The position numbers and the translations under genes are program-made. Positions 1-64,000 of a DNA stretch of 64,000 nt are shown here, piece after piece (position 1 is the stretch's first letter; every line of letters starts with the position of its first letter). Below the pieces are notes generated by a model. That model ran no database searches and had not been told where the DNA came from. It saw only the letters and a list, made by a program, of their open reading frames with translations. Source of the stretch: Candidatus Poribacteria bacterium (GTDB taxonomy: Bacteria; Poribacteria; WGA-4E; PCPOR2b); the NCBI GenBank assembly GCA_965208675.1, contig OZ242351.1:672001-736000 (forward strand), written 5' to 3'.

Positions 1-320
1 CAGTTGATCCTCCTTGGTAAGGAGGGCATTAAGAACAAGAAAATCCTCCGCCTTGCGAAGGAGGAGCGAGACTCAATGACCAACTGCCCGCGAGGTCAAA
101 AATTGTCGGGAATTGGAATTCCCTCCTACAGGCGTAAGGCGGTAGGAGCGACTTCCGAATTGTTACGCATTCGGGTCATGCGGTTATTGGATAATCGGGA
201 AAGGGATTTCCCTCCCACAGGGTTCATATTTTGCGGCTTTTGTAGGTTGGATAGAGCCTACGCCGAAACCCAACCTACGACCTTCCCTAGCCCGTCCTTG
301 GTTAGGAGGGCGACAAGAGG
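1..320. repeat. Mosaic of REP-like intergenic repeats
   Basis: Modules CAGTTGATCCTCCTTGGTAAGGAGGG, GTAGGAGCGA..CGAAT, CGGGAAAGGGATTTCCCTCCCACAGG and GTAGGTTGG..CCCAACCTAC recur at about 730-1200 and 12150-13090. Confidence 0.85.
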
Positions 321-495
321 GGAATGTGGCGTCACGGCAAAGCATCTCAATTATAACACAATTTGCTTCCGTTGACAAAGCCTTGAGGTGTAGGTCAAAC
401 TTCGCCTTAAGGTGTTGCACAAACATGACTTGTATGCCTCTCATACCAAAAATGAAATTCAGATGCAATTGCCCTGAAGGTGATTGCTTAAAAAC

Positions 496-524
496 TTGCC
501 TTTTTTTCGCGATCGTGATATAAT
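496..524 (+). promoter_or_regulatory. Sigma70-type promoter with extended -10
   Basis: TTGCCT (496-501), 17-bp spacer, TG-n-TATAAT (516-524). Confidence 0.7.
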
Positions 525-530
525 CCCGGT

Positions 531-684
531 AATTCCAATCAGAAAGTGAGTTCAGAAATTGTTCAATCAACTAAAACCAAGGGCGGCGTGAATGACAGCT
601 AGCTTTGGTTAGATCTACCAAACTTCCTTCCATTCCTTCCTGCCAATCGCCCGCCTGTGAGCAGTGTACCTCACTGCTGTTTTT
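531..684 (+). ncRNA. Candidate orphan small RNA
   Basis: Lies between a consensus promoter and a terminator-like hairpin with no credible ORF; internal stems GGGCG/CGCCC and TTTGGT/ACCAAA; CU-rich tract. Confidence 0.4.
660..684 (+). terminator. Intrinsic terminator candidate
   Basis: AGCAGTG-tacct-CACTGCT followed by GTTTTT. Confidence 0.55.
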
Positions 685-729
685 CGTGCCTTCGACATTT
701 TTCAAATAATAACTTCAACCTGTACAAAA

Positions 730-1200
730 ACTATCGCCTTCCCTAATCGGTCAGTTGATCCTCCTTGGTAAGGAGGGGGACATAAACTCGGGGACCCCAA
801 CAACCAACTAACCCCATCGCGCTGTATTGTCGGGAATTGGAATTCCTTCCTACAGGCATAATGCGGTAGGAATGATCTCCGAATCTCGACACGCTAGGTC
901 AATGGTTGCTCAATAATCGGGAAAGGGATTTCCCTCCCACAAGGTTCATATTCTGCGGTATTTGTAAGTTGGGTAGAGCCAACGCCGAATCCCAACCTAC
1001 ACAATTACAAAGACTATCGCCTTCCCTAATCGGTCAGTTGATCCTCCTTGGTAAGGAGGGGAATAAGAGCAAAAAAATCCTCCCCCTTGCCAAGGGGGAG
1101 TTAGTGGGGGTTAGAGTTTTCCGAATTAACCTCCCCTAGCCCCTCCTTAGTAAGGAGGTGAATAAGGACAAAAAAATCCTTTCATTTGACAAGGGGGAGT
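730..1200. repeat. Mosaic of REP-like repeats
   Basis: Two copies of CTATCGCCTTCCCTAATCGGTCAGTTGATCCTCCTTGGTAAGGAGGGG (about 731 and 1014), plus TCCCCCTTGCCAAGGGGGA hairpins. Confidence 0.85.
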
Positions 1201-1260
1201 TTGAGATTGACAAACGAAAGAGAGCGACTGCTACGAAAACGAAAAAAGGAGGCTGTAACC

Positions 1261-2079
1261 ATGTTAAGAACACCTGTATCATTAACTCTAATTATTGTCA
1301 TGACGGCGGGATGGGTTGGTATCACAGCGGTTGTTGGAGAAGCGGCGATTGACGAAGACGTGGTGCTTGCCATGCCATTTGATTCAGAAGAAGCCAACGA
1401 CATATCTTCTCTTGAACATACGGGCGTGCTAGAAGGAGACGTCAAGGTCGTAGAAGGAAAGATTAGAAAAGCCCTGAGTTTCGATGGGGATGGCGACAAG
1501 GTTGTAGTTGAGAGCAAGGGTGATGCCCTGGACATCGTCGATTCTGACGCCACGATTGTGATGTGGGCGAAGTTCGCCAACTCCGGTGTAAAATTCGATG
1601 CCTTCTGTGCCAAAAACGAAGGCGGCGGCGAAAAACCGAAATGGGTATTCTACAATAGACCCGATGACAACGCTAGACCCGGACTCACGTTCCACATCAA
1701 TTCCGCAGATCACGATCCCCTCTGGTTTGGTAAAGTCCCTTTTGTCGCTGATAAGGGCAAATGGTATCAAATCGCTGTGGTCGTGGAAGGGCATGACTAC
1801 ATTTTTTATGTGGATGGAAAAAATGTTGGCGAAGAGTCTGATGCTACCAAGGAGAAGATATCTTTGGTCGAACGTGCGCCCCTGACAATCGGGTGGTCTG
1901 AAGGCAACTTTTTCTTCAACGGCGTCCTGGATGAGTTCCTTATGGTCAAAAGGGCTTTGACCGCGGAGGAACTTAGCAGCCACTTTGACGGCGGTGTAGA
2001 GGGATTCTTGGCTGTCCAGCCCCGTGGGAAACTTAGCGCAGTCTGGGGCAACATCAAGGCTGGTATATTCCGCCATTGA
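1261..2079 (+). CDS. Secreted LamG/concanavalin A-like domain protein
   Basis: AAGGAGG RBS, signal-like N-terminus, GKIRKALSFDG / WYQIAVV / FNGVLDEF motifs, conserved C-terminal tail. Confidence 0.85.
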   Translation: MLRTPVSLTLIIVMTAGWVGITAVVGEAAIDEDVVLAMPFDSEEANDISSLEHTGVLEGDVKVVEGKIRKALSFDGDGDKVVVESKGDALDIVDSDATIVMWAKFANSGVKFDAFCAKNEGGGEKPKWVFYNRPDDNARPGLTFHINSADHDPLWFGKVPFVADKGKWYQIAVVVEGHDYIFYVDGKNVGEESDATKEKISLVERAPLTIGWSEGNFFFNGVLDEFLMVKRALTAEELSSHFDGGVEGFLAVQPRGKLSAVWGNIKAGIFRH

Positions 2080-2086
2080 TTCAATG

Positions 2087-2236
2087 TAGGCGTTTCGCAG
2101 TTGATCGTTCAAAGGTTCGTAGTAGGGCAATTCATTGCCCGTTTCTCCATAAAACAACATGTCAGGTCAAGGAAGTGTGCGACCTGCCGGACGCGCAATA
2201 AATTGCGCTACTACAAACTGAACTGCGTACGTCCTA
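2087..2236. mobile_element. MITE (YAGGACTTACGCA-type TIR), degenerate left end
   Basis: TAGGCGTTTCGCAGTT...AACTGCGTACGTCCTA flanked by 5-bp direct repeat CAATG. Confidence 0.75.
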
Positions 2237-2411
2237 CAATGTTTAAAAGCCTGTTTGAATGATGGGTGGCAAAGCCATTCTTGGGCGTTTGAGTTACTAT
2301 AATCTGTCGCCCCGCTGGGGCTTTGGATGTAAGGTGAATTTTCGTTTCTATAAATCTGAAAAAACTATCTTCGATTTGATGATCGAAGATCCCCTCCGGG
2401 GCTTTGGCTTA

Positions 2412-2542
2412 AGAACCTTTTTGAAAAGTAGATGGCAGAGTCATTTATTTGGTCATATGGTGTCCAAATCATTGGATTTTCAAGGCATTTACCGTAAAAT
2501 AGCCTCCCTCGAAGACGGATTCGGACTTTTCAAACCGATTCT
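2412..2542. mobile_element. Second MITE type (imperfect 18-bp TIR)
   Basis: AGAACCTTTTTGAAAAGT ... ACTTTTCAAACCGATTCT, 15/18 complementary; target duplication unclear. Confidence 0.5.
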
Positions 2543-2629
2543 ATGGCAGGTGTGGTCTAGAGTGAATTTTCCTCTTAACTAAAAGGTAATAAGTCCGGAA
2601 AAAATCGTGAATTTTAGGAGAATTGAGTC

Positions 2630-3469
2630 GTGGAATTGACGGATGAAGAACGGTACAACATAGAGCAGCGTACCTATGACTGCAAGCCCGCCCTGACAGA
2701 CAGTCAGGTGCTGGAATTTTGCAAACAAGGGTTTCTCTTGCTTGAGGGTGTTGTTCCGGACGAGATAAATCGCAGGACATTCGAGTATCTCGAAAATAAC
2801 ACCTATTACGAACCGACCGAAATCCTCAGAGAAAAGTGGTTCGTCGAGGCTGTAATTCTTAACACGCAGGCGGCGGGTGCAATCCGGTCGTTGCTCGGGG
2901 CGAGTTTCGGCTTACCGATTCTTATGAGCCAGCATCGGGTTAAGTGTCCGACTTCGGCGCAGGGCTGGCATCGCGATGCCAGCTCGAAATTCGGTCCAGA
3001 GCTGACCTCGCTGCAGGTGTTCTATTACCCACAAAATACACCTGAGGAGTTGGGGCCGACCGAGATATTGCCGGGGTCACATCTTTCCTATGCGCGTCAA
3101 ATAGGGCACTACGGCAGCATTCGCGGTGCGCACAAAACGACTGCGCCCGCGGGTTCAATCTTCATCACGGTCTATTCGATTTGGCACCGCCGCGCCGCGT
3201 CCACTGCGGACGGGATGCGCCATATGTTGAAATACAACTACTGGCGCACCCTATCGCCAGAACGTGATTGGATCCGAGAGCCGGACTTTGATTTTGACTC
3301 GGCTAACTATGGCCCGGATCGGCTGCAAAGCGCTCAGATGTTCTACTGGTTATGCGGGAAGGAAAGCCAGTTTCGCTGGGTAGGCGGCCAAGCGTGGCCC
3401 ATGCGTTATAGTCGCGGAGCCAACTACAAGCCGTACGGATCGCCATCTGCGCCGCCGAGACGCGGTTAG
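2630..3469 (+). CDS. Phytanoyl-CoA dioxygenase (PhyH) family Fe(II)/2OG dioxygenase
   Basis: QGFLLLEGV, WHRD (HxD), GPTEILPGSH, distal WHR; GTG start after AGGAG. Confidence 0.85.
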   Translation: MELTDEERYNIEQRTYDCKPALTDSQVLEFCKQGFLLLEGVVPDEINRRTFEYLENNTYYEPTEILREKWFVEAVILNTQAAGAIRSLLGASFGLPILMSQHRVKCPTSAQGWHRDASSKFGPELTSLQVFYYPQNTPEELGPTEILPGSHLSYARQIGHYGSIRGAHKTTAPAGSIFITVYSIWHRRAASTADGMRHMLKYNYWRTLSPERDWIREPDFDFDSANYGPDRLQSAQMFYWLCGKESQFRWVGGQAWPMRYSRGANYKPYGSPSAPPRRG

Positions 3470-3553
3470 GCGGCGAGAGGATCGTAAACGTCTGTTATTG
3501 TACCTTTTAGGTCTTCGACTCGACCAAATGCCAATAACAGAAAGGAGAAGAAA

Positions 3554-4372
3554 ATGAGAATTGTAATATTTGTCCTGTGGATCGTTGGTTTGGTGTTCGC
3601 TTCCTCTTTTGGAGAAGCAGCGGTCATTGACCGAGACATCGTGCTCGCCGTTTCGTTTGACGAAGCCGGTGTTAGAGACCTGTCCCCCCACGGCAATGAC
3701 GGCATCCTAAAGGCGGGCGCCAGAAAGGTAGAAGGCAAGTTCGGAAAAGCCCTTAGCCTGAACGGATCGAACCAGCATGTGGAGATAAAAAATCATGACA
3801 GTCTCATCCTATTTAGGTCCGACTTCACAATGGCGGTATGGTTGAATTTTGCAACAGCCCCGCCGAAGGGCACAAGAGGGTTGGAAGGGTTTTCAATGAT
3901 GAGTCACGATGAAGGGCCCGGAAGTACGGACAAATGGATTTGGTGGTATACCGGCGGCGCGATACACCTCCATATCCATATCAAAAATTGCTTTTGCGGT
4001 AAAGCTGCAACCGCTTGGATTAACTCTGACAGATGGGCCGCCGAGTTAGATGAGTGGCATCAGGTAGCCATGGTAAGGGTGGGTAACAAGTACGCTTATT
4101 ACCTGAACGGCGAGCCATTTGGAGAATTCGATGATAACACCGACCCGACGCCGATGCCCAAAACAATTGACAGCGACTTCCTCATCGGATGGTCAGAAGG
4201 CCCGTTTTTCTTCAGCGGACTGCTTGATGAAATCCTAATTATTAAAAGGCCTCTGAGCCAGGCGGAAATTCTCAGCCACTTCCAAGGCGGATTGAGCGGT
4301 TTTCTGTCTGTTCAACCTTATGATAAGCTCTCCACAACCTGGGCTAACCTTAAGGTCGAGGCGCTTTATTGA
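3554..4372 (+). CDS. Secreted LamG domain protein
   Basis: Signal peptide, EGKFGKALSLNG, WHQVAM, FSGLLDE; paralog of 1261-2079. Confidence 0.85.
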   Translation: MRIVIFVLWIVGLVFASSFGEAAVIDRDIVLAVSFDEAGVRDLSPHGNDGILKAGARKVEGKFGKALSLNGSNQHVEIKNHDSLILFRSDFTMAVWLNFATAPPKGTRGLEGFSMMSHDEGPGSTDKWIWWYTGGAIHLHIHIKNCFCGKAATAWINSDRWAAELDEWHQVAMVRVGNKYAYYLNGEPFGEFDDNTDPTPMPKTIDSDFLIGWSEGPFFFSGLLDEILIIKRPLSQAEILSHFQGGLSGFLSVQPYDKLSTTWANLKVEALY

Positions 4373-4452
4373 AAAGTCTTCCTTGCGGGCGTTGACAGCA
4401 ATTACCCCAAACAAGTGGCTGTGGGCAATGCCGCACGAAAATGGTACTGCGG

Positions 4453-5310
4453 ATGAAGGGTCTAAGTTGCGATTCGGGAATGCTTCACATGTTCAGCCTG
4501 GAACAGGCGATTGATGTGCTTGCAGCGCAGGGCTATAAAGCTATCGACATTAGCCTTGAGAAAGGGCGGCCCATCCTGCCGGTTCCACAGGCGCACATGA
4601 GTCCGGATGCAGATGCGAACACACGCCAGCAGTTGCGAAAGCATGCCGAGCAAGCCGGCGTAACCATCTTGGCATTGAATGCCACTACAAATCTCATCTA
4701 CAATGTGCCAGAGACGAGGCAAGCCAACCTGAAATTCGTGATGGGAGCGTTGGAACTCGCCTCGGATCTTGGCGCAAGGTACGTGGTCACCGGCGGCGGT
4801 TCGAAGAAATTCTATGGGCGGGAAAGCCAGTATTGGGAATGGTTGCTAGCCGCGCTGCGTGCACTGCTGTCCCGTGCTAACCAACTGGGGGTGACGCTAG
4901 CCTTCGAAGCAGCGGGACCGTATGGCCGCTTTGTGCACAATCTGAGCCGGGTGAAGCATCTGCTGAGCTGCGAGGGACTGGAGGCTCTGCGGGTCGTGTT
5001 TGACCCGAGCCATTACCACCTCAGAGGAGATTCGGTAGTGAAGGCGTACGAAGCGTTGAGCGGCCATGTGGCGCACGTGCACACCAAGGACGCTAAGGGC
5101 GACGCGGAGGATTTTGAGTTTCCGCCGCTGGGTGAGGGTGAGGTAGATTTCGACGGACTTCTCGGTGCAATCGTTGCGGACGGCTATGACGGTTACATCT
5201 CGGTCGAGTACGAGGGTTTTGCCTGGGGTTATGAAAGCGACTGCCGGAAAGTGCTTGCTGACAGCAAATCCTTCATTAACCGCATCCTCGCGTCGAAACA
5301 AAATCTCTGA
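4453..5310 (+). CDS. Sugar phosphate isomerase/epimerase (xylose isomerase-like TIM barrel)
   Basis: FE..., FDPSHY, HVHTKD, GEGEVDF, SVEYE metal motifs; start chosen to match paralog. Confidence 0.85.
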   Translation: MKGLSCDSGMLHMFSLEQAIDVLAAQGYKAIDISLEKGRPILPVPQAHMSPDADANTRQQLRKHAEQAGVTILALNATTNLIYNVPETRQANLKFVMGALELASDLGARYVVTGGGSKKFYGRESQYWEWLLAALRALLSRANQLGVTLAFEAAGPYGRFVHNLSRVKHLLSCEGLEALRVVFDPSHYHLRGDSVVKAYEALSGHVAHVHTKDAKGDAEDFEFPPLGEGEVDFDGLLGAIVADGYDGYISVEYEGFAWGYESDCRKVLADSKSFINRILASKQNL

Positions 5311-5372
5311 AAGGTCGGAGACAAAGCGCTTTTGCAGAACCCAAACTAATGGTCGAATTGAGGAGGGCATTG

Positions 5373-6125
5373 ATGTCCGTTGAAGAAGCCATCCGCCATC
5401 TTGCAACCTATGGTTACTGCGTGCTTGAAGACCGCATTCCAGCGGATCGTGCGCAACGCATGGCAAAGAAATATTTGGAACTGCACAATGACCCAGCGGA
5501 CAGCTCGTCAAGCGTCAGTAGCAGCCATTATCAGACGGTGTTTGGAATACTGAATCTTGATGACATGGCATGGGCGTGCGCGACATGCCCGGAGGTGCTA
5601 GCAGTCGCCCGACATTTCCTAGGTGAACGCATCCGCATTGTTTCAGGCGGTTGTTCAAAAGTGACCTATCCCGGTGCGCAGGATCAGTCTCTGCACGTGG
5701 ATTCCGCCGGTTTTTTCCTTGAAGTGCCGAATATCCCGTGGCTGATTAACTCGATTTGGATGCTCACGGACTTCACGGTCGAGAACGGCGCCACGGGTGT
5801 TGTGCCGATGAGCCATTTGTCGCGCCGGAATCACCCACCAAACGGGATGGGGCCAGAGCACCCGTTGGTAAAACCTGTGACGGGCCGCGCAGGTTCGGTC
5901 CTGATGTGGCATTCCGGGCTTTTTCATGCTGCGCGTGCCAATCAATCCAATCAGATTCGCGTTGGACTCAACATGGGCTACTACCCGCGCTGGTTCAATA
6001 ACTGGATGATGGGCGGCCACCAACCCATCTGGCCTGAGACATACGAGCGGATGCCCCCCGAAATGAAGGCCTTATGTCCCGGCCGTTTGGCAAAAAACCG
6101 TGCTGACCTTTATGAAAATCCGTAA
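5373..6125 (+). CDS. PhyH family dioxygenase
   Basis: GYCVLED, LHVD, DFTVENGATGVVPMSH, FHAA; AGGAGG RBS. Confidence 0.85.
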   Translation: MSVEEAIRHLATYGYCVLEDRIPADRAQRMAKKYLELHNDPADSSSSVSSSHYQTVFGILNLDDMAWACATCPEVLAVARHFLGERIRIVSGGCSKVTYPGAQDQSLHVDSAGFFLEVPNIPWLINSIWMLTDFTVENGATGVVPMSHLSRRNHPPNGMGPEHPLVKPVTGRAGSVLMWHSGLFHAARANQSNQIRVGLNMGYYPRWFNNWMMGGHQPIWPETYERMPPEMKALCPGRLAKNRADLYENP

Positions 6126-6160
6126 TCTGGGCACTTGAGAAGTACGTACCGAGACAGAAT

Positions 6161-6527
6161 TAGGACTTACGCAGTTGAACGTCCAAAGGTTCGTATTCGA
6201 TTGTAGGACTCTGTTCAACTTGAAATCTTGCAACCAAAGGAAATTTATCAAGGTTGTCGAGCACCAACTCAATGCGACACACCTGTCGCCCCTCTGGGGC
6301 TTTAGGGCAGATTTTACGCTTTTTCCTACACACCTATCGCCCCGCTAGGGCTTGCAGAAACGGCAAAACTTCACACACCTAAGCGCTAGCGGCGCGACAG
6401 GTATATAGCAACATCAAACCCCTCTATACCAAAGTCCCTGCGGGGCGACAGGTATGTAAGTTCAGTCTCTGGTGGCTTGCCCAATGCTTACAGCCATTGC
6501 CAATTTGACTGAACTGCGTAAGTCCTA
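6161..6527. mobile_element. MITE with perfect 16-bp TIR
   Basis: TAGGACTTACGCAGTT / AACTGCGTAAGTCCTA with 5-bp direct repeat AGAAT on both sides; contains CCTGTCGCCCC..GGGGCT repeats. Confidence 0.85.
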
Positions 6528-6694
6528 AGAATTATGGTAAAACCAATAATCATTTATACACTGCGGTAGGTTCGGTTTCCTAACCGAACCGGTATTTATC
6601 CAGCCTCGTAGGCGCGGTTGGAATCCACATCTACCTAAACATTTGTAAATATGAACGAATTGAATATAAATTGATAAAACACATGCGTATTGGA

Positions 6695-6730
6695 GCAGCG
6701 GAGCGTTGATGCTCCGTTGCTTTAGTTTTC
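6695..6730 (+). terminator. Terminator-like hairpin
   Basis: GCAGCGGAGC-gttgat-GCTCCGTTGC followed by TTTAGTTTT. Confidence 0.45.
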
Positions 6731-6821
6731 AATCTCCCTGCAGCATACAATTTGCATGAATTTTTTTTATAAAGGAGCGAATCGGCGAATCACCACCACT
6801 ATTCAGCAGTGAGGACTATTT

Positions 6822-8756
6822 GTGAATCAATTCGCCCTCATCGAAAACGACAGGGCAAGTGGAATTCCTCTCAGAGTGATGGTCATTGGACTTATTTTGG
6901 TTGTCGTTAACGCCTATTGGATTTCAGTCAATGACCTTGTGAGGGGGCTATCCCATAACTACATGTCGCTCTTTAGTAATGCTGTTTTCACCTTTTTTGT
7001 GGTGATTCTCTTCAACCTGCTTCTTAAGAAACTCGCTCCGAATCTTGCGCTCAGGGACTCCGACCTGCTGGTCATCTACGTGATGGTTGTCATCGTGACA
7101 ACCATGTCCGGAAAGCGAACCAACAGGTTGATTTCGATTTTATCCCACCCCTTTTGGTTCGCCACGCCTGAAAACGACTGGCGGGATTTATTCTGGCGGC
7201 ATATCCCTCCGTGGTTTACAGTCAAGGACGAAGATGTTCTCGGGGGGTTTTTTCTTGGCGAGACCTCCTTCTTTGCCCAAACTTACATCAGTGCTTGGGT
7301 TGGACCGTTGTTCTATTGGTCTGCCTTTACTTTCGTGCTTTGCTTTGTGCTTTTTTGCATCAACACCATTATCCGAAAGCAATTCACTGAGCATGAGAGG
7401 CTTACGTATCCGATTACCTGGCTGCCGCTGGAGATAGGCCGCGACACATCCGCATTCTTGAAGAATAAGTTGATGTGGGTCGGATTCGGTATCGCAGCTG
7501 GCGTGAGTCTGCTCAATGGTTTGAATGTCTTCTATCCTGTCTTTCCTTCAATCCCTGTTGGGTGGACACGGATTGACTTCCCGGATAAGCCATGGAGCTA
7601 CATGGGCGGGACATTGGTTTCCTTCCAGTTGTTTTTCATCGGCCTCTCCTATTTCATGCCGCTGGACCTCGCCTTTTCCGCATGGTTCTTCTATCTCCTA
7701 CAAAAAATGATTCGAATGTTAACGGGAATGATGGGCTGGCGGGACCTCTACTTCCATGAACAGGCGCAAGGCGCGTGGATAGGATTGGGTTTTTTGGCGC
7801 TGTGGGTCGCACGTAGACACCTCAAGCGGGTTTTCATCCAAGCAACCACGGGGAAGGGGATGATCGATGATGCCCAAGAGCCGATGCGATATCGGACTGC
7901 GCTTTGGGGTATTACTGCAGGTCTGGTGTTTCTCCTCTGGTTTTCCTATAAGGCCGGTTTATCCTTCTGGGTACTGCTGCTGTTCTTTGGGATATACTGT
8001 TGCAGCGCCATTGGTTTGACTAAAGTGAGGGCTGGTCTTGGACTCGGTTTTCATGAGATACTACAGCTTGATCCTGGGCGGACAATGGTGACAGCAACCG
8101 GCACGCGTGTATATGGCTCACGAAATCTGACGGTTCTGACGTTCTTCTATTGGCTGAATCGAGATCAGCCCAATCATCCGATGCCGAATCAGCTAGAAGC
8201 CTTTCGAATTGGCGAACAGGCCAACATCAATAATCGGAGGCTCCTGTGGGCGATGCTTATCACCCTGGTCGTAGGCATTCCGGTGAGTTTTCTAATCTAC
8301 CTCAGCCTCTTGTACAATTTGGGTGCCGATAACACGGGGCCGTGGATCATTGGAATAGGAAGGGAAGGATTTGCCCGGCGGCTTCAAATGTGGCTAAGTA
8401 ATCCATTGGGGCGAGATTACGTGACCATGGGTTTTATGGGGTACGGTTTTTGTGTCACCGGCTTTCTGTTAGCCATGAAGGTGCGGTTTCTGTGGTGGCC
8501 GTTTCATCCGGTTGGCTACGTGCTTGCGATAAGCCCGGGGGAGATGGTCTACATTTGGTGTCCACTTCTGATCAGTTGGGCAATAAAACTTGCTATCCTC
8601 CGGTATGGGGGGTTGCAGGCGTACCGCAGGGCAATCCCGTTCTTTGCGGGCCTGATAATGGGCGACTACACCATGGGCGGCATTTGGAGCGTCATTAGCG
8701 CGGTGTTCAAAATTACAACGTATCACATGGGATGGCACCCGCAGTTGCCTCAATGA
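6822..8756 (+). CDS. Multi-pass membrane protein, DUF6785/DUF6784-like (putative transporter)
   Basis: Many TM segments; ERLTYP, PLDLAFSAW, RFLWWPFHPVGY, LRYGG..YRRAIPFFAGLIMG motifs. Confidence 0.7.
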   Translation: MNQFALIENDRASGIPLRVMVIGLILVVVNAYWISVNDLVRGLSHNYMSLFSNAVFTFFVVILFNLLLKKLAPNLALRDSDLLVIYVMVVIVTTMSGKRTNRLISILSHPFWFATPENDWRDLFWRHIPPWFTVKDEDVLGGFFLGETSFFAQTYISAWVGPLFYWSAFTFVLCFVLFCINTIIRKQFTEHERLTYPITWLPLEIGRDTSAFLKNKLMWVGFGIAAGVSLLNGLNVFYPVFPSIPVGWTRIDFPDKPWSYMGGTLVSFQLFFIGLSYFMPLDLAFSAWFFYLLQKMIRMLTGMMGWRDLYFHEQAQGAWIGLGFLALWVARRHLKRVFIQATTGKGMIDDAQEPMRYRTALWGITAGLVFLLWFSYKAGLSFWVLLLFFGIYCCSAIGLTKVRAGLGLGFHEILQLDPGRTMVTATGTRVYGSRNLTVLTFFYWLNRDQPNHPMPNQLEAFRIGEQANINNRRLLWAMLITLVVGIPVSFLIYLSLLYNLGADNTGPWIIGIGREGFARRLQMWLSNPLGRDYVTMGFMGYGFCVTGFLLAMKVRFLWWPFHPVGYVLAISPGEMVYIWCPLLISWAIKLAILRYGGLQAYRRAIPFFAGLIMGDYTMGGIWSVISAVFKITTYHMGWHPQLPQ

Positions 8757-8767
8757 AATAACAGGAG

Positions 8768-8889
8768 CAGGACTTACGCAAATTGAGCAGAAAAAGGTAA
8801 ACCTGGACTTAAAAAGTCGTTATTTCAGTGTTTTTAACCCCCTAAATCCCCCTTGACAGGGGGACTTTGAACTTTTTGCGTAAGTCCTA
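8768..8889. mobile_element. MITE
   Basis: CAGGACTTACGCAAA / TTTGCGTAAGTCCTA with 5-bp direct repeat AGGAG; contains CCCCCTAAATCCCCCTTGACAGGGGGAC. Confidence 0.85.
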
Positions 8890-9007
8890 AGGAGTTTACT
8901 TTCAGATTCATGGATAGAGCGTGCGAGCGCCGAGCTTAGCAAAACTCAAGGGGCGAAAAACAAAAAATATGTGACGCACGCAGCCATGCGAGTCTGCGTA
9001 AAAAGGC

Positions 9008-9036
9008 TTGACAGAACTAAAGTCCCATGATAAATT
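9008..9036 (+). promoter_or_regulatory. Sigma70-type promoter
   Basis: TTGACA-17bp-TAAATT with TG extended -10. Confidence 0.6.
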
Positions 9037-9178
9037 CGCTGACATAATGAGACTTCGATTAGGTTATTGAAATGGGTGTTTGACATTAGTCGTCAATCTC
9101 TCAAATTCGAGTCGCGCTCGTATTGACGCAATTCATTGCCAATTAGTATTGGCAGTACAGCGTAAGAGAAAACATGAG

Positions 9179-10030
9179 ATGAAAGGGCTGAGTTGCAATT
9201 CCGGTCTCTTAAGTCAGTTCTCTATCGAACAGGCTATTGATATTCTCGCAGAACTTGATTATCAAGCCATTGACATCAGTCTTGAGAAGGCGCCGCCGTT
9301 CTTGCCGCCGCCTCCGCCGCACATGAGTCCACGGGCGGGAGCAGAGGAAACACGCCGCGTGCGCAAGCAAGCAGAACACGCCGGCGTTGCTATCGCCGCG
9401 TTGAACGCGCACACGAATTTGATCCACGCCGTACCCGAGGTTAGGCAAGCTAACCTAGAATTCGTGGAGGGTGCACTGGAACTCGCGTCAAATCTTGGCG
9501 CCCAATATGTAGTTTTCGGCGGGGGGCGGAAGGAGTTTTATGGCCGTGAAAGCCAGTACTGGGAATGGCTGGTCGCAGCACTCAGGCATTTGATCGCCCG
9601 TGCGTCCCGTTTGGGGGTGATTCTAGCAGTGGAAGCAGGTAGTTCTCCCGGTTCCCTCCTGCATAATCTCAGCCGCATGCAGTATCTACTGAGCCACGAT
9701 GGCCTGGAAACTTTGGGAGTTCTGTTTGACTCGGGCCACTATTTCGTGCGGGGAGATTCTGTAATTGAAGCTTACAGGATGTTGAATCAGCGGGTAGTTC
9801 ACGTACACGCCAAAGACGCGAAAGGTAATCTGGAGGATTATGAGTTCCCGCCGCTGGGGCAAGGCGATGTTGATTTCGACGGGTTGTTGGGTGCAATGGC
9901 CGCCACCGGCTACGACGGTTACATCTCAATCGAATACGAGGCGTTCGCATGGGGTCATGAAAGCGACCCTCGCAAAGTACTTTCCGAGAGCAAAAGCTTC
10001 CTAGACTGCATCGTCGCTTTGAAACCGTGA
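9179..10030 (+). CDS. Sugar phosphate isomerase/epimerase, paralog of 4453-5310
   Basis: Shares MKGLSC.SG start, FYGRESQYWEWL, EFPPLG.G.VDFDGLLGA. Confidence 0.85.
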   Translation: MKGLSCNSGLLSQFSIEQAIDILAELDYQAIDISLEKAPPFLPPPPPHMSPRAGAEETRRVRKQAEHAGVAIAALNAHTNLIHAVPEVRQANLEFVEGALELASNLGAQYVVFGGGRKEFYGRESQYWEWLVAALRHLIARASRLGVILAVEAGSSPGSLLHNLSRMQYLLSHDGLETLGVLFDSGHYFVRGDSVIEAYRMLNQRVVHVHAKDAKGNLEDYEFPPLGQGDVDFDGLLGAMAATGYDGYISIEYEAFAWGHESDPRKVLSESKSFLDCIVALKP

Positions 10031-10147
10031 AAACGACGCATACGCCGCACCTACAGTTCATCTAACCGCGACCTGGTCGTTTTTGAAATAGACCGCTTTT
10101 GGGCTGAGAATGTGACAATTACCGCTCATCCCATGGAGGACAAAACC

Positions 10148-11167
10148 ATGCGAGCCGCACGACTGCACCGAATTGGCGGGTTGCTACAGATAGATGAGGT
10201 GCCTACGCCGGAAATCGGCGACGACGAGGTGCTGGTACAGACCAAAACGTGCGGCGTTTGCCGGACTGATCTCCACAAAATTGATGGGCTGGGTCACCTG
10301 CAAGCACTGCCGCACACGCTCGGACATGAGGCTGCCGGTATTGTAGCTCAAACTGGCCGCAATGTAACGAGTTTGGAAGTGGGGCAACCTGTTGTTCCGC
10401 ACGATTTCTTTTCTTGCGGACAGTGCTACTATTGCCGGGTTGGCCGCGATCCGCTCTGTGTTCAACCCAAGGTTTTTGGCTCAACCGTCAACGGCGGGTT
10501 TGCCGACTATTTTGCGGCGCCCACGAAGAATCTGTTTGTTTTGCCTGAACACACGCCATTTGAGCAGGCGGGCCTGATTAGTTGCGCCGTAATCACCGCG
10601 CTGCACGCCTTCCGCCGATCTGAACTGTGCTTTAATGACACTGCGGTAGTATTGGGCGCTGGCAACGTTGGACAAAACCTAATTCAGATTCTTAAACTTG
10701 CCCGCCTACAAGTGATCGCAATTGACCGTTCGGAAGCCAAATTGCAAATCGCCAGCCAACTCGGCGCAGATCTTGTTCTCAATGCGGATGCTGTCGATGC
10801 AACTCAGCAAATTAAGGAATTCGCAGGCGGCGATGGCGTCCAAGGTGTTTTCGATGTCGTCGGTCTTTCTTCGACATTAAAAACAGCCGCAGATTATGTT
10901 ATGCGCGGCGGGCGAATAGTCGTGATTGGCGAGGAACCGGAATTTCCGATGATTGACTCCACCCAAATCGCGCAACGGGAGCTGGAGATTATCGGATCGC
11001 GTAATGGTTCGCGCCAGGATATCATTGATGCCATTTCCATGGTGGGTGCCGGTATGATCACACCGTTGATTGCTCACCGGTTTCCGCTGGAGGACATTAA
11101 CGAAGCACTGGCACTCATGCGCGGTGGGGAGGCGGAAGGTAAAATTGTCATTGAGGTCTCTGAATAA
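10148..11167 (+). CDS. Zn-dependent alcohol dehydrogenase (MDR)
   Basis: CGVCRTD, LGHE, CGQCYYC...C, GAGNVG; GGAGG RBS. Confidence 0.9.
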   Translation: MRAARLHRIGGLLQIDEVPTPEIGDDEVLVQTKTCGVCRTDLHKIDGLGHLQALPHTLGHEAAGIVAQTGRNVTSLEVGQPVVPHDFFSCGQCYYCRVGRDPLCVQPKVFGSTVNGGFADYFAAPTKNLFVLPEHTPFEQAGLISCAVITALHAFRRSELCFNDTAVVLGAGNVGQNLIQILKLARLQVIAIDRSEAKLQIASQLGADLVLNADAVDATQQIKEFAGGDGVQGVFDVVGLSSTLKTAADYVMRGGRIVVIGEEPEFPMIDSTQIAQRELEIIGSRNGSRQDIIDAISMVGAGMITPLIAHRFPLEDINEALALMRGGEAEGKIVIEVSE

Positions 11168-11236
11168 ATACAAGCGGAACCGAACTTACCCAAAACATTT
11201 TCGGTTTATATTGTGAAAATTTGAAAGGAGAGTCGG

Positions 11237-12121
11237 ATGGACAAGCTCATTATCACAGTCACTGTCGACTCGACTGTGTCATATCCTAGCAACTACTTGT
11301 GTCCGCCGCAACGGGACCTAGACAAGGTCGCGGCAGAATATATTCGCGCAGTTAACGCCGGGGCAAGTATCACCCACATTCACGGTGTGCGTTCCCTTGA
11401 GCGTGAAATTCAAGCTGATGGGCGCCAAGTATCAAAACTTGATTTTGAGGGCTGGAGGGGATTGCAAGAACGAATCAAAGCCAGTTGCAATCCAGTCATG
11501 CAATTTGGCGTCGCTAGTGCCAGAATAGAAGAGAAGGTCAACCTGATGAACCTCGAGCCTGATATGATGTCGATTGCCTTCAACGCGCACGATGAATTCT
11601 TCCAGCCTGACCCCAGCTACCCGCCCAACGAGATGTACGCGTCGCATCCCAGAGATGAGTTAGCTGCCTACGGCCGTGCGGCGATTGAACACGGGGTAAA
11701 GATTGAAGTCGAGTCGTTTCAAACGGGAGCATTTTGGAACATAAAGTTCATTGCCGACCAAGGGCTGCTTCCAGAGCCAATCTGGACAACCCTTTTGGTT
11801 GGTTGGAAAGGGGGTTGTTGGACGCCTCCCACACCGAAGGCGTTGATAAACATGGTGGAGCATCTGCCTACGGAATTCAAGATTAACTGGAATCTCAGTG
11901 TGATGGATGCACCCACACACTGGCAACTGTTAACCTTGGCAATTATGCTAGGGGGGCATGTCCGCGTAGGCTGGGAAGACAATCCATACTTGCAGGATGG
12001 TTCACTGGCTAAGACCAATGCCGTGTTGGTCGAGAAGATTGTACGCATCGCCCGTGAACTTGGGCGCGAGATTGCAACGCCGGACGAAGCTCGCCAGATT
12101 ATCGGTATTGCCGAACTATGA
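11237..12121 (+). CDS. Beta-keto acid cleavage enzyme (BKACE/DUF849)
   Basis: KLIITV, AGASITHIH, GGHVRVGWEDN, REIATPDEAR. Confidence 0.9.
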   Translation: MDKLIITVTVDSTVSYPSNYLCPPQRDLDKVAAEYIRAVNAGASITHIHGVRSLEREIQADGRQVSKLDFEGWRGLQERIKASCNPVMQFGVASARIEEKVNLMNLEPDMMSIAFNAHDEFFQPDPSYPPNEMYASHPRDELAAYGRAAIEHGVKIEVESFQTGAFWNIKFIADQGLLPEPIWTTLLVGWKGGCWTPPTPKALINMVEHLPTEFKINWNLSVMDAPTHWQLLTLAIMLGGHVRVGWEDNPYLQDGSLAKTNAVLVEKIVRIARELGREIATPDEARQIIGIAEL

Positions 12122-12149
12122 CTTTGCCATAATATTCTAATGAGTGTTC

Positions 12150-13090
12150 ATGGTCTAGTCCTCCTTGGTAGGGCGGGGAACAGAAACTCGGGAAGGCCAA
12201 CAACCAACTAACCGCACCGTGCAGTATTGTCGGGAAAGGGATTTCCCTCCCACAGGGGCATGAGGTGCAAGATTGCCGGGATAAGGAATTCCCTCTTAAA
12301 GGATCAATGTCTTGCCGGTTGGGAAACGTCAACGGATAAATTTAAGGCTTATCTGCTGTCGGGAGGTTTGAAAAGCGTTGGGTTTCGCTTCATGCATACA
12401 GGTATTAAACTGAATCGACAGACTATAATCACGCTGCATAGTTTACATTTTACATGAAACTCGCTCTACCCAACCTACACAAAAAAAACTATCGCCCTCC
12501 CCTAATCGGTCAGTTAATCCTCCTTGGTAAGGAGGGGATTAAGGACAAGCAATCTTTCCACTTCCAAAGGGCAAGCGAGACCCAATAACCAACTACCCAC
12601 AGCGTACATCATGGTCGAGTTGGAATTTCCTCCTACAGGTGTAAGTGGTTGGAATGATCTACGAATCGCGGCACGCTACGGTTAGTTGAATCTCGATTAT
12701 CGGGAAAAGTATTTCCCTCCCACAGGGGCATATTCTGCGGCATTAATAGGTTGGGCAGAGCCAATGGTGAAAGTCAACGTTTTCTGCCGACGAGAGGTTT
12801 GAAAAGCGTTGGGTTTCGCTTCACGCACACAAGCATTAAACTGAATCGACAAACTATGCGCATTCCGTATAGTTTACATGATTCATGAAACCCGCTCTAC
12901 CCAACCTACAATCCAACAGTCAACTACGCGCATTGCGCTGGATTGTCAGGAATTGCAATTCCCTCGAACAGGCAAAAGGCGGTAGGAGCGATCTCTGAAT
13001 TGTGACGCATTCGGGTCATGCGGTTATTGGATAATCGGGAAAGGGATTTCCCTCCCACAGGGGGCTTGTAGTGCAGGATTGTCGGAATTT
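12150..13090. repeat. Large REP-like mosaic including a ~120-bp direct duplication
   Basis: GAGGTTTGAAAAGCGTTGGGTTTCGC...CGCTCTACCCAACCTAC at about 12363-12479 and 12795-12909; 12980-13060 nearly identical to 140-220. Confidence 0.85.
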
Positions 13091-13094
13091 CCGC

Positions 13095-16000
13095 CTACAG
13101 GTTTGCCGCGGGTAAGGTTTCAAAGTTTATCTCACCAGCCGGATGTTTGTATTTTATGAAGATGATATCCTTTTCTTCACGATATAGCCAACCGGACTCG
13201 ACTGATTCAAGGTTTTCAACAACGGTTATTTCATGATCTTGCGCGCGAATTGCGGCAGGATTTCCGCCGTAACCCGCAATTATGGTATAACTTGTTTCAT
13301 ATTGAACATACCTCAGCTTAAAATTCAACTTCGTAGATTCATCGCATTCAACTTGCTCGATTTTAGCTCCAGTGCTGAGGTGGATTCGCCCATTTTCACC
13401 GCGAATGATAGCCGTCGAAATGTCGGGATCTAATCCGCGGAGCGCGTACAAGTTTGCCATGATATTCTCCGGGTTAAGGTGTGGACCGCGCCTTTCAGCG
13501 CCGAAGCCGTAGAAGGCGTCAGGATATGTGCCTTTGAATTCACCCTCAGTCCACTGCTGATGCATGGCGCTCACTGTGATCCCCTCTGCAATTTTCGACC
13601 AAGGTTCCCGACTGCTATGTCGCGCAAGCCGTTGGAGATAATAGGCGTAGACCAATCCATTCCACTGGACAGGGACACCGAACCAAGGATGAGTGTGGAA
13701 GGTGGTTCCAAAAACGGGTATAGAGGCGAACCGCATTCCGGGGCGACTTGGCAAATTCCAATGGTAGAGGAATGGCAATCCTGTTGCAGCCCAGTATTCG
13801 GCGGGCGTCAATTCGTTCCTTTCGCCGGTAATCTCATAGCCTTCAATATACGCCCCCACAGCGTAGGCCGCGGCAAGAAGATCGGGTTGGTAGATAGGAC
13901 ACTCCCACACCTGCGCGCCTCGCGGGATTCGAAACCGCTCCATGAACCTCAGCGCCTTGAGGCCTGACGCCAATGACCGTTCGTTCCCCGTGACCCTTGC
14001 ATGTTTTAACAACATAAATGCCGAATGTGCACAAATACCCAAAACCGTATCGCCTGTTTCTCCCAGTGTTTTTGTCCGATCGGTGGTCGGGTTAAACCGC
14101 CAGCTTCCATTACTCTCCTGGGAATCTATTAATGCTTTCGTTACCGTATTGAGTTGTTCCAAGTTTGCTTCGAGGTGCCCGTAGTAGAAGGGAAACTCCC
14201 ACTTCAATATGTGGCATAAAGCGGGCGAGATTAAACTCCCCACTCCCGATTCACGGATCGTATTTTCCGCAATCTCGACAACGCGCTGCCTAACCGATTC
14301 ATCTCTTGATGCAAGGTAATCATACCACAATAAGGTTGCAAACCCTGGCGCATTTGCCGGCTGCCAATCAACGCAATGCCGGGATTTTCCCGTTTCACCG
14401 TCCCAGACAGTCTTCATGAACCCGTGCCGAGAAAGCATTAGCTCCTCTTCGTCGCTGCGCGGCGCATCTAAGGGCTCAGGCATACCGTAAGCCGCGGTCC
14501 ACATAGATATTGCGTCCAATATAGAGGCATTGCCATCAAGGATTATCTGCGCCTTGAGCGTAATCGCGTGTTTTGGCTCCATGGCGTATGGTGTAGATGC
14601 TTCCATACAATTCTCGTCCACCCAATGAGGCGGCGTCGGCAAGAACAGTCCCATCAGATGATTCTTCTGATGCATATACCAATTTGGGGAAGCAAATACT
14701 GCTGATAATGTATTGTGTTCACCGTCCCACGTTTCTAACGGATTCCAAATTAAGCCCACAAGAGATTTATCATGTTCAACCGCCATTAGCGGAATGGTTA
14801 CTTTGTATGGGTGCGGTACAAGGCGGTTGTTCAGCGGCGGCAAGGCGTCACGCGTGTTTGACGATGATTCACCGTTCTCCAAGAATTCTAAACCCGGGAA
14901 AAGGGCAGCGTTTTTGCCATTGCCAAACGTTCCGTCCCCGGCGTAAAGCATAGGGCCGTTAAATGCAACCAACTCCCGTTTTTCATTTGCCGTGAGCCGA
15001 TTTTCGATTTTCAGGTACTTGGAATCGGCTCGCAACGAATACCGCCCTTCATAGGACCAAATCACACCATCATCGTCCTTTTCTTCCCAAGTCAGGAGGA
15101 CAATTGAATCACCGCGATTATTTCCCGACAGGCGATAGGCGGCCGGAGTTACTCGGATGTGCTCAGCATTCCCGTTTGAATCTCGATGGCGAATTTCCGA
15201 GACGGCATTGCAGACGGCAACTTGCCGGTAATGCCCGTTTTTCGCAACGAAAAACATGCAATATTCAAAACCCTCGTATCCTCTTACGAAGAGTGCGCGT
15301 AAGTTTTGGTTCTCGGTGATTACGTGCCCATCTAGTTCAAAAGTATGTAATTCTGGAGAAATTTCTGTGGGTAATTTGGGGATTCCTGGCCGTACTTCAA
15401 ACGCTTTCTCCACGGTGTGCTGCATTTCGCCTTGCGCAGTTTGGAATCTAAGCGAAGCGGACATTGACGCCGTCGTACGTCGGGAAAAACTCCGAATTTG
15501 CCACACCAGCGTGGATTCTTCACCAGGATTGAGCGGTTTGATGGATCGCGTGTGATGCCCGCGTCTCAGTTTAATTCGATTAAGTGAAATACTTGCCCGA
15601 TTGGTCGTTACAAGGGGAACTAAACCGTTATTTCGAACCGTACATTGGACTTCAAACTCGTCACCGGCCGTAATTAGCGCCGTAGTTGGACCGATATCTA
15701 CAATGTCCAATTTTGCTTGCTCAGCATAAAGCTGAAGCGCTGCGATCGGTACGTCGGCATTATAACCCTGTACCGATTGGCCAACGATTTTCACAATCTC
15801 GGAAATTGGCGTGAAAGCGTCCAAGACAAATTCCGATGCCAATAATGCAGGGGTATCCTTAGCTGATGAGCTTAAAGCGATCCCACGTATCATTTCGGGT
15901 TCTGATCCGCCTGCTTCTGGCATTAATGGCGTACGAGTCAGTTTAAGTAGCCGCGGATTTCCCCATACAGCCCAATCGTAGTTAGTGTTGCCCGCCCCGT

Positions 16001-16838
16001 TGCAATTGGTTAAAAATACAACTTGGATTGTGCTCCCGGATTCTTTGGTCACATTTAGAACATGTTCTTCCCAACGGCACGCATTTGAAAAACCTTCAAA
16101 GTGTTGTTCCCCTGAAATCTCGATTGTAAACCGGACTCCGTCGGGCTTTGCCGTAGCATTATCAAAATCGACACCGTCCCTTAAGCCGATGCTGAAATGC
16201 AGCATGAGTTGTTCATCGGGGGCTGAATCCGGCAGTCTCAGTTCATATTCAATTCTTGCATCACCGTCGGCACGGGGGTGCTCAAAAATCGCAGCCTTCT
16301 TTACTCCGCCGGCACTGTCTTGGGTGTTTACGGCGGCTTGCTCGACATTACTTACTCGGCTGTTCGGAAATTCGTTGACAAAGTTGTAGATTTCGTCGAG
16401 AACACCGATTTCTAGCGGCATCTCAACCTCCGGCTCAGCTTGAATGCTGTGCGTGTCTTCGCCGGTTTCTACATTGGCGGCGTGCCGTTCGTCATCCATC
16501 TCTGCTTCATCTAAACTCCCGCGTTCTGCATCGTCGGAAGGTAGGTTCTGATTGACTTGAGTTCCAGATTCTGTCGCCTCAATAGCTGGTGAGTCTACCG
16601 CCGCTTGCTCGCCCGTTGTTTCTTCAGCTTCCACAAGCCTTTCACACGAATCTACTTTCTCGGTACTCTGAGTATGTCCGTCTTCTGATTCCCTCTCATA
16701 GAAATCATCTCTACCTGCTGTCCTTTTTTCTGCCAATTTATCCCGGCGATCGTCCTCATCAGGCGGAGTTTTCGCACCCGCTTCGGTATTATCAGTGTGC
16801 ATCATTAGCGCCATAAGCATTTGAAAGGTTATACTCAT
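13095..16838 (-). CDS. Large hypothetical protein (acidic N-terminus, beta-sandwich and CARDB-like modules, probable alpha/alpha-barrel C-terminus)
   Basis: About 1247-aa ORF with GGAGG RBS 7 nt before ATG 16838; V.CTVRNNG..L.PGEE CARDB-like motif. Confidence 0.7.
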   Translation of the reverse strand: MSITFQMLMALMMHTDNTEAGAKTPPDEDDRRDKLAEKRTAGRDDFYERESEDGHTQSTEKVDSCERLVEAEETTGEQAAVDSPAIEATESGTQVNQNLPSDDAERGSLDEAEMDDERHAANVETGEDTHSIQAEPEVEMPLEIGVLDEIYNFVNEFPNSRVSNVEQAAVNTQDSAGGVKKAAIFEHPRADGDARIEYELRLPDSAPDEQLMLHFSIGLRDGVDFDNATAKPDGVRFTIEISGEQHFEGFSNACRWEEHVLNVTKESGSTIQVVFLTNCNGAGNTNYDWAVWGNPRLLKLTRTPLMPEAGGSEPEMIRGIALSSSAKDTPALLASEFVLDAFTPISEIVKIVGQSVQGYNADVPIAALQLYAEQAKLDIVDIGPTTALITAGDEFEVQCTVRNNGLVPLVTTNRASISLNRIKLRRGHHTRSIKPLNPGEESTLVWQIRSFSRRTTASMSASLRFQTAQGEMQHTVEKAFEVRPGIPKLPTEISPELHTFELDGHVITENQNLRALFVRGYEGFEYCMFFVAKNGHYRQVAVCNAVSEIRHRDSNGNAEHIRVTPAAYRLSGNNRGDSIVLLTWEEKDDDGVIWSYEGRYSLRADSKYLKIENRLTANEKRELVAFNGPMLYAGDGTFGNGKNAALFPGLEFLENGESSSNTRDALPPLNNRLVPHPYKVTIPLMAVEHDKSLVGLIWNPLETWDGEHNTLSAVFASPNWYMHQKNHLMGLFLPTPPHWVDENCMEASTPYAMEPKHAITLKAQIILDGNASILDAISMWTAAYGMPEPLDAPRSDEEELMLSRHGFMKTVWDGETGKSRHCVDWQPANAPGFATLLWYDYLASRDESVRQRVVEIAENTIRESGVGSLISPALCHILKWEFPFYYGHLEANLEQLNTVTKALIDSQESNGSWRFNPTTDRTKTLGETGDTVLGICAHSAFMLLKHARVTGNERSLASGLKALRFMERFRIPRGAQVWECPIYQPDLLAAAYAVGAYIEGYEITGERNELTPAEYWAATGLPFLYHWNLPSRPGMRFASIPVFGTTFHTHPWFGVPVQWNGLVYAYYLQRLARHSSREPWSKIAEGITVSAMHQQWTEGEFKGTYPDAFYGFGAERRGPHLNPENIMANLYALRGLDPDISTAIIRGENGRIHLSTGAKIEQVECDESTKLNFKLRYVQYETSYTIIAGYGGNPAAIRAQDHEITVVENLESVESGWLYREEKDIIFIKYKHPAGEINFETLPAANL

Positions 16839-17122
16839 CCTCAATCCTCCAAAACAAATGTTACATTTCTACATTACACTTCATTTTTTGACTTCGCGAA
16901 AATTTTCTATTTGTATCTTTCCTTTGAAAATTGTATTACGAAACTGTGTCCAATCCTACATACATAAGTATAACATAGATGAAGCGGAGATTAAAACAAA
17001 GAGTATGAGAGATTGAAAATGCGGAATTGGTGAAACAATATGGCGGCGTAATCAAGGAATTTTGATGAATCCTTTTATTTACTTTTCCGAATTCTTTTAT
17101 GCTTTTAAGTTTCTATTTTCTA

Positions 17123-17131
17123 TGCTATAAT
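17123..17131 (+). promoter_or_regulatory. Extended -10 promoter
   Basis: TGCTATAAT in an AT-rich intergenic region. Confidence 0.5.
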
Positions 17132-17340
17132 GGATTTATTTAGAATCCAGAGCGGTCTGGATGTGCATGTCGTGCAGTCAGCGAATCCTTGCGAGGTTCT
17201 ATCATAACACGAGGAACCTTTGCAAGATTGTTCGTTATTGACCATTAAATTAATTACTTGAAATCGTCCTGAAGTCACTGGCATAAATTTGCGGAGCGGC
17301 GGTTTTCATAGCTAAATAGAAAAGTCAAGGAGAATTGATA

Positions 17341-17781
17341 ATGGCAGGAATTATTCCGACAATCAGTTCAGGCGTTGCGGGGCCGCTAGGTGTAATTCAC
17401 CTTCCACGACTGTGGTCTAAGGTCATCTTGAGCGCCACGGGTCAACTTGCAGATGATTATGATGAATGCGGTATGGGATTCGATCAGATGGTTCTTGATG
17501 GGTTGGGAATTGATCGCGAAGCGGCACTCCAATACCTTAAGGACAACGTTCCGACATACCCGCAATTTGAGAATTGGGTAATCGAACAAAACGGCGGGAG
17601 TATCGATCAGGCGACTATTGATAGTCTGAATGCGGATATCAGAGGCTACAACCACGCTGATGAGACGCGCGAATCAATCCTCGGCGCAGCGGGTATTGAT
17701 GACGATGGTTCAATCCCAGACGCGGTAAATCTCAATAATCTCGACGATTGGACTGAGTTTCACGCTTCATTAACGAGTTAG
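17341..17781 (+). CDS. DUF5069-like protein
   Basis: GPLGVIHLPRLWSK, FDQMVLDGLGID motifs; AAGGAG RBS. Confidence 0.65.
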   Translation: MAGIIPTISSGVAGPLGVIHLPRLWSKVILSATGQLADDYDECGMGFDQMVLDGLGIDREAALQYLKDNVPTYPQFENWVIEQNGGSIDQATIDSLNADIRGYNHADETRESILGAAGIDDDGSIPDAVNLNNLDDWTEFHASLTS

Positions 17782-17789
17782 CCGCGGCT

Positions 17790-17823
17790 AAACAAGTCGG
17801 GGTTCAGTACGCTGTACCCCGAC
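17790..17823. terminator. Hairpin terminator, U-rich tail on minus strand
   Basis: GTCGGGGT...ACCCCGAC preceded by AAACAA. Confidence 0.55.
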
Positions 17824-18158
17824 ACACCGGTTCATTAGTTGTTATTCGGGTGTCTAATGTAGGAAACTATAAGACTACTCTGGCAGCTTTAATTCCCTCG
17901 GATTGTTGTGTATTATTGATGGTTCTTAACTACTCACATTTTCAGAAAGGCATCACCATTTGGGGACAACAGTCGTTACCGGGAAAGGAGGTACCCGCAT
18001 TTTTCAGGTCCTACCATGAGATGGCAACAATGCATTTCAACTTCGGTTTTAACCTATAAGGATACTGTTGCCATTTTTGTTTCTATACATTGATTTTCCT
18101 GCGGGCAAATTTGACTTAACTGATTGGCTCGATTAGGTGGGACGAATGCGGAGTTATT

Positions 18159-18605
18159 ATGAAATGGAATTTCATTTCGAAAATCTTTGATGGTGCAGTA
18201 GGTATCGAAAGAACATATAACGATTGCGACAAAGCGCTCAAAGAGTTGGGCAAATACAACGAGCGAATTGAGGAAATGCAGGAAAACAGTGAGGATATAA
18301 ATAGTATTCCTGAATCTGAAAAAGCTGCACTAGACGAAATTGTCGACTACGCCATAGAGCGGGCAAAGAAGTTACTTAGCAAAGAATCCGAGCGCAATTG
18401 GCCGGGGGTTTTCAGGGAAATGCACAAAAACCTGGCAAATATGTATTTTGAGCGGGGTGATTACGAGAAAGTGCCGGAAGAATGTGAACAGCTCAGTAAT
18501 TACGGCGAAGTCGGGCGTCAAGAAGCACAGGAAATAATGCAAAAACTGCAAGATAAACAAGCCGAAAACTCCGGCAACGCTGAAGAACAGGTTTCATCAG
18601 TGTAG
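18159..18605 (+). CDS. Hypothetical helical protein with TPR-like motif
   Basis: HKNLANMYFERGDYEK; 3 bp from the next gene. Confidence 0.65.
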   Translation: MKWNFISKIFDGAVGIERTYNDCDKALKELGKYNERIEEMQENSEDINSIPESEKAALDEIVDYAIERAKKLLSKESERNWPGVFREMHKNLANMYFERGDYEKVPEECEQLSNYGEVGRQEAQEIMQKLQDKQAENSGNAEEQVSSV

Positions 18606-18608
18606 ATA

Positions 18609-20537
18609 ATGTATTTCCTGAATCCTTCCGCCTTTTATCTCTTGGCGTTCATTCCCATCGTGGCATTTCTGCATTTCCTCAAGCTTCGCCGCCAACGACT
18701 CATCGTGCCGAGTGTGATGCTTTGGCTTGAAGCCGTTGAGGATATGAAGGCGAATGTCCCTTTCCAAAAGTTGCAAAACTCGTTTTTACTACCGTTACAG
18801 ATTCTATTTCTATTAATTGCCATTGCGGGTATTGCACGTCCCGCACTGCGCCAACCCGGTGCCCTGACCGATCAGTCGATTGTTATCATTGATACGTCCA
18901 CCAGTATGCTGGCAACTGATTCCGGAAAAAGCCGGTTTGATGCAGCAAAGACGGAAGCTCTGAAACTCATAAATCTGCTTGATGCGAACGGTAATATGAT
19001 GATTATGGACACTTCCCCTCCATCAAGCAATGTGGTTCAGGCTTTTACGTCAGATAAGGAAAAACTTCGCCTCGAAGTCAAAAACCTTTTCGTACGGCAT
19101 GGCCCGCCAAGCTTAAAGGCTGTATTTGACTCCGCCCAGATTTATGGGAATCTGCCGAACACTCGTGTATTCTTTATTAGTGACAACTGCCGTGACTTGC
19201 CCTCTACGGCACAACAAATGTCGCTGCATTGCCAAGATATTGCGTTGGGCAACTCGATTGAAAATGTCGGAATCGTACGATTTAGCGTAGCACGGGACGC
19301 ACACCGATCGAGTTTGTACCGGATTCTTGTGGTGTTGCAAAATTTTGCAGAATCTCCAAGGCAGGTACAAGTGAGACTTGAAATCGAAGGACGATGGGTC
19401 AATGATGAAACGATTACTATTGGGCCGAGGGAAACGAAATCGAGTGTTTTTATTGAAGAAGACGAGGGGTTTGACGGCCAGACAATCAGCGCCCGCCTCG
19501 TTAATGTTAGCGACGACCTTCCATTTGACGACGCAGCATATGCGATTTTGCAGCCGCCGCCGGAGTGGAAAATACTACTCGTTAGCGACAGAGAACAACC
19601 GTTACTGACGACTATGCTGGACACAAACCCGTACGTGGTGTTTTCGCAGATTCGTACTGGGGATTACCATGGAACAGCAGATTGGGATTTTGTGATTTTC
19701 GATCAGTTCGTACCTAATCTTCCTCTCAACGGGAACGTTATTTACCTGAACCCTGTTGCGGGGTTGCCCTTTATGCCGGCGGAATCCAATGCGCAACCGC
19801 AAAGCGTAATATATCAAAACCAAATCCACCCCGTGATGCGAAATGTCTCGTTGCTTGGCTTGAATGTTAGGGAATCGTTGATTTGCGAAATGCCCATTTG
19901 GGGGATCCCGCTCGCGGAAACAGCAAAGGCCCCGCTGATTTGGCTTGGTACACTGATAGATCGAAGTGAGTTTTCGCACTGGAACAAAACACAAAAGGTG
20001 ATCGTTTTCGCTTTCGACCCGTTTGATCTCGAAATCTCGCGTTTTGCTTTGTACGACCGGTCAATCGCTTCCGCCCCGATTCTGATGACGCAGTGTTTTG
20101 AGTGGCTCGATGCAGCAACGGCACCGATTCAGCCCGATGTTGTCAAGGCAGGCGAGCCTGTAAAAATCCGCCTCGACCATCCTGATACCGTGGAGAAGGT
20201 GACAATTCAATTGCCTGACGAGACATCAATAGATTTGGAGATAGACGATTCAACATTTTTATTTACCGAAACCTACCAAATTGGTGTTTATTTACTATAC
20301 CTCAATGCTCGGCCATGGGGAAAATTTGCTGTAAATCTTCTTGATGCAGAGGAATCAGATTTATCCTTGGGAGGACAACCTCAGGCGGCTGAAGGCGTTG
20401 AGGATGGTGAAACAGCTACTGTGAGCCGATATGAAATGCAAGGCGTCAATCAGGAACTTTGGGGCTTTGCAGCAATTGCCGCGCTGCTGCTGCTCGTCGT
20501 GGAATGGTGGTTTTATCACCGAAACTTGCGACGTTAG
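18609..20537 (+). CDS. BatA N-terminal + vWA domain membrane protein
   Basis: FLNP..LAFIP..H, IARP, IIDTSTSM (MIDAS-like), C-terminal LLLVVEWW. Confidence 0.85.
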   Translation: MYFLNPSAFYLLAFIPIVAFLHFLKLRRQRLIVPSVMLWLEAVEDMKANVPFQKLQNSFLLPLQILFLLIAIAGIARPALRQPGALTDQSIVIIDTSTSMLATDSGKSRFDAAKTEALKLINLLDANGNMMIMDTSPPSSNVVQAFTSDKEKLRLEVKNLFVRHGPPSLKAVFDSAQIYGNLPNTRVFFISDNCRDLPSTAQQMSLHCQDIALGNSIENVGIVRFSVARDAHRSSLYRILVVLQNFAESPRQVQVRLEIEGRWVNDETITIGPRETKSSVFIEEDEGFDGQTISARLVNVSDDLPFDDAAYAILQPPPEWKILLVSDREQPLLTTMLDTNPYVVFSQIRTGDYHGTADWDFVIFDQFVPNLPLNGNVIYLNPVAGLPFMPAESNAQPQSVIYQNQIHPVMRNVSLLGLNVRESLICEMPIWGIPLAETAKAPLIWLGTLIDRSEFSHWNKTQKVIVFAFDPFDLEISRFALYDRSIASAPILMTQCFEWLDAATAPIQPDVVKAGEPVKIRLDHPDTVEKVTIQLPDETSIDLEIDDSTFLFTETYQIGVYLLYLNARPWGKFAVNLLDAEESDLSLGGQPQAAEGVEDGETATVSRYEMQGVNQELWGFAAIAALLLLVVEWWFYHRNLRR

Positions 20538-20632
20538 CACAACTTGTCCCTCCGTTGGATGTTGGTATTCATCTAAGCCTATTCGACATTGGAATTCTAG
20601 TAATTGAGGCAGCACTAGGTACATCACGCCTA

Positions 20633-21268
20633 ATGAAATCCAAGGAATCAAACCGCGGACTCATTGTTGGTGTCACGGGCGGTATCGCTTGCGGCAAATC
20701 GACGGTCTCTCAACTGCTTGCTGAAAAAGGCGCCATCCCCATCAATGTGGATGAGATTGGCCACCAGTTGCTCAGACGCGGCAGCCCAGTCATAAACGAA
20801 CTCATTGAGAATTTTGGGTTTGGCATTGTCGGCGAATCCGGTAATGTCAGCCGCAAAAAGCTAGGCGAAATTGTATTCAGCGATACGCACGCACGCGAGC
20901 GGCTGAACGGCATCTTACACCCGCTAATCATACAGCAATCGCGCGCTGAAGCAAGACGGCTTGCAGCAGAATCTCCAAGTTGTGTTGTCCTAATCGATGC
21001 ACCGCTACTCATTGAGGCAGGTGCGCAAGACACAGTAGACTTTATTGTTGTGGTCACAGTTTCCCCGGAGATCCAGCTCGAACGACTGTTGAATCGAAGC
21101 GCGGCTGAAAACAGATTACTTAACCGAGCTGACGCACAGGCGAGAATTGATGCACAGATGCCATTATCCGAAAAAATAAAATTTGCCGATTTTGTTATTG
21201 AGAACAACGGTACGATCGACGCGTTGCGGCAAAAGGCAAATACGTTGTGGTTGATGCTCAGTAGATAG
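20633..21268 (+). CDS. coaE: Dephospho-CoA kinase
   Basis: GVTGGIACGKST, LNGILHP, DAPLLIE, RIDAQMP. Confidence 0.95.
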   Translation: MKSKESNRGLIVGVTGGIACGKSTVSQLLAEKGAIPINVDEIGHQLLRRGSPVINELIENFGFGIVGESGNVSRKKLGEIVFSDTHARERLNGILHPLIIQQSRAEARRLAAESPSCVVLIDAPLLIEAGAQDTVDFIVVVTVSPEIQLERLLNRSAAENRLLNRADAQARIDAQMPLSEKIKFADFVIENNGTIDALRQKANTLWLMLSR

Positions 21269-21506
21269 CCGCCTTATTTTTCAGCACGGGAATGTACTCT
21301 CTTCAACTTTTCTCTGCTTAAACTGCGCCAACACCGTCTTCGAACGGGTTGCATCTGTCAGTAACATCGCATTTTGCTGTTCAGGCACCGGGTTCAGTGT
21401 ATGTTACGAACTTTTCGGACATAGCGTCCCTTTTCGCGCGGGAAGACTTCTTTGGCGAAGGCAATATTGAGCACACTCCGTACTGGGTGAACAGCGGGGG
21501 TTAAAC

Positions 21507-23075
21507 ATGAGGCATCGGTCCACAAGTGAGATTTATGATGCAATTGTCATCGGCAGCGGTTTTGGCGGATCGATGGTTGCGCACAGTTTGGTTCATGCCG
21601 GATTAAATGTGCTGATGCTTGAGCGCGGCGATTGGGTGCCGCGCAGCCCGCAGAATTGGGAGCCCAACGGCACCGTATATTTTACTCCATTCTACACAGA
21701 CGAAACACCATATCGTGTGTTAACCGATGGTACGAGCGATGTAATGGGTGCGTATAGTTGCGTTGGCGGGCCTTCGGTGTTCTATGGCGGTGTATCGATG
21801 CGCTTTCGTGAGGCCGACTTCGACGCGTCCCCTGAAATCGTCGGCAACTCGGATGCGCGGTGGCCATACTCTTATGCTGACTTGGAACCCTATTACACAC
21901 GCGCTGAACAGATATTAGACGTTGCCGGTGAAGTTGGGCGAGATCCAACCGAACCGGCACGAAGCGCGCCATATCCGCAGGCGCTTGATAAGCTTTCGTA
22001 CACCTCGCGTCTTATTGAACAAGCATCGACCGATCTTAGATTAAACCCGTTTCGCCTCGCTTTGGCGATTAACTACTCTGCTGACGGAAATCGACAGCGG
22101 TGTATTTCTTGTACTACATGTGACACGTTCGCCTGCGCAATTCAAGCAAAAAATGACTTGGCAACCTGTGTCCTGCCAGATTTGATAGAAAAGGGGCTTG
22201 ACCTTAAGCCAAACGTGGTTGTGACTCGGTTGGTTCGTGATGGAAATCGGCTAGTCGCACTTGAATGCTACGACAAGCAGACAGATGAAAAACACCATTA
22301 CCGCGCTCAATTTTTCATTCTTTCTGCGGGCGCCCTAGGGTCGCCGCATTTAATACTCGCGTCTGAGCTAAACCGTGTTAATCCTGGCGGCCACACCATT
22401 GGCCGTTATCTGATGCGCCACTGCAGCGCCATTGTGTTTGGGTTCTTTCCGTCCCGCCCCAACAAGGCGGAGCAGTTCCACAAACAGATTGGCATTCACG
22501 ATTTCTATTTCGGGCACCCGAACATAAAAAGCCCCTACGGCAAATTGGGGAGTATCCAGCAGTTGCAAACACCGCCCGTGGGGTTGGTTAAAGAGGCTTT
22601 GCCAACACCACTCGGCCACATTCTAAGCATAGGTGTTAACCATCTGACCGGACTTCTGGTTATGGCGGAGGATAAACCCCAATACAAAAACCAAGTCACT
22701 ATCAACCGGCGTCGAATGGATCGCTTTGGCCTCCCGCAGTTACTTGTTACCCACGGCTATGCTAACAGGGATAGCGCTGCCCGTGACACACTTATCCGGA
22801 GCGCGAAGCAAATTTTCCGAAAAGCTGGCGCGTGGTTCTGTTACGTTCACAAAATCAATACCTTCTCTCACGCTGTCGGCACTGTCCGCATGGGAATCGC
22901 ACCTCATGTATCTGCCCTTGGCACGTACTGCCAATTTCGCGGTGTTAGTAATTTGTACGTCGTGGACGGCAGTTTCATGCCCACGTCGGCAGGTTTGAAC
23001 CCAAGCTTGACTATAGCCGCCAATGCCTTACGCGTTGGCGATCATATCACAGGCATTTCTTCTGAGACAACCTGA
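21507..23075 (+). CDS. GMC family oxidoreductase
   Basis: IGSGFGG, VGGPSVFYGG, CxxCxxC, HAVGTVRMG, NPSLTIAANA. Confidence 0.9.
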   Translation: MRHRSTSEIYDAIVIGSGFGGSMVAHSLVHAGLNVLMLERGDWVPRSPQNWEPNGTVYFTPFYTDETPYRVLTDGTSDVMGAYSCVGGPSVFYGGVSMRFREADFDASPEIVGNSDARWPYSYADLEPYYTRAEQILDVAGEVGRDPTEPARSAPYPQALDKLSYTSRLIEQASTDLRLNPFRLALAINYSADGNRQRCISCTTCDTFACAIQAKNDLATCVLPDLIEKGLDLKPNVVVTRLVRDGNRLVALECYDKQTDEKHHYRAQFFILSAGALGSPHLILASELNRVNPGGHTIGRYLMRHCSAIVFGFFPSRPNKAEQFHKQIGIHDFYFGHPNIKSPYGKLGSIQQLQTPPVGLVKEALPTPLGHILSIGVNHLTGLLVMAEDKPQYKNQVTINRRRMDRFGLPQLLVTHGYANRDSAARDTLIRSAKQIFRKAGAWFCYVHKINTFSHAVGTVRMGIAPHVSALGTYCQFRGVSNLYVVDGSFMPTSAGLNPSLTIAANALRVGDHITGISSETT

Positions 23076-23079
23076 CACC

Positions 23080-24051
23080 ATGGCACCAGATAAAGATTCG
23101 TCGGCGAGACTGAACCTGGCTTTTTTGGGATGCGGCTTTGCAACGCGGCTCCATAGTAAGACACTGTCGGGTTTCAAACACGATTTTCGGAGGTTTTACG
23201 CCAGCCGCGATGGTAAAAAGGCAGATTTTTATAACCGGCGATACAAAGGGAACGGTTTCTTTGGTTCGTATGAAGCAGCCATTGCAGATGAAAGGATCCA
23301 GGTGGTTCTTGTTGCAACCCCACCGGCTTTACACCTGGACCTTACGTTAACAGCCATGCGCGCGGGAAAGCATGTCATCGTGGAAAAACCTGCATTTCTA
23401 CACGCCGCTGAATTTACGGGTGTCCGCCAAGCACAAGCCGCGACGAAACGACGCGTCTTTGTGGCGGAGAATTACTTTTACAAGCCTCTCGCCGTCAAGC
23501 TTCGAGAACTAATCTTATCTGGGATTATTGGAGATGCGCTTTTCGTGCACGTTAATGCGCTCAAGCACCAAGCGGCCAACGGTTGGCGCAGCGATGCTGA
23601 ATTAGCCGGAGGCGGAGCTATGTTCGAAGGGGGAATCCACTGGATTAACTTTGCCGCCAATTTAGGGTTAACAGTGGAGGCCGTTCGCGGATTTCGCGCA
23701 GGGGTGCGGGAAGGGTTGGACAAGAGTATGCTTGTTGCCATTAAATACGCCGAAGGAGCGGTTGGAGCGCTGCATTATTCTTGGGAAATTCCGTCGTTAT
23801 TTAAAGGGTTGCGATTATCTAGAATATTTGGCCGTAAAGGATCTATCACGTTCGAATCCAACGGGCTGTTCATCGCCGTCAACGGCGCGCGAAAACGTCT
23901 TATCATTCCCAACCTCACCGATATCGCAGGCTACAAGGCCATGTTCCGGGATTTTTCTTACGCCATAAGAAACGGGAAGGAAGCTCAAATGAATCTTGAC
24001 TTGGCGGAGAGAGATTGCGCCCTAATTGATACAATCTGCAAATCAATATGA
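23080..24051 (+). CDS. Gfo/Idh/MocA oxidoreductase
   Basis: LGCG, ATPP..H, GKHVIVEKP, GGGAMFEGGIH. Confidence 0.9.
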   Translation: MAPDKDSSARLNLAFLGCGFATRLHSKTLSGFKHDFRRFYASRDGKKADFYNRRYKGNGFFGSYEAAIADERIQVVLVATPPALHLDLTLTAMRAGKHVIVEKPAFLHAAEFTGVRQAQAATKRRVFVAENYFYKPLAVKLRELILSGIIGDALFVHVNALKHQAANGWRSDAELAGGGAMFEGGIHWINFAANLGLTVEAVRGFRAGVREGLDKSMLVAIKYAEGAVGALHYSWEIPSLFKGLRLSRIFGRKGSITFESNGLFIAVNGARKRLIIPNLTDIAGYKAMFRDFSYAIRNGKEAQMNLDLAERDCALIDTICKSI

Positions 24052-24159
24052 TGCGTAAATTTAACATTGTTTATGTTTTACTACAAATGGCACGTTAGAA
24101 ACAACGACTACACTTGCCAATAGAGTTTAGTTTATAAATCGGAGGCAAATTTACTGACT

Positions 24160-24981
24160 ATGAATTTACTAACCGCGCTGGTAATCGGCTTGATGGCAGG
24201 TGCGCATTCCGCAACCTGGGGAATGTATAAGGATGCCATCTACGAGGGTTTCACATACAGGAAATATTTCCGAAGTATCATATTAAGCGGCCTCATCGCC
24301 ATCGTTTTTGAGCGCGTTACAAATCTCGACGTAGTGCAGCCGGCGAATATGGTTATCCTCTACGGCATGACCTATGTCATCGAACGCGGAATTCTTGAAT
24401 TCTACAAGACGTTCCTGAGAGAAGAGGACCAATCCAAGTATTTCATTCCGATGCAGTTTCATGTGGGGGGGAAAGTTGTACACAGCCAGTGGCGGCGATG
24501 GTTGACGGGTGGGGCTTACGCAATTGGTGTTGCCTTAGCTATTATGGGTATCATGGCTTTGCAGGACGTGAGTTTAAATCTTCCTAGCGTGGTCATCGTC
24601 CTATTAATAGGCAGTGTCGGCGGGTGGATTTCAGCTTTTGGCGGCGCCTGGAAAGATGCGCCGTTGGAAGGTTTTGAATGGCTTAAATTTTTCCGCAGCC
24701 CAGTTATTGCATCTCTATATGCGCTGCTCATCGCCTGTTTTACGAACGACTACCTGTATATCTCTATGGGTGCGCTCGGTTACACGGTCGGTACTATCGA
24801 AACCTACAAGACCTTCTTTTTCCCAAACAAGCCCCGCGGAAAATTCGCGGGAAAAACAATACAATTCCCTGAGATGCTTAAAAAGAGATACAATTTTGTG
24901 CCCCTATTCGTGGCTATCTGGTTAGCCGTAATCACAACCTGTGTTATTGCGTTAATCCAGCCCAGAACTGGACTCATTTGA
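24160..24981 (+). CDS. Integral membrane protein with internal duplication
   Basis: GMYKDAIYEGFTYRKYFRS and GAWKDAPLEGFEWLKFFRS; E.YKTF repeated. Confidence 0.75.
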   Translation: MNLLTALVIGLMAGAHSATWGMYKDAIYEGFTYRKYFRSIILSGLIAIVFERVTNLDVVQPANMVILYGMTYVIERGILEFYKTFLREEDQSKYFIPMQFHVGGKVVHSQWRRWLTGGAYAIGVALAIMGIMALQDVSLNLPSVVIVLLIGSVGGWISAFGGAWKDAPLEGFEWLKFFRSPVIASLYALLIACFTNDYLYISMGALGYTVGTIETYKTFFFPNKPRGKFAGKTIQFPEMLKKRYNFVPLFVAIWLAVITTCVIALIQPRTGLI

Positions 24982-25122
24982 GTCAGGCGATGCCTATCAG
25001 AATTTGTTTGTTGCGCGGGTGATTCAGTTTTTGGTTAACGTCCTCCTGAAAAAAAACGCCTAATTATAACAAGTCAACTGGAAATGACCATTGGGAATCA
25101 AGGTGTGCGGCGGTGTATGCTG

Positions 25123-26541
25123 CTACTTGGCTATAGACGGAATGCGTTTCCATAACCCTGTCGCTTGTTCAAAGGCGTGAGCCAGTTGCAGCACGCCAAA
25201 GTCATCTTGGTGCCGCCCTACAATCTGCACGCCCACTGGCAAGCCTTCCGGTGTGAATCCACATGGAACAGAGATGGCGGGCAGACCCGTAACGGTTACA
25301 TAATAGCATGATTTCATCCAGTCAATGTAGGTTTCCATTTTAACACCGCCAATTTCTGTTACATATCGTTGTGTCACGTCAAACGGCGGTACTTGGTTCA
25401 CAGGGAGAATCAGAAACTCGTAGGTATCCATGAATTGCCGAACGCGGTGATAAATCTCAGTCTGTTTAAGTTCGGCCCATCCAATTTGCGGGCCGCTCAA
25501 CTTCTTCCCTTCTTCGGTATTCCAGACGATTGTGTCCTTCAATTGGCCGCGGTGGGTTTTCAGCAAGCCGCTATAGGCAAGTTCAAAGCGCCACGCCCGC
25601 CATATCTTGAAGACTTCATCCGCATCGGTGAAATCGGGTTCACCATCTTCGACTACGCAGCCCAAGTCTTCAAACACGCTGCGCTGACAATTAATCGCGT
25701 ATGCTACGCGTGCATCTATTGGCAGCCCGCCAAAATCATTGCCCCAGGCGATGCGCACGCCCGAAAAATCGCGTGCTAAGGGACGAGCAAACCGACTGCC
25801 CGGCTCAGCGACGGCGATTGGCGATCGCGCATCCGGCCCGGCGACAGCGCTCAATACAAGTGCAGCATCTTCGACTGTTCTTGCCATTGGCCCTTGTACT
25901 GTAATTGGGAACCAGCCTGTTAAGTTGGGCCAAATTGGCACTCTGCCGGGGGAGGTGCGAAAACCAACGACATTACAGAAGTTGCCCGGAATTCGCAACG
26001 AGCCGCCCATGTCGCTGCCGTCCGCGATTGGAAGCATCCTGCACGCTAACGCCGCGGCTGCGCCACCGCTGCTACCGCCGCAGGTCTTTGAGGTGTCGTA
26101 GGGGTTTAGCGTTTCTCCGAACACTTCGTTATAGGTCTGTGCTCCTGCGCCGAATTCGGGAGTGTTAGTTTTACCGATGGTGATTGATCCGGCTCTCTTC
26201 AACCGCTCCACAATCAGCGCGTCCTCGTCCGGAACAAAATCCTTAAAAATGGGAGATCCGAAACTTGTGCGGATACCTTGAGTTTCAAATAGATCTTTAT
26301 GCGCTATCGGTAGTCCATGCAATTCGCCCGCCGTTTCACCGCGTGCCAGTGCCTCATCGGCGGCGATAGCCTGTTCAATCGCTTGTTCGGGCAACAAAGT
26401 AACTATCGCGTTTACTTTAGGGTTAACACGCTCAATTTGCGCTAAATGGGCTTCCATCACCTCTTTGGCCGATACATCTCTTGCCCGAATACGGCGGCAC
26501 AACTCGGAGGCTGTCATAAAGCAAATGTCTTGGTGGGGCAT
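25123..26541 (-). CDS. Amidase signature family protein
   Basis: HKD, GKTNTPEFG, GGSSGG, SDMGGSLRIP. Confidence 0.95.
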   Translation of the reverse strand: MPHQDICFMTASELCRRIRARDVSAKEVMEAHLAQIERVNPKVNAIVTLLPEQAIEQAIAADEALARGETAGELHGLPIAHKDLFETQGIRTSFGSPIFKDFVPDEDALIVERLKRAGSITIGKTNTPEFGAGAQTYNEVFGETLNPYDTSKTCGGSSGGAAAALACRMLPIADGSDMGGSLRIPGNFCNVVGFRTSPGRVPIWPNLTGWFPITVQGPMARTVEDAALVLSAVAGPDARSPIAVAEPGSRFARPLARDFSGVRIAWGNDFGGLPIDARVAYAINCQRSVFEDLGCVVEDGEPDFTDADEVFKIWRAWRFELAYSGLLKTHRGQLKDTIVWNTEEGKKLSGPQIGWAELKQTEIYHRVRQFMDTYEFLILPVNQVPPFDVTQRYVTEIGGVKMETYIDWMKSCYYVTVTGLPAISVPCGFTPEGLPVGVQIVGRHQDDFGVLQLAHAFEQATGLWKRIPSIAK

Positions 26542-26772
26542 GGTGTTTTCGTTTCACTCTCACGATTATTCAATTTACAGATTTCAAGACTAAACCTCGC
26601 CGCATCGCGTGAGGCAGGTTCGAAACATCCTCAATAGGCTGCTAGTTGTCCGGCACACACCTAGTTCTGCGGTAGCTTAGCAGAAGTCATTATACCCGTC
26701 AACCCAAATCACTCCGATTGCCGTGACACTAAGCGGAGTGTTAATGATACGACTTCGGCGGATAAATTAATC

Positions 26773-26801
26773 TTGATATACATTGGGCGTTGTGATAAAA
26801 T
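26773..26801 (+). promoter_or_regulatory. metG promoter
   Basis: TTGATA-17bp-TAAAAT with TG extended -10. Confidence 0.7.
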
Positions 26802-26878
26802 AGTAGGGTTAAGGAAAATCATTAATTTGCAGGTTGGTTAACAAGTTAATCACGCAATCTCAATCCGGATTATTCTCA

Positions 26879-26926
26879 ATGAAGCGCTTTGCCTTTCTTT
26901 CCAATATGTGCATGTCCATGTGTTGA
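26879..26926 (+). CDS. Putative Met/Cys-rich attenuator leader peptide MKRFAFLSNMCMSMC
   Basis: ATG..ATG TGC ATG TCC ATG TGT TGA inside the metG leader, 8 nt before the antiterminator arm; RBS weak (GGA). Confidence 0.65.
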   Translation: MKRFAFLSNMCMSMC

Positions 26927-26995
26927 AGTTAAAGTGATAGCGGGCGTGCCACAAATTGACTTGGGATTAGCTGTAACATTTTCTTTGTAGAATCG

Positions 26996-27028
26996 CCTAT
27001 TATCACCGCGGTGATAATAGGTTTTTTT
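26996..27028 (+). terminator. Attenuator terminator in the metG leader
   Basis: Perfect dyad CCTATTATCACCGCGGTGATAATAGG + T7, 26 nt before the metG ATG. Confidence 0.85.
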
Positions 27029-27054
27029 GTTTCAGTCGAAAGGTACACAGGTTC

Positions 27055-28947
27055 ATGGGTAAATTCTACATCACAACACCAATTTACTACGTTAATGCGG
27101 AGCCGCATGTCGGTCATGCTTACACAAGTATCGCTGCCGATGCGCTAGCACGGTATCATAGCCTCAAAGGGGACGATGTGTTCTTTTTAACGGGTGTGGA
27201 TGAACACGGTGCAAACATTGAAAAAATCGCGGCTGAAAATGGGGTGTCGCCGCAGCAATATTGTGATCGGATAGCACCGACCTTCACAAACCTTTGGAAG
27301 AAGCTAAATATTTCATACGATATTTTTCTCAGGACCACCAGCGAATTGCACAAACGCGGCGTGGCGAAACTCCTCACTAGTCTTCATGAATCCGGAGATA
27401 TATATAAAGACAAGTATGAGGGATATTATTGCCGCCCGTGCGAAAGTTTCTACATGGACAAAGAACTCGGCGAAGAAAAGGCATGTCCCGTACACCAGTT
27501 GCCTGTGGAATGGGTTGAAGAAGAAAACTACTTTTTCGCGCTGTCGAAATACGAAAACCGGCTGCTGGATCATATTAACGCCAATCCGGAATTTATTCAA
27601 CCCGATAGCCGGCGTAATGAAATCCTTAGTGCAATTGAGTCTGGCTTGAAAGATGTTAGCATTTCACGGGCATCCGTATCGTGGGGCATTCCATTGCCAT
27701 TCGACCCTACTCACAATATCTATGTTTGGATTGAGGCGTTGTGCAACTATATCACAGCGCTCGATTATCATGAGACCGGCGAAAAATACCGCAAGTATTG
27801 GCCTGCCGATATACATCTAATGGGGAAAGAGATTACCCGCTTTCACGCTGTTATCTGGCCCGCAATGTTAATGTCTGTCAACCTACCGCTGCCCAAGCAG
27901 GTTTTCGGACACGGTTGGTTGACCAAGGACGGAAAACGGATCAGCAAAACAACAGGAAACATTATTGATATGGATGCGCTGATTGACGAGTTTGGGTTGG
28001 AAGCATTTCGATACTATATGATGCGTGAATTCAGTTTCGGCAACGACGGCGACTTTCGGCGCGATCGGTTTGTGTTGAGGTATAACGCCGATCTGGCTAA
28101 CGATCTTGGCAACTTGCTCAATCGCACACTAGGACTTGTCTCCAAGCATTTCGGCGTCATTCCCAAGCCTTCGACGCCCGGTGAATTCGACAGCGAAGTT
28201 AAACAGACAGCTAGGGAAACAGTAAAGGAGGTCGAATCCCTCATGAGCCGCCGTGCGTTTGATGCCGCGTTGGAAGCCATCTGGGAGTTTGTGCGCCGTG
28301 TTAACCGGTATGTGCAGCAGACGCAGGTTTGGACACTAGCGAAATCAGAGGAAGACAAAGGACGTATGGGAACTATCCTATATAATAGCTTGGAAGCCCT
28401 TAGAACGGTTGCCGTTCTGATTTCACCGTTTATGCCGGACACCGCAAATCGTATCCGCCAGCAGATGGGGCTCGACGAAAGTTCCAATGCTCAGGGATTA
28501 GATACAGTCGCGCAGTGGGGTGGATTACCGTCGGAGATACCAATTCGGAAACCACAGCCAATATTTCCACGAAAGGATTCGAAATCGTTGCAAAGCGAAA
28601 GTGCAGAAGGAACTGAAGACGCTAACCTTGTTTCGTTCAAAGATTTCCAGTCGTTGGACCTGCGTGTTGCGGAAGTTATTGCTGCAGAACCCGTTCCTAA
28701 CGCTGACCGGCTGCTAAAACTGCGAGTCAGTATCGGCGGCGGGGAGCGGCAAGTCGTCGCCGGCATCGCCGAACACTACACGCCGCAGGATCTAATCGGG
28801 AAGCTGGTGATACTTGTTGCAAACTTAGAACCCGCTACTATCCGCGGAATCAAATCTCAAGGGATGTTGCTTGCAGCCGCCGATGGAAATGACCTAGCAA
28901 TCGCGACGATTGAAAAGGCGCTGCCGCCGGGGACACGGGTAAGCTAA
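27055..28947 (+). CDS. metG: Methionine--tRNA ligase with C-terminal tRNA-binding domain
   Basis: YITTPIYYVN, HVGH, CxxC..CPVH knuckle, RISKT (KMSKS position), C-terminal OB domain. Confidence 0.97.
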   Translation: MGKFYITTPIYYVNAEPHVGHAYTSIAADALARYHSLKGDDVFFLTGVDEHGANIEKIAAENGVSPQQYCDRIAPTFTNLWKKLNISYDIFLRTTSELHKRGVAKLLTSLHESGDIYKDKYEGYYCRPCESFYMDKELGEEKACPVHQLPVEWVEEENYFFALSKYENRLLDHINANPEFIQPDSRRNEILSAIESGLKDVSISRASVSWGIPLPFDPTHNIYVWIEALCNYITALDYHETGEKYRKYWPADIHLMGKEITRFHAVIWPAMLMSVNLPLPKQVFGHGWLTKDGKRISKTTGNIIDMDALIDEFGLEAFRYYMMREFSFGNDGDFRRDRFVLRYNADLANDLGNLLNRTLGLVSKHFGVIPKPSTPGEFDSEVKQTARETVKEVESLMSRRAFDAALEAIWEFVRRVNRYVQQTQVWTLAKSEEDKGRMGTILYNSLEALRTVAVLISPFMPDTANRIRQQMGLDESSNAQGLDTVAQWGGLPSEIPIRKPQPIFPRKDSKSLQSESAEGTEDANLVSFKDFQSLDLRVAEVIAAEPVPNADRLLKLRVSIGGGERQVVAGIAEHYTPQDLIGKLVILVANLEPATIRGIKSQGMLLAAADGNDLAIATIEKALPPGTRVS

Positions 28948-29035
28948 AACGCCGCGGCTCAAGCTTTTTTGCGAAGAGTACTGAGAGGTAAATGAGGCTC
29001 ACGCAGACCGTATATAGATTGGAAAACCATTAGGA

Positions 29036-29398
29036 TTATCCCTTTTCTCTCACCTGTGCATCGTATACCAAGAATTCGATAATCTTTTCCGCAGTTTTGG
29101 GGGTTAACCCTGAACCGGGTTTTCTCATCATTTTGAGGACATATTTCCGCCACTCTTCGCCGATGAATCTTGAGTTGATTGGACGAGCAAGCGTATGACA
29201 CCGGCTGCATTTCCGCGCGAACAGTTGGTAGTATTCCTGCATCTTTAAGGGATAGTCAGAAACTTCAATGAAATTCGGCCCGTTATCCGATGCGAAAGTC
29301 CTCGGATTTGTGTTCGACATATTCACAAAAACTACTGTGATTACCCCGATTAAACCCAAAATAATCAATACGGAGATCCAAACGACCGGTTCGCGCAT
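29036..29398 (-). CDS. Membrane-anchored monoheme c-type cytochrome
   Basis: N-terminal TM, CSRCH, W..YVLKMMRKPGSG (possible Met ligand). Confidence 0.8.
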   Translation of the reverse strand: MREPVVWISVLIILGLIGVITVVFVNMSNTNPRTFASDNGPNFIEVSDYPLKMQEYYQLFARKCSRCHTLARPINSRFIGEEWRKYVLKMMRKPGSGLTPKTAEKIIEFLVYDAQVREKG

Positions 29399-29616
29399 CA
29401 GGCTTTATCGCTCAATTAGTCATGCAAGGGTTGGGGTTTTTAGCTTCGCGCCCAATACTGTTGTTTGGGCTTGAATTGTGGCGGGTTATGGAAGGGAAAT
29501 TCTGAACTGATTTCTTGATGTCTACTACCTAGATCGTCACGTAGCAATAACCTCTAGCTACATTGAGGCCATTTCGTTCATTCCGCCGGCGCCGAATTCG
29601 CTGCGCTTGATAGGTC

Positions 29617-30408
29617 CTATATGGAAGTCGCATCTTGCCGCCCTGAGATTTCATGTAACTGACGATTTTCCAATTCTAACTGCCTGATTCGATCGTCCAT
29701 GGCACTTATGCGTGATTCTTGGTCTTGCAAGGTGTTCTTCATTGTCAGGAATTCTTGCTGCAGCTGCTCAACATAGGTTACCAAGTTAGCGACTATATCG
29801 CTGAGTTTTTGAGGAGTCTGATCGCTTGGGGTTTGTGAGGCGGGCTCAACGCTGTGAGCGGTCGATTTGGACACCTCAGCCTTCGCGTCGATAAGTAGTT
29901 GCCTCGTCCTACTTGCCGGTTTGGGTGCCGGCGTTATCGTTGAGCTTTCGTGTTGACGCGCAGGTGGACGGGTTGATGGGGAAAACAATTCGGACGAAGA
30001 TTGCGAGGTTAGGCTTTTGTTGGGGAAAACGCGAGGAAATACACCTTGTGATAGAATTTCATAAGCGCCGGACTGCAATTCCTTATCTTCAAAGTAGGTT
30101 ACACTCACTTTAATCTGTTGTTCAATCTGTAATTTAAGAAGCCGAGTCGTGATATTCCATATCACAGTGTCGTTGTTTCCCGTGGTTTGACCGCTTCTCC
30201 AACGGTTCAATTGACGGAGGTAACTTGTTATTACATGCGGATCGGCGACCTCCCTTACAATTGGTTCTGCCGCCAACACACCATCGCCTTTAGACATCGG
30301 TTCAACAATCGACATCGGGATATTCCCTGTATCGGACTGAATCTTGAATATCCATTTTGTTTCTGCCGCTCTCTTACAAGAAACGATAAATTGGTAACGA
30401 ATTGCCAT
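29617..30408 (-). CDS. Hypothetical protein with Pro/Ser linker and C-terminal coiled coil
   Basis: Long ORF, heptad-like C-terminus; start uncertain. Confidence 0.6.
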   Translation of the reverse strand: MAIRYQFIVSCKRAAETKWIFKIQSDTGNIPMSIVEPMSKGDGVLAAEPIVREVADPHVITSYLRQLNRWRSGQTTGNNDTVIWNITTRLLKLQIEQQIKVSVTYFEDKELQSGAYEILSQGVFPRVFPNKSLTSQSSSELFSPSTRPPARQHESSTITPAPKPASRTRQLLIDAKAEVSKSTAHSVEPASQTPSDQTPQKLSDIVANLVTYVEQLQQEFLTMKNTLQDQESRISAMDDRIRQLELENRQLHEISGRQDATSI

Positions 30409-30560
30409 CGCGTATATTTCCAATTAAGTAAGACAGGGGACTACTAGTCAGATTCGACGCCAACAACCTCCGAGCCGCAGGACACCATCAAGTTGCAACA
30501 TTGTCTTTACCAAAGCAATGTAAATCTACGCTCGCACGATATTTTCGCCCGATTATTACG

Positions 30561-31964
30561 TTATCGTCTGACTGATGACTTTGCGCAAAGCTCATACACT
30601 AGTTGTTCGATAATTGATTCCGGCTCCAACTGGCTGCTTTTGAGGTGGATATCCGCATCGAGTACCTTTTCCATCGCTTTAGTTAACTCCTTAGTACCAA
30701 AGTACGGACTTGACTGAATCACTTTAAAAGCCGCATAAGGGTTTTGCTTGAAAAGGTTGAGTTGCGCGGATTGGGGCAGCAGATCTGCCAATTTCGCCGC
30801 TAACGCCTTGAAAACGGTATCCAAAAAACTTTGATAATTCAGCCGCACCACAGTTGACTTCAGATTTCCGTTCTCGATGAGTAATTTTGCCTGAAGCATG
30901 AGCCGTATTTGGCGGCCAATCAATGCGTTAACTTTGATTGGGGGTTCACCGCTATTCAATACACTGTGCAGGCTGGACAATGCTTGGCTAGTCGATTTCT
31001 TTCCAATCGCATCCATCAGGGCAAAGATACTATCGAAGCTGCTGTTGGTTACAAGGGTTTGGATATCCCTTTCGTCAATTTGTGATTTCTCTCCAACAAA
31101 TGCTATGAGTTTATCAAGTTCTTCAAAGACTAAACTCATGTCGTTGTCGGTGCGCTTTCGCAGGAGATTAAAGGCTCCGGAAGTTATCCTCTTCCCAAAC
31201 CCATCAAGTTTTCGCTTGACCTCTTGAAACAGTTTATCCTCTCTCAGAGATTGCCCCGATTCCAATAGTGTGAATGAAACATGCCTACCCACACGTTTTA
31301 TCGTTTTTACAAGCCGGCTCCGCCCATCAACGCTGCCGTTAAAAATAAATATGAGCACGCTAGATTTGGGCAATTCACCTTCAAGCCATTCAATCAACAA
31401 CTCAGCATCATTCGTGGCTTCCGTTATGACGTGCAAATCATCGATTTGCGAGGCGGCTTGGGGTAAACCCCGGAAGAATTCGAGGTCATACGGGCTCAAG
31501 CTATTCTTGTGTTGTTCAATGAAATGATTCATCGCGCTCTCGAATTCGCTGCTTCGAACCGCGATTTCCTGTGCTGATACCTCCAGCGCTTTGGCAATCA
31601 ACCCGATACCCTTAGGAGAATCCAAATCAAACGCTTCAATGGCCTTCCGTACCAAATCCAGTTGCGGCGGTGACTTTTGAGTGTTGAAAACGGTTGCTTC
31701 CCGCACGACAACGACACGCCAATCCGACATCACGGGATAGACGTCCACTGCGCTCAAAATGTCGCGGCCGGAGGCCTCTAGTCCATTGAGAAGAGTTAGG
31801 TTGAAATCGCGGGTCGTTGGTTCAAGGAGGCTTTCGAGCATGTGCTTGAGCGTATTCTCAATTAAAAAACTCTCTTCTCCGCATAGCAGATAAACCGGGT
31901 GAATCTTCCCTCCCTCAATTTCCTTTAGAATGTTTGGTGTTGAATTTTGTGACTGCTGTTTCAT
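30561..31964 (-). CDS. holA: DNA polymerase III delta subunit
   Basis: PVYLLCGEESFLI, RDFN, ELDKL, IFALMDAIG, D..LKSS. Confidence 0.85.
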   Translation of the reverse strand: MKQQSQNSTPNILKEIEGGKIHPVYLLCGEESFLIENTLKHMLESLLEPTTRDFNLTLLNGLEASGRDILSAVDVYPVMSDWRVVVVREATVFNTQKSPPQLDLVRKAIEAFDLDSPKGIGLIAKALEVSAQEIAVRSSEFESAMNHFIEQHKNSLSPYDLEFFRGLPQAASQIDDLHVITEATNDAELLIEWLEGELPKSSVLIFIFNGSVDGRSRLVKTIKRVGRHVSFTLLESGQSLREDKLFQEVKRKLDGFGKRITSGAFNLLRKRTDNDMSLVFEELDKLIAFVGEKSQIDERDIQTLVTNSSFDSIFALMDAIGKKSTSQALSSLHSVLNSGEPPIKVNALIGRQIRLMLQAKLLIENGNLKSTVVRLNYQSFLDTVFKALAAKLADLLPQSAQLNLFKQNPYAAFKVIQSSPYFGTKELTKAMEKVLDADIHLKSSQLEPESIIEQLVYELCAKSSVRR

Positions 31965-32108
31965 AAGATCATTAGCCCATGTTGGAAAATTTTGAGCGTA
32001 CTTACCAAAAACATTCCTTTACACCGCAGGAAAAGACTAGGGCGTGTTGAGATTTTGGCGTTGCAAATGCAAAAAACGACTGCCTTATTTGCCAAATGCC
32101 AAGAGAAC

Positions 32109-33146
32109 CTAGTGAGTCGGCGGCTCAACAATTCCGAGTAACCGATCAATGATGTCAAGGCTCGTGATGCCATCAGCTTCCGCGTTGAAATTTGTCAAAA
32201 TACGGTGCCGCAAAACAGGTTTAGCAACGGCTTTTATATCGTCATGAGAGACATGATAACGGCCATGCATGATTGCCCGTGCTTTTGCGCCTAACACGAG
32301 ATATTGAGACGCCCTAGGACCTGAACCCCAATTCACCCAATCCTTAATAAAATCGGGCGCATCGGGATTGTTGGGGCGCGACGCACGGCTCAATGCAACT
32401 GCGTATTCAACCATGGATTCCGCAATTGGTACTTTTCTCACGATATTTTGGAGCCGCAAAATATCTTCGCCCGAGATTACCGGTTGCAACGACGGGTCAT
32501 ATGCAGAAGTTGTTGTCATGACAATCTGCTTTTCAGCGGCAGAATCAGGATAGTCAATGTAGATATTGAACATGAACCTATCCAACTGCGCCTCCGGTAG
32601 TGGATAGGTGCCTTCTTGTTCAATCGGGTTTTGGGTTGCAAGTACGAAAAAGGGCAAGTCTAGCGGATAGGTCACGCCGCCTGCTGAAACTTTGTACTCC
32701 TGCATGGACTGCAATAGCGCCGCTTGCGTCTTGGGCGGTGTACGGTTAATTTCGTCTGCAAGCAGGATGTTTGAGAAAACGGGCCCCTTTATGAATCTGA
32801 AAAACCGGCTGCCTTTATCCGTGTCCTCCTGAATAATATCTGTTCCAATGATATCCGAAGGCATGAGATCCGGCGTGAACTGAATGCGGTTAAATTGGAG
32901 GTCCAATATCTCGGCAAGGCTGTTAATGAGAAGCGTTTTGGCAAGTCCGGGTACGCCAACTAACAGACAATGCCCCTGTGAAAAAAGAGCTATCAATAAC
33001 TCATCAATTACCTCTTCCTGGCCGACAATCCGTTTTTTGAATTCACTGAGTATGGATTCCCGCGCCTTTCTCAAGAACGCCGCCGCTTCTAAATCAGCAT
33101 CTGGTACGTTCTGAGCATTAGAAGTATTCAAATAACTGTGCTCCAT
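32109..33146 (-). CDS. MoxR family AAA+ ATPase
   Basis: GVPGLAKT, RIQFTPDLMPSD, DEINR, QNPIEQEGTYPLPEAQLDRF. Confidence 0.95.
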   Translation of the reverse strand: MEHSYLNTSNAQNVPDADLEAAAFLRKARESILSEFKKRIVGQEEVIDELLIALFSQGHCLLVGVPGLAKTLLINSLAEILDLQFNRIQFTPDLMPSDIIGTDIIQEDTDKGSRFFRFIKGPVFSNILLADEINRTPPKTQAALLQSMQEYKVSAGGVTYPLDLPFFVLATQNPIEQEGTYPLPEAQLDRFMFNIYIDYPDSAAEKQIVMTTTSAYDPSLQPVISGEDILRLQNIVRKVPIAESMVEYAVALSRASRPNNPDAPDFIKDWVNWGSGPRASQYLVLGAKARAIMHGRYHVSHDDIKAVAKPVLRHRILTNFNAEADGITSLDIIDRLLGIVEPPTH

Positions 33147-33543
33147 TAAATGTCTGGCTTGTGATGTCGTGCTGTGTTCAGCGCAGCATAGTCAAGGCAA
33201 ATATCTACGCAAGACGCGTAGATAAGGATTTTTTTTTGCTCTCCGGCTTCTTTACAATGTTTTGCTCTTCGGCAAATCACAACTTAATGAAATCTAAAGT
33301 ACTCTTAACCTGATAACCACTGGAAGTTTTCTCTAACGAAACAAATTTTGGAGCGCCTTGAAAATGCTAGGAATAGAAATACCGAAAGGTTTCACTTGAA
33401 ATGGAAAAATGGAAGGGAATGTAAGAAAGAAACTGATGAGGTGGGCAACAATCACCAAATCCAACTACGTTAATTAGGCTGCTGCGAATAATTTGAAATT
33501 TCGGGGTGACTGTTGCCAACCCAAGGGGGCAACGTGAGCGAAA

Positions 33544-33825
33544 TTAGGAACAAGCGTCCTTGAGCCCTTTGCCGGCCTTAAAACGTGGAACGTTCTTTTC
33601 CGGAATGCTAATTATGTCGTTAGTCTGAGGATTACGGCCTTCGCGCGCTGCTCTGGTAGCGACTTCAAAAGTACCGAAGCCAATCAGCCCGACGGAATCT
33701 CCATTAGATAGGGCATTTTGAATTGCTTCCAAAGCAGCATCAACGGCTGCAGTCGCATCCCTTTTGCTTAATCCGGTACTTTCAGCAACGCTGCTCGCAA
33801 CATCTTGCTTTGATAATCTAGCCAT
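33544..33825 (-). CDS. hup: HU family DNA-binding protein
   Basis: GFGTFEV..RAAREGRNPQT..PRFKAGK. Confidence 0.95.
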   Translation of the reverse strand: MARLSKQDVASSVAESTGLSKRDATAAVDAALEAIQNALSNGDSVGLIGFGTFEVATRAAREGRNPQTNDIISIPEKNVPRFKAGKGLKDACS

Positions 33826-33893
33826 ATTAGTATCTCCTGTGAAATTTGAGTTAAAAATAATCAAAAATCTTCAGTAATGACTGAATTTTGCCC

Positions 33894-33922
33894 ATTATAC
33901 TGTGAATCAAATTTCCTGTCAA
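33894..33922 (-). promoter_or_regulatory. Perfect consensus promoter for HU
   Basis: TTGACA-17bp-TATAAT on the minus strand. Confidence 0.8.
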
Positions 33923-33991
33923 GAAAAAACACAATGATGATTCGGTTTAACAACCGTTTATGAAAAAAACATATAAACCGAGGAAATTTTG

Positions 33992-34020
33992 TTGACTGGA
34001 TAGCAAAAAACGGGTAAAAT
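33992..34020 (+). promoter_or_regulatory. Promoter for the nfo operon
   Basis: TTGACT-17bp-TAAAAT. Confidence 0.7.
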
Positions 34021-34085
34021 GACGCCTTGATGCAACTTGGTTAGAGACAACAATACTGTTCACTGAAGAGGCAAGAGAGACCATT

Positions 34086-34928
34086 ATGATGCTTGGCGCT
34101 CACGTTTCCACCGCAGGCGGCATACACAATGCGATTTCCAATGGAACTGACTTAGGGTGTGACTCTGTCCAGATTTTTCTTAAAAACCCGAACCAGTGGG
34201 CAGGCAAGTCACCTTCCGAAAGCGACATAGACCAGTTTATCGAGCGCTGGCGGGAATCTCCAATCCAAGAGATATTGATTCACGACATCCATCTCACCAA
34301 CCTCGCCTCGCCAAAGAAGGAAGTGCTTGAAAATTCGCGCGAACAGTTCCATGTACAAATGCAACTCGCGGCTCGCCTGAATATTCGATACATCGTAACG
34401 CATCTTGGCGCACACCTTGACTCGGGCGAAACCGAAGGTTTGCAGGTGTTAAGCGACAGCCTCAATTTAGCGTTGGAGCAAACCACCGGCGGCGACGTAG
34501 AAATCTTGTTGGAAACCACAGCCGGGCAAGGGACGAATCTAGGCTACTGCTTCGAACATTTGCGTCAGATTATTGATATGTCCAAATATCCGGAAAGAAT
34601 GGGAGTCTGCTTCGATACGTGCCACGTCTTTGCAGCCGGCTACAACTTGTGTACGGACGCCGACTATGATGAGACATTCGAACGCTTTGACCAGATAATC
34701 GGCTTGGATCGGTTGGTTGCGTTCCACCTCAACGACGCCAAATCGGCGTATAACAGCCGCGTGGATCGCCATGATCACATCGGCGAAGGAAATCTCGGAA
34801 TTCCTCCATTTCAACGCCTAGTAAACGACCCTCGATTTGAGCACACCCCCTCGATTATCGAAACGCCCAAAATGAAGGAGATGCACGCAACCAATCTTGC
34901 AGTGTTGAGGGGTTTAGTAGCGGATTGA
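34086..34928 (+). CDS. nfo: Endonuclease IV
   Basis: LGAHVSTAGG, ETTAGQG, DTCH, HLND.K..SRVDRH, IETP. Confidence 0.95.
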   Translation: MMLGAHVSTAGGIHNAISNGTDLGCDSVQIFLKNPNQWAGKSPSESDIDQFIERWRESPIQEILIHDIHLTNLASPKKEVLENSREQFHVQMQLAARLNIRYIVTHLGAHLDSGETEGLQVLSDSLNLALEQTTGGDVEILLETTAGQGTNLGYCFEHLRQIIDMSKYPERMGVCFDTCHVFAAGYNLCTDADYDETFERFDQIIGLDRLVAFHLNDAKSAYNSRVDRHDHIGEGNLGIPPFQRLVNDPRFEHTPSIIETPKMKEMHATNLAVLRGLVAD

Positions 34929-34939
34929 GAGGTTTGGGC

Positions 34940-35122
34940 ATGTCCATCGGGTTCTGGGAAGTCGCAATCTTACTTACGGTTTTTCTAGGCATAGTATTAA
35001 TTTCGCGTTATCAGACCAAGCGCATTTGCCGTAAATGCGGCTTTGCCATCCGCTCTTATACCTCCCATTGTCCGGAATGCGGGATGGTATTTCCCAGGAA
35101 GAAAAGGCTGCAGGAGCGTTGA
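34940..35122 (+). CDS. Small membrane protein with zinc ribbon
   Basis: TM helix then CRKC..CPEC; TGATG overlap with the next gene. Confidence 0.65.
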   Translation: MSIGFWEVAILLTVFLGIVLISRYQTKRICRKCGFAIRSYTSHCPECGMVFPRKKRLQER

Positions 35123-35883
35123 TGAAAATTACGTTTTTAGGAACGGGCACATCGCACGGTGTGCCGGTCATCGCATGCCGTTGCAGCGTATGCTCATCAA
35201 CTGACACGAAAAATCAACGCACTCGACCTTCCATCGTTATCACGCTCAACGGTAAAAACGTCTTAGTTGACACCTCGCCTGAACTTCGAATCCAATCGCT
35301 CCGATGCGGCATAGAACGTGTCGACGCAATCTTATTCACGCATACCCACGCGGATCACTTGCACGGGCTTGATGACGTACGTGCATTTACCGCGTTGCAA
35401 GACAATGCCATCCCCTGTTACGGAAGTCCCCAAACCCTTGAGCGCATTCGAACCGTCTTTCATTACGCGTTCAAATTGCAGCATCTCGGCGTCCTCATCC
35501 CGCAAATTGAATTGGTGCAAATTGAAGGTAAGTTCCAGTTATTTGGGGTTGAGGTGATACCGCTCCTTCTGCTGCATGGGAAGGCGGAGGTACTGGGGTT
35601 TCGAATTGGCAATTTTGCGTACGCAACAGACTGCAACCATATTCCGCCCGATTCCATGGAACTGATGCGTGGTCTCGACCTTCTAGTGCTCGACGCGCTG
35701 CGCTGGTCACCGCCTAATCCCACGCATTTCACCATTCCGGAATCATTAGATATCGTTGAGCAGCTCAGACCTAAACGAACTTACTTCGTCCACATGAGCC
35801 ACGATGTCGAACATCACGATACAAATTCGAAACTCCCTGAGGGTGTTGAACTCGCCTACGACGGGTTGATTGTGGAGGTCTAA
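35122..35883 (+). CDS. MBL-fold hydrolase, PhnP-like
   Basis: LGTGTSHGVP..C.C..C, THTHADHLHGLDD, HMSH, AYDG. Confidence 0.9.
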   Translation: MKITFLGTGTSHGVPVIACRCSVCSSTDTKNQRTRPSIVITLNGKNVLVDTSPELRIQSLRCGIERVDAILFTHTHADHLHGLDDVRAFTALQDNAIPCYGSPQTLERIRTVFHYAFKLQHLGVLIPQIELVQIEGKFQLFGVEVIPLLLLHGKAEVLGFRIGNFAYATDCNHIPPDSMELMRGLDLLVLDALRWSPPNPTHFTIPESLDIVEQLRPKRTYFVHMSHDVEHHDTNSKLPEGVELAYDGLIVEV

Positions 35884-35917
35884 TAACCTTTAGTTATTGA
35901 ATCCAGCAATTTTGTAT

Positions 35918-35970
35918 GTGTGGGAGGGAAATACCTTTCCCGATAATCGAGGCAGGGATGCCTCTCCCAC
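35918..35970. repeat. REP-like doublet between convergent genes
   Basis: GTGGGAGGGAAATACCTTTCCCGA...GAGGCAGGGATGCCTCTCCCAC. Confidence 0.7.
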
Positions 35971-35980
35971 CTTATTCCGA

Positions 35981-38197
<2,217 letters not shown>

Positions 38198-38746
38198 TCA
38201 ACTCAGGTGTGAAACAGAATTATCGTCCAAGATTGAGTCATCAATCGTTGGCGGTGGTTACAAGATAGAATCTCTGTAGTGATTGATTTGGGAGGCAGTT
38301 TCAGTCGTCCTCCCTGTTTGGTCGATCAATGGCACTAAGCGACCTACAGTCAAATAAAAATATCTACTCGCCCAGGTGTAGCGCGTATCAAAATTACAGT
38401 TTTTACAGTCCATAAAAAAAGGGGTTGTCACCGCAACATTTGGGTAAATTTGTATGAAAATGGTCACATTTCAGATTTACTTATTTTTCGCTTATTTGCG
38501 ACATCCAAAAAGACGCTCAATGCCGCGGAAAGCTAGATACAGTGCGGGTTTCTGGCGTCGATTATTCTAAAGTCTCAGCAAAAATAAGTTGAGAATGCTC
38601 ATTTTCAGTACACTCCAAAACCAACGTAACTGAAGATTACACATATTAACCGATTAAAAAGCGGTGCCGAACTCCCGGAGACTATCGTCGTCGTAATCCA
38701 GGCAGTTAATCGCGCAACCTAAGGTAATACTAATTGCATCGTGTTT

Positions 38747-38779
38747 AGAAACCGAGTTTTTCGAAAAAACTCGGTTTCT
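38747..38779. repeat. Palindrome family GAAACCGAGTTTT..AAAACTCGGTTTC (7 copies in window)
   Basis: Other copies at 46727-46758, 47486-47518, 48590-48622, 50597-50632, 54033-54064, 56005-56035. Confidence 0.9.
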
Positions 38780-38798
38780 CCTTATTATGGTTCGCGGT

Positions 38799-39686
38799 TC
38801 AATTCAGATTTCGGGTTGCCTCCGTATCAGCGCGTGATTCTGCGTCATCTCCATTTTTGGATTGTGTTCGGGTTCTCTCGTAGTACGACTTTGGTTCTTC
38901 TTCCCGGTAGCCGAAACGATAAATCCGGCGGACTCTGCGATTTTCAATAAGGCGATCGATGTAGGCATAGGCTAGTTTGGTTTCCTGCTGAATCTCCTCA
39001 CGCGTTTTATAGTTATTTATCATACCGATGACCTCGTTCTCAACTCTACGACGCGCCATATTATCTTTTAATTTTTCTTCATTGACGCCCGTTTCTTCCC
39101 TAATTTCATCAAAACTTCTACCTTCCCACAGCATATCTCGCGCTTTATTCTCTCTGTGCATCCGATTCATGGCTTCGTCTATATCCGTCTCACATTCGGC
39201 TTGTTCTTCGGCATCCGCTTCCGAATTGTCTAGTTCGGCTAAGGAAACGGAAGGTTTTACGTTTTTGACGGCTTGGTTCAGCGTTAGCAACGTTTTGGGA
39301 ACGAGCGAAATCTGTTCTTTTGGGCTAAGGGATGAAATTGTGGATTCCAAATTGTCATAAGCGGCGTTCAATGCAGTCACAGACTTGGATGTTAGTTGTC
39401 GGATTGACTTTTCTCGGTCTTCAACGTAATTAGCCTGTATTAGCCCATATTGCTTAGCCCATTTTTCAGCGTTGCACCGACCGTCGTTCGGGTTGACGGT
39501 ACAGATGGCTTCCTTGGCAAATCGGTGGTCGGCTTTTGCGTCGCCGGTTGATCGCTCGGGGTATCGCTCGACAAGCGTGTCTGCGACCTCAGGCGTGCCA
39601 TAGTCCTGGGCAAACATGGCAAGCCATTCTGCGAGTTCGGATGGGGTTTGATGGTACGGGTTTTTGTAACGTCGTTTTTCTTTCAT
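38799..39686 (-). CDS. Hypothetical protein with two C-terminal HTH-like repeats
   Basis: GRSFDEIREETGV and KTREEIQQETKL; GAGG RBS before ATG 39686. Confidence 0.6.
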   Translation of the reverse strand: MKEKRRYKNPYHQTPSELAEWLAMFAQDYGTPEVADTLVERYPERSTGDAKADHRFAKEAICTVNPNDGRCNAEKWAKQYGLIQANYVEDREKSIRQLTSKSVTALNAAYDNLESTISSLSPKEQISLVPKTLLTLNQAVKNVKPSVSLAELDNSEADAEEQAECETDIDEAMNRMHRENKARDMLWEGRSFDEIREETGVNEEKLKDNMARRRVENEVIGMINNYKTREEIQQETKLAYAYIDRLIENRRVRRIYRFGYREEEPKSYYERTRTQSKNGDDAESRADTEATRNLN

Positions 39687-39793
39687 TTTTACCTCTCTGG
39701 ACATTTCATTTCAGTGTTTATGTGGTTTATCGATTTGAGGGGACGATGCGCCTGTGGGCGTAATGTATATTTTACTGTTGCGGGATTAAATTT

Positions 39794-40642
39794 TCAAGTT
39801 GATTTTATATCATCTGGGATTTGGGCATTTGACGATTTGTGGTCATTGTTACGAATCCAGATCCAAATTCGAATAATTATAGCAACTAGAACAAGATACG
39901 TAACAAGCCAAATTGAATTAATTTTGGATGCGACAGTAGTCCCCACATCAAAATCCAATACTTGCAATGTTTTTTGCATCTCGGTCTCAGGACCGCCAAC
40001 TCTTATATTAAGCATTACGGAAGTAGCAACAACTAGATATCCTATGAACATCCAACATCGTAACCTTTGGTGTTTCAAGTTCTTTTTTTCACTTTCCCTG
40101 CTGTATCTCAAATGCGAGTCGAGTCCCAAAATCCGCTCTATCTCGTAAATTCGTGAGAATCGTATTTCAAATCTTCTTTTACTTATGAGAGTGGAGAAGT
40201 ACCAAAATGCCATTAAGGATATCCCCCCAACGACGGCAAGCAACGTAGGGGTTTCCTCTTTCAAATAAGGCAAGGTCAGCGCGGCAATGGATAACGGTAG
40301 CAAGACCGCCGTCAGTTTTGCAATCCAGTCATCATCATGTCTCCAACAAAGACCGAGTTCTGTGTATTCGCCAAACAAGCGTTGTTCGACATGAGGGTCC
40401 AATTTTTTCAATAGAGAACACAGACTATCTATGGTAAAATCACTCAAATGACCGCGTGTGAGATCGGCAACTTTAGATTTGTTTATGTCCAAAAAATCAG
40501 CGGCTTTCTTTAGAGTCATTTCCCGAACTTTAATCATGCGAGTGATATTGGATGCCAATACGTTCTTAGCCAAATCTTCATCAAAATTGGGAGGGCTCAA
40601 TTCCTGAAAAAAGTTTCGTGAACTGTTTATGTGTTTTGACAT
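39794..40642 (-). CDS. XRE/HigA2-like HTH fused to a multi-TM domain
   Basis: SSRNFFQEL..LAK..LA..I..MT.KKAA..L..V.DL..G..FTIDSL followed by about 4 TM helices. Confidence 0.7.
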   Translation of the reverse strand: MSKHINSSRNFFQELSPPNFDEDLAKNVLASNITRMIKVREMTLKKAADFLDINKSKVADLTRGHLSDFTIDSLCSLLKKLDPHVEQRLFGEYTELGLCWRHDDDWIAKLTAVLLPLSIAALTLPYLKEETPTLLAVVGGISLMAFWYFSTLISKRRFEIRFSRIYEIERILGLDSHLRYSRESEKKNLKHQRLRCWMFIGYLVVATSVMLNIRVGGPETEMQKTLQVLDFDVGTTVASKINSIWLVTYLVLVAIIIRIWIWIRNNDHKSSNAQIPDDIKST

Positions 40643-40970
40643 TTTTTTTGATCTCGCGGTGTGCTCTTTAAAGGGCTAGTAGCTTCAATCGACTGTTGTG
40701 GTGTCATCACTGGGTTGTTGTTCAAGGAATTCGTCAATTGATGCTAATAACGGCGCCTTAGCCATGTTATAATCTGTGATGATTTCATCTGGGATTGGTC
40801 TGTTGTGCGCCACGCAGTTTCTAAGTGTTTCGATGTGTTTCGATCGGATCTAACCGTTTTTCCCGCCCGCAATCCGTCTTGATGTGATGCTAGAATGCAT
40901 CGCTCTACTGGCGAGAAATTGGCACGCCGGTATTTGGCACCAACATTTAGGTAAAGGACTATAAACGTCC

Positions 40971-42851
40971 TCAAAGTCGTTCAGCAAAGTTCTTCGCGGA
41001 CGGCCATAGTGATTTGAAACTACCAATCAAGTCTGCCGAACGTACTGCAATTTCAGGAATATCCCAGGATTCATACTCACAAATTTCCCTATTCAGAATC
41101 AGCAAGGAGTTTTGAAACAAACGGCCTTTCTTATCTGAAAATGGCCTGTTCGAGAGGCTTGAATTTAGGGAGCCCGCGACTAGCGTTAAGTTTCCTATTT
41201 CTTGAACAAAATTGTTTCGGCCTTTTGCCACGCTTAATGCCGATCCGTACGATTCGTCGGCCAACTGGCTTTCCGACGCTTCGGTCGCCCATTCAGGGTT
41301 GTTTTCACGGTATTCGTATGGAAACAATTCTTCGTACAGAACCGTTTCATCGCAACCATATGCTGGCTCGTCGTATTCATCCGTCCCTATGGGTAATGGC
41401 CAGGTGGTCCGCCATCTTTCTGGCATTATATGCTCTAAACTGAGTTGGTTATTCAAAACCAATTCATTATCCTCAAGCAGCCGATTCTCTCCCCGTTTTT
41501 GTAATTCTATCCGATACAATACGTACCGAATGTCTCTATTCGTCATGTTTTGCCGCACCGTAAGACATTCGCTCACCTCGTAGTCATTCGGCCACCTCGT
41601 GGCGTTAGCTTTTTCATCCGACAATGCTTGTACCAACGACTCTACGTCAAAATCCACTTCCCTCAACTTCCGGATTAATCTGCAGACGAGTTTGGTATAG
41701 CTCTTGGTCCCCGGAGTGTTGCACACTATCCGTCGCATCGCGTAGGATTCTAATATTTGCATAACCAAATTGAGTTCCGAGCCTGAAACGCGCAATTCGT
41801 TTATCACAAATAGAATAAATGGATGTAACGTGGTAATATTGAATGTCTTATAAAACGACATTGCCTGTCCAATTTCCGAATCTGGAGAACAATCCGTCAT
41901 CTCTTGGTAAACATCGGAATATTTCTTCAGTTGAGAAAATTCATCTTCAATTACCCCGGTTCCGGCAATCCTTTTCTGATAAACATTGAACAAGGGCGTA
42001 ATCTTCTCCTCGGCGAGTTTTGCCCTAATGAAATGGTCGAAAAATAGTTCCGATAAGGTTTTTCGAGCGACCTTTGCCTCCCAATAGGGATTTTCGAAAT
42101 GCTGCCAGTATTCTCTATATAATCTATCTCTATCATCTTCAACTCGAGCCCTTAAGAACAAGTTATTCCTGAGCAAGTCAAAGTCTAGTAACCGTTTAGC
42201 CCTTGCATTGAGCGATTCAAAGATTCTTTCTGGCTCGTCCCCCGTATCAAGCAGAATTTGGACAAATCCAAAGTCGTTCACGATTGAGTGAAACAATGCA
42301 AGTATTTTCGTCAAATTCCCGTCCGTGTACCCTTCAATTGAAAACTTGAAAAAATTGTATGTTAGACGAATCCGTTCGATGCTATCATCTATACGCCCAT
42401 CAGCGAGTGCGATGAATGAAGCCCTGTCATACTCAGTTGGAATGAGTTTGTATTTTTCGTTGCGCGAGTCATCCGAGGACATTCCTTGATTTAGAATGTG
42501 TCGATCTACCTCCAGTCCAATTCTTTGACCTCCGGTTGAATTTGATACATCTCTGAGCGCACAGAGAACGACTTGAAATGTAGTTAACCGTTGCTGACCG
42601 TCAATGATTTCGTATTTTGGTACTTCATCCACATTTGTCTGTTTTTGCTGAATGACGATTGCACCGGTGAAATGAGAGAACTTGTCTCGTTGAGGTTCCG
42701 ACAATCTGTGGTCCGCCTTATTCTTTATATCTTCCCACAAAGGGTACCACTGTTCGCTCATTTCCCAAACATAGTGTCGCTGAAAGAGAGGTATAATGTA
42801 CTGTATATCACTGTTAAACAGATCCTTTACTCGTACCTCACTTGTTTTCAT
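40971..42851 (-). CDS. GmrSD-like DUF262 + DUF1524 type IV restriction protein
   Basis: FQRHYVW, DGQQRLTT, IFESLN, LEHIMP, IGNLTL..N..LSN..F..KK. Confidence 0.9.
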   Translation of the reverse strand: MKTSEVRVKDLFNSDIQYIIPLFQRHYVWEMSEQWYPLWEDIKNKADHRLSEPQRDKFSHFTGAIVIQQKQTNVDEVPKYEIIDGQQRLTTFQVVLCALRDVSNSTGGQRIGLEVDRHILNQGMSSDDSRNEKYKLIPTEYDRASFIALADGRIDDSIERIRLTYNFFKFSIEGYTDGNLTKILALFHSIVNDFGFVQILLDTGDEPERIFESLNARAKRLLDFDLLRNNLFLRARVEDDRDRLYREYWQHFENPYWEAKVARKTLSELFFDHFIRAKLAEEKITPLFNVYQKRIAGTGVIEDEFSQLKKYSDVYQEMTDCSPDSEIGQAMSFYKTFNITTLHPFILFVINELRVSGSELNLVMQILESYAMRRIVCNTPGTKSYTKLVCRLIRKLREVDFDVESLVQALSDEKANATRWPNDYEVSECLTVRQNMTNRDIRYVLYRIELQKRGENRLLEDNELVLNNQLSLEHIMPERWRTTWPLPIGTDEYDEPAYGCDETVLYEELFPYEYRENNPEWATEASESQLADESYGSALSVAKGRNNFVQEIGNLTLVAGSLNSSLSNRPFSDKKGRLFQNSLLILNREICEYESWDIPEIAVRSADLIGSFKSLWPSAKNFAERL

Positions 42852-43074
42852 CTTTAAATCCTCCGCAATTCTTGAGTCGTTTACACTGGTAAGTCAAAGG
42901 AGCGCAGTTCGCTCTTGAACGCACCGCCCCCCCGATTTGGGCGTTAAGACCACCCGATGAAAAATATTGACACGTCCTTGCTTCACGATAAACCAAGGCT
43001 GCGTTCGTGGTGCACGCTCGGAATCACTGGGGCTCGAGTTTCGCTCGCCCTCTCCAAAATTCGTCAGAATTCAA

Positions 43075-44037
43075 CTATTCCTTCCTGAAGACATTCGTTC
43101 GATGCCACTCCATCGCTGCGTGCGCCGGCCATAGTTGCTCGCTGTTTGGCCGCCGAATTCGAGTATTCTCAAGATTTTTCAGCACACGCGCAGCCTGCGA
43201 ACCACTGGCGAATGTCACCGAAACAATCACATGATAACTATCGCATAAAGAAATTAATCCCCCAAGAAACGCCCAACGGTGTAGCGGACACAACAAAATT
43301 CCATTTCGGACATCATCATTATGCGAAACATCATGTGAAATAATATGAGTAGCCTCTGTCGCACCATGTCCTTCCGCGGTCACGATATTTAGGTGGCAGA
43401 CAGCGCAGCTAAAATCGTACAGTCGCATTATTGCTCGACGGAAACCCTCTCTACGAATTCGCACTTCCCGCGGGCAAATTGGGACCAACTTTTTTATTGG
43501 TTCGAATGAACGTTCTGTCTCACCCAATAATAGTGATTCATATTCTTCCGTCTCTCTCACCTCGGCGCTGATTATATCGATTTCATTGCGGCGTTCTGGA
43601 AAATACTCTTGGATCAATGCGTGGCGAAGTGTTTCTCTGCCGATTGAATTCGTTAAAATAGCAAACAATTCTTCATCTAAATATGCAACCGTAATACGCT
43701 CACGTCGCTTGGATTTTTCGATATTTTTTTTATCATGAAGTTTGGTTTCACCGTCACGTTTTGCCAAATCATGCCAGAACCCCTCGCTGCTCAAATGATC
43801 GAATGGTGTCGCAATGTTAGGTTGGCGCGCTGTTGACCTCGGCCAAAAGCGAACGAAAGTCTCCCGTAATTCTTCTGACAACGTAATCCTGTTCTCTAAA
43901 ATTCGACCATTTTCGATCATCGCAATTACTGTGAGGAGGAGAACCGGCTTATTGGGTGCCGGACCGAATTTCCTATTCCAATCTCTATTCAGATTAGTAA
44001 ACTTCTCAATATAATGTTGAATGTTCTTTCTTATCAT
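43075..44037 (-). CDS. HNH endonuclease with N-terminal sulfur-binding-like (SBD) domain
   Basis: APNKPVLLL, PFDHLSSEGFWH, FRRAI..Y..CAVC, EATHII..DDVRNGILLCPLH. Confidence 0.85.
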   Translation of the reverse strand: MIRKNIQHYIEKFTNLNRDWNRKFGPAPNKPVLLLTVIAMIENGRILENRITLSEELRETFVRFWPRSTARQPNIATPFDHLSSEGFWHDLAKRDGETKLHDKKNIEKSKRRERITVAYLDEELFAILTNSIGRETLRHALIQEYFPERRNEIDIISAEVRETEEYESLLLGETERSFEPIKKLVPICPREVRIRREGFRRAIMRLYDFSCAVCHLNIVTAEGHGATEATHIISHDVSHNDDVRNGILLCPLHRWAFLGGLISLCDSYHVIVSVTFASGSQAARVLKNLENTRIRRPNSEQLWPAHAAMEWHRTNVFRKE

Positions 44038-44362
44038 CGCAAAAATTTCGCTTTCACTAATTATATTAATGCTATACCTGCTAATTTGGCACGCGTGTAA
44101 AAAAACACTTCACCAGGCCGCATGATGATTTGATGCCTGCTTCATGTGTTCGCGATTTAGCAACACTTGGTGGTATTGCTTTACGCTTAGCTACGGCGAT
44201 ATAAGTCGTTCCAGTCTTGTCAACTTCAATTCAAGTGGAATTGCCGAATACCTGATGCTTTTTCAGAATCGGAATCTCAATTCACTACCTTCCGCCACTC
44301 TTTAACTCTACACCCATCACGGCATTCGACATCCGCACAATGCCCCTTTTCATCAATCAATT

Positions 44363-44848
44363 TTAACCGCTAATGTTTATCACGTCCCTCAACGCGCGCT
44401 TCAGTTCTTGCTTTGCCCTTTCAATCTCCTCCCGGACAATCCGTCTAATTGTCTCTTCCGTCACATTCGGAGCTACACTAGAGTCCTCCTTGAGCCCTTC
44501 TAGTCCCCGTTCGGTAGTCCCGTGAAAGGCGTGCCGCATTGACCCTTCCGTTACGCCTCGCGAAACGTCCGAGTTTTGCCTCAATTCCGCCAGCCCTTGT
44601 TCCGTTATCCTGTGATAGCCGCGGCGCACAGACTCTAAAAGCCCTTGTTGTGTCATATGAAATTCTGCCCATTGACAGTTTTTTTTGAACCGGCTCTCCC
44701 CGCTTGGTATGCTTTCCATTCTTTCCTCACCAGTAAGTGAAAAGTGGTCCGCGAGCGAATCTATGATGTCTCTGAGTCGATACTCTTCTCCGTGAGAAAC
44801 TATCTCAAGGAGCGAAATCGTTATTTCTGCTAGGCTAGGTATTGCCAT
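44363..44848 (-). CDS. Mrr N-terminal winged-helix protein lacking a nuclease domain
   Basis: MAIP, LADHFSLT.EER...PSG..RF..WA..GLL..RG..ITE.G. Confidence 0.8.
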   Translation of the reverse strand: MAIPSLAEITISLLEIVSHGEEYRLRDIIDSLADHFSLTGEERMESIPSGESRFKKNCQWAEFHMTQQGLLESVRRGYHRITEQGLAELRQNSDVSRGVTEGSMRHAFHGTTERGLEGLKEDSSVAPNVTEETIRRIVREEIERAKQELKRALRDVINISG

Positions 44849-45610
44849 GAAATTTGTTCCTTCTCCGGCAACATCAGTTTCGTGAACTTGCGCGTCCTTG
44901 CAACTTGATATTTATGTTGGACGCTCCTAAACGCAATCTTACCATTCCTATTCCTGCCAATGAAGAATTGCCATGAATCAATCTTCCCACATATCGACGG
45001 AATTACACCTCTGAATGCCGGCGCCAAATGTCTCATCCCGTCCACGCCGTGGGCATAGCACATGTTTCACGCTCGCCGCCAAGTACACCTCGGTCTCACG
45101 TTAGTGTTGCGTATCAGTGCTCACTGCAATTTTGCGGTTAGTCTTCGTATCATTCTAGCAATTTTCCTTGACGATTTCAATCTGCTCAATCACTTCAAAT
45201 AGAAGCACCTGTTTATAAGTGGAGCCGCCATGTTTTTTACTGTATTTCCTCTGCAAGCGCGTAAATTTTTCGGTGTATCATGACAGGCTATCGCATGGTA
45301 AACTGCCAGATAGTGATTTGAATAGGAATACAGTGACTGAATGCGCAAATTGTAGCCGCGGTGCTACTTTTCATTTAGATTTTACTACAGACCGGTTCGC
45401 ATGTAAAGACCATAAGATGTGTCCATGCCTTTCCCGCGCACGGTTGAGTGTATACGGTCAGATATGATATACTAGCTACCGTTAGGGTTTCACGAGCGCT
45501 TGTGTTTTCTAAGCAAGTTAACGTTTTATTTGGACATACTGCGGAAAGTGGTTGACCGAAAATCGCACGCGCTGATTCGCGTCACATCTATCGAATAGGA
45601 GGGACTGATA

Positions 45611-46288
45611 TTGGCGTCATGGAACGAGTTGTTCGGTGATGAAAAATATCGTGAGCTGATCCCAGAGACGGCTGTCTATCGGTTTTGCAGTATGGTGGAA
45701 GGCACATTTGAGGAACGACCGCTAAGGTTCTGGGATCTCGGCTGCGGCGTGGGCAGGCACACCGTGGCGCTTGCCCGGCTCGGTCACTACGTCTATGCGA
45801 CGGACGCCGCACCGCGCGCAGTTGATGTGACAAAACAACGGTTAGCGGAATTTGACCTGTCGGGTGACGTTCGGTTGGCGGACATGACAGCATGCCCACC
45901 GCAGCCTCGCTATTTTCACGGCGTTGTCAGTTGGAACGTTTTGCACCACAACAGAATTACCGCGATTCGCGAGGCTGTATCGCACATTTATGAATCGCTG
46001 ATTCCTGGTGGTATGTTGATGGTCACACTCAAATCGGACAAGGCTGATTTTGCCGGACAGGGGACCGAAATTGAACCGGGGACATTCATTCACGATGTCG
46101 GCGATGAAAGCGGTGTGCCACACCACTATTTCAACGAGATTGGAATTCGAGAATTGTTTGCGGATTGGGAGTTTGTGGTGCTCGCAGAACAGGTCATCGC
46201 TCACTTGGAGCGACCTGATCGATTTTGGGAATATGCGCCGTTTCCATTTACGAATTGGGGGATTGTTGCGCGAAAGCCCGCGGGGTAG
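45611..46288 (+). CDS. Class I SAM-dependent methyltransferase
   Basis: DLGCGVGRH, ADM, VLHH, LIPGG; GGAGG RBS with TTG start. Confidence 0.9.
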   Translation: MASWNELFGDEKYRELIPETAVYRFCSMVEGTFEERPLRFWDLGCGVGRHTVALARLGHYVYATDAAPRAVDVTKQRLAEFDLSGDVRLADMTACPPQPRYFHGVVSWNVLHHNRITAIREAVSHIYESLIPGGMLMVTLKSDKADFAGQGTEIEPGTFIHDVGDESGVPHHYFNEIGIRELFADWEFVVLAEQVIAHLERPDRFWEYAPFPFTNWGIVARKPAG

Positions 46289-46295
46289 GAGTATT

Positions 46296-46790
46296 TGTAG
46301 GTTGGGTAGAGCGGGGTGAATGAATTATGTGAGCTATGCGGCATGAATATAGTTTGTAGATTGAGTTCGAGATTTTTGTGTGTGAAGCGAAACCCAACGC
46401 TTTTCTGTAGTTTGAAAAGCGTTGGGTTACGCTCCGTGTTTTTCCGAGCCACGTAGTACGGGAATCAGAACGGATTCCTACGCAGGACTGCTTTTTGGAT
46501 TACTCGCTCAACCCAACCTACAAAAACTTTACAGACCGGAGTGTGCCTACTACTTTATCGCGGCTGGAAGCCGCTCCCACAGGAGGGGTGTTGAGGTGAA
46601 GACTAAAAGAAAACTATCACCTTCCCTATTCGGTCGGTTGATCCCTCGCTATTCACTCGGTTGATCCTTCGCTATTCGCTCAGTTGATCGCTCTACCCAA
46701 CCTACAAGAGTTATTGCTTCGTTTTAGAAACCGAGTTTTGAAGAAAAAACTCGGTTTCAAATGAAGGTCGCGATTGGGAAATCGATCCTT
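46296..46790. repeat. REP-like mosaic with a 23-bp tandem repeat
   Basis: GTAGGTTGGG..CCCAACCTAC doublet; TATTCRSTCRGTTGATCCYTCGC about x3 at 46627-46693. Confidence 0.85.
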
Positions 46791-47471
46791 CTAGCACAAT
46801 TTTATTAGCTCCGATAAGGAGGCGATTCTGGTACCGATGTACCCGCTATATCTGTTTCTTCGATCAATTAAAACAGCCTTAATTCCTGCCTGCTCCGCTC
46901 CGGTGATGTCATCTTCGATTGAGTCGCCGACCATCAATACCTCAGAGATGGCAGCGCCAAGATCGCGTAAAACATACTCAAATGCCTCGCGGTGAGGTTT
47001 GAAGAAACCAATCTCCTCCCCGATGTAGATGCTTTGAATATATTGGGCCAATCTAAGGTTTCTGAATTTGGCTCTTTGACTATCGGACATGCCATTCGTG
47101 AGAATTACGGATTCGATTTCCTTCGCTCGCAAAACCTTCAACAGGGGTATTGTGTCCTCGAATAGCTCTATCTTGCGAGTAGTTTCCTGAATGTAAATTT
47201 GATTTAAATCCGAGGCTAATTTGCGAAATTTTTCGTGGGCGCCTTGCAAGACATCGGCAAACCGACGAATTCTATATTCATCTATGGTAATGAATCCGTC
47301 TGCAAACTGGCGGAATAGCGCAGGCGCTGCGCGGTTGAATTGATTCCAAAATGCGTCTAAGTCTAGCGCATGCGTTTGCAAGACCTCGTTTATGCGGGAC
47401 TTTGCATTTCCTTCGGCTTTCTGAAAATCGAACAGCGTATCATCTGCGTCGAAAATTATGTGTTTGATCAT
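46791..47471 (-). CDS. HAD hydrolase (YjjG-like)
   Basis: FDADDTL, LTNG, KP, VGDSIEDD. Confidence 0.9.
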   Translation of the reverse strand: MIKHIIFDADDTLFDFQKAEGNAKSRINEVLQTHALDLDAFWNQFNRAAPALFRQFADGFITIDEYRIRRFADVLQGAHEKFRKLASDLNQIYIQETTRKIELFEDTIPLLKVLRAKEIESVILTNGMSDSQRAKFRNLRLAQYIQSIYIGEEIGFFKPHREAFEYVLRDLGAAISEVLMVGDSIEDDITGAEQAGIKAVLIDRRNRYSGYIGTRIASLSELIKLC

Positions 47472-47479
47472 AGCTGCGA

Positions 47480-48030
47480 CGTCAAGAAACCAAGTTTTGA
47501 AGAAAAAAACTCGGTTTCAAAAATTTTAAAGGCGCAATAGTAGGCAAGCGGCGTGTGCTCTAAATCGTAAACTTAGCTTTGAAGCCCGATGGCAGCATCG
47601 GGACTGGTTTTTGTAGGTTGGGTAGAGCGGGTTGAATAAATTATGTGTGTTATGAGGCATGAGTATAGTTTGTAGATTGAGTTTGAGATTTGTGTGTGAG
47701 GCGAAACCCAAGGATCGAACAGCGGGATATGGCGTGTGATAGTTTAAGTGACAGTGAAGACTATCGCCTTCGCTATTCGCTCAGTTGATCGTTGGGTTTC
47801 GCTTTATCAATTTGGCTAACGGGGTTGTTTGGATTTTCCGGAGTAATATCTTCCATTGTTACGGATTTGGGTTTATCCGATCTACCCAACCTACAAGAAC
47901 TTTTTCGCGGCTGGAAGCCGCTCCCACAGGAGGAGTGTTGAGGTGAAGACTATCGCCTCCCGCCTGGATCGGTTAATCCTTCGCTATTCGCTCAGATGAT
48001 CGCTCAACCCAACCTACAAGAACTTGTTAG
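47480..48030. repeat. REP-like mosaic
   Basis: 47612-47710 matches 46296-46397; CGCGGCTGGAAGCCGCTCCCACAGG also at 46559. Confidence 0.85.
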
Positions 48031-48031
48031 T

Positions 48032-48550
48032 TTAATCGAGTGAGGGTTCGAATCCCGGTGAATCCTGCATTAGGGCTTCAACGCTATCGGCGGCGTTTTG
48101 CAATCCCTTACGTACTCTAAAGTTTAATTCCCACAACGCGCATTTGTTGGTATCCCAATGCAGTAATTCCATGGCACGGCTATAATCCAGCCACTTATAC
48201 TCCGAATGTTCATGGGATAGTTGCAACAGTTCCCCTTTGACCTTTACTCCAAAGCAATATTCGGGAATAACTAAGACATCGCTGCCCCATCTGAAGCCGC
48301 AGACGTTTACAACGGGAACCATGGCGAACGAATCGAGTTTTAGGAATTCATTACTCGGGTGGATGCCGGCTTCTTCCTGAGTCTCTCGTTTAGCGGCTTC
48401 CAACGGAGATTCGCCGTTTTCTCCTCCCCCCGCAATTCCCTGCCAATAACCGCCTGTCGAAGATTCGCGCCTAAAAAGCGCGTAAAGAACTGCGTTGTCC
48501 CGCGCGATTCTATAAGGAAGCACTAGAACTTGATAAGGCGCTCGGCTCAA
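48032..48550 (-). CDS. NUDIX hydrolase (NudB/dATP pyrophosphohydrolase-like)
   Basis: GGGENGESPLEAAKRETQEEAG Nudix box, LSHEHSEYKW; TTG start after GGAG. Confidence 0.9.
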   Translation of the reverse strand: MSRAPYQVLVLPYRIARDNAVLYALFRRESSTGGYWQGIAGGGENGESPLEAAKRETQEEAGIHPSNEFLKLDSFAMVPVVNVCGFRWGSDVLVIPEYCFGVKVKGELLQLSHEHSEYKWLDYSRAMELLHWDTNKCALWELNFRVRKGLQNAADSVEALMQDSPGFEPSLD

Positions 48551-48629
48551 AGGTTTTCTCCAAATTTTGTTAGATATTGAAAAGGTCAAGAAACCAAGTT
48601 TTCAAGAAAAAAACTCGGTTTCAGGATTT

Positions 48630-49331
48630 TTACAGAAGCGCTTCAAACTCCTCCAGATTCTTTACGCATTGGATATCAACATCCGGCGTTATACCGTTAC
48701 GAACCATAAGGATACCCTTCATTCCCAACTCAATTGCCTTCTCCACATTTTCGGGAACATCGTCTACAAACAGCAGTTTTTCTGGCGGCAGCCCTAACTC
48801 GTCAATAGCCCTCTTGTAAATCCTTTCATCCGGCTTGCAGCAGCCGATTTGGGCCGAAATGACAAATGTCTGGAAGAAACTCCGTAGACCGAGCAGTCTG
48901 TGCTTTCTCTCAAGCGAGGGCCAAGCGTCTGATATAATACCAAGTGAAAAGCCATTTTTGAATAATCTCTCTAGAACGGCGGGGGTATCGTCGAAGATTT
49001 CAAAATCAACTTCATCCACCCGGGCGCATGCCAGTGCGGAAAGCAGACTAGTATCGGGGTTGCACTGCCCAAGATTTTCGAGCACGATTCGATAAAACGT
49101 TCGAAATTGGGCGCGTTCCTCGTCTACAGTCATTAGGTGATGATGGTCGTCAAGGTATCGTATTCCTTCTTCAAGCGCACACTCCATCCGACTCCACGAT
49201 AGGTCCCGTATGTTGTAGTTATCAAGAATCTCGCGGAACCGCGCCCCGGGCCACCATTTTCCCCCGATTGGACGTACCAAAGTGTCGCCGGAGTCGAATA
49301 GGATACCTTTTACGTCACAAAATGAGGTCAT
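48630..49331 (-). CDS. HAD-IA hydrolase
   Basis: FDSGDTL, ISD, KPD, FVDD..N. Confidence 0.9.
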   Translation of the reverse strand: MTSFCDVKGILFDSGDTLVRPIGGKWWPGARFREILDNYNIRDLSWSRMECALEEGIRYLDDHHHLMTVDEERAQFRTFYRIVLENLGQCNPDTSLLSALACARVDEVDFEIFDDTPAVLERLFKNGFSLGIISDAWPSLERKHRLLGLRSFFQTFVISAQIGCCKPDERIYKRAIDELGLPPEKLLFVDDVPENVEKAIELGMKGILMVRNGITPDVDIQCVKNLEEFEALL

Positions 49332-49339
49332 GGAACCAC

Positions 49340-49425
49340 CTAAGATTGCTTCCATTTCTGTTTGCCGGATAGGCGTAAGTTCAAGGGGTTGAAAGACACC
49401 ATCTATTGACGCTTTCAATACTCAT
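49340..49425 (-). pseudogene. Frameshifted relic resembling a DUF104/AF2212-type antitoxin
   Basis: MSIESVN / frameshift / DGVFQPLE resembles IEA.YENGVFKPLE. Confidence 0.35.
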
Positions 49426-49574
49426 TATTTTACATCAGACCTAGTCCGATGTAAAGCAACAACCATGTTCTCGTTGAGATTAGGGGTGCCGTTGAATGCG
49501 CGCGGTCAGATGTGCTATACTAGCTAATCTTCAGGTGCCACGCGCACCAGCGCATTTTCAGGGGCGATAAGGAT

Positions 49575-50312
49575 ATGATTGGCAAAACGGCAATTGCATG
49601 GCTTGAAGCGAAAAAGCGAAAGTACCTGCTCGGGCTAGATCGGCAGACGACGATGGTTATGCTCGGATCGGCATTGCTTTTGATATTGTACCGCACCTAC
49701 AGCCGGCGGCGTTTTTTTCACACTCACTTTGCAGACAATTTCGGGGACCATGCACTTTGGGAACTTTACCCGTACTACTACTGGTTTTTATCAACTGCGG
49801 TTACCCTGCTGCTGATACCGGCGCTGGCCGCGATATTCGGAACAAATCAGAAAATTCGAGACTACGGCTTTCGACTGTGCAACGGCAAGTTAGGTTGGGG
49901 GCTAGCTGCCGCTGTTTGGGCGCTTATGGTTCCTTGTGTTATCCTCGCCTTACATCTATTTCCAGCCTTCCAGAGTAAGTATCCGCTATGCAAGTTAGCT
50001 GGGAGCCGTTGGCAGCTTTTTGTCCCGTACCAAATCGCTTACGGCGTCTATATGTTCGCTTGGGAATTTTTCTTCCGCGGTTTTATGCTTTTCGGTTTGG
50101 AGCGGAAATTTGGGAACAGTAGCATCCTGATTCAGAACATTCCATTTGCTGTGATGCACTACAACAAACCGTTACCGGAAGCGATCGGGTCGATATTTGC
50201 GGGGGTGTTTCTCGGTGTTTTCGCATTGGAGACCCGGTCTTTTATTTACGGTGCGGCAATTCACTGGTTTGTGGCGATGACGATGGACGTGTTGGCGGTT
50301 GTGTGGAGGTGA
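49575..50312 (+). CDS. CPBP (Abi/CAAX) intramembrane glutamic endopeptidase
   Basis: WEFFFRG, F..MH..KP, H in the last TM. Confidence 0.85.
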   Translation: MIGKTAIAWLEAKKRKYLLGLDRQTTMVMLGSALLLILYRTYSRRRFFHTHFADNFGDHALWELYPYYYWFLSTAVTLLLIPALAAIFGTNQKIRDYGFRLCNGKLGWGLAAAVWALMVPCVILALHLFPAFQSKYPLCKLAGSRWQLFVPYQIAYGVYMFAWEFFFRGFMLFGLERKFGNSSILIQNIPFAVMHYNKPLPEAIGSIFAGVFLGVFALETRSFIYGAAIHWFVAMTMDVLAVVWR

Positions 50313-50679
50313 TTCTTGTAGGTTGGGTAGAGCGGGTTAAATGAAATGGGTGACATGTGCAAAATATACGACCCCCTCTAGCTCCCCCTTGGCAAGGGGG
50401 AGGACTTAAAGCGTGTGAGTCGCGATTTGGAAATCGCTCCTACAGGCGTGGATTCCCGTAGGAGGGAAATCCAATTCGCGGCTGTCAAGCGACCAGGAAA
50501 GGAGCGCGATTGATTAATCGAAGATGAAGACTAGAGGAAAACTATCGCTCTTCCTTTTCGGTCGGTTGATCCTTCGCTATCCGCTCAGTTGCATTTTAGA
50601 AACCGAGTTTTGAAGAAAAAACTCGGTTTCTATTAAACGTCGCGATTCGGAGGTCGCTCCTACAGGGGGGAGATTTCAA

Positions 50680-50707
50680 TTGACAATGGCATGGATTACC
50701 TTATAAT
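50680..50707 (+). promoter_or_regulatory. Promoter for acs
   Basis: TTGACA-16bp-TATAAT. Confidence 0.65.
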
Positions 50708-50781
50708 ACACAACCGTGGAATTGACCTATAAAATCTGATAGAAATATACATTCGAAACAAAATTCAACTTGGAGGAAATA

Positions 50782-52725
50782 ATGAGCAGGAAAGTCTTTC
50801 CACCGGAAAATACGAGTTATCCAATTGTGGATGCCCATGTAAGCAATATGGAGCAGTATCGTGAAACGTACGCGGAATCGGTGACAAATCCAGACGGGTT
50901 TTGGTCGAATATTGCCGAACGGATTACATGGTTTAAGAAATGGGATGAAGTTAGCGAGTACGACTTTGTTAAAGCGGATATCAAGTGGTTTGACGGCGGG
51001 AAGCTGAACGCATCGTATAACTGTCTTGACCGGCACGTTGAATCCGGGCACGGCGATGCGATTGCGCTCATCTGGGAAGGCAATAATCCGGAGGAAGACA
51101 AGACATTTACTTACAGCGAACTGTTGGGTGAGGTGAAACGATTTGCGAATGCACTCAAAGCGGAAGGCGTACGCAAGGGCGATCGGGTCTGCGTCTACTT
51201 GCAGATGATTCCTGAGTTGCCGATCGCCATGTTGGCTTGCGCCCGCATCGGTGCAGTGCATTCGGTGGTTTTTGGCGCGTTTTCGGCGGAATCGCTGCGC
51301 GATCGAATCAACGATTCCGCGTGCAAGATGTTAATTACGCAGGATACGGCGGTTCGCGGCGGACGCGGCGGACTTCCGATGAAAGCGAACGCCGACCGCG
51401 CCGTCGCTGAATGTCCTTCGATTGAACGGGTAGTCGTCGTACGCCGAACCGGTGATAGCGTGGACTTCGATGCGTCACGCGATATCTGGTGGCACGACGC
51501 CATGGCGAACGCAGGAGATGAGTGCGCGCCGGAAACGATGAATGCCGAAGACCCGCTGTTCATCCTTTACACGTCCGGTTCGACCGGCCAGCCGAAAGGT
51601 GTGCTTCACACGACCGCCGGTTACCTACTTTATACATCCTACACCCACGAGTTAATATTTGATTACCGCGAGGGGGATGTCTACTGGTGTACGGCTGACA
51701 TCGGCTGGATCACCGGACATTCCTACATCGTGTACGGACCGCTTGCGAATCGAGCGATTAGCGTGATGTTTGAAGGCGTTCCGAACTATCCGGATTTTGG
51801 GCGGTTCTGGCAAGTTGTGGAAAAGCATCGCGTCAACCTATTCTACACCGCACCAACCGCGCTGCGCGCCTTAATGAAGGAGGGCGATGCGTGGGTCGAG
51901 AAGTTTAACCGATCCACACTGCGGCTGCTTGGGACGGTGGGTGAACCGATTAAGGAACCGGAGTGGCTCTGGTACTACAACGTTGTCGGGGAAGGACGAT
52001 GCCCTATCGTTGATACGTGGTGGCAAACCGAAACGGGCGGCATACTGATTACACCGTTGCCAGCAACGACTCCGCTCAAACCGGGTTCCGCAACCTTGCC
52101 GTTCTTCGGCGTTGTGCCGGTGATTTTGGATGAAGCGGGCAATGAGGTCGAAGGCAATCCCGCAAGCGGATACTTATGTATCAAAACGGCATGGCCAAGT
52201 TTGATGCGGACGGTTTACGGCGATCACGAACGCTTCCGGCAAACTTATTTCGACCGATTTCCCGGTTACTACATGACGGGAGACGGCGCACTGCGCGACG
52301 AAGACGGCTATTACTGGATCACTGGACGTGTGGACGATGTGCTAAACGTCTCGGGCCACCGATTGGGCACCGCCGAAATCGAGGGAGCAATCGGCCAGCA
52401 CACGACTGTGGCTGAAGCGGCGGTTGTTGGATTCCCGCACGAGATAAAGGGGCAGGGAGTGTATGCGTATGTTACACTGATGACCGGCGAAACGCCCACT
52501 GACGAGATTGAAAGCGGCATTATTGGTGCGGTCCGCCAGCATATCGGACCGCACGCTACGCCGGATAAAATTCAGTTTACACCGGCGTTGCCGAAAACGC
52601 GGTCAGGCAAGATTATGCGGCGTATCCTTCGAAAGATTGCTGAAGGCGACCTCTCCAATCTCGGCGACACCTCCACGCTCGCCGACCCGGCGGTGGTCGA
52701 TTCGCTCGTCGAAGGGCGGAAATAA
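50782..52725 (+). CDS. acs: Acetyl-CoA synthetase
   Basis: [31 protein letters not shown]. Confidence 0.97.
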
Positions 52726-52774
52726 ACGTTGTAATCACAAAGAGAAGCTAACCGAATATCGTGGAGGTACCCAT

Positions 52775-53269
52775 TTGCCCTCAGCGGTAAAGATTGTGGA
52801 CGAACTAAAGAAATGGGATGTGACGCATGTGATTGGCTTGCCCGACAATGGGAGTGCGGAAATTTATCGCTTGTTTGACGGAGATGGAGAGGTGGATGTC
52901 ATCACTGTGAGCCGCGAAGGGGAAGCCTTCGCAATTGCATCAGGCTTGTACGTCGGAGGAAAGCGCCCAGTCGTTTTAATTCAAAATACGGGATTTCTGG
53001 AGTCCGGGGACGCCTTCCGGGGGACAGCCTTCAATATGAAAATTCCGTTGGTGACGCTAATCGGATATCGCGGGTATCATTCGATGGGGGCAGATGACGA
53101 TTTCGTCGATACGGCGGCGACGTTCCTCGAACCGACGCTTAAAGCGTGGGGACTTCCGTACAATACGATAAAAACGGACGACGATGTTGGGTATATCAGC
53201 GATGCCTTTCGGGAAGCTGGTGCGACATCTATGCCGAGCGCGGTGTTGATTGTTGATATTTGTACATAG
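52775..53269 (+). CDS. ThDP enzyme N-terminal subunit (ComD/sulfopyruvate decarboxylase alpha-like)
   Basis: GLPD, SREGEAFAIASG, IQNTG, IGYRG; GGAGG RBS with TTG start. Confidence 0.75.
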   Translation: MPSAVKIVDELKKWDVTHVIGLPDNGSAEIYRLFDGDGEVDVITVSREGEAFAIASGLYVGGKRPVVLIQNTGFLESGDAFRGTAFNMKIPLVTLIGYRGYHSMGADDDFVDTAATFLEPTLKAWGLPYNTIKTDDDVGYISDAFREAGATSMPSAVLIVDICT

Positions 53270-53340
53270 ATGAAACGCATTCTTGCCGCGCGTTAGATGT
53301 ATGCAGTGATTAGGAGGTCGTTACTACAATGGTAAATACC

Positions 53341-53856
53341 GGTAGGGGTACTCAGATTCCCGACGCTTAAACGACTGGATAAAGGGCACGATAGTTTTTG
53401 TAGGTTGGGTTAAGCGGAGCAAGTGAAATCGACGAAATATGTCGAATGGACATCGGCATTTTACGTCGTGCAGCGTTTGATTGAGTGTAGCGAACCCAAC
53501 GCTTTTCTGTCGTCGGAAGTTTTGAAAAGCGTTGGGTTTCGCTACACGTAATTTGCAATTGGCAATTTTTTGGATTCTGAACTGTCAACTCACTCGGAAC
53601 GGTTTTGGCATTACCCGCTCTACCCAACCTACAAGAGCTGGAGAGTGTGGGTCGCGACTCGGAGATTGTTACTACAGGGGAAAATACGGTAGGAGGATAC
53701 TCCGATTCCCGACGATCAAACGACTGGATAAGGGGCACGATAGTTTTTGTAGGTTGGGTTAAGCGGATCAAGTGAAATCGACGAAATATGTCGAATGGAC
53801 ATCGGCATTTTACGTCGTGTAGCGTTTGATTGAGTGTAGCGAAACCCAACGCTTTT
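53341..53856. repeat. ~170-bp direct duplication within a REP mosaic
   Basis: 53341-53506 nearly identical to 53688-53856; 53901-54012 matches 46411-46522. Confidence 0.9.
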
Positions 53857-54212
53857 GGTTATTTCGATTGTGTTTTGGAAATTAGGGGCGGCTTGATATA
53901 TTGAAAAGCGTTGGGTTACGCTCCGTGTTTATTCCGAGCCACGTTGTACGGGAATCGGAACGGATTCTTACGCAGGACCGCTTTTGGTATAATTCGCTCA
54001 ACGCAACCTACAAGAGTTATTGTTGCGTTTTAGAAACCAAGTTTTGACGAAAAAACTCGGTTTCAAATAAAGGTCGCGATTCGGAGATCGCTCCTACCAC
54101 CTCTAACCCGACTGAACGTTTTTGTTTCGCTGTTTTTTCATAGTGTGATAAAATATCGCCAATTTCAATTTCATCCTTTGCAATTAACTCTTTTACTTGG
54201 AGGAAAAACATA

Positions 54213-55016
54213 ATGGGAAAATTAACCTTGATGTGCACGATTGTCATGGCTGTCGCGCTGGTGCATTCGGGCATCAGCGACGCGGCGATAGATCCCTCAA
54301 CCGCCATGGGAATATGGCTGTTGGACGAGGGAAGCGGCGATACAGCCTTCGATTCGTCCGGCAACGACCATCACGGGACGATTAACGGCGCCCAATGGGC
54401 AGAAGGAAAGTTCGGCGGCGCATTGAGTTTTGACGGTCAGGACGATTTTGTCGATTGCGGCAATTCTGAACTATTGCGAATCAGCGCCGGTTCCATGGCT
54501 GCATGGATAAGCATTAACGTCAGCGACGACAGCGGTTTATCCGCGGTGACACTTCCTTATGATGACGGGGACGCGTGGGACGATCCTTGGCGGAGTTTGG
54601 GGCTGGGTTCTTGGCGAGGTTCGTTGCGCTACTGGCTGGCAATAGACGGTAATAACGCCGAAATGCAGCCGGGCGACATCAATACGAATCAATGGTATCA
54701 TCTGGTGGCGACGTTTGATGGCACAAGCCGGAAAGCATATCTTGACGGCGAACTCAAGTTTGAAGCTGAAACGCCGGGTACGATTATTTACGGCGATCCG
54801 AAGCCATCTTTTGTCATTGGGGACCGTAATGTAAACCGTGCCGCGTCCGGGGAGCGCATGAACGGCCTCGTCGACGATGTCGGCGTGTTTAATGTTGCGC
54901 TAAGCGACAGCGATGTTTCGGACATTATGAACAATGGCCTGCAAGGCGTTGTTGCGGTTGAACCGTCCGGCAAACTGGCTACGACTTGGGCGACCGTGAA
55001 AAACCGGCGTGAGTAG
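54213..55016 (+). CDS. Secreted LamG domain protein
   Basis: Signal peptide, WLLDEGSG..DSSGN..G, WYHLVATFDG, tail VEPSGKLATTWATVK. Confidence 0.9.
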   Translation: MGKLTLMCTIVMAVALVHSGISDAAIDPSTAMGIWLLDEGSGDTAFDSSGNDHHGTINGAQWAEGKFGGALSFDGQDDFVDCGNSELLRISAGSMAAWISINVSDDSGLSAVTLPYDDGDAWDDPWRSLGLGSWRGSLRYWLAIDGNNAEMQPGDINTNQWYHLVATFDGTSRKAYLDGELKFEAETPGTIIYGDPKPSFVIGDRNVNRAASGERMNGLVDDVGVFNVALSDSDVSDIMNNGLQGVVAVEPSGKLATTWATVKNRRE

Positions 55017-55022
55017 CGTCTG

Positions 55023-55055
55023 AACCTTCGGAAGGCGTCGCGCCTTCCGAAGGTT
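55023..55055. repeat. Perfect 15-bp hairpin between LamG paralogs
   Basis: AACCTTCGGAAGGCG-tcg-CGCCTTCCGAAGGTT, no U tract. Confidence 0.7.
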
Positions 55056-55086
55056 GTTCAAATACTGGTATGGGAGGTGAGGACCA

Positions 55087-55881
55087 ATGGGGCGGTTTAT
55101 TCAAACATGCGTAATATGTGCGTTAGCCGTACTGATGTGTAGCGGTGCGGGCGACACAAAAATTGACCCGGAAACGGCTGTTGGTGTATGGTTGTTAGAT
55201 GAGGGCAGCGGAAATACCGTTTCGGATATCACGGGCAACGGGAATGACGGGGAATTCGTTGGCGAACCCAAATGGATTGACGGGGTGTTCGGCAAGGCGC
55301 TGCATTTTGACGGCAAAGACGACATGGTTCCGGTCGGTCAAAACGAAGTTTTACGCGTGAGTGAGGGAACGATGATGAATTGGATAAATACGCAGACCGC
55401 CAACGACATCGGTTTGTCTTCGATGACCATTCCTTATGACGATGGGCCGGCGTGGGATGCGCCGTGGCGGAGTTTGGGGCTGGGCACATGGCAGGGTCAA
55501 CTCCGATACTGGATTGCGATTAACGACCAGAATCAGGAAATACAACCGGGCAACATTGAGGTAGATCGCTGGTATCACGAAACGATTACCTTTGACGGCG
55601 AGACACGGAAAGCGTACCTTGACGGTGAACTTGTACAAGCGGTCGATGGGCCGGGCGAAATTACGTATGGGAAACCTACACCAACTGCTGTAATTGGCAG
55701 CGCAAGTATCGCGGTTCCCAGAGAACTGTTTAATGGATACGTAGATGAAATCGCGATTTTTAACGTCGCACTTAGCGAAGAGGACATTAACGACATTATC
55801 GACAACGGACTTAACGACATCTTAGCGGTCAATCCCAAAGGGAAGGTGACCACGACTTGGGCAGATATCAAAAGCGAATGA
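55087..55881 (+). CDS. Secreted LamG domain protein (tandem paralog)
   Basis: Shares PYDDG.AWD.PWRSLGLG.W.G.LRYW with the upstream gene. Confidence 0.9.
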   Translation: MGRFIQTCVICALAVLMCSGAGDTKIDPETAVGVWLLDEGSGNTVSDITGNGNDGEFVGEPKWIDGVFGKALHFDGKDDMVPVGQNEVLRVSEGTMMNWINTQTANDIGLSSMTIPYDDGPAWDAPWRSLGLGTWQGQLRYWIAINDQNQEIQPGNIEVDRWYHETITFDGETRKAYLDGELVQAVDGPGEITYGKPTPTAVIGSASIAVPRELFNGYVDEIAIFNVALSEEDINDIIDNGLNDILAVNPKGKVTTTWADIKSE

Positions 55882-56061
55882 AGTAACGCAAACCTAGGGA
55901 TTGCATCTGCGCACATGGCAGCTCGAAATCCCCCGGTAGAATTGCTTTGGCATAGCGTGGACTGCTACTGCACGACATGCACACGCGCTCTTTGTAGTTG
56001 AACAGAAACCGAGTTTTGGCGAAAAACTCGGTTTCACAGCGCGTTAGGTGAGAAAGTTATG

Positions 56062-56103
56062 AAAGCCAGAGAGTGTGTGCATCCTTTCTGGCTTTTTGGT
56101 TTT
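56062..56103 (+). terminator. Intrinsic terminator candidate
   Basis: AAAGCCAGAGA...TTTCTGGCTTT followed by TTGGTTTT. Confidence 0.55.
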
Positions 56104-56627
56104 ATAGTCACTGCAACTAAAAATTACACATTACCTTCAATCCAATCAAAAAGAGGTGTCAACCCCCAAAACTATCGCCTTCGCTATCCACTCAGTTGAT
56201 CCCTTATCAGGGGGGTATCTGAATGTGTGTAAATATGAATGTAAATGGCTATATGGCTGAAATATCGTATCTCGTTTAACAGCTTCTATAAAGGGAAATG
56301 AGACCTCTAATCCAGGCTGAAACGACGACTGGCGCAATTGCAGCGGGTAAATCGAGCGCGTTAAACTCCCTGACTGCTGGTTGATCGCCCTTAGCCAAAA
56401 TCCGTTGCACTTGTTTATGGGAATCATAGGAGCGCGCCGCGGAATGGAAGTTACGGGCATCGTTGCGTACGGGGCACACCGGGCGGCAATTGGATATAGT
56501 CTGGATAAGCCGATGTTACGATTCATGTTGGAGATTGGCTAACTGTTGATGTCCATTCCGGGCTATGTTATAATCCCAACCGTGTGGATTACGGGAAAAA
56601 AATGAATTTTTCGGAAGGGAAACCTTG

Positions 56628-57419
56628 ATGGCGGATCGATTAAAAAATAAGGTGGCGTTGATTACCGGCGGCGGGACGGGTATCGGCAAGGCGATTGCCA
56701 TTATTTTCGCACGGGAAGGCGCAAAAGTGGCTGTTTCGGGTAGGACAGCCAGCACTTTAACTGAAACCGTTGCACACATCATTGATGAAGGAAATGATGC
56801 GATTTACATCCAAGGTGATGTATCTATCGCAGCAGACGCCGACCGGATGGTTGAGGATACTGTCGCAAAATTCGGCAAACTTGACGTGTTGGTCAACAAT
56901 GCGGGGGTTCGGGCAAGTATTTTGACGGTATTGGAATTGACTGAAGATGAATGGCAGCGAACGTTTGATATTGATGCAAAAGGGACGTGGCTCTGCTCGA
57001 AAGCGGCAATTCCTGAAATGCAAAAGGCGGGCGGCGGTTCCATTATCATGATTTCATCCAATTGCGCGTATATCGGACTCCGCAAACAGGGGGCGTATAA
57101 TGCCGCCAAGGCAGCTCAAGAGTTCCTGATGAAATGCATGGCGCTTGACTTCGCACCCGACAAGATTCGCGTCAATTCGATTTGTCCGGCGTGGGTTAGA
57201 ACGGAAATGAACCGCGAACAGTTAGCCGAGATGGAAGCCAATCCAGATCAGGAATTTCCGCCCGGCTTTAAGTATACCGATGTTGTGGACCTGCATCCCA
57301 TCGGGCGAATCGGCGAACCGGAGGATGTGGCATGGGCGGCCGTCTATTTTGCGTCCGATGAATCTACTTGGGCTACCGGCTCTTCGCTCGCACTCGACGG
57401 CGGATACACGTGCCAGTAA
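56628..57419 (+). CDS. SDR family oxidoreductase
   Basis: TGGGTGIG, NNAG, YNAAK. Confidence 0.95.
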   Translation: MADRLKNKVALITGGGTGIGKAIAIIFAREGAKVAVSGRTASTLTETVAHIIDEGNDAIYIQGDVSIAADADRMVEDTVAKFGKLDVLVNNAGVRASILTVLELTEDEWQRTFDIDAKGTWLCSKAAIPEMQKAGGGSIIMISSNCAYIGLRKQGAYNAAKAAQEFLMKCMALDFAPDKIRVNSICPAWVRTEMNREQLAEMEANPDQEFPPGFKYTDVVDLHPIGRIGEPEDVAWAAVYFASDESTWATGSSLALDGGYTCQ

Positions 57420-57484
57420 CCAGTAATGTACGTGCTCGAATTGAGGTAGACCGCTAAATTAAACAGAGCTGGCAAACAAGGATT

Positions 57485-59809
57485 ATGGAGCAACATTCAG
57501 TGAAATTTAAAGAAGATGTGTTACAGCGTAACGATTTAGTTTACAAGGTGCTTCCGCCTCGCTGGGTATTTGGATTGCCTATCGGCAACGGTCAGATCGG
57601 CGGCATGATTTGGGTGGAGGACGAAACGAAAATTGTCGTCACACTTGACAGCGTTTGGGCATGGGATTACCGGCAAACGCCGATACAAAATCCTGAGACG
57701 AATAACTACGCGCGATTTCGAGAACTCATGGCTGCGGGCGACGAGGAGGAAGCCCAGCAGGTTTTGAGGCCCGGCGGCATACAACCCACCAAGACCTACG
57801 TGGGCCGCCTCGTGGTTGATGTGGGGCGAAAAATTACGGGCGAGGCGCGTTTACGCTTAGCCGATGCTGAGGTTGGACTTGAAGCACTGGCGGACAATGG
57901 AGAGACGATTCACCTAAAGTTCGCCGCCTATGCGAATTTACCCGCCATCGCGGTACAGCACAGACCTAAATCGGCGATAAAGGAGATTCGGCTTGAGCGG
58001 CTTCCGCCAGACGGCGTCGGGCTCCATGATGTACCGGACCTTGTAACCGGTGCATCGAATGCCGTTGAATGGATACGCCAAGACATTCCAAGTAGTCCGT
58101 CGATTGTGATAGCGTTGCTTTCGGGCGAGACACAATCCTTTGCAACCGTCCAAGTCGCGCGGAATGGCTTAGATCCCGTAGAAGAGGCGTTAAAAGTACT
58201 TGAGTCGGCGGCGGCTAATGCGAACACACACTGCGAAGTACACCGTTCCTGGTGGGCGCGGTTCTGGGAGAAATCTGCGGTTCAGATGCCGGACGAAAAA
58301 ATTGAGTCGGTCTGGTATATGGGATTGTATATGCTGGCTTCAGCGAGCCGCGAGGGCGGTTGCGCGGCGAGCCTGCACGGTCTCTGGTCGCCTGACAGTT
58401 GCATCCCTCCGGCGCTCGGTTTTTATATTTGGGACTTTTATTCGCAGCATTGGGGGCTTTATACAGCGAATCAGTTAGAAATCGGGGAGGTTTTTTGCGA
58501 TCATTTCTTGTCAATTCTTCCGCGCCTAAAAGAAGAGACGCAGCGCTTTTATGGATGGGACGGGGTGTTCGTCCCCGGATTCATGATAGTCGATGGATCA
58601 TGGATTTATCTCGGCCACACCCAATTATTGATTTGGCCCGGAACCAGTGCATGGGTGGCACAGGCGTTCTGGTGGCAATATCTGTACAGTAACGATGTCG
58701 ATTTTCTGCAACAGAAAGCCTATCCGTTTATGCGCGAATGTATGTTGTTCTATGAAGGATTGCTCGAAAAAGAGAACGACGGCAAATACCATTTGAACGT
58801 GAGCTACGCGCCTGAATTCAAGAGCTGGATCCGCGACGACACACTTAGCTTAGCCGTGATTCGATATCTCGTTGATGGGCTTTTGCGAGCAGTTGAGATA
58901 CTTCAGAACGATGAGCCTCATCTCGCCGTCTGGCAAGACATAGCAGAGAATCTCCAAACCTACCACGTAAACGATTCGGGACTGATGTTCGGAGAAGAGT
59001 TGCCGTACACAGAATCTCACCGCCACATGTCTCATCTCGGACCGGTCTACCCGTGCGATAGCCTGAACATTGACGGTTCTTCGGAGGATCGCCAACTCAT
59101 CGATCGGACGATAAATCACGTCATCCTTAATGGTTACGGAACATTCGTCGGGTGGGCGTTCGTTTGGCTGTCAGCGATTGCTGCGAGAGCCGGGCGCGGA
59201 CAGATGGCGTGGTGGACGCTCAAACAGTTTGCAGACGCTTTCGTCCCCTGTAACACGTACAATCTCAACCTGGATTGGGAACGGAACGGCATCTCAATTC
59301 AGCCAGACACCTTGTGTGTCGATGGAAATATGGGGGCAGTAGATTCGGTCAACCAGATGCTCTTGCAGAGTTGGGGCGGCCGTATTCGCGTGTTCCCCGC
59401 CTGTCCCAGCCATTGGCGCGACGTCAGATTTGACAACCTTCGCTGCGAGGGCGGCATATTAGTATCTGCGGTGCGTTCAAAGGGACAGACACTAGGCGTT
59501 CGGCTGGAATCTGCGTCAGAAACACGAGTTCGCCTGAGAAACCCATTTAGTGATGCCGGCGGTTATCTCAACGGAGCCTTGATTCAACCCGATGCGGACG
59601 GAGATCTAGTCGTCAATCTGAGCGCCAATCAAGCGGTATGGTTGACCATCACATCCGAAATGACAGGTACTGACTTGGATGACTTTACCGTCGAACGGCC
59701 GGAAGCGATGCGGAACCCGTATGGGCTGAAATACCTTGAAGATGGGTGGTTGGCTGATAATCCGGACATTCCAAACGTACACCCCCACTTTCACAACACT
59801 TTCATCTGA
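57485..59809 (+). CDS. GH95-like glycoside hydrolase (alpha-fucosidase-like)
   Basis: GLPIGNG, APE, HRHMSHL, DGNMG, MLLQSW..FPA.P..W. Confidence 0.75.
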   Translation: MEQHSVKFKEDVLQRNDLVYKVLPPRWVFGLPIGNGQIGGMIWVEDETKIVVTLDSVWAWDYRQTPIQNPETNNYARFRELMAAGDEEEAQQVLRPGGIQPTKTYVGRLVVDVGRKITGEARLRLADAEVGLEALADNGETIHLKFAAYANLPAIAVQHRPKSAIKEIRLERLPPDGVGLHDVPDLVTGASNAVEWIRQDIPSSPSIVIALLSGETQSFATVQVARNGLDPVEEALKVLESAAANANTHCEVHRSWWARFWEKSAVQMPDEKIESVWYMGLYMLASASREGGCAASLHGLWSPDSCIPPALGFYIWDFYSQHWGLYTANQLEIGEVFCDHFLSILPRLKEETQRFYGWDGVFVPGFMIVDGSWIYLGHTQLLIWPGTSAWVAQAFWWQYLYSNDVDFLQQKAYPFMRECMLFYEGLLEKENDGKYHLNVSYAPEFKSWIRDDTLSLAVIRYLVDGLLRAVEILQNDEPHLAVWQDIAENLQTYHVNDSGLMFGEELPYTESHRHMSHLGPVYPCDSLNIDGSSEDRQLIDRTINHVILNGYGTFVGWAFVWLSAIAARAGRGQMAWWTLKQFADAFVPCNTYNLNLDWERNGISIQPDTLCVDGNMGAVDSVNQMLLQSWGGRIRVFPACPSHWRDVRFDNLRCEGGILVSAVRSKGQTLGVRLESASETRVRLRNPFSDAGGYLNGALIQPDADGDLVVNLSANQAVWLTITSEMTGTDLDDFTVERPEAMRNPYGLKYLEDGWLADNPDIPNVHPHFHNTFI

Positions 59810-59873
59810 TTGGGTGTCAGCCTTGTGCGGGTAGCGTCTCAAAAATACTTATCTGAGGAGATGCCTTAGCCTA

Positions 59874-62312
59874 ATGCCCTCCACCCGGGAGATACTTGAT
59901 AGAAACGATTTGGTTTACAACGTGCTGCCGCCTCGTTGGGTTTTTGGATTACCGATTGGAAACGGAAAGATTGGCGGGATGGTATGGGTAGAGGATGGAA
60001 CGAAAGTCGTGATTACGCTCGATCATGTTTGGGCATGGGACCTGCGCGAGCATCCCCGGAATGACCCTGAAAAGTTTCGTTTCGACAATTTGGTTGAACG
60101 CAACGGGCACTTACTCCGAAAAGACCGCCTCGCAGACATTGAAGCCGGTCGCCTCCCTACTGAAGCCGGTTTCTTGACGGACATCCTTTGCTCGGTTGAC
60201 TGGAGCCTGTCACTGCCTTCAAAAACGCACGTGGGCCGCTTCGTCATTGAATTCGACCAGACAATTACGGGATCTGCCCGCCTTAGTCTCTGGGATGCGG
60301 AGGCGGTATTAGAACTCCGTACTGAAACCGGAGAACGAGTACGCCTTGAAATTCGTACCGATGCCAATGTGCCCGTAATTTGTGTATCGCACAACCGCAG
60401 TGATATCATAAGGGATTTTCGACTCGAAAGAGTCGCGTCCGACGATTTGATCCCGCATCAACCACCAGGCGAAGTTTCTCCGGCGTGGTATAGACTCCCG
60501 GATTGTGAATGCGGGAAAAGAGGGGAAATCAGATGGATGCGTCAGGACATCCCGCATAGCCCGTCGTTGGTGCTCGCGTTCCTATCGGGTGACGAGCAGA
60601 CATTTGTAACAGTGCAGGCTTCGCATGACTGCAACGATTCCGTGGAAGCGGCCGTAAGTGCGCTTAAACAAGCGGCGTCCACGCCTGAGCAGCATCTGGC
60701 AGAACACCACACGTGGTGGCAACGGTTTTGGGGGCGTTCTAGCGTCCAATTGACAGATGCGAAGATTGAGTCTTTATGGTACATGGGGCTTTATCTTTTA
60801 GCGTCGTCCAGCCGTGAAGGCGGCGCTTCGGTGAGTTTGCACGGGCTATGGCAACCAGATAGCCGCATGCCGCCTTCCTTGGGTCTCTACATCTGGGATT
60901 TTTATCCCCAATACTGGGGGATTTATGGCGCGAACCATCTGGAGTTGGGAACAGCCTACTACGAACACTTTCTCTCCATCTTGCCTCGCCTGAAAGAAGA
61001 AACTGTGAAATTTTACGGTTGGGATGGCGTTTTTGTGCCTGGCCAAATGGCGATTGACGGTTCGTGGCTACTCGCGCCGTGGCCGCATGTCCTTTTTTGG
61101 CCGGGAACGAGCGCTTGGATCGCGCAGGCGTTTTGGCAACACTATCTCTATAGCAGGGATGATGTGTTCCTCAAGCACAAGGCATATCCATTTATGCGGG
61201 AGTGCATGTTATTCTACGAGGGTTTTCTGAGTAAAGGCGAGGACGGCAAGTATCACATTTATCCCACTCAATCGCCAGAAACGGGTGGATGGGGAAGGGA
61301 CGATACCCTTTCACTTGCCTTGCTGCGCAATCTCATCAGCGGGCTGTTAGAAGCGGTCAATATAACTGGATTGAATGAACCGCATAGAGAGATTTGGACG
61401 GAGATACTGGATAATCTGCCCGACTACCATCAGGACGATTCCGGTTTGCATCTAAAAGAGGGCGCAGCGTATACCCGGTGTCATCGCCACCTGTCCCATC
61501 TTGCGCCAATCTATCCCGTTGGCGACATCAATATTGACGGGTCAAAGCAAGAGTTGCAACTCATTGAGCGATCGCTCAATACGGTAGTTTCCAAGGGATA
61601 TGGAATCTGGGTGGGTTGGTCATTCGCGTGGGCTTCAATTATCGCCGCGCGGGCTGGACGCAAGCAGATGGCGTGGTGGACACTCAAGCAACTCGCGGAT
61701 GCCTACGTCTCATGCAACACATTCAACCTGAATCTCGATTGGGAACGGAACGGCATCGCATCGGATACAGACGCCTACTGCCAGGACGGCAACATGGCGG
61801 CTGTGGCAGCCGTAAACGAGATGCTTTTGCAGAGTTGGGGAGGACGAATTCGTGTTTTTCCCGCATGTCCGCCGCATTGGCGAGATTGCCGTTTTGACGG
61901 ACTGCTTTGTGAAGGCGGCATAGAGGTGTCCGCCGTTCGTTCAAACGGACAAACATTGGCGGTATGTTTGGAGTCTGCATCAGACCAACAAGTTCGGCTC
62001 TTCGATCCATTTGAACAGCGGGGCGGTTATCACGATGGATATCGAATTCAACCCGATTCAGACGGCGATTTGGTAATAGACCTGAAGTCTGGTAAGGGAA
62101 TGTGGTTAACCGCAACGGCAGAAATTGAGCCTTCCGACTTCGACGCGTTCTCCGTCAACAAATCGGCAACGATGGTGAACCCCTACGGATTGAAATACCT
62201 CGACGATGCATGGTTCACCGAAAATCCGGATATCCCGGCAGTACACCCCTATTTCTGCGACTCTTTCGTGAAAGCATCCCCGGTACATTATGTTTCGATC
62301 GGCGTGTCATGA
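59874..62312 (+). CDS. GH95-like glycoside hydrolase (tandem paralog)
   Basis: GLPIGNG, SPE, HRHLSHL, DGNMA, EMLLQSW. Confidence 0.75.
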   Translation: MPSTREILDRNDLVYNVLPPRWVFGLPIGNGKIGGMVWVEDGTKVVITLDHVWAWDLREHPRNDPEKFRFDNLVERNGHLLRKDRLADIEAGRLPTEAGFLTDILCSVDWSLSLPSKTHVGRFVIEFDQTITGSARLSLWDAEAVLELRTETGERVRLEIRTDANVPVICVSHNRSDIIRDFRLERVASDDLIPHQPPGEVSPAWYRLPDCECGKRGEIRWMRQDIPHSPSLVLAFLSGDEQTFVTVQASHDCNDSVEAAVSALKQAASTPEQHLAEHHTWWQRFWGRSSVQLTDAKIESLWYMGLYLLASSSREGGASVSLHGLWQPDSRMPPSLGLYIWDFYPQYWGIYGANHLELGTAYYEHFLSILPRLKEETVKFYGWDGVFVPGQMAIDGSWLLAPWPHVLFWPGTSAWIAQAFWQHYLYSRDDVFLKHKAYPFMRECMLFYEGFLSKGEDGKYHIYPTQSPETGGWGRDDTLSLALLRNLISGLLEAVNITGLNEPHREIWTEILDNLPDYHQDDSGLHLKEGAAYTRCHRHLSHLAPIYPVGDINIDGSKQELQLIERSLNTVVSKGYGIWVGWSFAWASIIAARAGRKQMAWWTLKQLADAYVSCNTFNLNLDWERNGIASDTDAYCQDGNMAAVAAVNEMLLQSWGGRIRVFPACPPHWRDCRFDGLLCEGGIEVSAVRSNGQTLAVCLESASDQQVRLFDPFEQRGGYHDGYRIQPDSDGDLVIDLKSGKGMWLTATAEIEPSDFDAFSVNKSATMVNPYGLKYLDDAWFTENPDIPAVHPYFCDSFVKASPVHYVSIGVS

Positions 62313-62438
62313 GGTTAAATGCATCTCGTGGACGGCGCATTAAATTCCTGTAATGCTACAACTACGAACTCAAACCGATTTTTACCGATTAACACCGTTT
62401 TACGTTTGAGCGGTTTAATACGCTACGGCAAATACATC

Positions 62439-64000
62439 ATGGATGAAAAATTTCCCCAGAGAGCGGTGCACCTCGATTTCCACACGATGCCGAGGGTTGA
62501 GGACGTTGGAATTGAATTTAACGCAGACGAATTTGCGCAGACGCTTAGCGACGCACATGTGGATTTCATCACCGTCTTCGCACGATGCAACCTAGGTTTT
62601 GCCTATTATCCAACAGAGGTTGGTATAGTTCATCCGGGAATCCAGACGGATGACATGCTTGGTCCTATGATTGAGGCGTGTCACCGCCAAAACATCCGGG
62701 TGGCAGCGTATATTAACGCCGGTCTCGACCATGAACATGCGCTGCGGCACAGGGAATGGTGTAAAATAAACAAAGCGGGACAGGTTTACAATGTTTCGGA
62801 GATGGGGCATTATTTCAGAAGCATGTGCTTGAATACGGGTTATGGAGAACACCTCCTGCGCATGGTGGACGAACTATTGACGAACTACCCGGTTGATGGG
62901 CTATTTCTGGACTGCTTCGATCTTTCACCCTGTTACGGCGTAGAATGCCTTTCCGATATGGACGCATCAGGTCTGGACAAATTCGACGACGATCAGGTCG
63001 GCGAATTTTGTGTGCGAATGACGGACGCTTTTCTCGAAAAGGTCAAAAACCGATCGCGTCAACTGGCGCCGGGCATTTATCTTTACTTCAACGGTATTCG
63101 CTACAGAAACCAGCCAACCCATTTTGAGTTGGAGGTTCTTCCGCCTGCGTGGGGCTACGACTATCTGCCTTTCGCCATCAGATACGCGCGTACTTTGGGC
63201 AAACCTTACTTTACGATGACCGGCAGATTTCATAAGAGTTGGGGGGACTTTGGCGGGATTAGGACGAAGCATTCTCTAAAGTTCGACTGTTATTATTCGA
63301 TTATCAATGGAGGTACCTGCTCCGTCGGTGACCACATGCATCCGCGCGGCAAGCTGGATCCAGAGGTGTATCGGCTGATTGGAAATACTTATGCAGAAAT
63401 TGAAGCATTGGAGCCGTGGACGGCGAGCGCGAGAGCTTTATCCGAAATTGTGGTTCTCGATCCGCGTCTGCGCCGGGTTCCGGGTGAATACCGAATTCGA
63501 CAGGGACACAGTCTCCAAGGTGCTGCTAGAATGCTGTCGGAATTGAATTGCCAGTTTGACATGAGCGACGGGGATATAGATCTTTCCGGTTACCAAGTGG
63601 TGATTCTACCGGATGATGTCCCATTGGACGAGAAACATGCGGCGTCGTTAACCCAGTACCTTGAGAATGGCGGTGCGATTATTAGCTCTGCCCATGCGGG
63701 ATTAAAGCCGGATAAGAGTGGATTTGCGTTAGATGCTTACAAGGTGAATTACGAAGGGCCAGAGCCGTATAATTTTAGCTTCTTTGAGGCACAGCCCGGC
63801 ATAAATTATGAACTGCCCGATATGCTGACAACGGTATACGAGCCGGGAATCGCCATGACTGCTGCGGAAGGTTCAGAAATCCTAGCCAAGCTGCACAAAC
63901 CGTATTTCAACCACGAAGAATGGGACTTGTACCACGAACATCTTTACATTCCGCCCAAAGCGGACACGGGCCGGCCGGCGCTGGTGAATTGCGGAAATTT
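62439..64000 (+). CDS. GHL6/alpha-fucosidase-like hydrolase with beta-galactosidase trimerisation-like domain (runs off the window end; absent from the ORF track)
   Basis: Manual translation MDEKFPQRAVHLDFHTMP..FARCNLGFAYYPTEVG..HPG, RFHKSWGDFGG. Confidence 0.75.
   Translation, partial: MDEKFPQRAVHLDFHTMPRVEDVGIEFNADEFAQTLSDAHVDFITVFARCNLGFAYYPTEVGIVHPGIQTDDMLGPMIEACHRQNIRVAAYINAGLDHEHALRHREWCKINKAGQVYNVSEMGHYFRSMCLNTGYGEHLLRMVDELLTNYPVDGLFLDCFDLSPCYGVECLSDMDASGLDKFDDDQVGEFCVRMTDAFLEKVKNRSRQLAPGIYLYFNGIRYRNQPTHFELEVLPPAWGYDYLPFAIRYARTLGKPYFTMTGRFHKSWGDFGGIRTKHSLKFDCYYSIINGGTCSVGDHMHPRGKLDPEVYRLIGNTYAEIEALEPWTASARALSEIVVLDPRLRRVPGEYRIRQGHSLQGAARMLSELNCQFDMSDGDIDLSGYQVVILPDDVPLDEKHAASLTQYLENGGAIISSAHAGLKPDKSGFALDAYKVNYEGPEPYNFSFFEAQPGINYELPDMLTTVYEPGIAMTAAEGSEILAKLHKPYFNHEEWDLYHEHLYIPPKADTGRPALVNCGN

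Follow-up and report, generated by a model that had tools for sequence, protein, structure and literature searches.

A methionine-codon leader upstream of metG in Candidatus Poribacteria: a conserved attenuator, most probably read by the ribosome, and its relatives in the phylum

The control of methionine genes is generally attributed to SAM riboswitches, T-boxes or MetJ/MetR. Textbooks describe attenuation by a leader peptide for Trp, His, Leu, Thr, Phe and Ile/Val. The DNA upstream of metG, the methionyl-tRNA synthetase gene, in a genome of Candidatus Poribacteria raises the question of whether methionine, too, can be sensed by a ribosome moving along a leader peptide. The organism is an uncultured sponge symbiont, and its genome (G000) is a metagenome-assembled single contig of 4.89 Mb, from which a stretch of 64,000 nucleotides (the window) was analysed. 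An initial annotation of the window had proposed a leader-peptide attenuator upstream of metG, in which stalling on Met codons would free an antiterminator and Cys codons might add sulfur sensing. The comparison reported here indicates that the metG leader is a real, conserved attenuator and most probably a ribosome-read Met sensor. The parts of the leader, their conservation, the frame constraint on the uORF family to which it belongs and the pairing potential of its strands can be read directly from the sequences. The features of the locus are the following, with coordinates in the window.

26773-26801, forward strand: sigma-70-type promoter, TTGATA-17 nt-TAAAAT with a TG extension, 10 of 12 matches
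26849-26851, forward strand: ancestral start position of the uORF, ATC in this genome and ATG in G001 and G003
26854-26863, forward strand: 5' strand of helix A, with a CAATCTCAA core, pairing with 26961-26971 and enclosing the uORF and region 2
26879-26926, forward strand: leader ORF MKRFAFLSNMCMSMC, ATG 26879 to TGA 26926, 15 codons, in frame with the ancestral start, with Met codons at 26906, 26912 and 26918
26884-26901, forward strand: upstream complement of region 2 (5' strand of helix B), within the uORF codons R-F-A-F-L-S and resembling the left arm of the terminator
26909-26926, forward strand: region 1, the Met-codon segment plus stop codon, pairing with region 2
26933-26950, forward strand: region 2, pairing with region 1 (via 26935-26950) or with the terminator left arm (via 26934-26946)
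26961-26971, forward strand: 3' strand of helix A, partner of 26854-26863
26994-27006, forward strand: region 3, terminator left arm and partner of region 2 in the conserved antiterminator pairing
26995-27028, forward strand: intrinsic terminator, 12-bp stem 26995-27022 with a 4-nt loop and T7 at 27022-27028, hairpin of -16.5 kcal/mol
27055-28947, forward strand: metG, methionyl-tRNA synthetase, 630 amino acids, identified by its N-terminal HIGH-type signature plus orthologues

The promoter, the 15-codon uORF, and the antiterminator arm and terminator with its run of seven U were all found where the initial annotation had placed them. The promoter is kept in all four species of the genus with identical or nearly identical hexamers, and is the sole promoter-like match within 26400-27200, although shuffled sequences average 1.9 such sites, so that the match alone is not significant. 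The gene upstream (25123-26541) lies on the opposite strand and diverges from metG; the terminator therefore cannot serve it. The start of metG is 26 nt downstream of the end of the terminator. The leader stretch is identical in the DNA contigs of the first study's run, and across the two DNA runs of the second study a single contig of X6, of low depth, departs from it twice near the promoter.

No member of a known RNA family accounts for the leader. Rfam gives no match in the whole window at the gathering score, and at E up to 10 the segment 26540-27100 returns only mir-36 and TUG1_2, which are chance matches on the terminator. Neither the T-box (RF00230) nor a SAM riboswitch matches the metG leader at E up to 10, and none of the Rfam amino-acid leader families matches it either. 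The missing T-box is informative because the same model detects T-boxes elsewhere in this genome, exactly twice, upstream of pheS and ilvB:

C1:4656293-4656559 of G000, reverse strand: T-box (RF00230 model), 103.7 bits, before pheS
C1:4480601-4480856 of G000, forward strand: T-box (RF00230 model), 101.9 bits, before ilvB

Poribacteria combine T-boxes with leader-peptide attenuators, and regulatory RNA of both kinds would be at work side by side in this uncultured sponge-symbiont phylum. Like the metG leader, the T-box precedes aminoacyl-tRNA synthetase genes, has a terminator/antiterminator output and is a sensor of tRNA charging. The metG leader, however, is without a T-box motif or specifier loop, and its sensing would pass through the ribosome, whereas the T-box binds tRNA directly.

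The uORF of G000 holds three Met within five codons. Conservation of this cluster is partial: the two Met codons of ATG-TCC-ATG are invariant in all four species, but the third is not. In three of the four species the leader peptides read MKRFAFLSNMCMSMC, MKRFAILSNMGMSMCSS and MTRFAFLTNTGMSMRSS, the first being that of G000; the fourth species is without the start at 26879, and an upstream in-frame ATG there gives an ORF of 38 codons. In G000 a single frame is common to all four ATG triplets between the transcription start and the terminator, and across the four species 13 of 13 internal ATG triplets of the metG leaders are in frame. About 946 kb of non-coding DNA, counted on both strands, holds 91 windows in which six codons include at least three in-frame ATG, so about 0.01 would be expected per 190-nt leader. 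One Met codon, ATG 26918-26920 (alignment columns 131-133), is invariant in all 19 Met-type leaders, those of metG and their homologs described below; it lies 13-16 nt upstream of region 2, a distance at which a stalled ribosome would just clear that region.

The start, the stop and the Cys codons of the uORF fit the initial proposal less well. The ATG at 26879 is present in G000 but is secondary, being an internal ATG relative to the ancestral uORF, whose start at 26849 is now ATC in G000 and G002 and ATG in G001 and G003. In the leaders of ThrC-like genes outside the genus, this ancestral start is ATG in 14 of 15 cases and GTG in one. No Shine-Dalgarno-like sequence at normal spacing precedes either candidate start. 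The stop codon of the G000 uORF ends 8 nt upstream of region 2, and a terminating ribosome would therefore cover only about 3 nt there; in G001 and G002 the stop abuts region 2 and in G003 the uORF runs through it, so that these three species have a more favourable layout than G000. Co-sensing of cysteine can be discarded: the two Cys codons interleaved with Met read C/G/G/A and C/C/R/R in the four species.

The alternative pairings of the leader were compared among the four metG leaders and in a set of 22 homologous leaders, by counting the alignment cells that can pair. RNAalifold on all 22 returned the terminator alone because of a large deletion, and the structures were therefore set by hand from subset folds. 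The terminator stem is paired in 100% of cells across the 22 leaders. The terminated fold as a whole is paired in 95.8% of 144 cells, as against 29-43% with slid partners, and contains three compensatory pairs. Helix A reaches 97.5% in the four species and 88% across the 22 leaders, with one A-U to G-C double change. The pairing of region 1 with region 2 consists of 14 pairs, 91% of its cells being paired in the four species, with two compensatory pairs. For the antiterminator, 26934-26946 is complementary to 26994-27006 at 12 of 13 positions, two of them G-U, just as originally described; 85.7% of its cells are paired in the four species and 89% in the 22 leaders, against 32-62% for slid controls, and the pair 161:214 is A-U in 17 leaders and G-C in three. 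The covariation sought as a check did not materialize: it does not exceed that of shuffles in either set, because the sequences are few and closely related.

The mutually exclusive 1:2, 2:3 and 3:4 pairings of a classical attenuator are thus supported by comparison in all four species, with one element replaced. The local hairpin 26902-26910:26917-26925, initially taken for the protector, is present in the minimum-energy fold of G000 but decays in the relatives (75% of cells paired in the four species versus 91% for the direct pairing of region 1 with region 2) and was rejected as a conserved element.

Folding of the conformers gives a divided answer. A stalled ribosome was represented by masking the RNA as far as 12 nt beyond the second conserved Met codon and truncating it at the end of the left arm, and under these conditions the 2:3 antiterminator is the minimum-energy fold in all four species (-18.6 to -21.0 kcal/mol), while in ribosome-free folding the terminator forms in all four. 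When pairing is allowed across the ribosome, however, and the stall is placed at the last two Met codons, the antiterminator is optimal in only one of the four metG leaders, with energy gaps of 1-8 kcal/mol, and 26884-26901 competes for region 2. This cross-ribosome folding is taken as an unrealistic lower bound that counts neither for nor against the switch, as pairing near both edges of a ribosome appears sterically unlikely. The equilibrium energies favour the terminator state over the antiterminator by 5-8 kcal/mol, so the switch to antitermination would have to be kinetic.

From these parts a mechanism can be proposed. Transcription of the leader would start at about 26808. Without a ribosome, or after its release, 26884-26926 would pair with region 2 (26933-26950), and with region 2 sequestered the terminator at 26995-27028 would form and transcription would stop 26 nt before metG. 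Termination would also follow if a ribosome reached the stop codon, since it would then occupy or abut region 2. If the ribosome instead stalled while a Met codon occupied its A site, it would cover the uORF-side partner strands, above all at ATG 26918, and with its leading edge at about 26930 would leave region 2 free to pair with the nascent left arm at 26994-27006; the terminator would not form and metG would be transcribed. Low levels of charged methionine tRNA would in this manner lead to the production of more methionyl-tRNA synthetase. It is fairly probable that the metG leader is such a ribosome-mediated transcription attenuator of the pheST/trp type, sensing charged elongator tRNA-Met; we infer translation of the uORF, stalling at its Met codons and the response of read-through.

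The distribution of the leader places it in a wider family. The metG gene was found in all 41 relatives and in 170 of 176 genomes of the phylum, and about 55 of the upstream regions were inspected. The leader precedes metG in the four species of the genus (4/4) and, among those regions, nowhere else; each of these species retains the promoter, helix A, ATG-TCC-ATG, region 2 and the terminator. In a terminator-pattern search of the species genomes only the three other species of the genus matched, and the same pattern found 0 stretches in metagenome contigs. A covariance model (R1), spanning region 1 through the terminator in the four metG leaders, was searched in 151 genomes of the phylum. It gives full-length matches of 51-81 bits in 22 of 22 sampled genomes of family f1 outside the genus, weaker matches in all 10 genomes of family f3, and nothing better than E 0.3-0.7, in two of 100 genomes, for family f2. 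None of the matches outside the genus in these 151 genomes adjoins metG. All 20 matches that were fetched precede instead a ThrC-like gene, whose 410-residue product belongs to the threonine-synthase family and carries a zinc ribbon at its N terminus.

The uORF of these homologous leaders is longer than that at metG. In 15 leaders of genera g5, g4 and g2 it comprises 43-48 codons with 4-5 internal Met, starting with ATG, or with GTG in g4; an example from g5 is MRQSHFSFSPIRHFVPFTNTTMYMPSMGIAVAVSMRSGQGESRQL. Frame 0 is open in all 15, while stops occur in frame 1 in five and in frame 2 in all 15. The lengths of 129-138 nt are all multiples of 3, the insertions and deletions being whole codons, and 65 of 67 internal ATG triplets are in frame (78 of 80 with the metG leaders included). 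The long-form uORF family is, judged from these alignments, clearly under reading-frame constraint. The metG leader corresponds to the long-form cassette minus 33 or 36 nt, an in-frame deletion. In all 15 long forms the uORF passes through region 2, and in g5 the main strand of the 1:2 pairing lies 20-66 nt upstream of the Met codons. Two leaders of family f3 (g11), translated by eye, hold at most one internal Met codon.

Set against these results, the original suggestion that stalling on Met codons frees the antiterminator retains its core, through a leader present in all four species, the missing T-box and SAM riboswitch and a frame-constrained family with 4-5 Met codons, but it has shed the Cys codons, the local hairpin and the primary role of the start at 26879.

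Other Met-rich leaders precede metG elsewhere. In genus g10, from another family, metG follows an unrelated leader composed of a strong promoter, a Met-rich uORF and a terminator (L030 at about 1240-1400, L031 and L045). The uORF motif M-I-(F/P)-M-M, followed by V, is conserved in the three species of g10. In two of these the end of the uORF copies the right arm of the terminator, and in the third a 21-nt deletion has removed both the uORF stop and the right-arm copy. Met clusters were counted at 75 metagenome metG loci with 200 nt or more of upstream sequence: eight have one on the sense strand and two on the antisense strand. In L112, L117/L118 and L141, Met-rich uORFs preceded by GAGG ribosome-binding sites and followed by terminators lie about 230-250 nt upstream of metG. 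They resemble the leader of the window in having a Met-rich uORF and a terminator before metG, but belong to other lineages, and the resemblance is one of layout. Examples of metagenome uORFs begin with MTIVQRTRHVPMLMSMLSGMPMA and MQGKQRISMSMSMLTGMPQA, on contigs of unassigned lineage with metG at position 1501. The string ATG-TCC-ATG of the window also appears in L112 and L117, which may be coincidence. Within G000 itself, a genome-wide screen for leader terminators gave 42 candidates, among which no second Met-cluster leader beyond metG was present. The serS gene was rejected as an attenuator candidate, as it is merely preceded by the terminator of a tRNA operon.

Three other explanations of the leader have to be weighed. 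The first is a translation-coupled attenuator that is not specific for methionine, in which general ribosome traffic would decide and the Met codons would be incidental or contributory. Such a switch would fit the ThrC-like leaders of the window's own genus (L165, L166 and L170 2499-2713), where region 2, region 3 and the terminator are kept and the Met codons and conserved start are lost. It would also fit the weak constraint on the peptide (variable uORF columns at the three codon positions are 22, 16 and 24 of 47 each), and, with the uORF running through region 2 in most members of the family, simple occupancy could gate the switch. Incidental Met codons, however, would be hard to reconcile with a share of about 10% of the long uORF, with the invariance of the ATG in columns 131-133, with genus g2, which keeps and adds Met codons despite differing surrounding bases, or with the copy moved to metG, which retained them. 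The separate evolution of a Met-rich uORF at metG in g10 points the same way, and a switch of this unspecific kind is regarded as unlikely.

The second explanation is an RNA switch independent of the ribosome, which would bind a metabolite, a tRNA or a protein such as MetRS and of which the open frame would be a by-product. The helices are strongly conserved, the fold of the G000 leader has a z-score of -3.1 and a good ribosome-binding site is lacking, as such an element would predict. In g5, moreover, the Met codons lie in palindromic, self-pairing segments; because two of them are base-paired to one another within a conserved hairpin, their retention could be due to structure alone. Rfam, on the other hand, finds no match in six ThrC-type leaders at E up to 1, adding to the lack of matches at the metG leader, and a pure RNA element predicts neither the frame open in every long form, nor indels in multiples of 3, nor in-frame ATG triplets, nor a conserved start, so that the frame evidence argues against it. 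An RNA sensor of this type is improbable. Both the unspecific switch and the RNA sensor keep some weight because of the missing Shine-Dalgarno sequence, the distance of the G000 stop from region 2, the Met-less ThrC leaders and the g5 hairpin. That there is no regulation at all, the hairpin being a leftover or a bidirectional terminator and the uORF a product of chance, agrees with a promoter match within chance expectation but is hardly credible for a cassette that is conserved in four species, has homologs in 32 more genomes and stands beside a diverging gene with no use for the terminator.

The Met-sensing attenuator remains the preferred reading, and its presence before a ThrC-like gene bears on what that gene may do. 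In the genome of the window the gene lies outside the window, at the following position.

C1:1008095-1009474 of G000 (L170 2596-3975), with counterparts in L150-L169: zinc-ribbon ThrC-family gene under a homologous leader

G000 carries three ThrC-family genes. One, about 3 kb upstream of the leader-controlled paralogue, is a plant-type threonine synthase of 444 amino acids (C1:1004330-1005664; L173 1270-2604) that matches PDB 1e5x, a plant threonine synthase of the SAM-activated type, with E 1.7e-162; the third is found at C1:4070939-4071892. Homoserine kinase (ThrB) is present in G000 with 263.6 bits, MetX and MetA have no match there, and an enzyme of the Cys/Met-PLP family (PF01053, MetB/C/Y-type) gives only weak partial matches of at most 31 bits in this genome. 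A ThrC homolog named MetM makes homocysteine from O-phosphohomoserine in Streptomyces (Hasebe 2024, as cited in PMC13759103). Because MetX, MetA and a clear PF01053 enzyme are absent and ThrB is present, the ThrC paralogue is a candidate MetM-like homocysteine synthase. No carrier-protein gene adjoins the leader-controlled ThrC-like gene. MetH domains are scattered over several genes in G000 (C1:618102-624432 and C1:2653161-2654639), one match containing an in-frame TGA and the C-terminal B12/activation part being encoded separately.

The leader-controlled paralogue may accordingly be an enzyme of the Met pathway, which would make the regulon coherent. The widest form of this view is possible rather than probable: a Met-codon regulon of Poribacteria in which one attenuator family would act on the ThrC paralogue in two families and have been duplicated to metG in one genus, the paralogue would be the missing MetM-like homocysteine synthase, and Met-codon attenuation would be widespread and as yet undescribed. 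If true, Met-codon attenuation would be a widespread counterpart of SAM riboswitches and Met T-boxes, and the leader common to metG and the ThrC-like gene would hint, from the side of regulation, at what a "threonine synthase" paralogue does in a genome without the usual homocysteine-forming enzymes.

Among known systems, the closest in logic is pheM-pheST of E. coli, where a leader peptide rich in Phe codons controls phenylalanyl-tRNA synthetase. In both cases the uORF codons match the amino acid of the downstream synthetase, the 1:2, 2:3 and 3:4 pairings are exclusive and end in an intrinsic terminator, and scarcity of the charged tRNA would yield more synthetase. The metG leader differs in reading Met with only two or three regulatory codons, in belonging to Poribacteria and in having no sequence relation to pheM. 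MetRS also charges the initiator tRNA, and, unlike in pheM-pheST, shortage here could lower initiation on the leader itself. The metG leader has in common with the trp leader of E. coli the greater stability of its terminator relative to the antiterminator, the four-region geometry and the position of the regulatory codons inside region 1. It differs from trpL by the closing helix A, by the second complement of region 2 at 26884-26901, and by an ancestral uORF of 43-48 codons that passes through region 2 in most family members.

A conserved Met-codon attenuator at metG would extend ribosome-mediated sensing to the only amino acid whose synthetase charges the initiator tRNA as well, and raises the question of how the leader stays translated while initiation is also compromised. 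The initial annotation knew of no well-characterised Met-codon attenuator, and a literature search, with supplementary leader lists outside its scope, likewise found no description of one at metG. In its accessible text, Seliverstov 2005 (PMC1262725) gives pheST together with the trpS and leuS attenuators in Streptomyces, these last two being classical attenuators, and none for methionine. The statement nevertheless needs qualification, and the claim of novelty is softened here, because a Met-type leader peptide, metL, has been annotated before metNIQ in Streptomyces lividans TK24, unvalidated, by Droste et al. 2021 (PMC8079986). Like the metG leader, metL is a small reading frame in which Cys codons separate several Met codons, and it was put forward as a Met-dependent attenuator of a methionine gene, but it is leaderless, no Rho-independent terminator was found and its target is a transporter (PMC8079986).

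Two minor observations concern metG loci in genus g5. A conserved perfect palindrome, GGGAACGCAGATCTGCGTTCCC, with no T-run, lies between metG and the gene preceding it, 60-110 nt upstream of metG, in many g5 genomes (L008-L010, L014, L018, L021, L022, L024 and L040), and may be a REP-like element or a protein-binding site. In one g5 genome (G020, C2:3393662-3395565) metG consists of two overlapping pieces in different frames, covering residues 1-283 and 276-629, which reflects either a frameshift or an assembly error.
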